Positions 1 to 64,000 of a stretch of DNA of 64,000 nucleotides are shown here, in pieces. Origin of the DNA: Thalia democratica (lineage: Eukaryota); the NCBI GenBank assembly GCA_965202585.1, contig OZ241828.1, forward strand, positions 57,908,001-57,972,000, in the 5' to 3' direction. The notes below the pieces were generated by a model. The model saw nothing but the letters and a program-made list of their open reading frames with translations, was not told the origin of the DNA and ran no database searches. The stretch's first letter is position 1, and every line of letters starts with the position of its first letter. The position numbers and the translations under genes were made by a program.

Positions 1-2093
1 ACGAGGGTATAAGTTACTTATATAATGTTAGAGGCCTAGTTTATTACTCAATGTACGCTTTAAGAGATGTCCCCAAGCTAATGCTTAAACTATATTTGAT
101 AAATAATCTAATATGACTTACTTACTATTTACTAAAGATTTAATACATAAATTACTTATACTACTTTTAAACGTAATTCGAGTCTGTGGTGATTAAATAT
201 ATTTACAATAAAGTTGCGAAACGAAAAGAAGTTAATATAATACTTAACATAAAATACCAATTAATCAAATTATCAATTCTTTTAAAAGAATATAGTACAT
301 GAATCAAAGAAGCTAAACACTTGATGTTTGTTTAAACTAAGCTCACCAAACGAATTAATTGCAAACTAATCGTTCGCTTATACGAGATCTATACCATACA
401 CAAAATAAATGGAGCAAAAAGTCTCCAACAAAGCCAATGGATTATAGCTAAATGCAAAACAGCAAAAACTAAAAAGCCAAGCTAATGCGTAGCTAGCGTT
501 TTTGAACAAATTACATTCTATTAAAAAGGAGAAAATGCAAATACCATAACAAAAGTAAGCTTATATATAAAAAATACCATTCTAAATATTTAAATATTAA
601 GTAAATAACAGCATCACCGGAAAAATTTATATACAAAGTGTAAAACATGTAAAGCTCTTAGCAAAATGTAACTGATTTGTATAAAATAATTTCAAACTTA
701 ATTTAAAACAACTTTTTAATTGAGCAGCAAAGCAACCATACACTTAAAAATAAGTTTGAAAACCTTTAATATATAAACTCTATAAGCTTAGGGGTTTGCG
801 TGGTTTCTTTCGGGTTCTGCGACTAATGGTGTGGGGATAAAATTACACTCAGCGACCAGCTACTTGGCTGTAGATCGTGTTAGCCTTTTCAGGATCTCTT
901 TTAAGTGCGTGTAAAAAGGAAAATTGTAGCATTAGAAAACACTTATAAAAAAAAAGATTAAAAAAACACTTATAATGAGTTAAGGTATACCTTAGTTGTT
1001 TAACGTCGACGCTAGGACTTTAACTCAAACAACCTAAGTAAATATCTAACTCCTCGGTACTGGGTAAAAGGCTGATTGTGCAAATAGTAATTTATTGTAG
1101 ATGAGTTAAGTGTTATTTTTTTTGTTTAATACTTAGTTTTAGGTTGTTAAATACTAATACAGAGCAAAACATTTAGCTTTCTACAACAGCATCTAATATT
1201 TGCTTGATCTTTTCAACACAAAGTTTAGGTACTTAATTTTAATGGAAAGTAGAAAGTTAAGTTTTCTAAAAAGTGAAAAATACTAAAACCAATCAATTTT
1301 AAGAAAACCCGAAAACTAATAAAATTAGTTTTAGATACTGATGATAACAGTCTAACTTAAATAAAATATTTCGTTAGGGGCAAAAATTTAACAAAAACAT
1401 GTATTTTTCTAAAAGTAATAAAATCTGAAAAGCACTTTGTTTATCTTCCTTTATAATTTTTTTTTTTACTTTTGATAAAAACAACTAAAAGCTAGATAAA
1501 AACTAAAAGTTTTTAAAATTAGTCAAGGTCCCTAATTTATAAAATCTTATGCACGTAGATAAGACTAAGCGACAGAATAAAAACACTTTTAATGTTTAGT
1601 CCTAGGACCTGGTGCACAAAATAATCTTTCGGCTATCGAGTCGCACACCGCGGGTACCTTTTAACGCATGTTTTAGTTCAATTTAAATAACATTATCAAT
1701 GCAAATAAACGGTACAAAAAGTGTAAAACATGTAAAGTTAATTGGTAAAACTAACTAAGCTACTTGGTTAAAAAATTTTTTAATTCAATTTGAAAAAATT
1801 TAAAAACTTTAATGTAAGAAAGCATTAAATGTTTAATAGAAATACAAAAAAGTTTTTTAAGACATTTTTATTTATAAGACATTTAAAAATAAATTTAAAA
1901 TTAGGATCTAGCCTGACCTAAATCATCTAGATACTTTAAATTCTATCAGAACAACTACTTGTAAATTAAAAAAGTTTGCTATCATTATCTAACAAAAGTT
2001 TTAAAATTTTTCGCAAAAACGCATAAGAGTTTTTTTTTCTCTTCATCACAAACTCTAAATTACCTATTTATTTTCTGAATAACTTGCCAAAGT

Positions 2094-2189
2094 TAGTGAT
2101 CAACCGGATCCACAAAATTTGGATTAGGCCGGATATGGATCAGAATCTATCTTTGAAATTTGGATCAGACTGGATCTGGTAGATCATTA
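2094..2189. mobile_element. 96-bp MITE sharing TIRs with the 26007-29419 hAT
   Basis: TAGTGATCAACCGGATCC ... GGATCTGGTAGATCATTA; no TSD match seen. Confidence 0.7.
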
Positions 2190-3593
2190 TTTTTAAATAA
2201 AAAGTGTGAGTTATCTTTAAAGTTTCTTTTTGAGCATTAAAAAAATGCTGTAAAGTTTTTACACCATAATATAGTTAATTACGTTTTTTTTTTTGTAAAA
2301 TATAAAATGTCGTGAGCAGTCCAAAACGCTTAAAAAAGATAAGTTTTAGTAATGTTAAATAGTTTTTCTTGAAACAATAAAAGTCTACTTTTTTATTAAA
2401 GTTTTGCTTTATTTTTTTTTATTCATTGCTTACTTATCTAAAGTTATAAAGCTTACATAAAGATACTACATAATTTAAAAAAAAAAAGCTTATTATTAAA
2501 GTTATTAATCACAAATTAAGGTGATTATCAGAACAATTTAATTATAAAAAAATATTTCGATTGTCAAACATTTTTAAGGTAATAATTATTTTCCGTGAAT
2601 TTCTATTATTAGCAGAAAAACTAAGTCTTTGGTATTGTAAATGTTTATAGTTTATGATACCAAGGAAAAATTTCTAAAATGCATAAAAATCTAAAATATT
2701 TTGTACAGCATCTTATTGTAAGTATAGTTATCGTCGTTAAAAGCTTCAAATTCCAGTTAAAACGTTTTCACACATTAATAATAGGGAAATTGCTGAGTTA
2801 TTACTGCAAAAAATACTAATTATGTAATTTGAATCTAGGGTAGCATAGGTAGAGTTAACGCAAAATAATCTAACCTTAGACGATCCTAAGTCTCTGAAAA
2901 CAGTCAAAGTTTGGTTTTTAAAGTGTAGAAGCTGTAACTTTAACTTCACTCATGAAGACTGAGTATAGAGATAATCATAGCTAAATAAAGATTTAAGTTG
3001 AAACTCAAATGTCATAAAATGAACTACTAGAATTTTAAATGTCAGAATATGGAAAATTTATTTTTTGAAATATTAAACTTTAATAGTCAGCACTTTAATA
3101 GTAGTAAGTTGAATTGTAGAGTTTTATAACTAAATAGAATCGTCAGAAACTTAACTGACATGACGTTACTTGAAATTTCGACATTACAACCGCGCTTTAG
3201 TTTTTTAGGAATTAGATTCATAATTACAATATTCGACAATGCCTCGTATAGGTGTAAAAACACTTCACAATGATAAAGGAAACCAATTTTCACAATATCA
3301 CAAATGTTTTCTTTACCATTCACAATATTAGTTTCCTTTCTACTCATTTGGTTAAAGATTTATTTAGTTAAATGAAAGCACTGCATAGTTGTACGTTGTG
3401 CTCTTTGAGCTTCTACTGTGCAGAGATAAACAGTAGTCGGTGGTTGCGTGTTTACAGTGATACTGTAACCGCTCATAGAGTGGTTACGTTGGGTAAAGGA
3501 CATATTAAGGGGGCAATTAGGGAAAGGTTAAATATTATAACATTATAACTTCACTACTAAAAAATAAGTTATTGTATAAATACTACTTAATAC

Positions 3594-4047
3594 GGTAGGG
3601 GTCGGGTATTTGTAGGAGTAAAATATGCATGAAAGGACACTTTTGCACGGAGAGAACTTTTACAAAATTTGTAAAATTTTGTAGTTTAAATTTTTTTTTA
3701 GCTACCACTGTAAACTTAACCCTTACCCTCGGTCGGTAACTTTTTTTTTCTTTTTGTCTTTCTGTTTAATTAATTTTTTGATTAGTAATTTTAATTAGTT
3801 ATTATTTGTTTTCATTTTTACTATCACTGTTACGCCTAACTCTTACCCTCGGTCGATAATTTCTTTGTATTTATATTTTTCTTGTTTTGTTAAATAGTGT
3901 TAATAGTAATTTTATTAATTTACAATTTATTTTTTTCTCCATCTAAATTGACCCTTCATGCAAAAGTGACCCTCCGTGCAAAAGTGTCCCTTTGTGCATA
4001 TTTAACCCTTCGTGCAAATGTGTCTTCGTGTATATTTGATCGTTACC
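3594..4047. mobile_element. MITE of the CACTTTTGCACGG family with internal CCCTAACCCTTACCC repeats
   Basis: Inverted subterminal repeats (AAATATGCA..AAGGACACTTTTGCACGGAG) and internal repeated ACTATCACTGTTAC.CCTAAC.CTTACCCTCGGTCG units; relatives at ~53390-53842 and ~55547-56035. Confidence 0.7.
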
Positions 4048-5124
4048 ATCAGATACATAGACTAATATTTATATTTTAGAAGCTCAGTAAAAAATATGTA
4101 TAAAACTAAAATCTTCTAAGAGTAAGTATAATAAAAACTTTAATAGTATTAGAAAACCCGAAAACTAGCAAAGTTAGTTTACGATCTAGTTAAAAGAAAC
4201 TAAGTTTAACTTAGATAAAGTGCTTACGTTACAACTAAATTTAAACGAGTAAAAGACACAACAAATATTTATTACTCCTTTTTAACTACAAAAAAACACA
4301 AAACGACACTAAAACTTTCAACAACGATTGAATATTTCAGGAAAAAACCCGTTAATGAAACCACTCGGGAGGTTAAGCTGAAAGATAAATTTGGGCAACT
4401 TTATCCAGATTTAGAATAGTAACTGCTTGAGTTGGGCGAAAGGTTCACTGTCCAATTTTTAGAACTTCTTGAGTACTCTTAACTTGATTGAAAAATAGAA
4501 TTATAGCGAACTTCGAACAAAATGATGTAACGTGTGACGTAAAAATGGCAAAATTTCACAATTTAAAAATAGAAACAACAAAAAACACTGCTTCTTAGTA
4601 ACTTAAATTTTTGACTTTAAAAGTATATCAAAAGCCCAGGAAACTTTGACTCGTATAATCGAAAAAACTGAGCAGAAATGATTCGAGAGAATTGGCTTTT
4701 TTGCGGAAATTTCCTATAACTTAATCAAGTACTTATCGAAAAAACGTCCAAAGACTAAAATATGTCGTATATTTTGGAAATGCAGCAAAAATTATAAAGT
4801 TTTGATGGTTAACACTTTTTTGATACTTAATAGTAAGGACAAATAGTGGACACTGTCCTTACAATACAAATTGGTGTTTGGGAAATATTCTTCTAGTATA
4901 CTTCTGCAGTCAAGCAGAGTAAATATTTAGAAAGTATCATGACTATGACGCAGTACAGACACGATATTCTTAGGAAAATCTTAATAAAAAGGTTAAACTT
5001 CCATACGGATTTTATTTTATGTTTTAAAAAAATGTATGAAAACAATGATGAACTAGGATACTTGACCCATAAAAATTTAAATTTATATTTAATAACCTTA
5101 ATGTATTAATAAATATATACTAAT

Positions 5125-8100
5125 TAAATAATTTCAGATTGAGAGTTTTATTCAACACGTTGTTTCATGTAAACGCCACAATTTAAAAACTCTATAAAGT
5201 AAGATAGACAAAGCCATATATACTACTATTAGATGCTACTAATCAACACCAATCAGCTCTAATTATATTCTTATTACAACTGATTAAATTAAATGAGCTT
5301 GCTAAGTTGACAAAAAGGTTCCAACATGCTTAATAGCTAATTAAGTAAAAAACCTATGGGATACGTACTAAATATATAAATAAATAAATAACTAGAAAAC
5401 ACAAATACAACAATAATACAAAAAGAATAAAAAGTAAAATAAAATAAAAATGCAAGCACAAATGTAAAATACTTATAAATTTGTAAATACGGACATGGCA
5501 ATGTTATGATTTTAAATGAAATTTAGCGAAGTGTCTGCATTTGTCAATTAACTCAGTTCTGGAGTTGAGGGATGATTTTTTGTCGGCAAATGCTATTTCC
5601 AGTCTTTCTACATTGCACAGGGAGCAAATTTTGCTCGGTTTGCGTTGATTAATTTTCTGCATTATTTTCCACTTGACGTTTTTCTTGGTCATTTCTTTGT
5701 TGAATTTGGCAGCCTGAATGAAAGAGCTTAGTTTCGTCGATTCTCTCAGATTTTTGTTTCTTAAGCTATGCTCGTTGTATCTTATTTTAAAGTTTCTTGC
5801 GGTAGATCCAATATAATGGTGATCTTTGTTATTGTATGTTACCGTGGCTTTGTATATAACACTTCTGGAAAGACGTTTGGCTTCCACTAGACATGATGTT
5901 TTAACTCTGCAATTGCAAGTTGTTTCATTTTTCTTTTGATTTTTGCATTCCTCTATGATTTTAAGACTTGATTTGCTAATTTCGGATTCTATGTTGGGCA
6001 TACATGAGTAATTAATTTTGATCGTATTTATGTTCAGAATTTTATTTAAGGGTCCGTTTTTAGGGAAGTATTTGTCTACTAACTTATTATTTTCCTACTA
6101 CGAAATTATTTTCCTAATTTAGTTTTTAAAGTTGAGCTAAATGAAGGGTTTTAGTATAATACTTTCTTTTTTCTTCTTCGTTTTCTTTTTTTCCGGCTAT
6201 GCCATCTTTTTGGTTTGAGTATTCTAGAAATTTATTAAATCCACTCTTTTTTTCCTCGTACGGTTCTTTGTATTTGTTTAACATAGATTTGTTTTTTTGA
6301 CAAAGCAGATAATCTATTTTGTATCATATTAATTAGTTCTCTTTTGAAGCTTGGTGGATGATTACAGTTTATATGTATGCATTTATCTTTTGCGTTAAAC
6401 TTTCTGTGGGGATGGTATATATCATTTTGTAAATCAAATGAAATATCCAGAAAGTCTACTTTGCTGCTGTCTAACTCAATTTTAATTCTTAAGTTTTGTT
6501 CCGAGAAAACTGCTTTGATATTCTTTCTTGTCTTTTTTATGATTCTTTTTGAACGTTTTTTAATTATTAAATGTCCATCATCGCGGTATAACCCGAAGTT
6601 TTCTTCAGATAAAATTTGGTTCAGATTGTTTAATAGGAACAAACCGATTAACTCGCAAATTTCAGCGCCATGGTAACTTCCCATCGGCACGTCGAATAGG
6701 TCTTCTTTTGCATTATTTTATCTAAACTTCGTTGACATGTATAAAAGAACTTTCTTACAAGAGTGCAGTCTTATTTCTATGTCTGAGCTGGTTATTTTCG
6801 TGTATTTTTTTTGCAAATTCGATAGATTTCAATAACTTGGATAGAATTCCTCTATATCAAATGTGTAAATACTTTTGTTGGTGATTTTATAATACCATGT
6901 TATAACATTATCGGTATTTTTCCATTGTTGCAATTTAGTCTTTTCTTTAATTTTAGGGATTATTTCGTCTTAAATATTTCTACTGATTATTCCAGTACTC
7001 GATTTTGCTGGATTCAGGAGTCTGCATTTTAGGTTATAAGGAAAGTTTTCCTTGTGGTCTTTAAAGGTAATAAATGCATTATTGTCAGTAAATCTTCTAA
7101 TTTTTCCTTTTATTTTATTCTTTGAAATTATTCCTGCACCTTCGTTGTTTACGTTGTTTAAGGTTCAAATTGGTGCCTTTTTGTAGCTCGCAGTCATGTT
7201 GTCCATTAGCGTTTTGTTGTAGAGATCTATGTCAACTTTGTACATGTTTGATGTTTTGTCAGCCTTAACTATGATTTTTCTCTTATCTTTTATTTCGTTA
7301 ATTTATTTCCTTAGCTCATTTTGGTGTTTGGAACTGCTATTCTTAGATTTTAGGTTTTTGCACAGGTCAAATAAATCATTTTCAAAGCCTATAATTTTTC
7401 TTGAAATCGGGGAGTTAAAACATCATGCCCAGTGGAAGCCAAAAGCCTTTCCAGAAGTGTTAATACAAAGGCACGGTAACACACAATAACAAAGATCACC
7501 ATTATATTGGATCTACTGCAAGAAACTTTAAAATAAGATACAACGAGCATAGCTTCAGAAACAAAATTCTGAGAGAATCGACGAAACTGAGCTCTTTCAT
7601 TCAGGCTGCCAAATTCAACAAAGAAATGACCAAGAAAAACATCAAGTTGAAAATAATGCATAAATTAATCAACGCAAACCGAGCAAAATTTGCTCCCTGT
7701 GCAAAGTAGAAAGACTGGAAATAGCATTTGCCGACAAAAAATCATCCTTCAACTCCAGAACTCAGTTAATTGGCAAATGCAGACACTTCGCTAAATTTTA
7801 TTTAAAATCATAACATTGCCATGTCCGTATTTACAAATTTTATAAGTATTTTACATTTGTGCTTGCATTTTTATTTACTTTTACTTTTTATTCTTTTTGT
7901 ATTATTGTTGTATTTGTGTTTTCTAGTTACTTATTAATTTACTTATCTATTTTGTACGTATCCCATAAGTTTTTTACTTAATTAGCTATTAAACATGTTG
8001 GAATCTTTTTGTCAACTTAGCAAGCTCATTTAATTTAATCAGTTGTAATAAGAATACAATTAGTGCTAAATGGTGTCGATTAGTAGCATCTAATAGTAGT

Positions 8101-8190
8101 ATATATGGCTTTGTCTATCTTACTTTATAGAGTTTCAAATCGTGATTGCGTTTGCAGGAAACGACGTGTTAAATAAAACTCTCAATCTGA
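5125..8190 (-). mobile_element. Decayed Penelope-like retroelement of a second clade, with inverted 5' pseudo-LTR (7425-8190, plus)
   Basis: Minus-strand fragments: IVKADKTSNMY (~7230), MGSYHGAEICELIGL and GLYRDDG (6235-6690), CNCR...YIGSTARNFKIRYNEH...CSLC...CRH (5504-6001). 7425-8190 is an inverted copy of 5125-5900. Multiple stops and frameshifts. Confidence 0.9.
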
Positions 8191-10724
8191 AATTGTTTAA
8201 TTAATGTTTACTTGCTGGTTTTCAGTTGAGCTCTTTATTGGAACTATAACTCACTATAAACTAAAAACAATTAATAAAAATACTTGATATATTAAACCGT
8301 AGTTGCGAGATTTTTATGATTCACCCAAAATTACTTATACATAAAGTTTTTAATTAAAACAGTCAGATTTATTATTCAACAATCTTTATATTTGGAAGTT
8401 CTGGCAACCTTCAGTAATTAAACTTATAAGCATTAGTAATGTAGCTAAAATAGCATAAAAGTTTTATATCATCTAAAACCCGGGTATTAATAATTAAGTT
8501 ATATAAATTAGTAACATGACAATTTACGTAAAAACAATCCAAATTTTTATAAGCAATTTTTATAAATTTCTACATTTTTATAAACAATGTGATCCATATC
8601 AAAAAATAATTAAAATTTTTAAATAAAATACAATGTTAGTCTAACACTAACTGTGATATAGAAATGTTTTTGAATAAAAATATTAAGAATAGAGTTTATT
8701 TATAACTGCTCAAAATTTCCTTTCTTGTGGTGTTCAACTCGATAAATGAAAAGTTCCTTTAAACCCCAGGTCCTTAGACCAATCTTTTTGAGCGCTTTTT
8801 TGTCGTTGTATAAACAATATTCTTGAAGTAAGTTTTTAGCCGTATTTTAAAAAATAATTAAATTTAAAGAAACAGAAATGGAAATGCTAAAAAATAAAAT
8901 GATGTTTATTAAAAAAGCTAATTTCCAACAAATAAAAATCTTTTAATTGGCGTTAATCACCCATTTTAATCATATATCTAAAAATTTAACTTTCACTATT
9001 TGTTATCTGGTTGAACTATCAGTTTTGTAGCAAATGCAATTAACAATAATGAAAAATATTAAAACCAAATGCTTAAGTCTTACATCTAAATAAATATCTA
9101 AAAAGTTTAGAAAATGTTTACTGTGAATGTAAATTACACGAACTATAATACAAAACACAAGGTACAAACCTTGATATTATTAAAAAAAAAGTCTTTTCCG
9201 TAAAACCTTAGAGTTATAAAACAAAGTTTACTGTTATAACACTAAATAGTAGTTAGTATCATAACTTTATTTTAAAGATAAATTTTAAGATGACTGGATT
9301 CATAACGATTCAAATTTTAACAATTGAATTCCGTAAATACAAATTCTTAAATGCGACATTTCAACTACTATTCAGAGAATACAAACTAAGTTAATTCAAA
9401 TTTATGACAATTAAAATTATAACTCTTTAAATTTGACAATAAAATATTCAACTTAATTTTTGTTTGCCTTTGATTACGATTAGTCATAATAAGTCTGTAA
9501 GACATCATTTAGTGACAGTTATAAGTGTACATTATCAACTTAACGGCTTATCACAGTTTTATAATTTGTTTTTTGGACAGATTAGATGAAATCCGGTTTT
9601 TTTAAAACATGACATTTAAACTTTTAAATTGATTTTTTTTTAATTTACTGTTTTGGACTACATAAATTAAGTTTTTTTTAAACTGTAAATTTTTGATGTT
9701 TGTATAAACATTTTAGTAGTGTATAAAGTTTAAGATAATAGCTTATAAATAATTAACATGTGTAACTATTATATATTATAAGCTAAATTCATTGTGAGGT
9801 GAAAGTTATTTTTAGTTATAAGTACTGACATATGAAATAGAATTTAAATTGTTGTAGTTTGAAAAATTTAAATCTTAATTGTCATCATTTAAATTATTAA
9901 CATTTCACACTTGACAATTTTAAAACTTACAATTTAAATTGTTGGAATTATAATGTCAAACATTAAATAGCCGGGTTTTTCACGTCAATATTTGTTTGCT
10001 CACGTGATTAAATATAATCTGCATGTTTTTATTCAAACTGTTTGAACTATATTTACATCAATCAAGTTAAGATATGATTTCTTTTAAGTTTTTATATTTA
10101 GAAACTTTCGATATTTCTTTATACCTTGTGTGGTAGGTGCTCACTTCTTAAAGTGTGAATCTTTTCGATTTCTCCACAGCGTGTTAAAAAAGAAAACACA
10201 TTTTAATGTTTTATTAAAACTTTAACATTTAAAACTAATCGCGTCTGTATTGAGATTTCAAGTAGTATTTGGTACCTATTTTGTGGCTACAGTGTTCTAA
10301 CTTACATACCGTGATCTATTGAAATTTACACATCGATAGGTTATTATTTTGTGTATTTCACGAATAAAAGTAAGTAAATAAATAGTTTTTAGCCTTTAGC
10401 AAAGGATTATACAAAGCATCAAAACAAAAACAAAACATTGTATTAGTTTTTAATTAATAAACAGTAGTACAATTTTTAACCGTTTTTAACCTATAAAATA
10501 ATAAGATAAGATAGCAAGTAATGTCAAGTATGTAACACTTATTGAACTTAAAATAGTTAATTTTAATCTAATTTTCAGAAGTATAAGATCTTGAACATTT
10601 CAAAATAGATTTTGCTTAAAACACAAAAGACTCAATTTAAATTTTGAACAAATAAATGAAATAATTAATGTAACAAATTTTAAACAATAAATCTTTAATT
10701 ATTGGAACATAAAAGACCAGTAAT

Positions 10725-12705
10725 TATACTATAAGATATACAAGACACACAATTTCAATAAAATTAGATATATTTCGAGCAAAGAGTAGAGTACAAAGCT
10801 AAAAATATTTAAAATTTTACAATTTTATATAGTAACCAAGTAATTAAATAATCGTAGAATAATCTAGAGATTAATAAACGACAAAAGCAGTTAGTAACAA
10901 TTAGACAAATTTAAGTTTACTTAAGTTATAATTGATCTACATTAAAACTAAACATAAATAAAATGAAAACAACACTTATAAAGTACTACAAAAACACAGA
11001 AACAGTATAATCAAAATCTTTTTGATTACATAAAACAGGTTTCCTTAACAAAATACAAATGGCTTCTAATTTAATCAAATCGAAAACATTATAATAAGTT
11101 TTAATAATTTTAAATCTGTTCAGATAATAACTGTTTGCAAAAGTTGAATTATTAACCAAATGTTCTGCAATAGATGAACGTTTAAATGCTTTTAAAACCT
11201 TGACTGATTTATAAACTTTTGTATCTGAAAAGCAAAAGTTATTTACACTCTTAAGTACATGCTCTTTTATCCGTTTCTTTAGATGTATTGTTGTTAATCC
11301 AATACAGCTTGTTTTACATCAGCAGCTGTATTGGTAAATTATCATACTTTTATTTAAGTTTGATATTGGATCCTTACAACCTGGTGTTAATAGTGGTTTA
11401 GAGGTGAAGACGATTCTACGGTTTGCTAAATAATAAGCATTTCTTATCAATTGTCTAATATTATTTTTTAACATTTCTAAACTTTTATCAATGAATGGGT
11501 TTTAAAAGTAACTACACATTTTTTAGGTCCTAATATCTTTAACCTATCCAAGTTTTTCAAATGTAAATAAATTGTTTTATTTACAAATTTTTGTGGGTAA
11601 CCGTTTTGTTTAATAATAACTTGATCTGTTAGATTACACTTAGTATCAGCTCTGGGAAACAAATTTTGTGTGCACGATGACACAAAGTTTTGATTAGAAT
11701 TACTTTTCCCTTTAAAATAGAGTTTGACTAAAATTAAAATAACATCTTGTAAAGGTTTTTTCTATAAACCGATGTTAAAAATCTATTTTCTTCTCGTAAA
11801 ACTTGTACATCTAAAAATGCAAGTTCATTATTGTTTGCTTTTTCCATTGTGAAAGTGAGAGATTTATAAGCATTATTCAAAATATTGAAAAATCATCAAT
11901 AATTTTCTCGCTTCTAACCAATAAAAAACAGTCATCAACATACCTTAGTACAACAATTTTTTTCGTAAGCAGGAATAATTTTTAGTTCAAAATGACGCAT
12001 AAATTATTAGCCTATGTTGGTCTCAAGGGGGATTCCATGGCTATCCCGTCTTATTGTGAGTAAATTAAGGAATTAAAACTAAACTTAATGCCAAAAGTTG
12101 CAAGTTTCAAAAGTATTTTTTAAATTCATTCTGTTAATTGTAGGTTTACTTGTCTTATACAATGTATCAACACAAATTTCAATGACCTCTTCCAACGGTA
12201 CGTTAGTAAAAAGACTTTTAACATCAAACGACGCAAAAAACGTATTATTTTCTTCCATACCTTTAATTTTGTCAACGAATGTAAAGAAATCTTTTAACTC
12301 TAATAGATTTAAAATTATCAAAACTTGTAGTAATGTTTTCGATTTGATTAAATTAGAAGCCATTTGTATTTTGTTAAAGAAACCTGTTTTATGTAAGCAA
12401 AAATATTTTGATTATACTGTTTCTTTATTTTCGTAACACTTTATAATTATTGTTTTCATTTTATTCATGTTTAGTTTTACTGTAGATCAATTAAAACGAA
12501 TATAAACTTAAGTTATTTTATTTTTTCTAATTTCTTTTGTCTTTCATTAATCTCTTGATTACTTTATAAATACTTGATTACTTGGTTACTATATAAGTGT
12601 GTAAAATTTTGTCTCTTATTAGCTATGTACTATACTGATGAGAATTGCTCGAAATATATCTAGTTTTTTTGAAATTGTGTGTCTTGTATATCTTATTGTA
12701 TAATA
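10725..12705 (-). mobile_element. Decayed Penelope-like retroelement related to the 61-64 kb element, with inverted pseudo-LTR (~12290-12705, plus)
   Basis: FASFDVKSLFTNVPLEEVIEIC (12085-12363), NGYPQKFV (11477-11683), GIY-YIG remnant. The plus-strand copy encodes FKIIKTCSNVFDLIKLEAI..KPVLCKQ..FDY, homologous to the 63.8 kb C-terminus. Boundaries approximate. Confidence 0.9.
12629..12664 (+). ncRNA. Degenerate minimal hammerhead ribozyme in the Penelope pseudo-LTR
   Basis: CTGATGA-GA-ATTGC-TC-GAAA-TATATC; core intact but stem I is disrupted. Confidence 0.5.
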
Positions 12706-14102
12706 CATATTTAGCGAATGCTTAAAAATAGTCGTTATGATCTATTTTGTGCTAAATAAAAACTTGAAATATTTTTTGTTTTATTAAGCAAAATATGTTT
12801 AAAAGAAATTAATAATGTCAACAATGATTATTCTACTTGGTTACAGAGCAGGGTTGCCGTAATTTTATTTTGTAAACTTAGCTGATGTAAACATTATAGT
12901 TTTATTCATTTAGATCATCATATGTCTTGACTAAGTAAGTGCTTAAAAGCAGGTTTATCAGAACTCCAAATTTCTTTTATGCATAAATTTTGTATTGAAT
13001 ATGATAAGAAAAACGTTCGTTTGTTGTAAATTAAGTATCATACTCAAATAATTGTTGCACAATATGCTAAATTTCAATTGGTAAACTATGTATTGTATTT
13101 TTTATTGAACGACAAGAAAAACACTCAAAGGTATATGTCTCAGGATTTGGTGTACGAAAAAACCTTTCAGCTATTAAGTCGTACACCACTTGGATACCTT
13201 TTAACGTCGTGTACAGGACTAAGCTTAATTTTATAAGTTTTGAAATTGCTATACTTTCAGAAGCATTAGATATTCTGTTCTAGTTTTGGAAACGTATTTA
13301 CAATTGAAGTCGAGATACATCCCTGTTATCTCTGTCATAAGAACTGATTAGGATATAACTAGTTTAAAATAAATAATATTACAGTTAAACTAAACTACAT
13401 TTAAAGTTTGTCACGTTTTTATCAATAACATAAACACAATAAAATAATCGGAACAAATAATACCTTGAAATGTTTAGAATTTAAAGAATCATTTACAAAA
13501 TTTATCATTTTTAAATTAATTAAAGTTTACATTTTTTATTTGTTAGTTTTTTTGTCGTTTAAAAATAATAAATTATTTTACTGTTTTGATAAAAATATTA
13601 TAATATTTTTATCAGTTAGTCGTAACTTAAAATATTTAGATAGAATATTTAGTATAAAAAGAGTGAAAACATTCCATTATCAAAAACAGTTTAAAAAGAT
13701 ACTTTAAGGTTAAAAAACTCTGTTTTGCACATACCTTAGTCACAAATAAAAACAGTTAATCACTTTAATTTGTAAAAATTAACTGTTTGCAACATATACC
13801 TATAAACTAAAAATTTTTTTTTATAGCTAAAGTTAATTCTTAAATTATTTTTTATGAACTAAAACCTATTGTTTATTTTTAAGATCCGCACAAATTAAAC
13901 TAACAAAATTGCGGGTTAGAACAGCACGGTGTCACTTAAGCACAGTGCGTCACTTTTGCATGGCGTCACTTTAGCACGGTGTCATTTTAGTATTGTTATT
14001 TAAATTATTTAGATATACTATTATTTTAATAATAATTATTATTAAAACTATTTTTATTAAACTGTTGAAATTGTTAGCCTACTGTACTTTATGAATCTAG
14101 CT

Positions 14103-17100
14103 CAGTGTTTCCCAAACTAATTTACGAAATCGCCCCCTTTTGAGAAATTTGAAAAGAAAAAATCGCCCCCAGTATTCTAAAAAATAAAGTAATTTTATTC
14201 TCGACTACGCACTTTTTAGCCAAAAAAGTTGTGTTCGAAATGTAATTTAGTCTGGTACTTCTTATGCATGCACTTTTGGGTTGTGGTAAAAGTAGTTTCA
14301 GGGCTTGAGAAAATAATTTACAGTTATTTTTTTAATAAGCCCAGTAAAGTGTATTAAAATACTTAACTAATAAAAAGCCTATGTATTCTGTAATCAATTT
14401 TCTTTAAATATTTATTGTTTTGAAACTAATGAATCCTTAGGTTAGTGGTAGACAAATTTTGTAGTCAGCAAGTCATATTTACTAAAAAATCCTTTTTAGT
14501 TTTGAAATGCTAAAAAATGTACTTGCGGGCTGCGTAATTTAAAAATTAACATACAAGAAAATTAAAAAACTCGAGCAAAATAGTAATAAAATGATTAGTA
14601 CTATTGTGATCTAGGAAGTACTGATGTAAACTAAAAACCAAAATGAAAGCGTTTTTCAAAATATTAATTATCAAAAAACTAAATTTTATTTGTGTTGCAC
14701 AAGTAGTTTTCAAGTTATTTAGCGGGCCGAAATTTGACTGTATCTCGACCGTAAGTTACCCATCTAAAATCTTAACTGAAACCTGACATTATAATAATCT
14801 CTCATATAACGAATTTCGGAAATTTAGAAGTCATTTACTTATTTAAGCCGCACAATATACTTAAACTATTTTATAAATAAGCATATTTAAATATTTCTAT
14901 ACCAGATATTAAAAAACTAAAAAAGAATAAATATCTTATCTGACACATTATGGAATAAATATTAAAATATCTTTGCTGATCTAGTTTGAGGAAGATTGAC
15001 CGACTGGTCGATTGTCTCACATGAAAACTGGTTTCATTACTAGCATCTGTTAATACAGTAAAATTATTATTATTAATACTAAGAAATATTATAGGCAAGT
15101 TAGTTGTGAAGTTTAAATTTAATTTTAATCTTTTTTAACTATATGTTTTATAGTAGAACAACATAAAATAGTGTTTTATTTGAAATAACCTTTGAAAAAT
15201 TAAACCTTAACTCTAACAATTTTATTTTCTAACTAAAGAAAACTAACTAAAAAACGAACTAAAGGATTTACAGTTATTTCTGTGTATAGGAAATAATCAA
15301 TTAAAAAAACTTTTTATTAGGTTAAAAATTTGTTTTGTAACTGTAGCAGTCTTTTTGATGGCTTATTTAATTCAGTTCAGAAATGAATTCTTAATCTATC
15401 TGTCAGCCTCTAATAATTTAACAGGGAAAAATAGTGAAAAATTTAAAGCTAGGATTAAACTGTTAAAATAAAAAACACATTTTAACTTTCAAAATATTAT
15501 GAACTAAGATAAAAAAAAATAGTTGTACTAATTGTTTCAATCTCCTTAAAATATACATTTTTTAGAATAATAATTCAGCTTAGAAAGTAAAACTAACTTT
15601 AAAAAAATTTAAATTAAAAATTGAAGTCATTTCAAATAGAGACCTCAAATCAAATATATACTCTTTTAAAGCATAAATAATCTATTTTGAAATAAAAACT
15701 TTAATGGTTATCATTTTTATTTTTATTTATGCAGATTCAACAAGTAATAACAAAAATCTGTCAAAAAAGTATCATTGAAATAAAAGTTTAAATCACTATT
15801 TTATTATTTTTTTGTGTGATGTAAAAGACAAGTATAAACTACAAAGTTAACCAGGTCAAAACAAAACTAGTACTAACTTTAAAATCATAAACCACTTAAT
15901 TAATACAATAGACTTCTGCTTGAGTTCACACTTTGAACAAATCAAAACCAAAAAGTGCGAACTCAAGAAAACATGATAATTTTTTATACAAGTGGAAGAT
16001 TTCAATTTATTATAATGCAATAATGCTATAAATAAACATAAAAACAACTAAAACATAAAATAAGCATTCATTTAAAACAATAGTTCTGTATAAGCTATAA
16101 AATATTATAAATATTGTTGTTTTACTAATAATTAGTTAGTAATAGACTTTATTTAAGTCAAATTTAAGAAAGTACTTTTTTTTGGCAAAAAGTGCGAACT
16201 AAAGAGGAAGTCACCATCATTTATATTCATTAGGCATTAAGCAAACCTGTTTTAGAATTAATAAATTAATATATTTTTATTAAAAAATGCATACTTAAAT
16301 ACAATACAAATCAGGTCAAATAAGAAATATCCCAAAAAATCACAAATTACAAATATCTAGATAAGATCTTTTGCTAAAAATGTTGATAACAGAACTGTAA
16401 GGTTTCTCAACAACCTACAAGGAAAAGCTATAAACAACAATTTAACTTGCTCCCAAATGATGGAAAATTTTTGCCTTAGTTTTTGTTAAGTCAAAAAGCT
16501 TTTTTATCGTTATTTCAAAAAATTTACTTTAAGTTCAAGGTCAGTTTGTAAGTCTGAGAAGGTTTCTTATAAGTAAACGTTTACTTCAAAAGATCTGCTT
16601 CGAAGGGATCCATAATCCACTTCGTTACATTTAATCAAGAAATGTAATTAAACCGTTTATCAATGTCACTTTTAAACTGTTTCAGATGAGATGAAATCAC
16701 TTCTACATCACTTTCACTTATTTAAAGTTTTCAGTTTTCCAAACTTGCAAACTGATTATTTTTGAAATTTTTTCTTTACAGTTCAAGTTGGTTTCTAAAA
16801 CTTGTACTATTAACTAAACTACTCTTACTTATGACTTTCACAAGGTTCAAGTTTTTATCTTGTAAATTTTTGTTCAGATGGTAGAACTTACCATATAAGT
16901 CTGACATATAAGCATTTTTATTTCTTTTATTTTTCTTTTAACAAGATTTTCTGCCAATACCTTATCCTTTTAAGAAAATAATCAATAACTGAATTAAAAA
17001 CAGCTAAAAACCTTTCTAGACAGTTTCCTTTTTATAACCATCTCAATTCTTTAAGAATTATCAAACATAAATAAGAAATATGTTAATACATGATAATCAA

Positions 17101-17710
17101 AAGTTACTTTTTTTAAATTTAGTAGTGCAAGCTCAAAAACAAAACTTACAAAATTTATCTTAATTTATTACAACGTTTTTATTCTATTGCAAAATTGACT
17201 TTAATATATTTTTTTTTGTCTAACTAAGTGACTTTTCAAGAAACAATTGGAAATATCATAGGGTATTAGTTTATAATCGATAACATAGACTTTTACAAAG
17301 CAGTTATGATCACAAATGGCATATATATCAGGTTATGAAATGGTGAGAGGATTTCCATTCGTCTATGACCTATGTAGTTGTTAAATGAGAAAAGATATGA
17401 ATGAAAATATGTAAATTACTTGAAAAGAGGAGTCCTAAACTTTTTGATTTTTCTCTAAATTTCACGTAAACGAAATGGACTTATTTTGTTTAAGTTTTAC
17501 CTCAGGGTCAGATATTTGATAGCAGGCTAAAATAAGTAAAAAAGCAAGCTAAAAAGTGAAAACTAAATGTCTGCAGAAAAATTTAAAATCGCCCCCTTTT
17601 CGCCCAATTACTAGTTTTCGCCCACCCTCTCGCCCCTTTACTATTTATCGCCCCCCAACATACCAAAATCGCCCCCAGGGGGGCGATATCGCCTACTTTG
17701 GGAAACCCTG
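14103..17710 (-). mobile_element. Decayed hAT transposon (Buster/Charlie group) with TIRs and exact 8-bp TSD
   Basis: TIRs CAGTGTTTCCCAAACT / rc CAGGGTTTCCCAAAGT; TSD ATCTAGCT at 14095-14102 and 17711-17718; ATCGCCCCC subterminal repeats at both ends. Minus-strand transposase relic ~16330-17070 (ELRWL*KGNCLERF, AYMSDLYGKF..LN..LQ, WIMDPF). Confidence 0.9.
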
Positions 17711-18289
17711 ATCTAGCTGAACATATATGTTCTAACTATATGTTTGTTTATTCTTTTAAACTTCATTAGACATAATTTTTTTTTTGTTTCTAGTATTGAT
17801 ATACAATAGCTTTTAGTATAAAGTTTTTTTTTTTAATTTTGTTACACTAATTAATATTAGATTTCTTATTTTAATAGTAATGTAAAAATAATTTAGACTA
17901 GTATCAAAATTATTAAATTTTAATGGTTTATAGTTCAAGTAAAATCTAAAAAATACAAAAAGTCCATTTTACTAGACTTAATTTTTTCTGGAAGTATTTT
18001 AATTGTTTATCGACATTAAAAATTTCTGAAAATTTTATATTTTCTAAATTATCAAGATTTTTGCTTTTTAAATTTATTTAAAATATTTTTAGAAAATGTT
18101 GACAAAAAAAAAATGCTCACTGCTTATTCATACAGAAAAAACTAAACTAGGCTCAACTATGTAAAGTACATCAAACTGCATTGTGAAAAGGCACATGCTC
18201 ATCCAAGCGTTACGGAGCAAAGAGTAAAAGATGAGTTAGAGCGCCAGGTGTGGAAGGCACGGATAAAAAAGAGAAATAAAAGAAGAATT

Positions 18290-18350
18290 TTATGACTCGA
18301 GCTTGCGTCATATCGTATGATTCAGAAATGAACCAATCAAATGTCGCCTG
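18290..18350. promoter_or_regulatory. Candidate promoter upstream of the 20531 gene
   Basis: GCGTCA (CRE half-site) and CCAATCA next to a GC-rich, exon-like segment; same arrangement as at 52.3 kb. Confidence 0.3.
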
Positions 18351-20530
18351 CACACATTTTATTCATCCACATAAACAGTTTAAATAGAAAAGAGTTGAAC
18401 ATTTTTTTATGCAGTTAAGCAGTGAAATTACCAGCTATATGCTGGTTTTTTGCATTTTCTGTTTTGGCTTAATAATTCAGTTATTTACTTTAACTATTTA
18501 ATATAAAACAGCTAGTTTTATACAAGTTAAGCCTCTTAAAATTATTCTTATTTTAACTATTGTTTTTTCTAGAGTTTATAGCGTTGTCGTAAAAGATTTA
18601 CTAGTTTTTTAAAGATAAAGTTTTTTTTTACACAACTTACATTTTAAAATTATCTTAAGTTTTTATCTTTGTTTTTGATTTATAAATCGTTGATTTTCTT
18701 AAGGATTTTCATTAGTAATTTGTACTCGATTATCGTGAAATTAATTTATGTCAGTTTAGTTATTTGTTAGAATTGTTTCAGCAAAGCTTAAGTAGCTCCT
18801 AGCATTATTAAGACTCATATTAGAAAGATAAAAAAATATATATAAAATAATTAAGATATCATTACTTCAAACATTTATGGTGAAAACAAGATTTTGCCTG
18901 CAGTTAGCCCCGAGTGTAAATACCGTAGAGTGCCACGCTGCCTGCAGCCAAAGGGTGAACAACAAGGTCTGGTTGACAATCTACCCTAAGACAATTAGCC
19001 AGACCAAAGTAAACATTTAGATGTTGGGTCGCCAACCTCCCTTACTTTCAACTACACTTTATAAATAAAAAAACATGAACGTTGTTTTATTTTATGTGCA
19101 AAGTTACTATAACAGTCAAAAACCTTTAACCCCTCTATGCCTTTTAAACAAAAAAATTGGAATAGTTTTTAAAAGTCTCAAGCATTGTAGTGAATTGTTT
19201 AATTTAAACTTTTACAAACTGTAGAGGTATAAAAAATTCTGAATATTATTCAAAGTTAAGTTTAAATGTTTGAATATAAACTATACAGTTAAATTTTCTA
19301 ATAACTTAATAGTGTACCAAAGTTTGACTAATTAGCAAATTGTTTGAAATTGGGTATTTAACAGAAGTTAGATAATAAAAGCTGTTGTTTTAAGCTTATA
19401 GTTAGTTTGTGTTATTCTAAAACAACATAATTTTCAATAAGCAAATTACTTTTTTGTCATTTTGTTAATGCTTGGCTAATATAAAACAATAAAAACAGTA
19501 GAAGAATACAGTATAAGTATTTCAGTGAACTAATTCAAACAAATTAGTAAAAGCTTTATATTAAGTTTTGAATTTTACCATGTTAGGATGCATTTACAGT
19601 TAAGTTGTTGTTTCTTAATGAAATTGGTTATTATTTTAGTTGTTTGGCATACTATCAGTTAAATTATGCATAAATTTGTTTAAACATTTATATACTCATA
19701 GAAAAGAAGTCAATATATTTTCTAATAGTACAAGTATAGTATAATTTAAAGTTATATAATAATCATTTTATTGAAAGCATAAAGTTTTGAAACTTTAACT
19801 AGTGTTTAAGCCATTCAATTTAGATTATTTAACCAAGTAATGATAGAAATCATAGATTAACAGAATAATAAAAAAATAAAACTTTATAGTGCTGTTAGAA
19901 AGTCTTTAGATAACTGAAAACCGGTTTACATTTAAAACGTCAAATAATGCAAATATGAGTACAAACATTAAGATATAGATATAAGATTTAATATTTTAGT
20001 TTGTGTTTAATTTTTCAGCATAAGTAACAAAATAAGCCAAAACCATACCTTTTTTCATACTAGGATTTCCTAAAGTGGGCAATATAGCCCTTTTATAATT
20101 AATCTTGTCTATCAGGGAGTATTAACTAATAAAATAGCTTAAAATTATTTTGACAATTAACTCGTAAAGGGGTGATCTGTAAAATAGGGCGATTATTTTT
20201 AAATCTCAGCCAAGTGGGCATTTATGTAATTGATTTTGGAAAACCATGCTAAAAACACCATTGACCAAATTTTTGATTTTATTTATTGTGTTCAATAAAC
20301 TAACTTACTATAGGTTTTAATGTAAAAACTATATATTTTATCTAAATACATATTTATCAAAACATGCTTAACAATATAAACGCACACAGTATATTAGTTA
20401 AAAAATAAATAATTTGTTCAGTATCATAATAAATTGTTTTATCAGTTTAAATTTTAGTCAAACAAAGTTTTACTTTAGCAAATATTTAAATATAACAGAA
20501 ATTTGTAGAATAATTTATACGAGACCTAAG

Positions 20531-22451
20531 ATGACCGACCTTGAAAAGTTCAAATCCGGTGCGCACTTCATATACAAGGTCAGGTACCTTGACAGCCACG
20601 TCACTGATTCCACTGACATCCCTCAGGAGGTGGTTAAAGTTTAAGTAAAAAACTTGTATTAATATAGTAATTGTGAAAGTCAAACTTTGATATAACTTGA
20701 TATGTTTTGCATTAATACAGTAGAAGGTAGTTTAAAGTTTTAGCTAAGTTTTAAATAAGTCAAATTTTATAATTTTTATCGATTATTTTTAATAAATTTC
20801 CTTAAACTTTTTTTTCATTGCTTATATTATATAAACTTAATAATGTCGTTTAACTATTGCTAAAACCAAGGTGTAAATTTTTTAAGCAGTTTTCAATTAA
20901 ATGTCTAAAGTAGGTTTTTTGAATTAATCTTGAGATTTTTATTAGTTGCTAATAGTTTTTAAATCTTGTTTACAGTTATATTTTAAAACTGTAACCCAAA
21001 CCGCTTTAAATTTTTTTTTTCATTTAATTTAAGTTTATCACAAGTTTTTACGAGCATCAAAAAACTTTCAGGTCCTTGACAGAAAGTTCGAGCTTGCGGG
21101 AGAGTTGTACTTTGACAAGAAGCAAGTCATCTACCACCCGTGCTACAAGCCGAAACGCTACCAGCAGCACTTCCGCATGTCGGAGATAGAGAGCGAGAAG
21201 ATGGACAATGAAAAGCGCATCCTGATCATCACTGTTCGTTCTTTCAGGGGCGAGACGGAAAGGTTTTTTCTATTTTTGTATGTTGATTAAATATTTAAAA
21301 CTTTTTAAGTTTTTGTGTAAACTGTAATGATTAAGTTAAAGAGAATGGTTCGTTTTTGTTATGTTAGTTAGTGTATAGAGTATGTTTAACGAGGATAATA
21401 TGGTTAACGTTAATTAATCATATATATTGAACCCTTGTTGCCATTAATCTTGTAAAGTATATTTAAGTTGAATCTAGATTGTGCGAAGCGTTACATAGAA
21501 GAAGTTTTAGTATTCTAATAGACATTACAACTTTTTTGATCTTGTTAAAATTGATGCTATACTTATAAAAGCTACAATTATGGAAAAATTAATTCGATTA
21601 TTCAGTTTGAATATTTAATCAATTCATTTCGTTTTTTTTTTAATTTTAGTTGTGCTACTCTGTTTATTTTTTCTATTATTGTTGATTGTTTTAGCAAACT
21701 GTAGAAGTTTAAATTTGTTTATTTATTACTACAATAGTATACAAAGTGATGAAAATTGTTAAAACATATTTGCGTTAAGAAAAAAAATGTTTTAATATCT
21801 TCTATCAGAAGTATTTGAATACCTCTATTTAAAATTTTAAATTGTATAAGTGAAGTCAGTTTTTGGTTTTTGTAGAGTTTATTAAATACCCATCATTTTT
21901 AAATCGAAAATTTATTAACTGCTACTTACAGTTGTAAATTTTAGCATTTGGCTTTTACTGCTTATGTAACTTTTTACACGTTTATGTTAACACAAGTAGG
22001 GTTGCAATTTAAACAAATACTTATATTTTCTGTAGATTCTACTTCTTACTTAACCTGTAAACAATATACAGTATAACAAATGTTTCTTTGTGCAGTTTTC
22101 AGATTTCAACTCAACCTTGTCTATTTTCAATTTTCTTTAGTTATATAGTTTACCACTATATAGCACTAATATTTATACAACAATTTATTGTTATATGACT
22201 TTAAACTTTTTGTTTAATTTAAGTAATTTTTTATTAAATTTTGCATAGTTCGTCATTTTGATAATTTCATTACAGATTTGCAGGTTGAAACCTACTAAAT
22301 TTCTAAATTCAAAACAAATATTTTTTACAGACACTACTTCGACGTTGCCAAAGAGGACGGTGAAGGAAGCGTGTATCACCCTCAGTGGGTGAACTACGCC
22401 AAAAGGTACATCGAAGAAAATGGGATCAAAGAAAACTTCGAACCATTTTAA
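20531..22451 (+). CDS. Small 3-exon protein of unknown function (136-139 aa), weak PTB/PH-fold resemblance
   Basis: Exons 20531-20629 or -20638, 21072-21262, 22331-22451; GT-AG introns with consistent phases (0 and 2) and GC3-rich codons like the GNL1 exons. Product MTDLEKFKSGAHFIYKVRYLDSHV...VLDRKFELAGELYFDKKQVIY...RILIITVRSFRGETERHYFDVAKE...WVNYAKRYIEENGIKENFEPF*. The fold assignment is inference only. Confidence 0.75.
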
Positions 22452-23651
22452 CTAATATTTATTTAGACAATAAACTGTAGTCGAATTACTTATTGAGTTG
22501 TTTTTTGTGTAAACTAGCCTTACAACAACGATTTTAATACTGTAAATACATTTTAGATACTTGTGCAAAGATTTCAAATTTAGTTTAGTATCTGCTACGA
22601 ATTAGCATTATGTATTATTTTGTAAACGTAAATATTATCACTGTGGTCCTGGACAATGACGTAAAACTGTATCCAAATGGTGTACGACTTAATAACCGAA
22701 AGGCTCCTTCGTTGTCCAGGTCTTTGGTCTCTTTTTGAGACTTTAGTTTTGAGCTCTTTTTTTTGTCGTTCTATAAACAGTAAGATAGCCAGTTATGAAA
22801 ACAGACAATACTTGTATATTTAGCAGCAGTCTAGAAAAAAATAAGAACTCAAGATATACTTACAATTAGTTTTCAGCGTTAGCGTTGTAAATTAGCGGCT
22901 AAATTAATGAAAAATATAGAAACATTTCATCAAAGGTTGTTTGCAGTCCATTAATAACTGCAATTCTAAATTCCTAACCAAAACTACGAGTAAGCATGTA
23001 AAAATAACTATTATATACACAAAACAGTTTTCCTTATCTTAGTTTTAATAAAATACAGTTTGATTTCCAACACAAATTAAAATGTAAATTTTAGTAACAA
23101 ACTAAAGTAGGCGTTTGAAAACGAAAAACTCATTACCTTATGTATTTTATGAACTGCCTTAGATTTTCTTAACGAACTATGCTATAACGTGTCTTAACGA
23201 ACTTAAATCTATATTGTCTAAGTTAAGTTTTGAAAACGATCCAAAATACGTATAAATTAATACATTTTCCGGATAATACTAGTTTCAATGTTTTACATTT
23301 CGGACAAGACACGTTTCTATATACAAAACACGTTACTATATACTAAAGTACTAGACAAATCCGACTATACAAGATAGTGCCAACTGGAATTAGTAAAAAG
23401 TGGTGTGATAAGTGTTAAAAATTCCTGGCAATAGAGTTTAGATAATTATTTTAAATACTTAAAATCTTGATTTTTTTTACACTAAACAAACTACTTTTTA
23501 CCAAGTTTGGTGCCAAACCTAATTTTAAAGTTAAAACAGCTTTTACTGGTATGTATACACAATGACTTGACTATTCATAAAGTCAGATGAATGTTTATTT
23601 ATTTAGTAAAAAACTTGTACTTTTAGTTTGTTTACATTGTAATATTAAAAT

Positions 23652-23747
23652 AAGTGATCTATCGAATTCAACTACCTGGATTCGGATCTGGCCGGATCTT
23701 AGTTTAAAAATTCTTAATCTAAAAGTTGTGGATCCGGTAGATCACTA
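23652..23747. mobile_element. 96-bp MITE, second copy (opposite orientation)
   Basis: AAGTGATCTATCGAATTC ... GGATCCGGTAGATCACTA; same length and internal GGATC motifs as 2094-2189. Confidence 0.7.
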
Positions 23748-24109
23748 CCTAAAGTTCTAAATTTAAGTAACTAACTTTGGTATTTACTGAACAAATATTT
23801 AGAGTTATGTTTGACACCAATTTATCGTACAATATTTATAGTTTATTTTTAAACAAAAAAAACGCTTAAAATATTTGGTTCTAGGACCTGGTGCACGAAA
23901 GACTTTTCCGTTATTTAGTTGGACACCAATAGAATACTTTTTAACTTCTAGTCCTGGACAAGAGTAGTGTTGAAAACGTTCAAAACTCGTAAAAGCTAAT
24001 ACTTAAAATGACAGTAAACAAAAATTTTTAGTTATCAAAACTTTTTAGACTTTAAATACTTTATATAAAAAAGTTTTACATTCATGGTATATATTAATTT
24101 AATTGAACG

Positions 24110-24200
24110 CCAACAAAATATTTGGTACTAGGACCTGGTGCACGAAGAACCTTTCGCTTATCGAGCCGCACACCACGGATACCTTTTAACGTCTTGTCCA
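24110..24200 (-). repeat. Dispersed LINE-3'-end / SINE-like repeat with conserved hairpin (best copy; at least 7 copies in the window)
   Basis: Consensus GTCCTGGACAAGACGTTAAAAGGTATCC.TGGTGTRCGACTYRATAACCGAAAGGTTCTTCGTRCACCAGGTCCTAG followed by a TTTTGAGCGC..TTTGTCGTT tail. Copies near 1600-1670(-), 13135-13220(-), 22645-22780(+), 23870-23960(-), 25050-25120(-), 35080-35165(+), and tail only at 8765-8815(+). Confidence 0.75.
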
Positions 24201-27049
24201 CGACAGATGATGATGAAGTTTCAATACATAACAACAAGTTTAATACATTTTAAAAGTTTATTGGAAGGGGACATAAATTATTATGTTTTAACTTCTTCAA
24301 ACTTGTAAATTGGCTGAATATCTTTAATTAAAACCACAATAATTTTCAGAGATTTGTAAAGGTTAAAAACTGTAAAAATTCAAGTTATTAGTTCAATTTC
24401 ATTAATATTCTTAAAGTTTTATATTGGCTAAACTGCTAATAACTCTAAATTACGAAAGTTCGTTATAAATTATAACAGTTTTTCGGTTAATGTTGTTAAT
24501 TAATTTTATCAAGTAGTATTAGAAATATTTTGCAAGTATTGGCTTTTCGTTCAGTCAAGAAAAATAAAGTTGTTACAGTTCTTTATAAAATTGTTTAGTA
24601 AAAATTGTCATTTTAAAAAATATGTTATCGCAAGCAGGATTTTACCTGCAGGCCGTATGTTGTTTAACGTTATTCATAAATAAAGTTGATGAAATTAAAT
24701 TCAATAAACTTATTTGGCATTTAAGATTGAAAAAAAAATTTACATTACTTTCTACTAAGTTTTCAGTCTTTTACAGCATTATTTAGCTTCATACCGACCT
24801 AAATACATTGCTTTACATTGAATATTTTAAAGGTGTTCTTAAGAATCAGTGTAATATAAGTATAACTTTTTGGTTATAAAGTTGTCTTTTCAAATGTTAG
24901 CATATCAAATTTAAACCATTCTTAAAACTTGTACAAATACTGAGAGGAAGTCATACAATTTAAAAAACTAAAAGAAGACTTCTCTTTTTTTTTATTATGC
25001 TAGAATATATATATACTTTATAGTTTATTAAACGACAACAAAGACGTTCAAAATATTTGGTTCTAGAACTTGGTGCACCAAGAACCTTTCGGTTATCAAA
25101 TAGCACACCACGGATATCTTTTCTAAATCTAAGCCTTAACTACGATGGCTTTCGCCAATGCTTATTTTTGATTTCATTTTTGAATTTTTATTTCTTTTTA
25201 ATTTTAAGAAAAAAAAAAAAGTAACCACAATTGATAAAAATAGAAAGTGTTTCACTTTTAAACAAATAAAAAAAAACTAAATGCATATTATTCAGACCTT
25301 TTATTTTGATTTTAAATAAAAATTATTGTTTATTGTTTAAAATAGTCGTTTGAATTAAATAAAACTTTTTATTTAAATGTGTTTTGAACATTTTAGTTCT
25401 ATTATCCGGATCTGGCTGGAGATTGCTTTTTTTAGATCCAGATGCAAACTTAATTAAATAGAAATTTCATAAATTTAAAAGCTTTTTGAATAAAATTAAA
25501 CTTTAAATGAGTTGTTTATATTGTTCACTAAAATATTGTAAACCATGGATGCCATTCGGATTATTATCGAAACAGTTTTTTGCTCTTAACTTAATAAAAG
25601 TAGATGCACGGCAATCAAAATGTAAGAAAGCATTAAAAAAGAAAAATTAAATTATTTAGAATTATTCAGACTGATAAGCAGGATTGTTACAAACGATGTG
25701 TCTTTAAACTTAGCGGTTTTAAAACTTTTGACTCATTGCATCTTTAACTTTTGAATTATTTTACTAAATTGGTTAGTTAGTTATAATAAAAGTTAGGAAA
25801 TTATTTTTTTACTTACATAAAGTAGAACGCACAAGTACGTGGAAAGACTAAGACTGTTCAGCGTGAACCCGAATGAAGGAAAATTTCGAAACAGATTTTG
25901 TTTTTGATGTATGGAAGCCGTCAGATTTTTTTTTTTCGTCTTCTGTTCTAAATTGTACTTCTTTAACTCAATAAATATTCTATTTTTAAACATGCACGCT
26001 TTTAAGTAGTAATCTACCGGATCCGGTCATTTTTTACTTGGATTCGGATCTAGTTTGGTTGGAAAGATTTTGCTTTCTACGATCAGCTTCTTTCAGTTTT
26101 ATATACTTATATCATTGTGTTTTAAATACTTATCATATATAAAACTAGACTAACTAAAGTTTAGTTAATTCAATGATTTGTTGTAAACATACAAATACAT
26201 ACATGTGTTAGAGTGATTATAGTAAATTGTAAATTTCTTGCAGATTATATTCTTCTACTGACTCTATAACTAACAGCAATGAACCAAGCTAGTATTGAGA
26301 GTTATAGCTCTGTAAAACAATGGAAAACAAACGATCCGAAAGCAATCAAAATTCGTAAAAAAACATGATTGCTATGGACAACCAACCATTTTCAATTACT
26401 ATCAAACAAGGTTTCATAGACCTGTTGGCTGATACAATGTTTCCTCAGACTTCATGAAAGTTTGAAGATAAAAGTACAAACTGAGTTATCAAAAGCTTCG
26501 TTTTTGTCATTTATAAGTGACATATGGACAAATTCTAAGACAAAGACATCTTATTCTCCTTGACAGCGCATCGATTAAATGAAAGCTTTGAGTACAAACA
26601 TTGAGCTTTGCACTGCATGGAAATAGAATATTCACACACTGGCTTTAATATTTGTGAAAACATAAAGGAGGTGCTTGAAAATTGGGGTATTAATATGAAT
26701 CGCATTCACGTTTTTCTGCGCGACATTGCATTTAACATGAAGGCTGGTATGTTATTGCTAGGACCCTCTTCAGCACCCTGTTTCATTCACACGCTTCAAC
26801 TGAGAATTAAGGATTCACTGTTTCAAGAAAATAACATATTTATGTTAATAGCTAAGGCCCTTCAAACTGTTGGCCACTTTCATCATTATATTCTACAGCG
26901 TGCGAGAAACTAAAAAAGATCCAGGCCATTTTAGGTTCATCAGTGTCAATGCAAAAAGCCTTGCTACTTATGCAAGATGTTAAAACAAGGTGGAACTCAA
27001 CCTACCTTATGATGAAAAGACTAGAAATATTAAAAACAAGTGTCTAGAA

Positions 27050-27262
27050 CAGGGGTCGGCAGGTCCAAAAAGGAACATTTTTTTTGTTCTTTAAAAAACA
27101 TATTTAAAGATAATTTTTTTGAATAAATAAATTTTAGGCGACAGATTATCCTTTAAACAAATCACTAAAACTTAATTTTTGTTTTTTGAGAACATTAACA
27201 TATTAAATTAGTTAAGAAGTAAATTCTAGTGCGGCCCCCGGGCCGCAGTTTGCCGACTCCTC
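27050..27262. mobile_element. 213-bp hAT MITE inserted in the transposase relic
   Basis: Ends CAGGGGTCGGCA / TGCCGACTCCTC; exact 8-bp TSD GTCTAGAA at 27042-27049 and 27263-27270. Confidence 0.9.
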
Positions 27263-28301
27263 GTCTAGAACTATGTGACTAACAAAACATTTTAGCCTGA
27301 AAATATTCTTACAGCTGATGAATTGAAACTTGTTAGCCTCCTTAAAGAACTGCTTGAATCTTTTTACATAGTAACGCAGCAGTCTAGTAAAAACAACGCA
27401 TTGCTGTCAAATGTAATCCCGCATGCAGCAGTACTAAAAAAGCTTTATAATCATAATGCTAATAGCCTACCATGGCAAAATAGTTGACCTACAACCTTGG
27501 CAGAAAAAAAAATAGAAAAGGCTTTCGAAAGAAGATTTTATATTATTAGTAACAGAACATGAACAAACCTTCATGATAAAGGCTTGTTTTTACTCACAAC
27601 AGCTGTTGATCCATGGTATCGACTTGACTTTTACCCTGCTAATCTCAAACAGAAGGTTTCAAGGCTACTGAAAACATAAGTAAAAAATCATAGTTGTCGT
27701 CAGACCGGTCAAAGTGGTCAAGTTCTTCTAGTACTGCCTAAAAAACTTAAAGCTCAACTACCTAAAAACGATGTTCCTTAAAAAATTTTTGACGTTCTAC
27801 TTTACATTTAAATCGAAAACAAGTACTAGTCACTAACGAAAGTGAGCAACAAGGTTCAGTTGATCAAGAAATTGAGACAGAAGTTTTTTTGGCTAAAGGA
27901 AATGTATCTGCTAAAAAAGTTCAAGAAGCTGAAGTCTTGTCTTGGTGGAACTGAAAAAAGAAATACACACACATCTTGCCAGGTTTGCAAGAAGGTATCT
28001 TTCGTCACCACCATCGTTTGTTTATTCTGAGATGTCATTTTCAGAAGCTGGTAATTTAAAATTACGAACAAAAGTGAAATCGGTTGCTTCCAAAAACCGG
28101 CGAAAAACTTTTATTTTTTCATTACAAATTAAAAAAAAAAGAATAGGTTTCTTTGTAGCTTAATGGCGTTGATATGAGTAAATTTTATTCACTAAATTAG
28201 TTACTTAATATTATAAACACATGCTTAAGAAATTATTGTTCATCTTATAGTTTGAATTTTTGTAAATAAAAGTATTATGTTAAGCTTACCATTAAAAAAA
28301 T

Positions 28302-29092
28302 GGGAACGGGTCAGAAAAGCACGGGTGACACTTTAGCACAGAGTGACACTTTAGCACGGAGTGACATTTAGCACGGTGTGACAATTTAGCACGGAGTGAC
28401 ACTTTAGCATAGAGTGTCACTTTAGCACGGCGTCACTTTAGCACGGAGTCTCATTTTAGCGCAGAATTTATTTTGCTTTTTTTTTCTTTGCTTAAATCAC
28501 ATTAGGTACTGTATTGTTTAAAAATCTAAAAACGAACTATGCAACGTGTAAACTAAAATTTGCAAGTTTTAAATGAGTTACAAGTTTAAGCTATACTTAA
28601 AACTAAGACAAAAGTAAATTTAAAAACTTTATTAACTAGTTTTACTATTTAATTTTAGATGAAAATATTTTGATACTTTTACTTTAAAGTTTTCGACATA
28701 AAACTATTTTAATAAAGCTAGTAATATATATAAGCTCTAAAATTATTAAAACTTTTTTAAGTTCTTTAACTAATTCCAATAAGACTAAACTTTAAGCGTA
28801 AGTTTTAAATAAAAAGTGATAAATATAATATTCAAAAACTTTCTTATTTCATTTTAAGCCCATAGTATAAACTTCATTTATAAATTTTTTTAGGGCGATA
28901 CTTTTAAAAGTGTTAGAACTAATTTTTTATTCGTTAAGTTAATTATTTTAAATAATTAAATATTATTTAAATAAACATTTCAAAAGGTTTAAAACCTTTA
29001 CGTGCAAAAATGAAACTCCGTGCTAAAGTGTCACTCTGTGCTAAAGTGTCACCCTGTGCTAAAGTGACGCTGTGATTTTCTGACACCTACCC
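28302..29092. mobile_element. MITE with TIRs and subterminal 18-bp tandem repeats (GTGACACTTTAGCACGGA)
   Basis: About 8 direct units at 28324-28460 and 3-4 inverted units at ~29010-29075; ends GGGAACGGGTCAGAAAA / rc GGGTAGGTGTCAGAAAA. A one-ended relative lies at ~13910-13990. Confidence 0.8.
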
Positions 29093-30655
29093 TAAAAAAA
29101 TAAAGTAACATTTAATTTATTTTTCTTTTACGTCTAACAAGGTACAAAATTCAAGTTTAGTCGTATAGGTAGCTTGAAATTTGACATTTAATCTGAGACT
29201 TCATATAGGTAGATTTTTTGTTTTTACAAAAAAAAAGCTTACTGAACAAATAATGTATTTAGACAATGACGTTGTGTTTTTTTTAAACAAAACAAGTATT
29301 TAACAAGTTTTACAAATTAATGGTATTGAAATAACTGAGTTTTATAAATATGTTCCTTTTTGAAACTACTTAAAACATTTAGGATCCGGATCTTAAGTAG
29401 TGGATGCAGTAAATCACTACTTTTAAATTTTACTCTTAAATACAGAATGAAGCTCTGTTATTTAAAATCTGTGCGTTTAAAATATAAATAATTTCAGGAT
29501 TTCTAAAAGAAGAAAATTAAATCTGTATTTTACTTTTAATATAAACATTTATTTGACTGTTTCAAAGCAATTATTATTTACTTTTTTGTTAATCAGTAAA
29601 TCAACAGTTGTATAACAAAAGATTATAGAAAAGACGATTGAATAACCGTCATGTTTTTTCATGGTTGTTTTTCTACAGTTTACACAAGTTGCCTAACTAA
29701 TATACAATAACCTTATACAAAAATATACTTAGATAATTAGATTACTTTTGATATTTATATGGTTAAAAGTTAGAACAACAGTAACAATTTTTTTTTTTCT
29801 GAATAAAATTAATTATAGTTAAAGGTTTATTGTGGTGTTAAACGTTTTTCATTACAAAAAATTAGTTGTCAACAACTGAATAAAAAAAATTGTATAAACT
29901 CATCATTATTAAGTAATTTAAAATGATGAAAACTTCTTTAGAAAATTCTCCATGTGAAAATTAAATTAAATTCATACACCTTAGCAAAAAGTTAATGGTA
30001 ACATTTTTTGTGGAATTATTTTTATGTTTTTTACAGCAACTACAAAAACTATTATGAAAATATTTTATGCAAGTGAGTCAAACAAATTATAAATTAAAAC
30101 TATTATATTTTCGAAAAGGTAGAACAAGTACTAAAAAATTAAAACAAAAATATATGCTTGCTTTAACACGTATGCTAAGCACAAACATTACCTTTGTTAT
30201 TAATATTAGCTCTACAACCAAAGTAAAAATAGAGCTTATTTTATCACATGAACACCAATAAAATAACCTAAATAACAGCATTAAACCAGTGGTAGTAAAA
30301 ATTCAAAGTTCAAAACTGTCGTAGCAAGTTGGAACTCAATTAAATACAAAAAAAATGCAGTCAAAAATAAGCAAGTAAAACTTTTAGTAAACTACCTACT
30401 TCTTTTTGCTTTTAAAATTATTCTTTAACATTTTACAATAAGAAAATTTCATGCTAAAAAAAAATAATCAAATTTGAAAAACTACTGTTAGCCAAAAAAT
30501 CAACAGCAACAAACAACTTTTAGATCGAAATTATTTAATAAAATTACTCACAAAAAATATTAAGTACTAACATAATTTTCTAATATCTTTTTTAAAGATT
30601 TTTTTCAAAAAACCAACATCTTAAATGAAACTTTTCAGCAGATAAAAGTCAACGT

Positions 30656-33600
30656 TCATTCATCCATGTCTCCCAGCAAGTCCCACTTGTTGGTCAACCG
30701 GACTTCCTCCTCACCAACGTCGTCCTCCTCCTCAGAAGATGTCAGGTTCAGCTCCTCCTCTTCGTCGGGCGACTCCTGAACTTTCAACTTGAGAAGGTGC
30801 TTCGTCACTTCGTGCTCCTCCCATTCGGCTTTAAAATTATTTGTTTTTATTATTATTTTTATTAGTTACTTATTTTTTAGGTTTTCATATATTAATAATT
30901 TTTATGAAAAAAAAACTGTTTAGTTCTTTTTTTTTTGTCACTTCATGTTCCTCCCATGTGATTTTGTTAATTTATTATTATTATTAGTAGTAGTAGTTTT
31001 ATTATTTATTTTCTGTTCGGGTTTGTATTGTTAATTAAACTTTATGCAAACTAACCAAAATATGTTTTAAATAAAACAAATTTTGAAAATACTTGACTTA
31101 AAAGTAAATAAATCTACACGCAACTATGTCATCCTATTAACTTATTTATCATTTATGTGTTTATTTTTTTTTTTTTATGTAAAATGTTTCGGCTTTGAAA
31201 TTAATTACTATTATCATTTATTATTTAGATTTTTTTGGTAATTTTCTTTGTAGCAAATGTTTTTACTAATTGAAAAAATTATCACCTTTGCAGTAACTTA
31301 TCTTAATTACATAGGTTAACATTGATTAATAATATTTATGCAAAAATATTGCTTTGTATTTATTAGTTTTAACTTTATTTATCTTTTATTGTTTGTCTAA
31401 TACACCTTCATTAACTTATTTTTATTTATTATTGAGTATTAACTTTTAAGCTAAAACGTTTTTTTTGTTTTATATTTTTGTTATCCATGTTAAAATAATA
31501 TTTATTGATAAAAAAGTTATTAAATTTACTATCGTTAGTTATTAGTATTGGCTGTTATAATTTTTATTTAAGTGTTTAATGATTTTTTATTTCCATGCAA
31601 AATATTTCAACTACTTTTTTACATAAAGCTGCATTTTGAACTTATTTGTTTTGAAAAGTAAAACAGCAAATGAAAAAACTAAATGGAGTATATTTCATTA
31701 TATGCTACTTGGTACTTGGTATGATTACCAGTATTTTAACAAAAATATATTTAATCAAATGTATAAACAACAGCAAATATTTTTATATTCGTTTTAATTA
31801 ATTGCTAGACCTTCTTCATAAAATGTATCAGTGTTGCCCTCGTTCGAAGCACAAAAAAGACCTGATAAACTAGTTATGCAAGTTAAGATAGACAAGTTAA
31901 TGCAAACTAGTGTTTGTTTCTTATCAAAAACTAAAATTTACCATTACAGTAGCCGGGCGGTCTCATTCAAAAACAAAAAAGCCTTCCACGCACATTATCA
32001 ATACACATATAATTCATTAAATAATAAAAGCAACATTTGTAATAGAAGTACTCATATGGTCTCATTTACAAAGACATACCTTCAATTAATGCATGTTATC
32101 ATGTAAAATTAATTTAAAGTAACATTTATTATCATAATACCCAGCTGATAACAATCTTCTGTATACATTTTGAGTATATAATTAAATTAAAATAAACAAA
32201 ACCAACAATTATTATCAAACTAATCAGTCTCTCAATATATATAACCACAATCTTAATATACAATATAATTAATTAAATTAATCAAACCAACATTTTTATC
32301 ATAGTATACAAGTGGGCTTATATACAAACATTCATTATCACAATAATTAGGAAATCTCATGTTCAAGCATATTTACTACATAAAATACAATCAAATACAA
32401 ATCAAATAGATTCTATAGATTTTTACCTTTGTTATCATAATACCCAACTGGTCTCATAAACAAACACAGTCTTCCATCAACGCACATGCGCAGTATGTTG
32501 TTGGCTCCCCGGTATACATCCGGTCTTCCCGCCTTCGCAGTTTGAAATCCCCGCTTAACCGACCAAGCCTCGCTTATCTGCCACGCCGTCCATTTGTTGT
32601 CTGTTTAAATTGTTGAAATTATTTACTCGTTTGATGTTTTTTTTTTGACTTACTACTTGTTTCTTTTATTCATTTAATTATTCATTTATCTACCACCCTG
32701 TCCAATTGTCGTCTGTCAGAATGTGTTTATATAGGATGATAATTTTTCTTTATTACTATTGTTGTTTATGATAGCTTTTATTTATTGTTTATTTATTTTT
32801 ATATTTAAATACTATTAATCTAACACTCCGTCACATTATTGTATAAAAAAAATGTGGGCTACAACATTTTAAAATAGTTTGTTGTTTATAAGATTTTAAA
32901 TTAAAGAAGCACATATTTTTAATTAAAACTAGTTACACGGTGAACGTATTGTGTAACTGTTTTAAAAATAGTTTAGTTAAAAAAAAATCCTTTATTCATT
33001 TTCATTAGAAAAAAGATATTTAATACAATTTTTCTTTAACAAAATTACTAACAAAAATTACATTAAATTAACTCTAATATATATTTTTTCTTTTCGTGTT
33101 GATTTGATCATTGAATTATATTCTTAATTTTCATTTTTTAACCAATGTAAATACTTGCAAACTGAAAACTACACTCAAAAGATGGAATGAACTGTGTAAC
33201 AAAAACTTTAGCAAAAATAACGGCACAACTAAAAATGAGATGGTCATACCACAACTAAAAAGGATTAGGGGTTTATTAAAAGACATTTGAAGTACCCTTT
33301 TTTATGTTTTACAGACCAAAATTAAATTAACATAACCATTATTAAAAATATCATGCTAGTCATTTAATACGGTCCTATATGGTATTTATTTTTATCACAG
33401 TTTTTTATGTTTATAAGGTGATTAGTAAATTTTAACAATTAAAATTTCATATGATTAAGCCGATACATTTTTTTTCAATTTCCAAACTGCTTAATGAATC
33501 TCTTTGTAGACTTAAACAAGAACTTCCCAAAGTGGGCAACTTTTTCAACAGTTTCAATTAAATTTTTAATTTTCAAGAATAACACAGTAGTATAGTTATT

Positions 33601-36600
33601 TTTGCAGTATACTTGTGTTATTTAATTTCTTTCCATAGCATCCTTTGTTTAACTGACCCTTCATAAAAACATTTATGATAAAAGTAAAACTTACGAAAAG
33701 TACGAAAATCTTAAGTAAAAAGCTATAAGACTATGAAAATATTTTTTACAACTATTATCAAACAACAGTAGTAATCATTCTTTATTTTAGTGTTACATTA
33801 TTCTTGCTTTTTACAAGTTACTTTGCACAATACCTTTTTTTAAACTAAGCTATCTAAGAGTATTTATAATTAAGTTAAAACTAAAAAAAAAGTTTGTAAA
33901 AAGACTATTTTTAATATACAAAAACTTCAAACAACATTTGTACTTATTACTATTTTGTTACTCACTCTTAATTTTGTTCTCCAAATATTCATCCGATATT
34001 TTGAGCATGTCAATTATAGGAAGTCGTTCAGCCAAGTAGCCCACCGGGGTGTACGGTTCCTGCACTTGCGCTATCGGGTAGATTCCGCTCAGTATCTATG
34101 TAAGTACGTATATATTTATAATACAAAAAACAACTAATGCTTGTATTGTTTACTAGAGTTTCAACGTATGAAACGTTTCATCAGAACAATATAAAGCACA
34201 TAGCAAAAAATTTTAATGAATCAAAAAAACACATTATGACGTTTAAAACTAAAACTTAAAACAACTTATGTACAAGTTAACTTATGTTTTGTTTTGCTTT
34301 GTTTTTTCTTATTTATAGTTTTATTTTGTTGCTATTTTTGTTATTGAATAGCGTTTTTTGTTCTTTTTAAACACATAGTTTAGTTGCGAAGACATAGTTG
34401 CTGTCTTTCTTTTCTTTTATTTAGTAATAGTTCTTTTTTTGTTTGTCTGATTTCATACTTTTCCAGGCTAAGTATGTATATAGGTAAAATAAGAATTATC
34501 TATTTTCAACTAAACTTTATATTTGTAAAATATTATTATCTTAATTCACTTTCATATTATTAACCCAGCTCAGTGTCTGCACATTCTTACTTTGTTAAAT
34601 ATTCAAATAATTGAAACATCTAAACAAGCACTAAATACATTTTTTCCAATACTTTGAAAATACATTCCATTAAACAGTTATACTCTTAAAGTTTTAAGAG
34701 ATAATACACTCAGTATCTAAATAAAAGTTAGTTGTCACAAACAGTGTTTGTCTCGTAATAGAAATATTTTATTAAACATTAAACATTTTTATCAATGCTT
34801 TGTTTGTTATTTTATGTCATAAAACAGTACTTCTTAACTTGTAACTTAAGGAGATAGTGCACAACACTTGTTATTTAGAAAATAGAGTTTCACCGAAAAT
34901 GGGTCGTCAGTCAAAAGAAATTTCTAAAATGCTTTGAAAATAAATGGAATGTATTAAGAGTAAAATAAGCTTTAACTAAAAGCAAAACGTTATATTAGAT
35001 ATTAACATAAAAATGATAAAAATTAAACAGTTTAGTAATTTAACTTTCTTACAAACTATTACCGTATCAAAAACCACTGTAAGGACAAGAAATTAAACTG
35101 TATCCATGGTGTATGAATCGATAACCAAAAAGTTTTTACGTACACCTGGTCCATAGACCAAGACTTTATGAATGTTTTTTTTGTATTTTAATAAATAATA
35201 TAAAGAGAGCAAAAAACTAAATGAAAGTATGTTATTCAAATAAACTTATAACTATTACTTATACCATTCCATTTATATACCATTTTACAGAACTCTCTGT
35301 AAATGATAATCTCTTTGGGTAAAAGCCGGTTTCACAAAAATTGAAAATAACAAATAAACGCAGCACCATAAATTGAAAAATTTTTTGTAACAATATTTTA
35401 TATATACTGTCTGCAAGCCTAGTAATTAGAATTTTACAACCTCTGCGCAGCTTTTAAATTTAACAGTCATAAAAAAAAGCATTGTTTTGTATCAAAACCT
35501 GCAGCTGTTTATTTATGAGCGATGGCTTAATAAAGTCTTATAACTAAATATAAATTTTAACTAATATCGAAAAACCTGCATCTGTTAAAGACGAGGTTAA
35601 ATAACTGTACAACTAAATACTGATTAAAGTATGTTGGTCAAAAAAAAACAAACAAACATTTTCATCATTGTAAACCATAACAAAGCATACCTGCATTTGT
35701 TTATCGATGAGTGACGGGAACACGAGTCCGGGTGAATCGCACAACCTGACCGTCTTGGTGAGAAAGTAGGTCTGGTAGTACTTGGTGTGGCCTGGTGTCA
35801 CCGATGTGCTCACCACCTTCTTGCCTATTAGCCCGTTCATAATGGACGATTTGCCCACATTAGGGTGGCCTGTTTGAGTGGGTTAGAATTGTTTATTAAT
35901 AAAAAAAAAAGACAAGCTTTTGCAAATACATTGTACCTTGTTTTTGTAGTTTGTTTATGCACAGTTTAGTTATGGGTTGATAAATTTATTAATTAGTTTT
36001 TTAACATATTAAGTACACGAGTGATATCATTTCCATTCACTTGTTTTACAACAGTTTACCTTTGTAGTAACGGGTGGCCTGTGAGCTTGTGGGTTGATGA
36101 TAAATTAATTGTTTAATAAAATTTTGTGACTAACCAGTTAAATGAACAAATAAAATAATACTTTTCAAATGCACTGTTTCTTTTTTTTACAAAAAAGTTT
36201 ATTTTTGTATTTTTATTTTAAAATACACTGCTACTGAGTAAACTGTGTGAGTTAACCAACAAATATATTAATAATCATTGATTGAAACAAATAATGTTTG
36301 AGTTTAAAAATCTATCAGTAGAATGTCTTAACTGCTTAAAGTTTATTGTCAAACTGTTTTATTTTAGTCTTCATCATTAAATTTAACAAACATTTGGCAT
36401 GATATGCATACACTTGATTTACACCATACAACAGTTTTGCATAGTAATGTCAAAACAAACATTAATACTAATTTTACTTAATAAAAAATAAAATTTGCCA
36501 CAAACCAAAACAAAAGTATATACTATGAAACAAGAAAAAGATTGGTATTATACTGATTAATAAGCATTAACTGATATAAAAAAGTAATCAACAGTTTTTA

Positions 36601-39600
36601 CTAAATGATCAAAGTAAAACATGTGTCAAAAACAAAAATTTGTTTTTTTTATTTTGAAGTCTTGTTAATGAAAACTACCAATTAAAAAGTTCTGCTAGCT
36701 CTGGTACAACTAGATAAAATGTACATTTAAAGATATTTTTTCAGTTTTTATTTTGTTTATTCTCAATGTGCTAGAGATTTTCAAAGTGTGCACAGTACGT
36801 AAATAGTTAGCTGGGCACAAATAAATAATTAGTAGAAAAATAATTTTTAAAAGACCCTTTTCTATCTGAATATGTTTATAAAACAATTTGAAAATTAAAA
36901 AAAAATATTACAGCCATAATTTATATTCATTCGATAAATAAAAATTTCATAAGTACATCGGAAGTTAATTTTGTACTAAAAAAAATTATTTATTTTTTAG
37001 TTTTTATATGAGCTACCTGACACATTTTACAGAGTAACGAAATTCAAAGTATATTTGGACAAATGAGAACCAAAGAGGGTGAATTTAATAGGTTTTGTAT
37101 ATAAGGTGCAAACTAAAAAAAAACTTTTGTTTTTATCTATCTTCCTACAAATCTTTACAGTTTATATAATTTAATTTTTTGATAGTATAGAAATGAATTA
37201 TACACTAGAAAATAACTCTTTGTTAGGAGGATTTTATTCAAAGTAATAGTAAAAAAGTACTGTTAAATAAATGAAATAGAAACTTATTTTAAAAAGGCTA
37301 TTTTTTAATTTTTTTTTCTGTAAAAACTGTCTTCTAGTTCATACTCAAAACTTTCACATAACAGCTTATCTTAATTTCATTAAAAAAAATACCCTAATAA
37401 AACGCTATGGCTTTTACATAACAACTAAATATTAATCATTGCTTTGAGCGAAAGCAACACTCTGCAACGTTTGCATAAAACCTCTACTATAGAAAACTCG
37501 GTGAGCAACAAAACTTCATATATATTTAAACCTTTTTCAAAATTTTATCAAATTAAATCAATTAACGAAATTAAGTTAAACTTTGTAAAATTAATATATC
37601 AATTTTACCACTACAGTGGGGTACTGAAAAAATCAAATGAAAATTATTTATACTTTACCTTATCTTAATTACTATTGATATACAAATAACATTGTTTAAG
37701 ATTAAATTAAACACTAAGTAATCAACCATTTTAAATTAATTTCATAAATATATAACAGTGTATATCAAACCAACCGAGGAATCCAACGGTGAGAACTCCG
37801 TTTTCAAACTTCTGCCTAGTAGTCATATCAAAATCATCTGTTTCTCCGTCCTCGATATTCTTGCCGACATCATCCTGTTTGTGTTCAAATATAAAAGGTT
37901 GATAAATTTAATGTGTAACAAAACTCTGTTTATATCAAACTGGTAGCATTTTTGTATTTAATTTATAAAACTTAATGTAATTTAATATAGAACTTTCCGG
38001 ATATCGAACTGATACCGTTTTTGTATTGAATTACAGCTTTAGACCAACATTATCCTATTTGTGTAGTTATTGAAAACAAATGTAAGGAGTTTATACCAAG
38101 ACTTATGATACATTAAAACAAAGTCTCATTGAAATAAAACTGATAGCATTTTTGTATCAAGTTTCGTAAACAAATGTACTACAAGTTAAGTACTACAAAA
38201 CTATATTCAACATTATACTACTTGTTAAAGTATTCAAAACAAATGTAAGCAATTGATAAAAAAAAATATTGTACATCAAAATAAAATATTGAAACTATCA
38301 AACTGGTTGCGTTTTTGTATTTACTTTAACACACAACAAAACACTAACATCAACATCTTCCTCGTCGACATCCACGTTGTTGAACAGGTTCTTCATGTCC
38401 TTTGATATTTTGTCTTTCCACGACGTCAGGTCAACTTGAAAATGTTGTATGTATGAACTAACGAGTTGCGTTTTTATGTTGATAATGTTTGGATTTTAAT
38501 AAAGTAAAATGATAAAAAATATGTTATTTTTTGCTTTGTAAAAACTGTAACTGGCTTTTATCATAAAACTACAAAAATCAAAACATTGATGACCATTTTA
38601 TAAATTTATAGAATTGTGTTATAAAGTTCAACAACATAAGATCTAAAGTATGTAAACCTGAGCATTTTAAAACTTATTTTAAAAAACTAATGAGTTAAGG
38701 TCATAAACAAAAGATCTACTTAAGAGCGCAGTGGGCTGGCAAGTGGCTGTGACTTTTTAATTGACTAAAAAAGGCTAATAATTCAAAAAATGACAAATAT
38801 TTACATTAGCAGCAATTAAAAATAAGTTGCTGCCACCGGTAAAAAACAACTTTTTTCATCAAGTTACTCTTATTTAGTATATTTTTAGGCATTTTTAACA
38901 GGTTACGACTTTCTTTTAAGCCTTTTTGTGATTTCAAAGTACTTAAAAGGTTTATATGTGATAAGTTTAATAGGTTACTTTATGATATTAGAACTGATAT
39001 TGAAAATGGGACTAATTTGTTAAAATGTATCCCCATCTTTCTCGAGTTTCAAGCAAACATTTTAAGACTTTCTCAGTTTAAGTTTTTAATCTTTTTAACA
39101 AAGTATCAGTTGAAATTCTATTATTTATTAAAAACTTCAAGTTAAAAGTATATTTATGATATAAACTTGGTGTAAACCTTTTTTATCATTTTTATAATTC
39201 CCTTGGAGAAACCATTTCAAATCATGTAAGGGACATTTACTAAAAAAATGGAGTCCATAGTTTTTAAACTTAGTACTCACAGGCTAGGTGGTAAATTTTT
39301 ATTGCCATAGTCTGTTTATTGTTGTTTAAATTTCATGAATTAAAAAAAGTAACTTTTAGCTGGGCAAAAAATCTAGTACAGAACGTGTTACCCCTTCAAC
39401 AGTCTTTATTTATGCATGCATATAATAGTATTAGTATATTATAAGAGTTACATTGTCAAAGCGTTATTATCATTTTCTTGAACTTTAAATGATTAAGCAT
39501 AAATTTTCAATAAAAGATTAACTTATAAGGGAGCAATGTTTTGTTCACATCTCTACGAAAAACTGTTTAGCTCATATTACTACATCCTCTATTTAATTAC

Positions 39601-40986
39601 CTTTTTTAAATTTCAACCTGCATTAGCATTTGATAGTTAAGTTTAGTTGTTAGAATATATCAAACTGCAAGTGACTACCAATGTATGTGCCACTTTTACT
39701 CTTTTTACATTTCTAAACTTTATTTTTCCCTATCAAAAATCTGTATACAATGGAATTAAAACACATTAGTTGATTTTATACTTTCAAGCCAATGTCAATT
39801 TCCATACAAAATCATTTTTAAGCAAACCTTCATTTCCAACTATTTCTTTGCAGCAAGCGAACAGCTCCTTGGGACCAATGTACGTCTGGTAGATCCTCTT
39901 CTTCATCTGCCTCTTCTTCATCTTCGTCCCAAAGTCAATCTGCCTCACCTGGTTTGGAAAGGCAGTGAAGTAAACAATATGCAGCTTTGGGAACAACTCT
40001 TTAAAGTACTCGGACCAGGCGGCCACCACGCTGGCCGGCACCAGATCAATTTTGTTCAAGATGAGGATCAGGGGCTTTTTCAGGTCCACGGTGACATGCT
40101 GGTACAGGGCCGGTGAAAAGTGAAGCACTGGGTGCCTGACGTCGGTCACCATGACAACCACATCACTTCTCTCAAGCACCCTCCACGCCTGCCGCCAAGT
40201 CTCCAGGTTGTGCTCAAAATAACTCAGGTTGTCCTCACCAAAATCCTGGTGGATATTTTTCAAATACTGGTTGAAGTACTTTAACTCATTTTGCTCCAAC
40301 TTCTGCTTACTCCACTCGTACTCCCACTGTGGTCTCTTTGGCATCTCGAGGACGTTTTGGTCAGGTGGGTAAATGTCGTCTATTGAGACTTCCAGCTCCT
40401 TCTCTGTTTTCATGCTGAGCACTTCTTTTTGGGACTTGGCCTTCCTGGCTTCAACTTCCTCCCTGCTTTCCTTGAGGAAGTTTAATTTGTACCTGCAAAT
40501 AACAATATTAAAATCATAGGTCAAAAATTCTTGGCTATAAAGAAATAATTTTCAAATAGCTTCTTAAAAACAGAGACCCATTAACAAATATAAGCAAAAC
40601 ATATTTGGTAAAATTATATTATTTTGTACAAGAGTAAAGTAAACAAAAAAGAGTTATTTACTAGCACCTAAAAACATAACTTCAATTTAAAAATATTGCA
40701 ATTTAAAGTTTCAAATACAAGTTATGACAGATTATTTTGTACCTGTTAGGGTAATAAAGAGTAAAATTAAAAAACTAAGAAAGTTCAATTTGTACCTGCC
40801 AGGGTTGGCCTCGCCCTTATGGTATGCCCTTTCATTTGGGTCATTTATTTTTTTGGATCTGATGTTGCAATGGTGACCTTGTTGATTCCTTTCGTTTGAT
40901 TCCAATTTTGCTTGTTTTTTGATTCTTTTCTGTTTCAGTTGTGCTTTCTTTTGTCTGACGCTGAAAGGTTTTTTTCGATTATTCAT
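30656..40986 (-). CDS. GNL1: Guanine nucleotide-binding protein-like 1 (circularly permuted YlqF/YawG-family GTPase), 8 coding exons, 565 aa
   Basis: Exons (minus): 40986-40796, 40492-39828, 38434-38349, 37874-37775, 35869-35691, 34095-33966, 32600-32427, 30828-30656. All introns are GT-AG with matching phases; total 1698 nt, open frame. N-terminus RKKPFSVRQKK, motif LETWRQAWRVLE, G4 NKID preceding G1 GHPNVGKSS, G2 TPGHT, G3 DSPG, then GIYPIAQVQEPY and TAKAGRPDVYRGAN. These match the GNL1 subfamily as I recall it. Confidence 0.95.
34144..34191 (-). ncRNA. Minimal type I hammerhead ribozyme in GNL1 intron 5 (sense orientation)
   Basis: Minus strand: TATTGTT-CTGATGA-AACGT-TTCAT-ACGTT-GAAA-C-TCTA-G-TA^-AACAATA. 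Intact core, 5-bp stem II, 7-bp stem I, 2-bp stem III; predicted GUA cleavage between 34151 and 34150. Confidence 0.85.
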
Positions 40987-41379
40987 TTTTTTTAAATCTG
41001 TAAAACATTAAATGTTTTCTATTGTGATTTGATGGAAAAAATACATTGAAACTAAGCACAAAAAGTTAAACACTTCTGCATTATTAAGTAGAACAACCTT
41101 TTTGTAGAAAAGTTTATAAGGTATAATACAGAAAGCTTTTCTAAATTTATAAACCACTTGAATTTTTTAATATTCTAAAAGATTTATGAAGTTATAAGGC
41201 TATATGGTAATAGATTTTAATAATAAAGTTTAATCATTAAATAAACATACATTTTAAACAGGTTTTGTCTGTATTTCAAAAAAAAAAAAGTTGTCAACTA
41301 AATTTTATTATATAAACTTACCAATAAAAACACCTTTTTTTTTGAAATTTGTTCTTATTTTATAGAGTTTTTACTAAGC

Positions 41380-43230
41380 TACAAGTTGCTTTTTCCAGAT
41401 TTCATAAATTCAAAATAATTTTTGAGATATAGCCAGTCAAAGTTGGAGGCAACAACAGGTTCCTTATAGGATGCGTAAACTAAAATGGCAATTCTAGTAT
41501 ATAAAAACGGTAACAAACACAACCCTTTAAATAATAGGCCAATAACCCTAACCAGAACGTTTTCCTGAATTTTTGAAAACATTATTTCTCAAAAAGTATT
41601 TAATCACCTTTTTGACTTTAATTTGTTAACACCAAAAAAATTTGGCTTTGTTTCCTACTAATCATTAGGAATTCAACTATTGACATGTTTACGTGCTTGG
41701 TTAATTTACTTGAACAATGAATCAGTCACAGTGATCAATACTGACATCAAAAAACTTTTGACTCTGTGTCACACTATAGGTTATCAAAAATTCTGACTCA
41801 ATATGGTTTTGATGATAACTTAGGGAATTGGTTAAATAAGTTTTTAAATAATAGGTCACAAAAAGTACTCATTAATAACACATTAGCAAACCCTCTGAAA
41901 ATTCACAGTGGAGTACCACAAAATGGATTCATTGGTCCTCTTCTTTTTTTAATTTACACCAATGATATCATTTTAAAAACTTACATTCAAAGCGAAATTA
42001 GTCTATTTGCAGATGACGCAAAAGTATCTAGCAAGTCAGAAACTTCTTTACAAACATCAATACTGATACAAATAATATTAGATTATATTCACAAATGGCT
42101 AAAAACAAAAAAACTTGATTTAAATCAGAAAAAATATCAAGTTCTAACCATCATAAAAAATAAACCCTTCCCTATTAACCTTTAAATTAATAAAATTAAA
42201 ATACAAGCAATATTTTTTTTATAGACTTAGATATATGAAAATTCTAAAATGGAACAAACATGTAAAGTATTTATATAAGACTGCTCAAAATTCATCTTAT
42301 CAAATACTTAAAAGTTTTAAAACTAGTTCTGCTAGTATTCTTACTAAATTATTTAAAATCTACGTTTGCCCTAAACTCGAATACAACACCCCAATATGGT
42401 CCCCTTAATTAAAAAAAGATATCATTAGAATTGAGTCTGTGCAGAGAAATTTTACCCGTTTTGTTTGTAATAGATGCAACATTTTAAATACCATTTCAAT
42501 ACAGATAGATTGGTAAAGCTCGAATTGGATTCTCTAGAATAAAGAAGATGGCAGTTTGACTTTGATTAAAAAATTCTTTATCCTTACAATTAATAATTAA
42601 TTTACCAATTTTTAAAATGTTATCAAGTCAAACTGCCATCTTCTATATTCTAGAGACTTCAATTTTTGGTTTTTTCTTAGACCAATTATAGTTTGAGGGA
42701 AATGATAAAAAAGTAAAATGTAAATATAATTTTAATAACATTCTGTGGCAAAATTATTTTTTCGGCAGAACAACAAATATGTCGAAAGTAGATTTGAATA
42801 ATATAAATACCAGTAAAATACAGTGATTATCAATTAAAAAATCATTATAATGATGGTTTGAAGTATTTTTATCTACTTGTTTTAAAGTATTAGTATCACT
42901 AAGAATAATTTTTCTTCCTTACGCCTTCCCCCTGCAGAATTATAAATTGTTATATATAATTTTTGTAAATGTGTAACCTTCTATGGTCAATACATAAGTT
43001 TATATATAAAAATGTATTTTGTTTTGTTTTTTGTGCATACCAAGTTATATTTGATCATACAGGACTAGTTGTTTGTTCTTTTTTTTTTCTATGTTATGTT
43101 TAGTTTTATAATTTTCATTGAATGTAATTTGTTTGTTTCTCTTTTTGTGTGTAATGTTGAAGTGGCTCAGGTTTTAATGCCAGAATCCATCTTTGCACAA
43201 TAAACTCCAATAATATTAATAATAATTATA
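41380..43230 (+). mobile_element. 5'-truncated CR1-clade LINE relic
   Basis: NNRPITLT, HSGVPQ.GFIGPLLFLIY.NDI, SLFADDAK, CPKLEYNTPIWSP, DIIRIESVQRNFTR; ends in AATAAA followed by an (AAT)n-like tail near 43200-43230. Confidence 0.85.
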
Positions 43231-44641
43231 CTTGAATTTAAATTCATCATAGAAACTCCAAACATGGAAGAAAATTGAAAAAAAGTCTTGACTTACTCCT
43301 TGAAATTATTCAAGTATTGAACTGTTAGTGCTTTTATTTCAAACTCTTTAACTATAATATTGTTATACTCATAGCAAAGTATAAAGAACTATAAATTAAA
43401 AACCTACTTTTTAGTAAAAAGTGGTCCAGCAAAAGGCAAAAAAAAAGAAAAACCCTGATAATCTAATGTTTTTTTAAGATTTTTTATTTTTACCTTGTGT
43501 TTTTTGTTCTTGGGTGTTATGTTTTTTTTTGTAAAACTGCAATTATATATTCAGTGAAATTACAAGCCTTTTTACAAGCCTAATTACAATTTGTGAATCA
43601 TGCACAAAATTTTGAATTGAAAAAGCTTTTGTTTTTCTTATTTGAAATGATTTATACTTATAACTAAACTCTGCAGGGATCCTAGGCAAAAATTTTTAAA
43701 TTTAGACTTATATTTAGACTTAATTATATTAAGACCTATTCAGAATGACATTTTCCAAAGTGAGCAGTATTCCTCAGTGGGCAATTTTAGCAATCATGGG
43801 TGGTACTAATTACTAAGGCAAAAAAAAGTAAATTGTTAATTAACTAGTAATGAGGTAATATTTAAAAAACCGGATAAATTTTTTAAACTCTACCAAGGGG
43901 GTTTAAGAAAATAAGTTTGGGAAACTCTACACTAACCTTTGTTGGTCAGCACCCAGTTAGTCTTATAACCAGATAAAACAAAATAACCTATTAGATTAGT
44001 TGCCTAGCTTACAAATAGTAGAAGTTTCTAGTACATGTTTTATTTTTCCATTTTAAAGTTGTAAAAAGATATGGTCCCTGAAATTATCATTTAAGTTTCA
44101 TTTTCATCACTTAAAATGTTGTGCAACTGCTACAGACATATTTCAGGGTTGCCACTCTTTGAGTCAAAAAAAAACTCTCACTTGAATGACCAAAAACTGT
44201 CCTGAGTCATTCTGAGTTTTTTCAAACCATTATAAAAAAATTCAACTTTACTTAGTTAATAAAAAACAAGTTTTTCAACATAATTGGTTATAAATAAACA
44301 AAGTATTGAAACTACATCAACTAAATCTCATTCAAAATCTTTAAGAAAAACTTTCCTAAAGATTTTTTTAGAAATCTTGGAACTATCCTGAATTTTTCAT
44401 AAAAAACAAAACTATCCTGATTAAGTTTTTAAAAGATTCTTAATGTCCTGAATTGTTTATCCTGAGATGTCCTGAGTCATCCAAAGATTAAGTTAGTGAG
44501 AAGTTACTGTTAACCTACTTAAAATATTTTTTTGATGAAAAATATTAAAATGATACAACCAACTTTTTATCTGCTTAATAGATTTTTCATATATAATCAA
44601 AATTTTGTTACTTTAAATATAAAAAAAGTTTAAAACTCCAG

Positions 44642-45018
44642 CAGGGTTGCCAAATATTTTTGGCAAATTTTCTCCAGGTTTTCAAAAGTATACATTTTAG
44701 TTTATTTTTAGTTTAAAGTTAAGTTTAAGGTAAGAAACTGTGATAAATAGTATAAAAACATTGAAAATATACTGTAAAGCTACTTTAAATGTATTTTTTA
44801 ATAAAAAACAATTGATGATGACAAAAAAATGTTATCTATGTGATAGATTTTTTGTGTCAAATCAAAATTTTACAACTGAACAAGTTAAAATAGTTAGAAA
44901 TTCCAGGTTTTTCCAGGTTTTTTTACAAAATTTTTCAAATTCCAGATAATCCCAAGTTTTTTGCCTAAATTGTCAAATTCTGGGTTTTTCCAGATTTTCA
45001 GGTTTTTGGGTAACCCTG
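44642..45018. mobile_element. MITE with CAGGGTTGCC-type TIRs (hAT-like)
   Basis: CAGGGTTGCC ... GGTAACCCTG; internal sequence repeated in a split copy (~45630-45865 + 50589-50731) and a tandem copy (50732-51010). Confidence 0.75.
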
Positions 45019-48000
45019 CTCCTGTTTTTTTTTTTTTTTGTTCAAAATTCCAGTTTTTTTATTTCTCTATTTCTAAGTTTTCCTGGATTCCAGGTTTTTT
45101 AAAATCCTGCTTTTTTTTTTCTTTTTGGTATTTCTATTTATAAAATCTGTTCTAATTTATAAGTTTTCTTCAACTATTTTTTTTAGTTATCAAGCTCCAT
45201 TATTTTACCTAGTTTTAAAATTCCAGGTATTTCTAGGTATAATATTCATTTCGTTTAAATATTAGGGGTATTACTTTGTTGTTGTTTCTTTGGAATTCAT
45301 TTTGCTAGGTGATAGTTTGTAGTCTAATTTTAACGGTAAACTAAAAAGGTACTACATTTGAGTAAGAATTTTAATTAAACAGTATGGTTTAAATTAACAT
45401 AAAATAAAAACCTTTTAAAGTTTAAGTTGCTTAAACAGAGAATTATTTGTTTTAAAATTAAAACTTACTCAGCATATTATATTGTAGCCTAAGAAAATGA
45501 AGCACAAAATACATCGATTGTAACATTTTATTAATAATTTTATCTCAAAGTTTTCTTTTTTTTTTATAAAATTTTATACAACACATGAAATATGCATTGA
45601 CTTGTTTAGAGTAAAATCATTTTTACTGTAAGAAGGGAAATGTTTTTAGCAAGTTTCTTGCAGGTTTTAAAATTACACGTTTTAGAGTCTATTAATAGTT
45701 TAAAATGAAGTTAAAGGTAAAATCTGTGTTACATAGTATAACAACATTAAAAGATATCTTAAAGCTTTTTAATAAAAAAATTTGGATGATGACCAAAAAT
45801 TTTATCTACACTACTATTGAATTTTTGTGTCAAATTGAAATTTTACTACATAACATGTAATATTTGGGTTATGCTTAACTTTAGGTGAGCTCACTTTGGT
45901 TCAGTATGTAGGAGTTATATAACTTTATTTTCAATTTTATTTTGAAAATAAGTTCATAAGTCCTATCTGTCCTTTTTTAAGTATTGTCTTCAGCTTTCTG
46001 ATATTAATATTATTGAGAAGAAAAGAAACAATTAATTTATCCACTACTGTAAAATATAATTTGAAATGACATTAAGTTGAAATGACACTATTCTTAGAGT
46101 TAAATAAAGCCTAATTAAACGAGTTAATTTTTATACTAGGTTCACAGCTATATGTAACATACATATGTTACCATACAAAATAGTCTTGACTAAAAGGTTG
46201 TAGAAGATATGTCTTTAAACCAATGTGATGTGGATGATGTAAGGATTAATGTTAGTTTGGAAACAGTAAATGTGTTATAGTTGGTAATTTGTATAGACAT
46301 CCAAGTTCTGCATTTGCTCTTTTTGAAAAAAAATTTCTTTGTGCTTTAGATTATTTGGGTGAGAGAAAAAAGGATTATGTTATTGGTGGTGATGTGAATA
46401 TTAATTTGCTAAAATGTGACCAACGTACTGTTGAATATTAAAACTGTATTTCTAGTGTAGGTGTAAAACAATTTGTTAACTCTCCAACAATGTATTCTGC
46501 TGATTTTTCTTCTAACTCATTAATTGACCATGTGTACTCTAACATTGATTGCAAAATTCTGAATGTTGGTGTGGTGAACTATAATGTCTCTGATCATATG
46601 CCTGTTGTGTGTGAAATTATTTGTGGGAAGCCTAAAACTGTAACTTTTAAACAGACATATATTCAAGATTTTAGTTCATTTGATGTTGGGGTGTTTTTAA
46701 GTAGCCTTAAAATGAAATTGCAAAATATGAGGTTGTATGCAGAATATTGTAAAGGTGTGAATAAATGCTGGGATGAGTTTGAAGCTATTTTGAGTGGAAC
46801 AGTTTATCATCATGCTTCAATTGAAATATTAAATAAAAAAAAACAAAAATTAAAAGTAAAACTGTGGTTAACAAAGGGTTTAATAAATTCAATTGATAAT
46901 AAAAACTTAATGTTAAAAATTTGCAATAAAATACAAACAAGAAAAAATTCTGTTTCATTTAAAAAATATAGAAATTTACTTTATAGAGTTATAGAATTAG
47001 CCAAAAGACTTTAATTTAAACAAATAGTTAAGTATAATAAATGTAATAGTAAAAAGTTATGGAAAATTTTAAATAATATTGTCTCCACTAAATCTACTTC
47101 AAGCTGTAAAATAAATGGTGTGCTTGACGAGAGTGGTAAAATTGTGAGTGACCTGAAAAGAGTAACTGATTTATTGAATAAAAATGTTGTTAATATAGCT
47201 GACAAATTGTTAAATGAGAGAAAGAATGATTTTCATAATAATCTTGAGTTTTGTTTTAGTTTAGTATGTAATGATTTTGTATTCAAAGAATTTACTTATA
47301 GTGAAACTGAGATATACATTAGGAATATGAGACCAAATAAAAGTGTGCAATCCGATGTGCCAAGTATACGATTTGTAAAACTAAGTGCAAAAGTTATTGT
47401 TCCTTATTTATGTAAACTGTTTAACAAATGTGTAGAGTATGGTGTGTTTCCTGAGTCACTTAAATATGCTGAAGTGGTACCAATTTATAAGTCTGGTAAA
47501 AGTGATGTTAATAACTATAGACCTATTTCTCTTTTGTCTCCTTTTTCGAAAATTTTTGAGTCCTTAGTGTGTGAGAGGTTGAACATTTTTTTTTGTCAAA
47601 TGATGTTTTGCATAAAAAGCAGTATGGTTTTAGGAAAAATAGTACAACTGAGCTGGCTGTGAATCAGATTGTGGATGAGTTGACTGAGGCTGGTGAGAAA
47701 AAGTAGTTAATGGTTCTGTTTTTTTACATTTAGCTAAAGCATTCAATACCATAAATCATAAAACACTCTTGTCAAAATTAAAAGGTTATAAAGTTAAAAG
47801 ATCTATGTTAAATTTGCTACAAAGCTACTTAAATAGTAGAAGCCAATCAACTGTTATCAATAATGTTGTGTCTGAGCTTGAAATTGTGATTGTTGGTATA
47901 CTGCAAGGTTCTTGTTTGTTGTTGCTTGAGTATATAGATGATATTTTTTCTTCCACTGAGATTAATATGAGATTGTTTGCTGATGATGATGCCTGCTTAA

Positions 48001-48141
48001 GCTACCAACATAGTGATTCTGCTTGTGTGAACAGTGTTATTAATGAAGAACTGAGAAAAGTTGATGTATGATTGCGTGCTAATAAACCTTTTATTAACTA
48101 TTCTAAAACTAAAATCTTGTGTTTTAACAATACTTCTAAAA

Positions 48142-48853
48142 TTTCAATACTTTTAAAATCAACTAGAAGAAAATAGAAAGCTACAACATTTTCTTTTTAC
48201 TATTATTATTTGTGTTGTTCTTTGATTTTTAAATTTAACTAGAATTTAAACTTTGCCAAAAATTCAAACTTAGTACCATAATTTAACTTGTTTTGTTTTT
48301 AGGTAAAAAAATATTTTAACTATAAGCTTTCATATAAAGCATTTGAGCGGGATTTTAAATTTTAATAACGATTAAAGGCACAAGATTGTTCAAATTTTCA
48401 ATAATTACTTCACAATTAAAATAAGCTACACCAAATTCAATTAAATTTTAAGCTCATTTCATTAAGTACACTTTTGCTAAAGCAATGTTTACTCTGTAAA
48501 TTATCTAGAAGAAAAAAGAAAGCTACATACAGCTTTGATTATTATTATTATATTGATTTTAAAACTTAGCTAAAAATTTAAATTTCTACTAAAACTCAGT
48601 CTTAATATTAAAATTTGATTTGTTTAGTTTCTTAAGTAAAAATTTTCATTAATAATTTGGTTTTATTTTGATTTAATTGTTTAAATACTATTTTCCATGA
48701 CTGTCACATATCTTTTTTTTAGATTTATTTAAGCACTGACGAGGTCTTTGACCGAAACTTAGTTTGTAAAATAAATTTTTGAAAGAATAAATATATTACA
48801 TCTCCTCAAGCAGTTGAGATCTCTCTATTTGTTTTCTTAAAACAAAAACATAT
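48142..48853 (+). mobile_element. 712-bp non-coding retroposed insert (Penelope pseudo-LTR / retrozyme-like) carrying a hammerhead ribozyme
   Basis: Flanked by exact 13-bp direct repeat AATACTTCTAAAA (48129-48141, 48854-48866); the LINE ORF resumes afterwards; partial internal repeat (48163 vs 48506); hammerhead at 48723-48776. Confidence 0.7.
48723..48776 (+). ncRNA. Minimal type I hammerhead ribozyme
   Basis: ATTTATTT-AA-GCA-CTGACGA-GGTC-TTT-GACC-GAAA-C-TTA-G-TT^-TGT-A-AAATAAAT: intact core, 4-bp stem II, stem I of 3+8 bp with an internal loop. Confidence 0.8.
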
Positions 48854-51800
48854 AATACTTCTAAAAAATGTGATTTTAAAGTAAATATAAATAGACTTGC
48901 TCTTGAACAGACGGAAAGTATAAAATACTTGGTGTGGTTTTGGATGAAAAACTGTATTGGAGGGCTCACTTAAGATCTCTCAAATCAAAGCTGTCTAAAA
49001 GTTGTTTTGTGTTGTCAAAATTGAGGTACTATTTGGATGTGAGTACACTTAAAATAGTGTATTATAGTTTGTTTTATCCGCATATTCAATATTGTATATC
49101 TGCTTGGGGTGGTGCTGCTGAATGTTATTTGAAACAAATTGTAAATATGCAAAAAAGGATAGTGAAGTATGTTTGTCGTGTGTCTGCTTTGACTCCAACA
49201 AACCCACTGTTTGTGAAAACTAGTCTGCTGAAATTGAATGATGTTTTTAAATTGCAAGTTTGTAAATTGATGCAGAATAGTGTGACTGAATTTGATATTG
49301 AGCATAAAAGTTTTACTCTTGTTAGTTCTCTTCACTCCTACAATACAAGGTTTTCTAAAAAATTAAATTTCATAACTTAAAGACCTAGAACAAGACTTAG
49401 CCTAAACTCCATTAGGTATTTGGGTCCAAGTTTTGGTCTAGTGTCGCAGAAAATTTAAAAAAATTAATAAAAGATAAGTTTAAATGCCGTTATAAAAATT
49501 TTCTATTAACTTTCTACAAGAAGTGAAAATTGAGTGCTTATAATCATATGCCTGAGTATATTGTTTTATTTTTTGTGCATTTGTGTATAAACTAGATTAA
49601 TTATATATTTCATTTTCCCATTATATGATGATTTCTGTATAAATTTAAGTTTAAAAAATTTATGTTTTTTATAACATTTTTATTATATAAAGGAACATTT
49701 CTGTTGAGATGTTCTACTTTTTCTAATATAAGTTTGTTAAGAAAGAAATTATTTGTCAAGTTTTTAAGTATTGATCAAGATTTGTGTTAACTTAATGCTA
49801 GCAATAAATTACATTATTTTTTCCTATTCTTTTAGAAGTTTGTTGTTTTGCAGTTATTTGTTTTTAAATTATACTGCTTAATAGTATATTGCTATTCAAA
49901 ATTTCAACGGCTAATTGTGAAATCACTTGGTGGCAGTGATATCATAATTGGATTGTTGCTATTGTTGTTTTGTTCAGAACGTCAGCAGCACTTGCTTAGG
50001 GATTTGAGCTTCAGGATTTTCCCACACTATGTGATTTTAATGTTGATATTTTAACCTTGTGAGTGTTTGCCAAACGACGTGTCACCAGGGTTTTTTTCAA
50101 TAAAGGGTTAGGATTATTTTTTATTTTTAGTTTGGTTAGTTAAAAGTTCTACTTTTTTTTGTTTGTAGATAGATTTAGTTTTATTTTTTTAATTAAAAGG
50201 TAACTTTTTTTCTTAGTAAATTTAAAGATAGGGCAGGTGGAATAAGATGTGATGAGCTCAAACTCACTCGCTTGACCTTCAGAAAACGTTTATTGTCGCA
50301 GAGGGGAGAGTGAGTTTCTTCTGATGTTTTTCTACCTTAAAAAGAAAAATGAAACATAAACCATAATACTAAAGAATACTAAAAAGTTTAAATGTTGCTT
50401 TGTTGAAATGACACTGTTATATACAGTTGAAGAACCACCTAAGGTGCCAGCTAAAATTGCATTCAGTAATATAAGTACATAAGCAGGGCTTCAGATTAAG
50501 TCAAAATAACATTGAAAATTATTAAAATAAAACTGACAAATTTCTGTATATTGAACCAAAGCATGCTCACCTAAAGTTAAGCATAACCAAAATTTTTTTG
50601 AAATTCCAGGTTTTTCCAGATTTTTAGTGGCTTTTGTTCAAAATTCTAGGATTTTAGTGATTTTTGATTGTAATTCTAGGTTTTTAGCCTAAGTTGTCAA
50701 ATTCCAGGATTCTAGGTTTTTGGCAACCCTGCAAATGTTTTTGGCAAATTTTTGGAAAACTTTTGGCAAAACTGTGTTACATAGTATAACTACATTAAAA
50801 AGTTATCATAATGCTTCTTTAAACATGTTTTATAACAAAAAAAAATTGATGATGACAAAAAACTTTTATCTTTCTGATAGATTTTGTGTCAAATCTAAAT
50901 TTTACTACTTATCATGTAAAAGTTGTTTAAAATGCCAGGTTTTTTTGTGCTTTTTGTTTAAAACTATAGGTTTTATTCAAAATATTTCAAATTTCAGGTT
51001 TTTTGGCAATCATAAATTGCAAATTGTAAGCAAATTTCAATTGTCATAAATCTGGAAGAACTCATTTCACCAGGAAACAATTGAAACTAATTTTAATTAT
51101 ATGATAATCTGCTTCTCATCAACACTTTTGTTCTAGTTTTCAGTAATAAATAAAATAGCAGATGAAGAAGAAAAGCAGCTATCAATGTTTAACTAATGTG
51201 ACAAAGAATACTAATTATTCTAGTTTTGATCTATTATTAGTAGTAAAGTACAAGCTTACTTTTTTTGTAATGAAATATAGTAACAAAAACATTCCCCTTA
51301 TTTGAAAACACAAAATGATGTTGGTTGAAACGAAACGTTGCAGCATTTAATGAAATGCTTGCCAAGTATTCGATTTTTTTTTTGAAGAAATTCTAACTTG
51401 TAAAAATTAATTAATGACAAAAATAATATGTATTTTTGTGTTAAAAAAGGTCTGAAAGTTCAGAAAACAATTTTTATTTACTTGTATAGAATTTTAACTT
51501 ACCAAAATATCTCACTTTTTCTATGGGTTCTAGCTACGACCCAATAAACCCGAACTCAAAAAAAAAAGTAATTTATATTAACAACTCCAAATAATTATTA
51601 GAATCCGTAAAAATTTTCTTTAAAAGCAAATAGCCAAGAAATTGTTATGTTTTGACATTTTTAAGTGAAAATAAATTACTTTTATTTCTCTATATTTTAA
51701 AATGATAGTTGTCACAGGACACTTAGATTTGTAGTCTTTTGTTTAATTTAAAAAATTTTGATTAATATTTTTAAAATTCGGCAACACCAGATCTGCATGT

Positions 51801-52019
51801 TATGTTTATAAAAAACCTAAGGAAGTGTGCTTTAACTATTTACGGTTGCCTATGTTAAAATAAGTTTTCTTTTTCAATTTACTTATTGTAAAGTAAACCA
51901 ATGAGTTTAATGAAAAAAGCAGTTAAAGAAAAAATACGATTACAACTTTTTACAGAAAGACTTAACAATTTCTATTTAAAAAGTAATTTTCTTTTACTTA
52001 CTAATTTTTTTTTGCACGA

Positions 52020-52135
52020 AGACCGCTTGGCATTCGGACGACATGTGCAAAGAAGAGAGTGCGAAGAACAGGGCGTTTTACAATAAGTTCAAACAGGCTG
52101 TTGATGACCCCTCAGTGCTTGACGAGCTTGAGTGA
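52020..52135. other. Exon-like GC-rich segment of unresolved strand
   Basis: Plus reading: AG|TAWHSDDMCKEESAKNRAFYNKFKQAVDDPSVLDELE* with AATAAA downstream. Minus reading: a first exon ending in a perfect GTAAGT donor at ~52001. Confidence 0.35.
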
Positions 52136-52299
52136 TATTGAGCAAAGTATTTTGACGGAGAGCACCAATAAAATGCTTACTCCGAACAAGATGAAAAACA
52201 GGGCAGACATATGACTACAATGCTTCGCTGATGTTGTCAGGCGAGCTCTCACTGCCGGACTGCAGTGCTCAGTTAAACAGCACAGCTTCAAAATCAACT

Positions 52300-52400
52300 T
52301 AGTGGCTCCGATCGTATACGTCGTGACGTGACCACTTATTGCGATTGGTTCCGATTGAAGCGAGCATCGTTGAAGTCAGTTTCATTCCGACAAAGAGCAT
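52300..52400. promoter_or_regulatory. Candidate bidirectional promoter between GNL1 (minus) and NIM1K (plus)
   Basis: CpG-rich island with TGACGT (CRE/ATF-like), ATTGG (CCAAT box) and TCAGTT (Inr-like), lying between two head-to-head genes. No transcript evidence. Confidence 0.4.
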
Positions 52401-53389
52401 AAGATTAACATTAGGCAAATTCCTTATGTTTAAAAAATGGTGCCTGCTTTTGTTTTTGTTTAATTTAGATTTTTTTGTAGATATAAATGCTATAATTTTA
52501 GACTAATATAAAATTGTGTAGTTTTATAGTTTTGTTAACTTATTTAGAATAAATATAAAAATCTAGCATTGTATTCTATATACTTTTAGAATTAGAATGC
52601 TCAATTTTTTTTTTCATTCCCAGGTATGGATAACATGCATGGAACAAGATCAAACTTGGAATCCTATAAGAGGATTGTCACAAGTGCAGGTTTATCAACT
52701 ACCTTCACAGTGACTTGTTTAAAAACCTTTCACAATAACAAACGAGTTTTTTTTTTCTGTTTCATTTTAATACTTAACAACCAACAAACAACACTACATA
52801 ATGTATAAAACTTCATAGTTTAGTACAGGGTTTCCATAGTTCATCATATATCCCTTTATAAAGTTCCTAAAATAACTTTTGCCTTAATTAAATGTCGCTC
52901 TTTTATTAGCAAAATCTCATTACTTTTTTTGAGTAAACTATAAATATTAAAGAATAAATATTAGATAACAAAAGGGGTCTAAATCATTGTGCAAGTTACT
53001 GTCCGGTTTTCTAAGAAAATATTTTACACGGGTTGCAGTAAATAAAATAGCTTTAATAATCATTAAAAAACATTCTAAGCATAAAAATGTGAAAAAACGA
53101 ACAACATTAAAGTATCTAATTACTAAGCATTAAATTAAAATTTCAAGTGTAAACTCGTAGCGCAAGTAATTTTTGTTGTTAAAGGAAAGATGTTTTTTGA
53201 AATTTTGAAAATATTATACAATACATGAAACTGTTTTTATTAAACAATTTTTAAATGAATATCAGGATAACATTAAAAACAATAAGAACGTAATATTTCG
53301 TTATTATTTTAGTTTTAGTTTATTACTATAATTCCCTCATAATCAACTAACTTAAAAGTCATGATAGCCCATGACCTTAATAATAAAAC

Positions 53390-53842
53390 TGGAGACTGGT
53401 CAGTTTTGTACAAACAAACTTTTGCACGGGTTGAAACTTTTTTTACTTTATTTAACTATTGTTTTTTTTTTTTTATCACTGCCACTCCCACTACTACTAA
53501 CTCTTACCCGGTTACTTTCATTCTTCTTCTTATTATTTTCTTTTGTTTTTGCATTTTTTTTAACAATCACTGTTATCCCTAACCTTTAACTTAAGTCAGT
53601 AATTTTTTCTTGTAATTTTTTTCTTTTTAATTTTTTTTTCTACTTTTTATTATTACTGTCACCCCTAATCTTTAAGCTTTGTCGGTTTTTTTTTATCAAT
53701 TTTGTTATTAATTTGTTTTTTATTTGTTTTTTACTATCACTCCAAACCCTTGGTCAGGTTTTTTTTTGTATAAATATTATTTATTTATTTTTTTATTACC
53801 CTCGTAAAAAATTGTCACTTGTGCAAAAATGTCTACCTTTCA
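53390..53842. mobile_element. MITE, degenerate member of the same family
   Basis: CTTTTGCACGGG left motif, internal ATCACTGTTATCCCTAACC units, GTGCAAAAATGTC right motif. Confidence 0.55.
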
Positions 53843-55546
53843 AAAAATCTACATTAAAACAGTTTGTATTTAAATAGAAAAGTACGTTAACTAAAGTTAT
53901 TATTTGGTAACTTTTGTTTAGTTCAATGAAAGATTGAATTAAAAATTACAATTAGTTTTAATAAAACCCACTGGAGTGTAAACTACTAAGTGCGTATAAA
54001 AACAATTTAATAAATGACAAAAAGCGACAAGGAAAATTTTTCGAGCCACGAAAGTTTAAACACTAAAAGTGTATGCGTCTAAGTTTTGTTTTTTAAGCAG
54101 TCATTAGCATAACAGTATTGGTTTTTCATAAATTAAAACATTAATTAGCATTATGCGAAAGAAGTATATTAAGATTAAGACTAAATTTAGATTGGTTGAT
54201 ATTATAAATATAATTTTTTTTTTCCAAATTATAGAATACTTTTTTTACGAAGACAAAATAGGAAGATGCAGATTAATTCTTCTAAATTAACATTTCTTGA
54301 TGCAAAAAGTGATTAAACAGCATTTAGTTTATGTAAAATATATTACCTCAAAATTAACAACTTTTAAAATATTAAAGTGTACTTTTGATTAAATGTTTTT
54401 CTAAATTTCCACACTTTGATCTTAGGTTTTAAAAAGTTCGTGGTTTTTAAAAAGTTGTTTTCAAACAAACACTTTATAAAATATTTTATTAATAGATTTT
54501 ATTAATAGTAACAGATATAATTTATTTTATGTTCAGTGTTCAGTTAAAAGATTAAGTTATTAATTTTGATACACTAATCAGTAAGAAAATTTAAATGACT
54601 TAATTATATTAAAACAATTTAAAATTTTAGGCAAAATACTTTCTGTTATATTATAAGCCCATAATACTTATTATTACAAACAGTTTTTTGTTAATGTAAA
54701 ATTTTTATCTTACTCAATTAGTATTTAAAAAGTCAAACTTTTTTCAAAAAATCTGATCACTTCAACTAATTTTTTAATTTAATCCAAAATTTTTGAACAT
54801 GTCTTTAATCTAACCACTAAAAGTTTAAAACCTTTTCAAATGATCTTATAAACTGTTTGCTTGCCAAAATAATCAATTTAAAACATTCCATATTAGATCG
54901 CCCATTAGCAGGTAGAGAATTTAAATACTTTTGCAACGAAGGATACTTCACCCATAGACCTAACCAAACTCTGAAAGATTGGAAGCAGTTTGCCAAACAA
55001 ATATCTGCAATTGGATCAAGTAGCTACTTGCGGTTGAAGTTAACTCATTCTATAATAACCATAGTTTGTATAATTGAAAAAATATAAAATGATAATGGGT
55101 TTATACATACTTCAAAAAATAAAACGATACTAATTAAATATAAAAGACTTTTTAAAATACGTAGTATGTTAAAATAAAGTCAGCACTTGCTTCTTTTGCA
55201 GCGACTTGCAAAGAGAAAAAAATCAACATTTACAGGAAAGAATGATTTTACCGTCTTTGATAATAGAAGAATAGGTATGATAATAAGTTTAAAACAGTTT
55301 ATTGTTCAAAGCTAAGAAATCTTTTATTTAAAGTTTTATTTCTAGTTTCCAGTCATCTAAAAAGCCAGTTTTTACATTTTTATCTCATGTTCCTCTCAGC
55401 AACTAAAGTATGCTAAAATAGAATAAAAAAGTAGTGTAAATTTTTTTCGTATTATGTTTTGGATTTAAAAAGTAGTTTTTAAAACCAAAACATACAATAA
55501 GAAAGTAGTGTAAAATTACCTGTTTTACTTATTTATGTATGTTATA

Positions 55547-56035
55547 TGGGTAGGTGTCAAAAATGCACAAAGGGACACTTATACACAGGTTGGAACTTTT
55601 TTTATTTTATTTTTTATTTATTTTTTTTTATCACTATCACTGTTACCCCTAAGTCTTATCCTTGGTCGTTGACTTTTTTTTTTCTTATTTTTTAATTTAT
55701 GATTCATTTTCTTTCAACTATCACTGTTACCCCTAACCCTTACCCTTGGTTGATAACTTTTTTTTCTTCTTATTTAATTTTTTTTAATTTTTTTTTTATT
55801 TTTTATACTATTTCTTATACCCTTAACCTTTACCTTTAGTTGGTTTATTTATTTATTTTATAAATTAATTTATTATTTTACTGTTACCCCTAACTCTACC
55901 TTTAGTCATTATTTTTTATTTGTATTTTATTTTCTTTCTATCCTGAAAAATTGATACTTTGTTCAAAAGTGACCTCTTTTGCAAAAGTGTATATTTGGGC
56001 ACATTTTAACCTTTGTGCATTGTTTACCCCTTTCC
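55547..56035. mobile_element. MITE, same family as 3594-4047
   Basis: Starts GGGTAGGTGTCAAAAATGCACAAAGGGACAC; internal CCCTAACCCTTACCC units; inverted end motif. Confidence 0.65.
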
Positions 56036-56607
56036 ACATTTTATACATGTCATACATATCTTCTTCATATAAATTGAAGAAATAAAATGTTAATGTTCAA
56101 AACTATGGTAAATTGATTGTTGTGAAGAAAGAAATTTTAATTGTTGATCCTCAAACCATATATTGTAAACAATTTTTGAGCAGGTCTATTTAAAATCACA
56201 ATAAAAATAAAATTTTAAGACCAATAAAAACTGTATTTGAAATAAAAATTAAACAAGGAAATTAAATCTAAAAGAAAAAAGGTATGCACTCTTTTTTAAT
56301 TGCATAATTTTTAATTCTGCCAATATTGATCATATAAACCATAGTCTACCATGGGCACCACACTGTCTCCTGCCTTAGATTTAAATTTTTGCAATAACGT
56401 ACTTTCACATTATTCTTGTGCCCTTTTTCCAAGATCAGCTACGAAATTACAAAAAACAGGTCAATAACTAAACAAAAAGAGAGAAGCAATAAAATTACTA
56501 TAAGTAACATACTTCTTATCCTTTAAATATATAAAAATAGTTATGAGTATAAACATAAACTGTAGAGCATAACATACTTTGATAAAATCTATAAACTTCT
56601 TTCTATA

Positions 56608-56825
56608 GGCTTATAAGCGTGCCCCACGTGCAGTAAAAGAGATTAAAAAATTTGCCACCAAAATGATGGTAACCAAAGATGTCAGAGTTGAAACCAGACT
56701 GAACAAGGCCATCTGGAGCCAGGGAATCAGGAACGTGCTATACAAATTCTGCATCAGGTTGTTAAGGAAACACAATGGTCATCTTTGAAGGTCTTCCAAC
56801 TGTCAACGTTGATGCAGATGAATAA
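56608..56825 (+). pseudogene. RPL31: Ribosomal protein eL31 pseudogene, 5'-truncated, probably processed
   Basis: Translates to [52 protein letters not shown], then an internal deletion/frameshift, then [13 protein letters not shown]. No intron across the aligned part; no upstream exon found. Confidence 0.85.
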
Positions 56826-58358
56826 ATTAGATTGTATTATAAGTATTAATAGTAAGATTGTTTAGCTTTTTTCTTATCTTATCTAAAGCTGCTAAGGCTA
56901 ATTTTAAATGCTTGAATTTTTTTGAATAGTTTGGTGTTTTTTAGATATTTTGGGCTAGTTTGAAATTAAGAATATTTTAGGACTACTCAGGCTAGGTTTT
57001 TGTTATTATATGATTATATGATACTAAATTGATTCAGTTTAATAACATGATATACTAAATAGCTAAAAGACTGTTGAGAAATTTGACTTTTTAAAAATGG
57101 ATTTTTTCCACATTTTTGATTATGAATTAAAACCATAATTAGTACTATAATGTAGCTTTTGTTGCAAAAGATAAGTTATGTTTTTCATATTTTTAAATTT
57201 ATAATTTATAAAAGGAATTAAGAAAATATAATCAATAAGACTGATGAGTTTCTACCAAAAAAAAAATTTAATTAGTTTTTTTGATATATTAGCTTTTTAT
57301 CTTTAAATTATATTTTAAAATAAATATTGAATAAATTGATTTCATCTGCAATAAGTTATTCAAAAGTTTATTGACAAAAATTAAGCTGTTGTGAGCTTAG
57401 GGTGCACAGAATTGTGTTTTTTAGGACTAACAAAGAATTTTTTTTTATTTTTTATTTCACAAAGACTAGTATGTTTTTTATACAACATGGTCTTAATAAT
57501 GTTTGATGTTAAATTTTAGCAATATATAGTGTTTACTTCTGTTATTTTTTCATCTTTTTTGTCAGTTTAGTTCTACAACTAGTATTCTTTAACATTGTTT
57601 AGTTGAATTCAGATTAAAGATTAAATAGATTTCTTTAATTAGTTTACTAAATAGTAGAGAACAATATTGTTAAAAACTCTGCATTAACTTTGTAAGAAAA
57701 TATAGCCAAACAGTAATTTTTAAGCATTTGCCAACATTACCAGTTTGTCTTAAATCATTTTCAGGGTGGTCTTTTAACCAGGAGTTCTTGAAAAACCTGA
57801 AATAACCTGGAGTTTAAAATATAATTTTTACTTAGAAAATAAATTAGATTATAAAAATATATTCAAACATTTTTTATATTTTTAGACAACTTCACATTGT
57901 TTTTAAAATTGAAGTTTTATTTATTTGTACATACTAAGTTATGAAATTTCTTTTTGTTAGTTATTTTTTTATTAACCAACTATAAAACTTAGTGCTATAA
58001 TGATTGTTCAGTCTTAATGTGTTTTACCAAATTGATATGAATAACTAAAGTCAGCTTGAATAAATAACAGTCTTTGTAAGTTAACTATAAAAACTTCAAG
58101 CATAGTTATTTGGATTTATTTTTTTACATTTTAAATATACAAAATTAAAAAAAGAAATTATGAAAAAATTAAGTTCAAACCAGTTTTGCCTAAGACTAAA
58201 AAAATAATCCAGATAGATAAAGTTATTCTAATATATAACTTGGAAAAAAGTTTGGGATTTTTGAAACAATTATTTATTGCAGCTATAATTCTTTTAGATT
58301 TATCTAAAAATATTAAATAGATCATTGAAAAATTGATATGTAAAGAAAACTTTCAAGC

Positions 58359-61212
58359 ATGGAAGAACCTTCAAATGGTAAGATCAATATTTTACAACAA
58401 TTATGTTTCAAACAATACAATTAATAGTATTTCATTATAAAATGATGTTTTATTATTACAGTTTTTAAAAACAAAATAAAGTAGTCAGATTTTGCAACTA
58501 AAAAAATTCAATTAGAGTATAATATAAACTTATTCAAAGTTTATTATACAACATAAAACAGGGGTTGGAAAACTTTAGCCGGTGGGCCGAAATGCGGTCT
58601 GCTAAACAAAAGCTGCTTACCCATGAGATCATGACATGATTTAGCTAAATACAATTATCTTAAAAAATCAAATTTAAGCTGTTTTATATTAATATTTTGA
58701 AAATATGATCTTTATTGACTTGTTAGTTAACTGCTGCGTGTTTTATAATTATTTTGCTCTAATATAAATTATTTGTATCTTTAAGTTTTTTTAAGTACTT
58801 TGACCTGCTAGAACAGTTTTCATATTTTTTTAGTTTTAATAATAATAAAAACCTATGTAGCAAAAAGAAGTTTATTACATCTTTGCAGACGAAGAGTTTG
58901 ATTTCACCAAGCAACTGAAGCAGTTTCAGTACAACAAGGGCAGGCAGCGTGAAGTGAAAGCAGGCAAAAGGATCGGTTTGTACTCCTTTGAAGGGGAGAT
59001 TGGGAGGGGTAATTTCTCACAAGTCGTTACTGCTGTTCATGACATCACAAAAGGTAGTGTAGATTTTACTTATATTAGAAATTATTAAATGGCATTTTGT
59101 CATAAAACATTTGTAGTATTATAGTTTGGTATTGGTATTGAATATAATGTTTAGCTTGGTTTTCTAATCAACATTTTTATTGTTTTTAATATAACCAACA
59201 CAAAAGGTAGTGTTGGATATATTGTGTTAGGAATTATTTAAATGGCATTTTTATCATGAAACATGTGTGATTGTTTGGTATCAAGTTTAGCTTGACCAAG
59301 AAAACCTTGTTTTCAAATCAACATTTATTATTGTTGATTGAGTTAGTTGGACGTGTGTCTCAATACTATATGGTTTTAAATGTAAAGCGTATGATACCAA
59401 GTTTAGTTCTTCAAAAAACACTTTGTTTTGGTGACACCTTTAGTTTGACCAAGAAAATTTTATTTTTGATTTAACTAAATTAAAAAAAAATTGCTCCATA
59501 AAAAAAACAAGATAAGGCTTAAAAGTGATAACAAAAATGTAGAAGCCAAAGTTTTATTTTTTTATTTTCAATTACAAAGTAAAAGTACAACTTGGTTAAT
59601 AAGAAATCAATATTTTTTTTTATAACCTTTAGCTTTTTTTTTTTTCAAAGCAAACTAGTCTTAATTTAGTTGATGAATTTTTAATTAGTTATGTTGCTTT
59701 TTTGTAGTAAAACGATAAATATATTGGTTGTTAGTAGTTTTTATTGTGAATATATGACTAAATTAAACTTTTTGATTCTTTTGTACGTTTATTTTTACTT
59801 AGAAAATTGCTAATAATTACCGAAAAATAGAGTTGAAATCGTTTTCATTTTGATATTAAAATAAAATAAATTCTCAAGTTATTTTAAGTTTATAATTGTA
59901 AAGTATTAACATTTATTCATTTCCCAATAATAAAGTGCTTAGTACTTAGAATTATCATATTTAAAAAATAGCCAAGTGTTTAAGTACTGAATAAGTTTTG
60001 TTATATTAGTTTTCTTTGCCAAAATTTTTACAAAGTCTTTTTTAAGTTTTGTGTCATTGAGCGTAAATTTTCTGAAAGCCAATCTTCTTTTGATCTTAGT
60101 GTATTTAATTTTAAATTTAGTTTTGTTATAAAATAAGCTTATCAATAGTTTTCAAGGCATAAGAAAATTTTAAAACATACAACTTCCTATATAAATTTTC
60201 AATACTTGTTTAATGTTACTTAAAAAATTGTTACTTACAATAAATTTATATTCAAAGCTATTATATATTTTTTGCTAAAACTAAATAATCCATGTCCCAG
60301 GATTCTTGTGTTATAAATTTTTGATTTGTTTTTACTTCAAAAAAATCAGTATAGTAAACTTTATGTTGTATGTTGAAGATTTAATTTTTTTTTTGTAAAA
60401 TTTTGAACAGTTTATTAAAGGCACTTTTGTTAATGACTTGTACTATAAGTAATTACAACTTCATGTTTATTTAACTTTTATGTTTTTCAACAAGGAGTGT
60501 TTAGACAAACAATTGATAGGCATTGTTTTTGTTTTTGACAGTTTAATTTTAATCAAATTGTTTTTGGTAACCAACTTTAGATAGATAGCTATTGTTACAT
60601 AAGTTTAACGTTTTACTTATATACTTAGTTAAACTTTTTTTCTGAAAACAGTATACTTTACAACTCTTATTTAAGTTTTTGTAAACTATTATAGACTCTA
60701 AACATTTTTGACAAGTATGCTTTTCAAGTAAGTATTTTTGTTGATTTTAAAATTTAAAAAATTGTGACTTAAATAAGTAATTTAAAGTTTTGATTTACAT
60801 GATTACTGAAGCAAAAAAAAATCTCATAAGAGTTACATTTTTCAGAAAATCTAAATATAATTTTTATCTTAAAAACACTTCATATTATGAAAAAACTGAA
60901 ATGCACAAAGTTTTATATTGTTTGGTTTTTGCTTTAATACTGTTAAAATAATAAGATTTTTAAAACTTGTAATTGCCGATTAGTTAAAATACCAGTGATT
61001 GAGGCTTTTGAAAATTGTTTATGAACCATCATAAGAAATTTTTATTTTTTATTTGTTATTCATTTGATACCAACTGCGCCTTTTCAACAGCAAAAATTGC
61101 GGTGAAAGTTATCAAAAAGGCGTATTTGGACAAGAAAACGAAAAAGTTGTTGTCTCACGAAGTGGTCAACCTGGAAAAACTTCATCACCCCAACATCATC
61201 AAAGTTTTCGAG
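58359..61212 (+). CDS. NIM1K: NIM1-type Ser/Thr kinase (AMPK-related, CAMK group), first three coding exons; gene continues beyond the window
   Basis: Exons 58359-58377 (ATG...AATG|gtaaga), 58889-59053, 61091-61212 splice in frame to MEEPSNDEEFDF...EVKAGKRIGLYSFEGEIGRGNFSQV...AKIAVKVIKK...LLSHEVVNLEKLHHPNIIKVFE. This has the glycine loop, VAIK-type lysine, alphaC Glu and HPNII; the GKRIGxY...GNFSQV signature is typical of NIM1K. The 19-nt first exon is the least certain part. Confidence 0.85.
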
Positions 61213-61352
61213 GTTTTAAAGTTTTTCAACTTTTGAATAAAACTATTTATAGGCCTATTAATACTTTCCACAGCAACAGATTTCTGTATATTAATTTTCT
61301 GAGCTTTTTTAATCACGTTGATATAATTTTACTTAAAACAAGTCTTTTTCAA

Positions 61353-61391
61353 CAACACATATATATTTCAACAATTTTCTTCAGTGTGATT
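61353..61391 (-). ncRNA. Minimal type I hammerhead ribozyme in the Penelope pseudo-LTR
   Basis: Minus strand: CACA-CTGAAGA-AA-ATTG-TT-GAAA-TATA-TA^-TGTG; palindromic ATATAT stem III, as described for PLE minimal hammerheads. Confidence 0.7.
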
Positions 61392-62137
61392 ACAATTGTA
61401 ACAAGGTAAAACAAATTTTAAACTTATATAGCCTTTTTAATTATATGAGAAATTATCAATCAAATAGCAAAAAAACCTAAACTATAACAAAAAATAAAAA
61501 ATTAAAAATTAAAAACAACAAGGAAAACGTAATTAACTGTAACAATTTAAAACAAAACAAAATTAGTCTAATTTAAACAAGGATAATGAGTAATCAAATT
61601 CTCTTTGTTTGCATAATTCTGGCTTGTTTAAGTGAATATAAATAGCTTCTATTTTAATTAAATCAAAAATGTTCGTGCAACTTCTTAAAACTTTGAACTT
61701 TGTCTCACTGTAATTATTACCACATTTAGGATTTTTTACTAAGTGCTCTGAAATTGATGATCTTTTTGTTGCGTTTAAGGTTGCATTACTCATTTTCTTC
61801 GGTTGATTTTTGATAAAGTTAAAAGAAGAACATTTTAATGAATTTATTAGTTATTCTGAAAATATTACTAAAAAGCAGCAAGAGAAGTATTTGGAAAAAA
61901 ACAAAAAGAACTTAAACAGACTGGTAGAACTTAAATTTGGAAACTTCACCAAGCAAAGTGTCAAAAACTTATCTTCTCAAAAATTTGACGAAAAAGACTT
62001 GACTGCGTTAAGCTATGGAATGAATTTTTCACTCCCCGCAAAAAAAGGTTGATCAAGTTGCTACTTATTTAGGATTTGAGAAATATTTAAATTAACTTTT
62101 AAAACTCCAGCCAAGTTCAAAACAGGATGAAGTTGCT

Positions 62138-63967
62138 TTGAAAGCAAACTTAGTCTCAGTTGCACACAACTTTTGCAAACTTAAGCCAGAACATAGTTCT
62201 GTAATTAATTCAAAAGAAATCATAAGTAGCCTGACTAAGATTAAAAGTAATGAACATATTGTCATTACTAAACCTGACAAAGGTTCAGGAATCGTAATTC
62301 TCAATAAAGATGACTATAATTCTAAAATGTTGAACATAATTAATGATGAGAAGAAGTTTTTGAAAATAGGTCCTGTAGGAGATAACTTAACTATAGTTAA
62401 GTTGGAAAAGAAAATTATTCAAATATTAAAAGATTTGGTGGATAAAAATGAACTTTCTCAAGAACATTATAATTTAATTAGACCGGTAGGTTCCATAAGA
62501 CCTCGTTTATATGGTTTACCAAAACTACACAAAGTGGATATACCTCTGAGGCCTATACTTTCTATGATAAGATCTCCACAACATGAATTGGCAAGATACT
62601 TAAATAGTCTTTTGGATCCAGTGTTGAAGTATTTTTCTAGATATATTGTAAAAGACTCTTTCAAGTTTGTAGATGACTTAAAACTCCAGGGAGTTAAAGA
62701 CACGTTTCTTTGTTCTTTTGATGTAAAAAGTCATTTTACAAGTGTACCTTTAAATGAAGTGATAGATATTTGTGCAGAAATGTTATATAACCTTGAAAAT
62801 CCGACTCTGAAAAGAAGTAATTTTGTTCGACTAATGAGACTCGCAACAGAAGAAGTTGAATTCAGTTTTAATAATATATTATACCGTCAAATTGATGGTA
62901 TTGCCATGGGTTCCCCATTAGGACCTACATTGGCAAACATATTTATGGGCTATCTTGAATACAAAGTTCTACCAGAATTCGATTCAAATTGTAAGTACAT
63001 GAGATACGTGGATGATTGTTTTGTTATCAGTGATAGTGTAAAAGTTAGTAATTTATTGTTTGAGAGGTTAAACTCTTTGCATAGTGCTATTAAATTTACA
63101 AAAGAAAATGAAGAAAATGATCAAATATCATTTTTAGATGTTTTAATCAAAAGAAAGGATAATAAATTCATAACGTCTATTTTCAGAAAACCATTTACTG
63201 GTCAATACCTTAACTTTCAATCATATTGCAGTAAAAGAAGAAAAATTGGTTTGATTAAAACCCTATTTCATAGAGCAAATAAAATATGTTCGCCAGAAGT
63301 ATTTCAGAATGAACTTAAGGTTATAAAAGAATTACTAATAAAGAACGGATATCCTAATCCGTTGATTGATAAGGTATTCAAAACTGAATTGAAAAGACTA
63401 AATTACACAAAACCTTATGGACCAGAGAAATGTCCTGTTCTATTAATTTTGCCCTATGTGGGTGAAAAATCAAAACAAGTTGAAAGAGATATCAAGAATA
63501 TGACAGAAAAAGTTTACCATGCATCTAAACCAAGAGTAATTTTTACATCTGCTGCTATCCTAAATCCTAGAGGTAAAGATCTAATATCCTACAAACACAA
63601 AAGTTGCGTGGTATACACGTATAAATGCTGTTGCGCAAACAGCTATATAGGACAAACTTCTAGGCATTTAGAAACAAGAATAAAAGAACACGTACCTAAG
63701 TGCGTGAAAGACCATATCAAAAATCAACCGAAGAAAATGAGTAATGCAACCTTAAACGCAACAAAAAGATCATCAATTTCAGAGCACTTAGTAAAAAATC
63801 CTAAATGTGGTAATAATTACAGTGAGACAAAGTTCAAAGTTTTAAGAAGTTGCACGAACATTTTTGATTTAATTAAAATAGAAGCTATTTATATTCACTT
63901 AAACAAGCCAGAATTATGCAAACAAAGAGAATTTGATTACTCATTATCCTTGTTTAAATTAGACTAA
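62138..63967 (+). CDS. Penelope-like element polyprotein (reverse transcriptase + GIY-YIG endonuclease), 609-aa uninterrupted part
   Basis: KPDKGSGIV, YGLPKLHK..PLRPILS, SFDVKSHFT, GIAMGSPLGPTLAN, YMRYVDD, ISFLDV, and GIY-YIG-type YIGQTSRHLETRIKEH. Confidence 0.95.
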   Translation: MKANLVSVAHNFCKLKPEHSSVINSKEIISSLTKIKSNEHIVITKPDKGSGIVILNKDDYNSKMLNIINDEKKFLKIGPVGDNLTIVKLEKKIIQILKDLVDKNELSQEHYNLIRPVGSIRPRLYGLPKLHKVDIPLRPILSMIRSPQHELARYLNSLLDPVLKYFSRYIVKDSFKFVDDLKLQGVKDTFLCSFDVKSHFTSVPLNEVIDICAEMLYNLENPTLKRSNFVRLMRLATEEVEFSFNNILYRQIDGIAMGSPLGPTLANIFMGYLEYKVLPEFDSNCKYMRYVDDCFVISDSVKVSNLLFERLNSLHSAIKFTKENEENDQISFLDVLIKRKDNKFITSIFRKPFTGQYLNFQSYCSKRRKIGLIKTLFHRANKICSPEVFQNELKVIKELLIKNGYPNPLIDKVFKTELKRLNYTKPYGPEKCPVLLILPYVGEKSKQVERDIKNMTEKVYHASKPRVIFTSAAILNPRGKDLISYKHKSCVVYTYKCCCANSYIGQTSRHLETRIKEHVPKCVKDHIKNQPKKMSNATLNATKRSSISEHLVKNPKCGNNYSETKFKVLRSCTNIFDLIKIEAIYIHLNKPELCKQREFDYSLSLFKLD

Positions 63968-64000
63968 TTTTGTTTTGTTTTAAATTGTTACAGTTAATTA

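What the first reader, a model, noticed from the sequence alone, without database searches (positions are those of the whole stretch)
34096..34191. Intact sense-strand hammerhead ribozyme 55 nt upstream of a GNL1 3' splice site
Seen: complete core (CUGAUGA, GAAA, GUA), perfect 5-bp stem II and 7-bp stem I, on the transcribed strand of a housekeeping GTPase; predicted cut at 34151/34150 and acceptor at 34096. No retroelement ORF is adjacent. Established: minimal type I hammerheads with tiny stem III occur in Penelope pseudo-LTRs and retrozymes and often cleave well only as dimers; a few intronic hammerheads have been domesticated in animals. Inference: cleavage could compete with splicing of intron 5 and tune GNL1 output, or it is a tolerated recent solo pLTR.
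Basis: partly seen in the sequence, partly recalled or inferred. Interest (0 to 1): 0.7.

Follow-up and report, generated by a model that had tools for sequence, protein, structure and literature searches.

The report
Penelope-like retroelement hammerhead in GTPase intron
The hammerhead-ribozyme motif is really there, but it is the standard 3'-end motif of a very abundant Penelope-like jumping gene; one old, truncated copy landed just upstream of the splice site, and nothing shows that the host gene uses it.

Summary
The motif is confirmed base for base. On the minus strand at 34191-34144 it has a 7-bp stem I, CUGAUGA, a 5-bp stem II, GAAA, a 2-bp helix III and GUA. The predicted cut is at 34151/34150, 55 nt before the in-frame acceptor at 34096.

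It is not a unique or domesticated element. It lies in a roughly 360-bp repeat copy (about 34470-34112) flanked by a 14-bp target-site duplication. The family has at least 532 candidate copies, with one shared 3' end and staggered 5' ends. [quoted passage not shown] A 43-47% identical relative of that endonuclease folds like I-TevI (Z 9.4). The motifs fit the published Hydra clade of Penelope-like elements, which carry 3' hammerheads.

The window copy is old (11.6% diverged), is the only hammerhead in the 64 kb, and has a weak helix III. Its unbroken core and stems are expected by chance in a few of so many copies.

Rfam does not recognise this family's motif, which has A10.1-U11.1 instead of G-C, so catalytic competence is unproven. 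No read evidence could be obtained.

Verdict: a passenger retroelement relic, a new member of a known kind, of low interest. The scan had already noted Penelope-linked hammerheads elsewhere in this genome.

The parts
34144..34191 (-). Minimal type I hammerhead-like motif: stem I 34191-34185 with 34150-34144; CUGAUGA 34184-34178; stem II 34177-34173 with 34167-34163; GAAA 34162-34159; helix III and loop 34158-34152; A17 at 34151. Predicted cut 34151/34150.
   Evidence: Read directly. Pattern and descriptor scans. The same motif is in the family majority.
34112..34470 (-). 5'-truncated copy of a Penelope-like (Hydra-clade-like) retroelement, about 360 bp: the last ~30 decayed codons of its ORF plus ~260 nt of 3' UTR. 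Ends are uncertain by 2-3 nt because they overlap the target duplication.
   Evidence: At least 532 candidate copies at 81-89% identity. Shared 3' end and staggered 5' ends. 11.6% diverged from the family majority.
34380..34470 (-). Decayed C-terminal coding remnant of the element's endonuclease (…SLEKYEIRQTKKELLLNKRKE…), matching the family's CxLCxxEK…LNxRxE tail.
   Evidence: Translation. Family consensus of 70 homologues.
34469..34482 (-). Upstream copy of the 14-bp target-site duplication, TATATACATACTTA. Its last 2 nt are shared with the element's first bases.
34101..34114 (-). Downstream copy of the target-site duplication, TATATACGTACTTA (1 mismatch). It ends 5 nt before the acceptor.
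34112..34150 (-). ~40-nt U-rich element tail downstream of the predicted cut, up to the element's 3' end. It now occupies the polypyrimidine/branch-point zone of intron 5.
   Evidence: Its role in splicing is inference only.
34096..35690 (-). Host intron 5 (donor GT 35690-35689, acceptor AG 34097-34096) of a YlqF/YawG-family GTPase gene.
   Evidence: In-frame exon junction. MMR_HSR1 hit. LSG1-like PDB hits.
33968..34095 (-). Host exon 6 (ILSGIYPIAQVQEPYTPVGYLAERLP…).

Best explanation
The motif is the 3'-UTR hammerhead of a Penelope-like retroelement. The element encodes a reverse-transcriptase-like protein with a C-terminal GIY-YIG endonuclease, and its features fit the Hydra clade.

One copy was inserted by target-primed reverse transcription into intron 5 of the GTPase gene, in the sense orientation. 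It was 5'-truncated to about 360 bp and made a 14-bp target duplication that ends 5 nt before the acceptor. It has since drifted 11.6% from the family majority.

In the element's own life cycle the hammerhead presumably processes, or helps the element's protein handle, the element RNA. It would act as a dimer between tandem or paired copies, as described for Penelope-like elements.

In this intron it is a lone monomer with a 2-bp helix III, so it is expected to cleave little or not at all. It is a passenger: splicing goes on because the U-rich tail of the element can stand in for the displaced polypyrimidine tract.

Shown: the motif, the repeat membership, the truncation pattern, the target duplication, the coding remnant and the endonuclease fold. 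Inferred: the mechanism of insertion, the role in the element, the inactivity in the intron and the tail's role in splicing.
For: - **Repeat membership.** At least 532 candidates; 40 scored at 81-89% identity.
- **Insertion mode.** Copies share one 3' end and have 5' ends anywhere along the element. Truncated copies carry 12-18-bp target duplications, including the window copy.
- **The family carries the motif.** The family majority has the same hammerhead, with loop II GUUAA.
- **Coding remnant.** Longer copies run into a decayed ORF with FDITKFYPS, YRDDGL, SNHP…, IIYFNPPFS, CNCRKEKCPLNNNC and IIYQATI…YAGSTSTTFKNRYSNHK.
- **Endonuclease.** That ORF is 43-47% identical (E 5e-23 and 3e-30) to an intact 242-aa ORF. 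The model of that ORF (pLDDT 80) matches I-TevI at Z 9.4, T4 EndoII at Z 8.0 and UvrC at Z 6.2-6.4.
- **Clade motifs.** Homologues of about 700 aa show ADKT, an RxRW motif, CxCX5C, and CxxC…E…N…CxH. These are the diagnostic motifs described for the Hydra clade, which also has (TA)n targets and 3' hammerheads (PMC8557442).
- **Intactness needs no selection.** Only 27 exact copies of the core plus stem II exist, and the window's loop is unique. At 11.6% divergence, the chance of no hit in 39 constrained positions is about 0.008, so a few such copies are expected among at least 532.
- **No dimer partner.** There is no second hammerhead in the window. The self-duplex energy of helix III is -3.3 kcal/mol, against -12.1 and -9.7 for the genome's two other hammerhead types.
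- **Literature.** Tiny-helix-III hammerheads of Penelope-like elements cleave poorly and only as dimers (PMC4209133).
Against:
- Pfam does not recognise the RT part: RVT_1 scores only 13.9 bits, E 0.045, and there are no hits in full-length homologues. The RT assignment therefore rests on motifs.
- No pseudo-LTR or tandem arrangement was seen for this family in the loci held.
- All 39 core and stem positions of the window copy are unchanged, while 3 of 5 loop-II bases changed. That pattern would also fit constraint.
- Inactivity in the intron is predicted, not measured.
Confidence: 0.85

Rival explanations
1. Co-opted regulator. The retroelement-derived hammerhead cleaves the GTPase pre-mRNA between the 5' splice site and the branch point. 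It competes with splicing of intron 5 and so sets the output of the gene.
For: - Sense orientation, 55 nt from the acceptor.
- Every core and stem position is intact although the copy is 11.6% diverged, and the changes fall in the loops.
- A few intronic hammerheads are conserved in amniotes and are thought to act in mRNA biogenesis (PMC7229834, introduction).
Against: - It is one of hundreds of copies, of which a few intact ones are expected by chance.
- Helix III is 2 bp, with no partner within 64 kb and a weak dimer helix.
- The private loop-II changes create a competing hairpin that buries GAAA: MFE -8.1 against -3.2 kcal/mol for the active fold.
- A10.1-U11.1 replaces the conserved G-C, and Rfam gives no hit.
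- Orthologous conservation was not tested.
Confidence: 0.04
2. Dead or repurposed motif. Even in the parent element this sequence no longer works as a ribozyme. It is a decayed hammerhead, kept if at all as a structured 3' signal for the element's protein, so cleavage is irrelevant everywhere. This reading is compatible with the copy being a passenger.
For: - Neither the family majority nor the window copy gets a Hammerhead_1 hit at E<=10. Another Penelope-linked hammerhead in the same genome scores 24.3 bits and the satellite ones 33-43 bits.
- A10.1-U11.1 and GUA stand where G10.1-C11.1 is reported as highly conserved (PMC4209133).
- Helix III is not a clean palindrome.
- Within the family there is no covariation above shuffles.
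- For the anole element, catalytic hammerhead mutants did not affect insertion in vitro (PMC11167929).
Against: - All 11 strictly conserved core nucleotides, U16.1-H17 and all three helices are present in the family ancestor. That is far beyond chance for one ~2.5-kb element.
- The position, in the 3' region of a Penelope-like element about 40 nt from its end, is where functional hammerheads of this class sit.
- The missing covariation is what neutral decay of dead copies predicts, so it says nothing about the master copy.
Confidence: 0.25
3. Chance look-alike. An AT-rich intron happens to contain CUGAUGA…GAAA…GUA with pairing flanks.
For: The descriptor gives about 0.005 hits per shuffled 64-kb window, so tens of chance hits are expected in an 801-Mb genome. 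CUGAUGA also reads as a box C, which explains the weak snoRNA hits.
Against: The motif is inherited from a repeat family whose majority sequence carries it. That family is a Penelope-like element, a class known to carry hammerheads.
Confidence: 0.01

Closest known systems
Hammerheads in the 3' ends and pseudo-LTRs of Penelope-like elements, especially the Hydra clade (Cervera & De la Peña 2014, PMC4209133; Craig et al. 2021, PMC8557442)
   Same: - Type I topology, tiny helix III and near-palindromic loop 3.
- Position near the 3' end of an element with a C-terminal GIY-YIG.
- Mostly dispersed, 5'-truncated single copies.
- AT/TA-rich target sites.
- Protein motifs ADKT, RxRW, CxCX5C and CxxC…CxH, with no CCHH.
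   Different: - A10.1-U11.1 instead of the conserved G10.1-C11.1.
- GUA rather than GUC.
- No unpaired base between A9 and 10.1.
- No Rfam hit.
- No pseudo-LTR or tandem arrangement seen for this family in the loci read.
Animal non-LTR retrozymes and hammerhead satellites (PMC7229834; preprint 10.64898/2026.07.22.740005)
   Same: - Type I hammerhead carried by a retroelement-related repeat, probably mobilised by Penelope-like enzymes.
- The same genome holds a classical 328-bp example.
   Different: - This family is not tandem and not 150-450 bp; it carries coding remnants.
- No sequence similarity to the 328-bp units.
- Its hammerhead lacks the GUCC/GGAC stem II and the UAAAUA loop.
Conserved intronic hammerheads of amniotes (HH9/HH10 class; cited in PMC7229834 and PMC6155905)
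   Same: A sense-strand hammerhead inside an intron of a protein-coding gene.
   Different: Those are single-copy, conserved across species and stable as monomers. This one is a copy of a repeat, has a 2-bp helix III, and its conservation is untested.
Schistosome Sm-alpha SINE-like hammerhead repeats (Ferbeyre et al. 1998, as cited in PMC4209133)
   Same: A dispersed, high-copy short repeat with a type I hammerhead that works as a dimer.
   Different: Sm-alpha is a short non-coding unit with a canonical G10.1-C11.1 hammerhead. Here the short copies are truncations of a coding element.

Membership tests
Hammerhead ribozyme, type I (Rfam RF00163) | Conserved core C3-U4-G5-A6-N7-G8-A9, G12-A13-A14, U16.1-H17 | tested here: met
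   CUGAUGA, GAAA and UA are all present, in the family majority as well.
Hammerhead ribozyme, type I (Rfam RF00163) | Three helices around the core, with helix I open-ended | tested here: met
   Stem I 7 bp, stem II 5 bp, helix III 2 bp. 90% of cells are paired over 34 distinct copies.
Hammerhead ribozyme, type I (Rfam RF00163) | G10.1-C11.1 closing pair, highly conserved in natural hammerheads | tested here: not met
   A10.1-U11.1 in the window and in 28 of 34 distinct copies. The conservation is stated in PMC4209133.
Hammerhead ribozyme, type I (Rfam RF00163) | Score at or above Rfam's gathering threshold (34 bits) | tested here: not met
   No hit at gathering score or at E<=10. The best is 11.1 bits to Hammerhead_3. 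Controls: 24.3 bits for another Penelope-linked hammerhead and 33-43 bits for the satellite.
Hammerhead ribozyme, type I (Rfam RF00163) | Mg2+-dependent self-cleavage after H17 | not testable with these tools
   Needs a bench assay. Read mapping was not possible.
Penelope-like element, Hydra clade (PMC8557442) | C-terminal GIY-YIG endonuclease | tested here: met
   The decayed ORF of family copies is 43-47% identical to an intact ORF. The model of that ORF matches I-TevI at Z 9.4, rmsd 2.6 Å, 90 of 92 residues. Pfam is blind or sub-threshold.
Penelope-like element, Hydra clade (PMC8557442) | Reverse transcriptase upstream of the endonuclease in a single ORF | tested here: inconclusive
   Motifs FDIxxFYPSI, GLYRDDGL and VDFLDV occur in ~700-aa homologues and in local copies. 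RVT_1 reaches only E 0.045, and the best PDB profile hit is a retron-type RT at E 0.23.
Penelope-like element, Hydra clade (PMC8557442) | DKT in place of DKG, an RWK-type N-terminal motif, a CxCX5C linker, no CCHH, and CxxC and CxH around the conserved E and N | tested here: met
   ADKT and RxRW in alignment A4. CNCRxKxxC, CxLC…E…N…CRH and no CCHH in A3. Local decayed copies read SDKS and RWR.
Penelope-like element, Hydra clade (PMC8557442) | Hammerhead near the 3' end | tested here: met
   The motif lies about 40 nt from the shared 3' end in all copies.
Penelope-like element, Hydra clade (PMC8557442) | 5' truncation, target-site duplication, (TA)n-type targets | tested here: met
   Staggered 5' ends. 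12-18-bp duplications and TA-rich flanks. The (TA)n preference is only qualitative.
Penelope-like element, Hydra clade (PMC8557442) | Partial tandem (pseudo-LTR) or inverted-pair arrangement | tested here: inconclusive
   Not seen in the loci held, which reach only 1.5 kb upstream. Further DNA could not be fetched.
Animal non-LTR retrozyme | Head-to-tail tandem units of 150-450 bp, each with a hammerhead | tested here: not met
   Single dispersed copies with coding remnants. No similarity to the genome's 328-bp arrays.
Domesticated intronic hammerhead | Single-copy locus conserved at the orthologous site across species | tested here: not met
   It is a copy of a repeat with at least 532 candidates. 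Orthologous presence could not be tested.

The most novel reading that the evidence does not exclude
The insertion has been partly co-opted. The element's U-rich tail now supplies the polypyrimidine tract and branch point for the intron-5 acceptor. The still-intact hammerhead just upstream cleaves a fraction of pre-mRNAs, alone or in trans with the many other transcripts of the family. That would couple the output of a ribosome-biogenesis GTPase to retroelement RNA levels.
Probability: 0.03. Interest if true: 0.6.

Novelty: new member of a known kind. Interest (0 to 1): 0.2.

Why it matters
Mainly as a caution. An 'intact' ribozyme motif next to a splice site looks like regulation, but in a genome with hundreds to thousands of Penelope-like 3' ends a few intact copies in introns are expected.

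Three smaller points remain:
- This abundant Hydra-clade-like family carries an atypical hammerhead (A10.1-U11.1, GUA, weak helix III) that Rfam misses. It is a cheap test case for how far a hammerhead can drift and still work.
- The protein family is very large (8320 cluster representatives) yet invisible to Pfam.
- The insertion sits 5-19 nt from an acceptor of a housekeeping gene, so it is a natural experiment on how a retroelement tail can replace a polypyrimidine tract.

Tried and rejected
**Dead ends**
- **Read evidence.** Expression, cleavage ends, splicing and presence of the insertion in 'organism B' (run X3) therefore stay untested. No letters of 36969-37005 were sent to any search tool afterwards. 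Only local scripts read the whole window file.
- **Protein-family searches.** Pfam and NCBIfam gave nothing significant on the element's ORF pieces or on full-length homologues.
- **PDB searches.** Profile searches were not significant. The Foldseek PDB search alone was weak, E 0.15; the VIA second look settled the fold.
- **Supplements.** Those of PMC8557442 are not held.

**Readings considered and rejected**
- **tRNA- or 5S-derived SINE.** This was my first reading. There is no tRNA or Rfam head, and copies keep extending upstream into coding sequence.
- **Relative of the 328-bp retrozyme.** No similarity.
- **3' end of the canonical Penelope/Poseidon-like elements found through Pfam GIY-YIG.** No similarity and no hammerhead in 30 loci.
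- **C/D-box snoRNA.** The hits (snR78 at 18.6 bits, SNORD49) rest on UGAUGA alone.
- **A diverged subfamily with the window's loop.** None exists within 1 mismatch.
- **Selection on the hammerhead within the family.** The motif is no better conserved than the rest of the 3' UTR in copies chosen without regard to it, and covariation is not above shuffles.

**Left unverified.** The name GNL1 was checked only to family level. I ran no further search on it, because it does not change the verdict.
Full report
**1. The observation**

On the minus strand the sequence reads UAUUGUU-CUGAUGA-AACGU-uucau-ACGUU-GAAA-C-ucua-G-UA|AACAAUA, spanning 34191-34144.
- All strictly conserved hammerhead core positions are present.
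- Stem I has 7 pairs, stem II has 5, and helix III has 2 (A15.1-U16.1 and C15.2-G16.2) around a 4-nt loop.
- The predicted cut is 34151/34150.
- The acceptor AG is at 34097-34096, 55 nt downstream.
- Exon 5 (…LVFPSLIDKQMQ, donor GT 35690-35689) joins in frame to exon 6 (ILSGIYPIAQVQEPY…).

The linear pattern is expected 0.01 times per shuffled window. A descriptor of my own that also demands the helices is expected 0.005 times per window, and it finds only this site in the 64 kb.

The host is a YlqF/YawG-family GTPase. The evidence is MMR_HSR1 at 8.8e-9, LSG1 as the nearest solved relative at 1e-19, and Atlas neighbours NGP1, LSG1, GNL3L and GNL1. 'GNL1' is plausible but was not verified.

**2. 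It is a copy of a repeat**

A 165-nt query around the motif finds at least 532 candidates in the window's own 801-Mb assembly. Forty were scored, at 81-89% identity.

Similarity in the window runs from about 34470 to 34112.
- All copies share one 3' end (…UUUUUUGUAUUAUAAAUAU, about 40 nt past the predicted cut).
- Their 5' ends fall anywhere along the element.
- 5'-truncated copies have target-site duplications of 12-18 bp. The window copy has TATATAC(A/G)TACTTA at 34482-34469 and 34114-34101.

This is the signature of target-primed reverse transcription.

**3. What the repeat is**

I first read it as a SINE. No tRNA or Rfam head was found, and each longer copy extended the homology further upstream, into decayed coding sequence.

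Reading along the element, the remnants are:
- FDITKFYPS…
- GIYRDDGLAV…
- SNHPNQILKQLPITINKRLNNLSSN…
- RKIIYFNPPFS…
- CNCRKEKCPLNNNC
- NIIYQATI…KFYAGSTSTTFKNRYSNHK…ELSNYIWELK…
- CxLCxLEK…LLNKR…

About 260 nt of 3' UTR with the hammerhead follow. The window copy starts inside the last ~30 codons (…SLEKYEIRQTKKELLLNKRKE…).

ORF pieces of this type have 2312-3578 candidates in the genome, some in open frames of 600-720 aa.

Pfam is nearly blind to the family, so I tested the fold instead:
- An intact 242-aa C-terminal ORF from a sister family (L099, minus strand) is 43-47% identical to the decayed ORF of our family (E 5e-23 and 3e-30).
- It has 8320 homologues at E<=1e-3 among 1.84 billion cluster representatives. 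Full-length ones are about 700 aa and carry this domain at the C-terminus.
- With a 70-sequence alignment the model reaches pLDDT 80.
- Residues 116-228 match the GIY-YIG catalytic domain of I-TevI at Z 9.4 (rmsd 2.6 Å, 90 of 92 residues).
- T4 EndoII matches at Z 8.0 and UvrC at Z 6.2-6.4. The first hit outside the GIY-YIG nucleases is at Z 3.6.

The alignments show ADKT, RxRW, FDIxxFYPSI, GLYRDDGL, a CxCX5C linker, no CCHH, and CxxC…E…N…CxH. These are the features Craig et al. give for the Hydra clade of Penelope-like elements. That clade also has short elements, (TA)n targets and readily detected hammerheads (PMC8557442, section 11).

The RT assignment itself rests on motifs only: RVT_1 at E 0.045 and a retron-type RT at E 0.23.

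**4. Is the hammerhead a family feature or a property of this locus?**

The family majority carries the same motif, with loop II GUUAA and loop III UUA or UUUA.
- Genome-wide, only 27 sites keep CTGATGAAACGT-N5-ACGTTGAAAC exactly.
- The window's loop (UUCAU) is unique within 1 mismatch.
- The window copy is 11.6% diverged from the majority (41 of 353 aligned bases, plus indels). That puts it among the oldest of 33 copies, so it is not recent.

With that divergence the chance of no change in the 39 core and stem positions is about 0.008.

Two further checks point the same way:
- In copies chosen without regard to the motif, the hammerhead is no better conserved than the rest of the 3' UTR. In those 13 aligned copies, 3 still pass my descriptor.
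- Within-family covariation is not above shuffles: 3 doubly changed cells against 1.4 ± 1.0, with 63 of 500 shuffles as high.

So the copies decay neutrally. The case that the ancestor was a real hammerhead rests on the complete core and helices, and on its position in a class of element known to carry hammerheads.

A structurally equivalent hammerhead with a different sequence (UUUGAAG-CUGAUGA-GUGA-auag-UCAC-GAAA-CUCGAG-UC|CUUUGAG) occurs in other Penelope-like fragments of this genome: L050:383-413 and L098/L099:1837-1867.

**5. Would it cleave here?**

The points against are:
- Rfam gives nothing at gathering score or at E<=10 in 701 nt.
- In a 66-nt search the best hit is 11.1 bits to Hammerhead_3, and the family majority does no better.
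- As controls, the other Penelope-linked hammerhead scores 24.3 bits and the 328-bp satellite hammerheads 33-43 bits.
- The departures are A10.1-U11.1 where G-C is 'highly conserved' (PMC4209133), GUA, and a helix III that is not a clean palindrome.
- The self-duplex of helix III, which such motifs need in order to act as dimers, is -3.3 kcal/mol for the window and -3.8 for the family. The two other types give -12.1 and -9.7.
- The window's private loop-II changes favour a hairpin that sequesters GAAA: MFE -8.1 against -3.2 kcal/mol for the active fold.
- No second hammerhead lies within 64 kb.

Published assays found no cleavage by single minimal hammerheads of Penelope-like elements, and low cleavage by dimers (PMC4209133). 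For the anole element, cleavage needed the element's protein and was dispensable for insertion in vitro (PMC11167929).

These are predictions and analogies, not measurements.

**6. Geometry at the splice site (noticed, not tested)**

The downstream target duplication ends 5 nt before the acceptor. The former pyrimidine stretch (34497-34483) is now about 375 nt upstream, in front of a possible cryptic AG at the element's 5' junction (34469-34468). The element's U-rich tail (34133-34115) now lies 19-37 nt from the acceptor.

The gene looks intact, so the tail presumably serves as the polypyrimidine tract and branch region.

**7. What could not be done**

There is therefore no evidence on expression, ends, splicing or presence of the insertion in the relative that holds 43% of the words.

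**8. Verdict**

The 'tolerated solo pLTR' reading is supported in kind, but the copy is old rather than recent. The regulatory reading is unsupported but not formally excluded.

This is a new member of a known kind: a hammerhead at the 3' end of a Penelope-like element, seen here as a truncated intronic copy.

Earlier notes of the scan on this genome point the same way: 328-bp retrozymes with Penelope-style scars, and minimal hammerheads next to GIY-YIG remnants.

Noticed in passing
window 34101-34133 and 34468-34497 (minus strand): The retroelement landed 5-19 nt upstream of the intron-5 acceptor. The old pyrimidine tract is displaced about 375 nt and now precedes a possible cryptic AG at the element's 5' junction (34469-34468). 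The element's U-rich tail sits where the polypyrimidine tract and branch point should be.
   Followed up: partly
L050:383-413; L098:1837-1867; L099:1837-1867: A second hammerhead type: stem II GUGA/UCAC, palindromic helix III CUCGAG, GUC cut. It scores 24.3 bits on Rfam Hammerhead_1. It follows a CGKCLLC-like coding remnant and ends in a (TA)n run, so it is probably the 3' end of another Penelope-like family.
   Followed up: partly
G000 C1:105.48-105.55 Mb and contig C73 (loci L011-L030): Long arrays of a ~328-bp repeat. Each unit has a canonical type I hammerhead (CUGAUGAGUCCUAAAUAGGACGAAACCGGUC, 33-43 bits). This is a classical non-LTR retrozyme or satellite, unrelated in sequence to the family studied here.
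   Followed up: partly
Proteins P0001-P0150; loci L094-L101: The Hydra-clade-like ORF family is very large: 8320 cluster representatives at E<=1e-3, and thousands of candidates in this genome. Pfam detects neither its RT nor, above threshold, its GIY-YIG domain.
   Followed up: yes
L007:565-655: A near-perfect ~90-nt hairpin that draws sub-threshold hits from many miRNA families. It is probably a MITE-like palindrome.
   Followed up: no
G000 pairs such as C6:71392237/71393162, C1:110353667/110355667 and C5:59770618/59774032: Canonical Penelope/Poseidon-like ORFs (RT plus a GIY-YIG that Pfam does detect; see L065 and L088) often lie in head-to-head inverted pairs 1-3 kb apart, the arrangement described for Penelope-like elements.
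   Followed up: no
   Followed up: no
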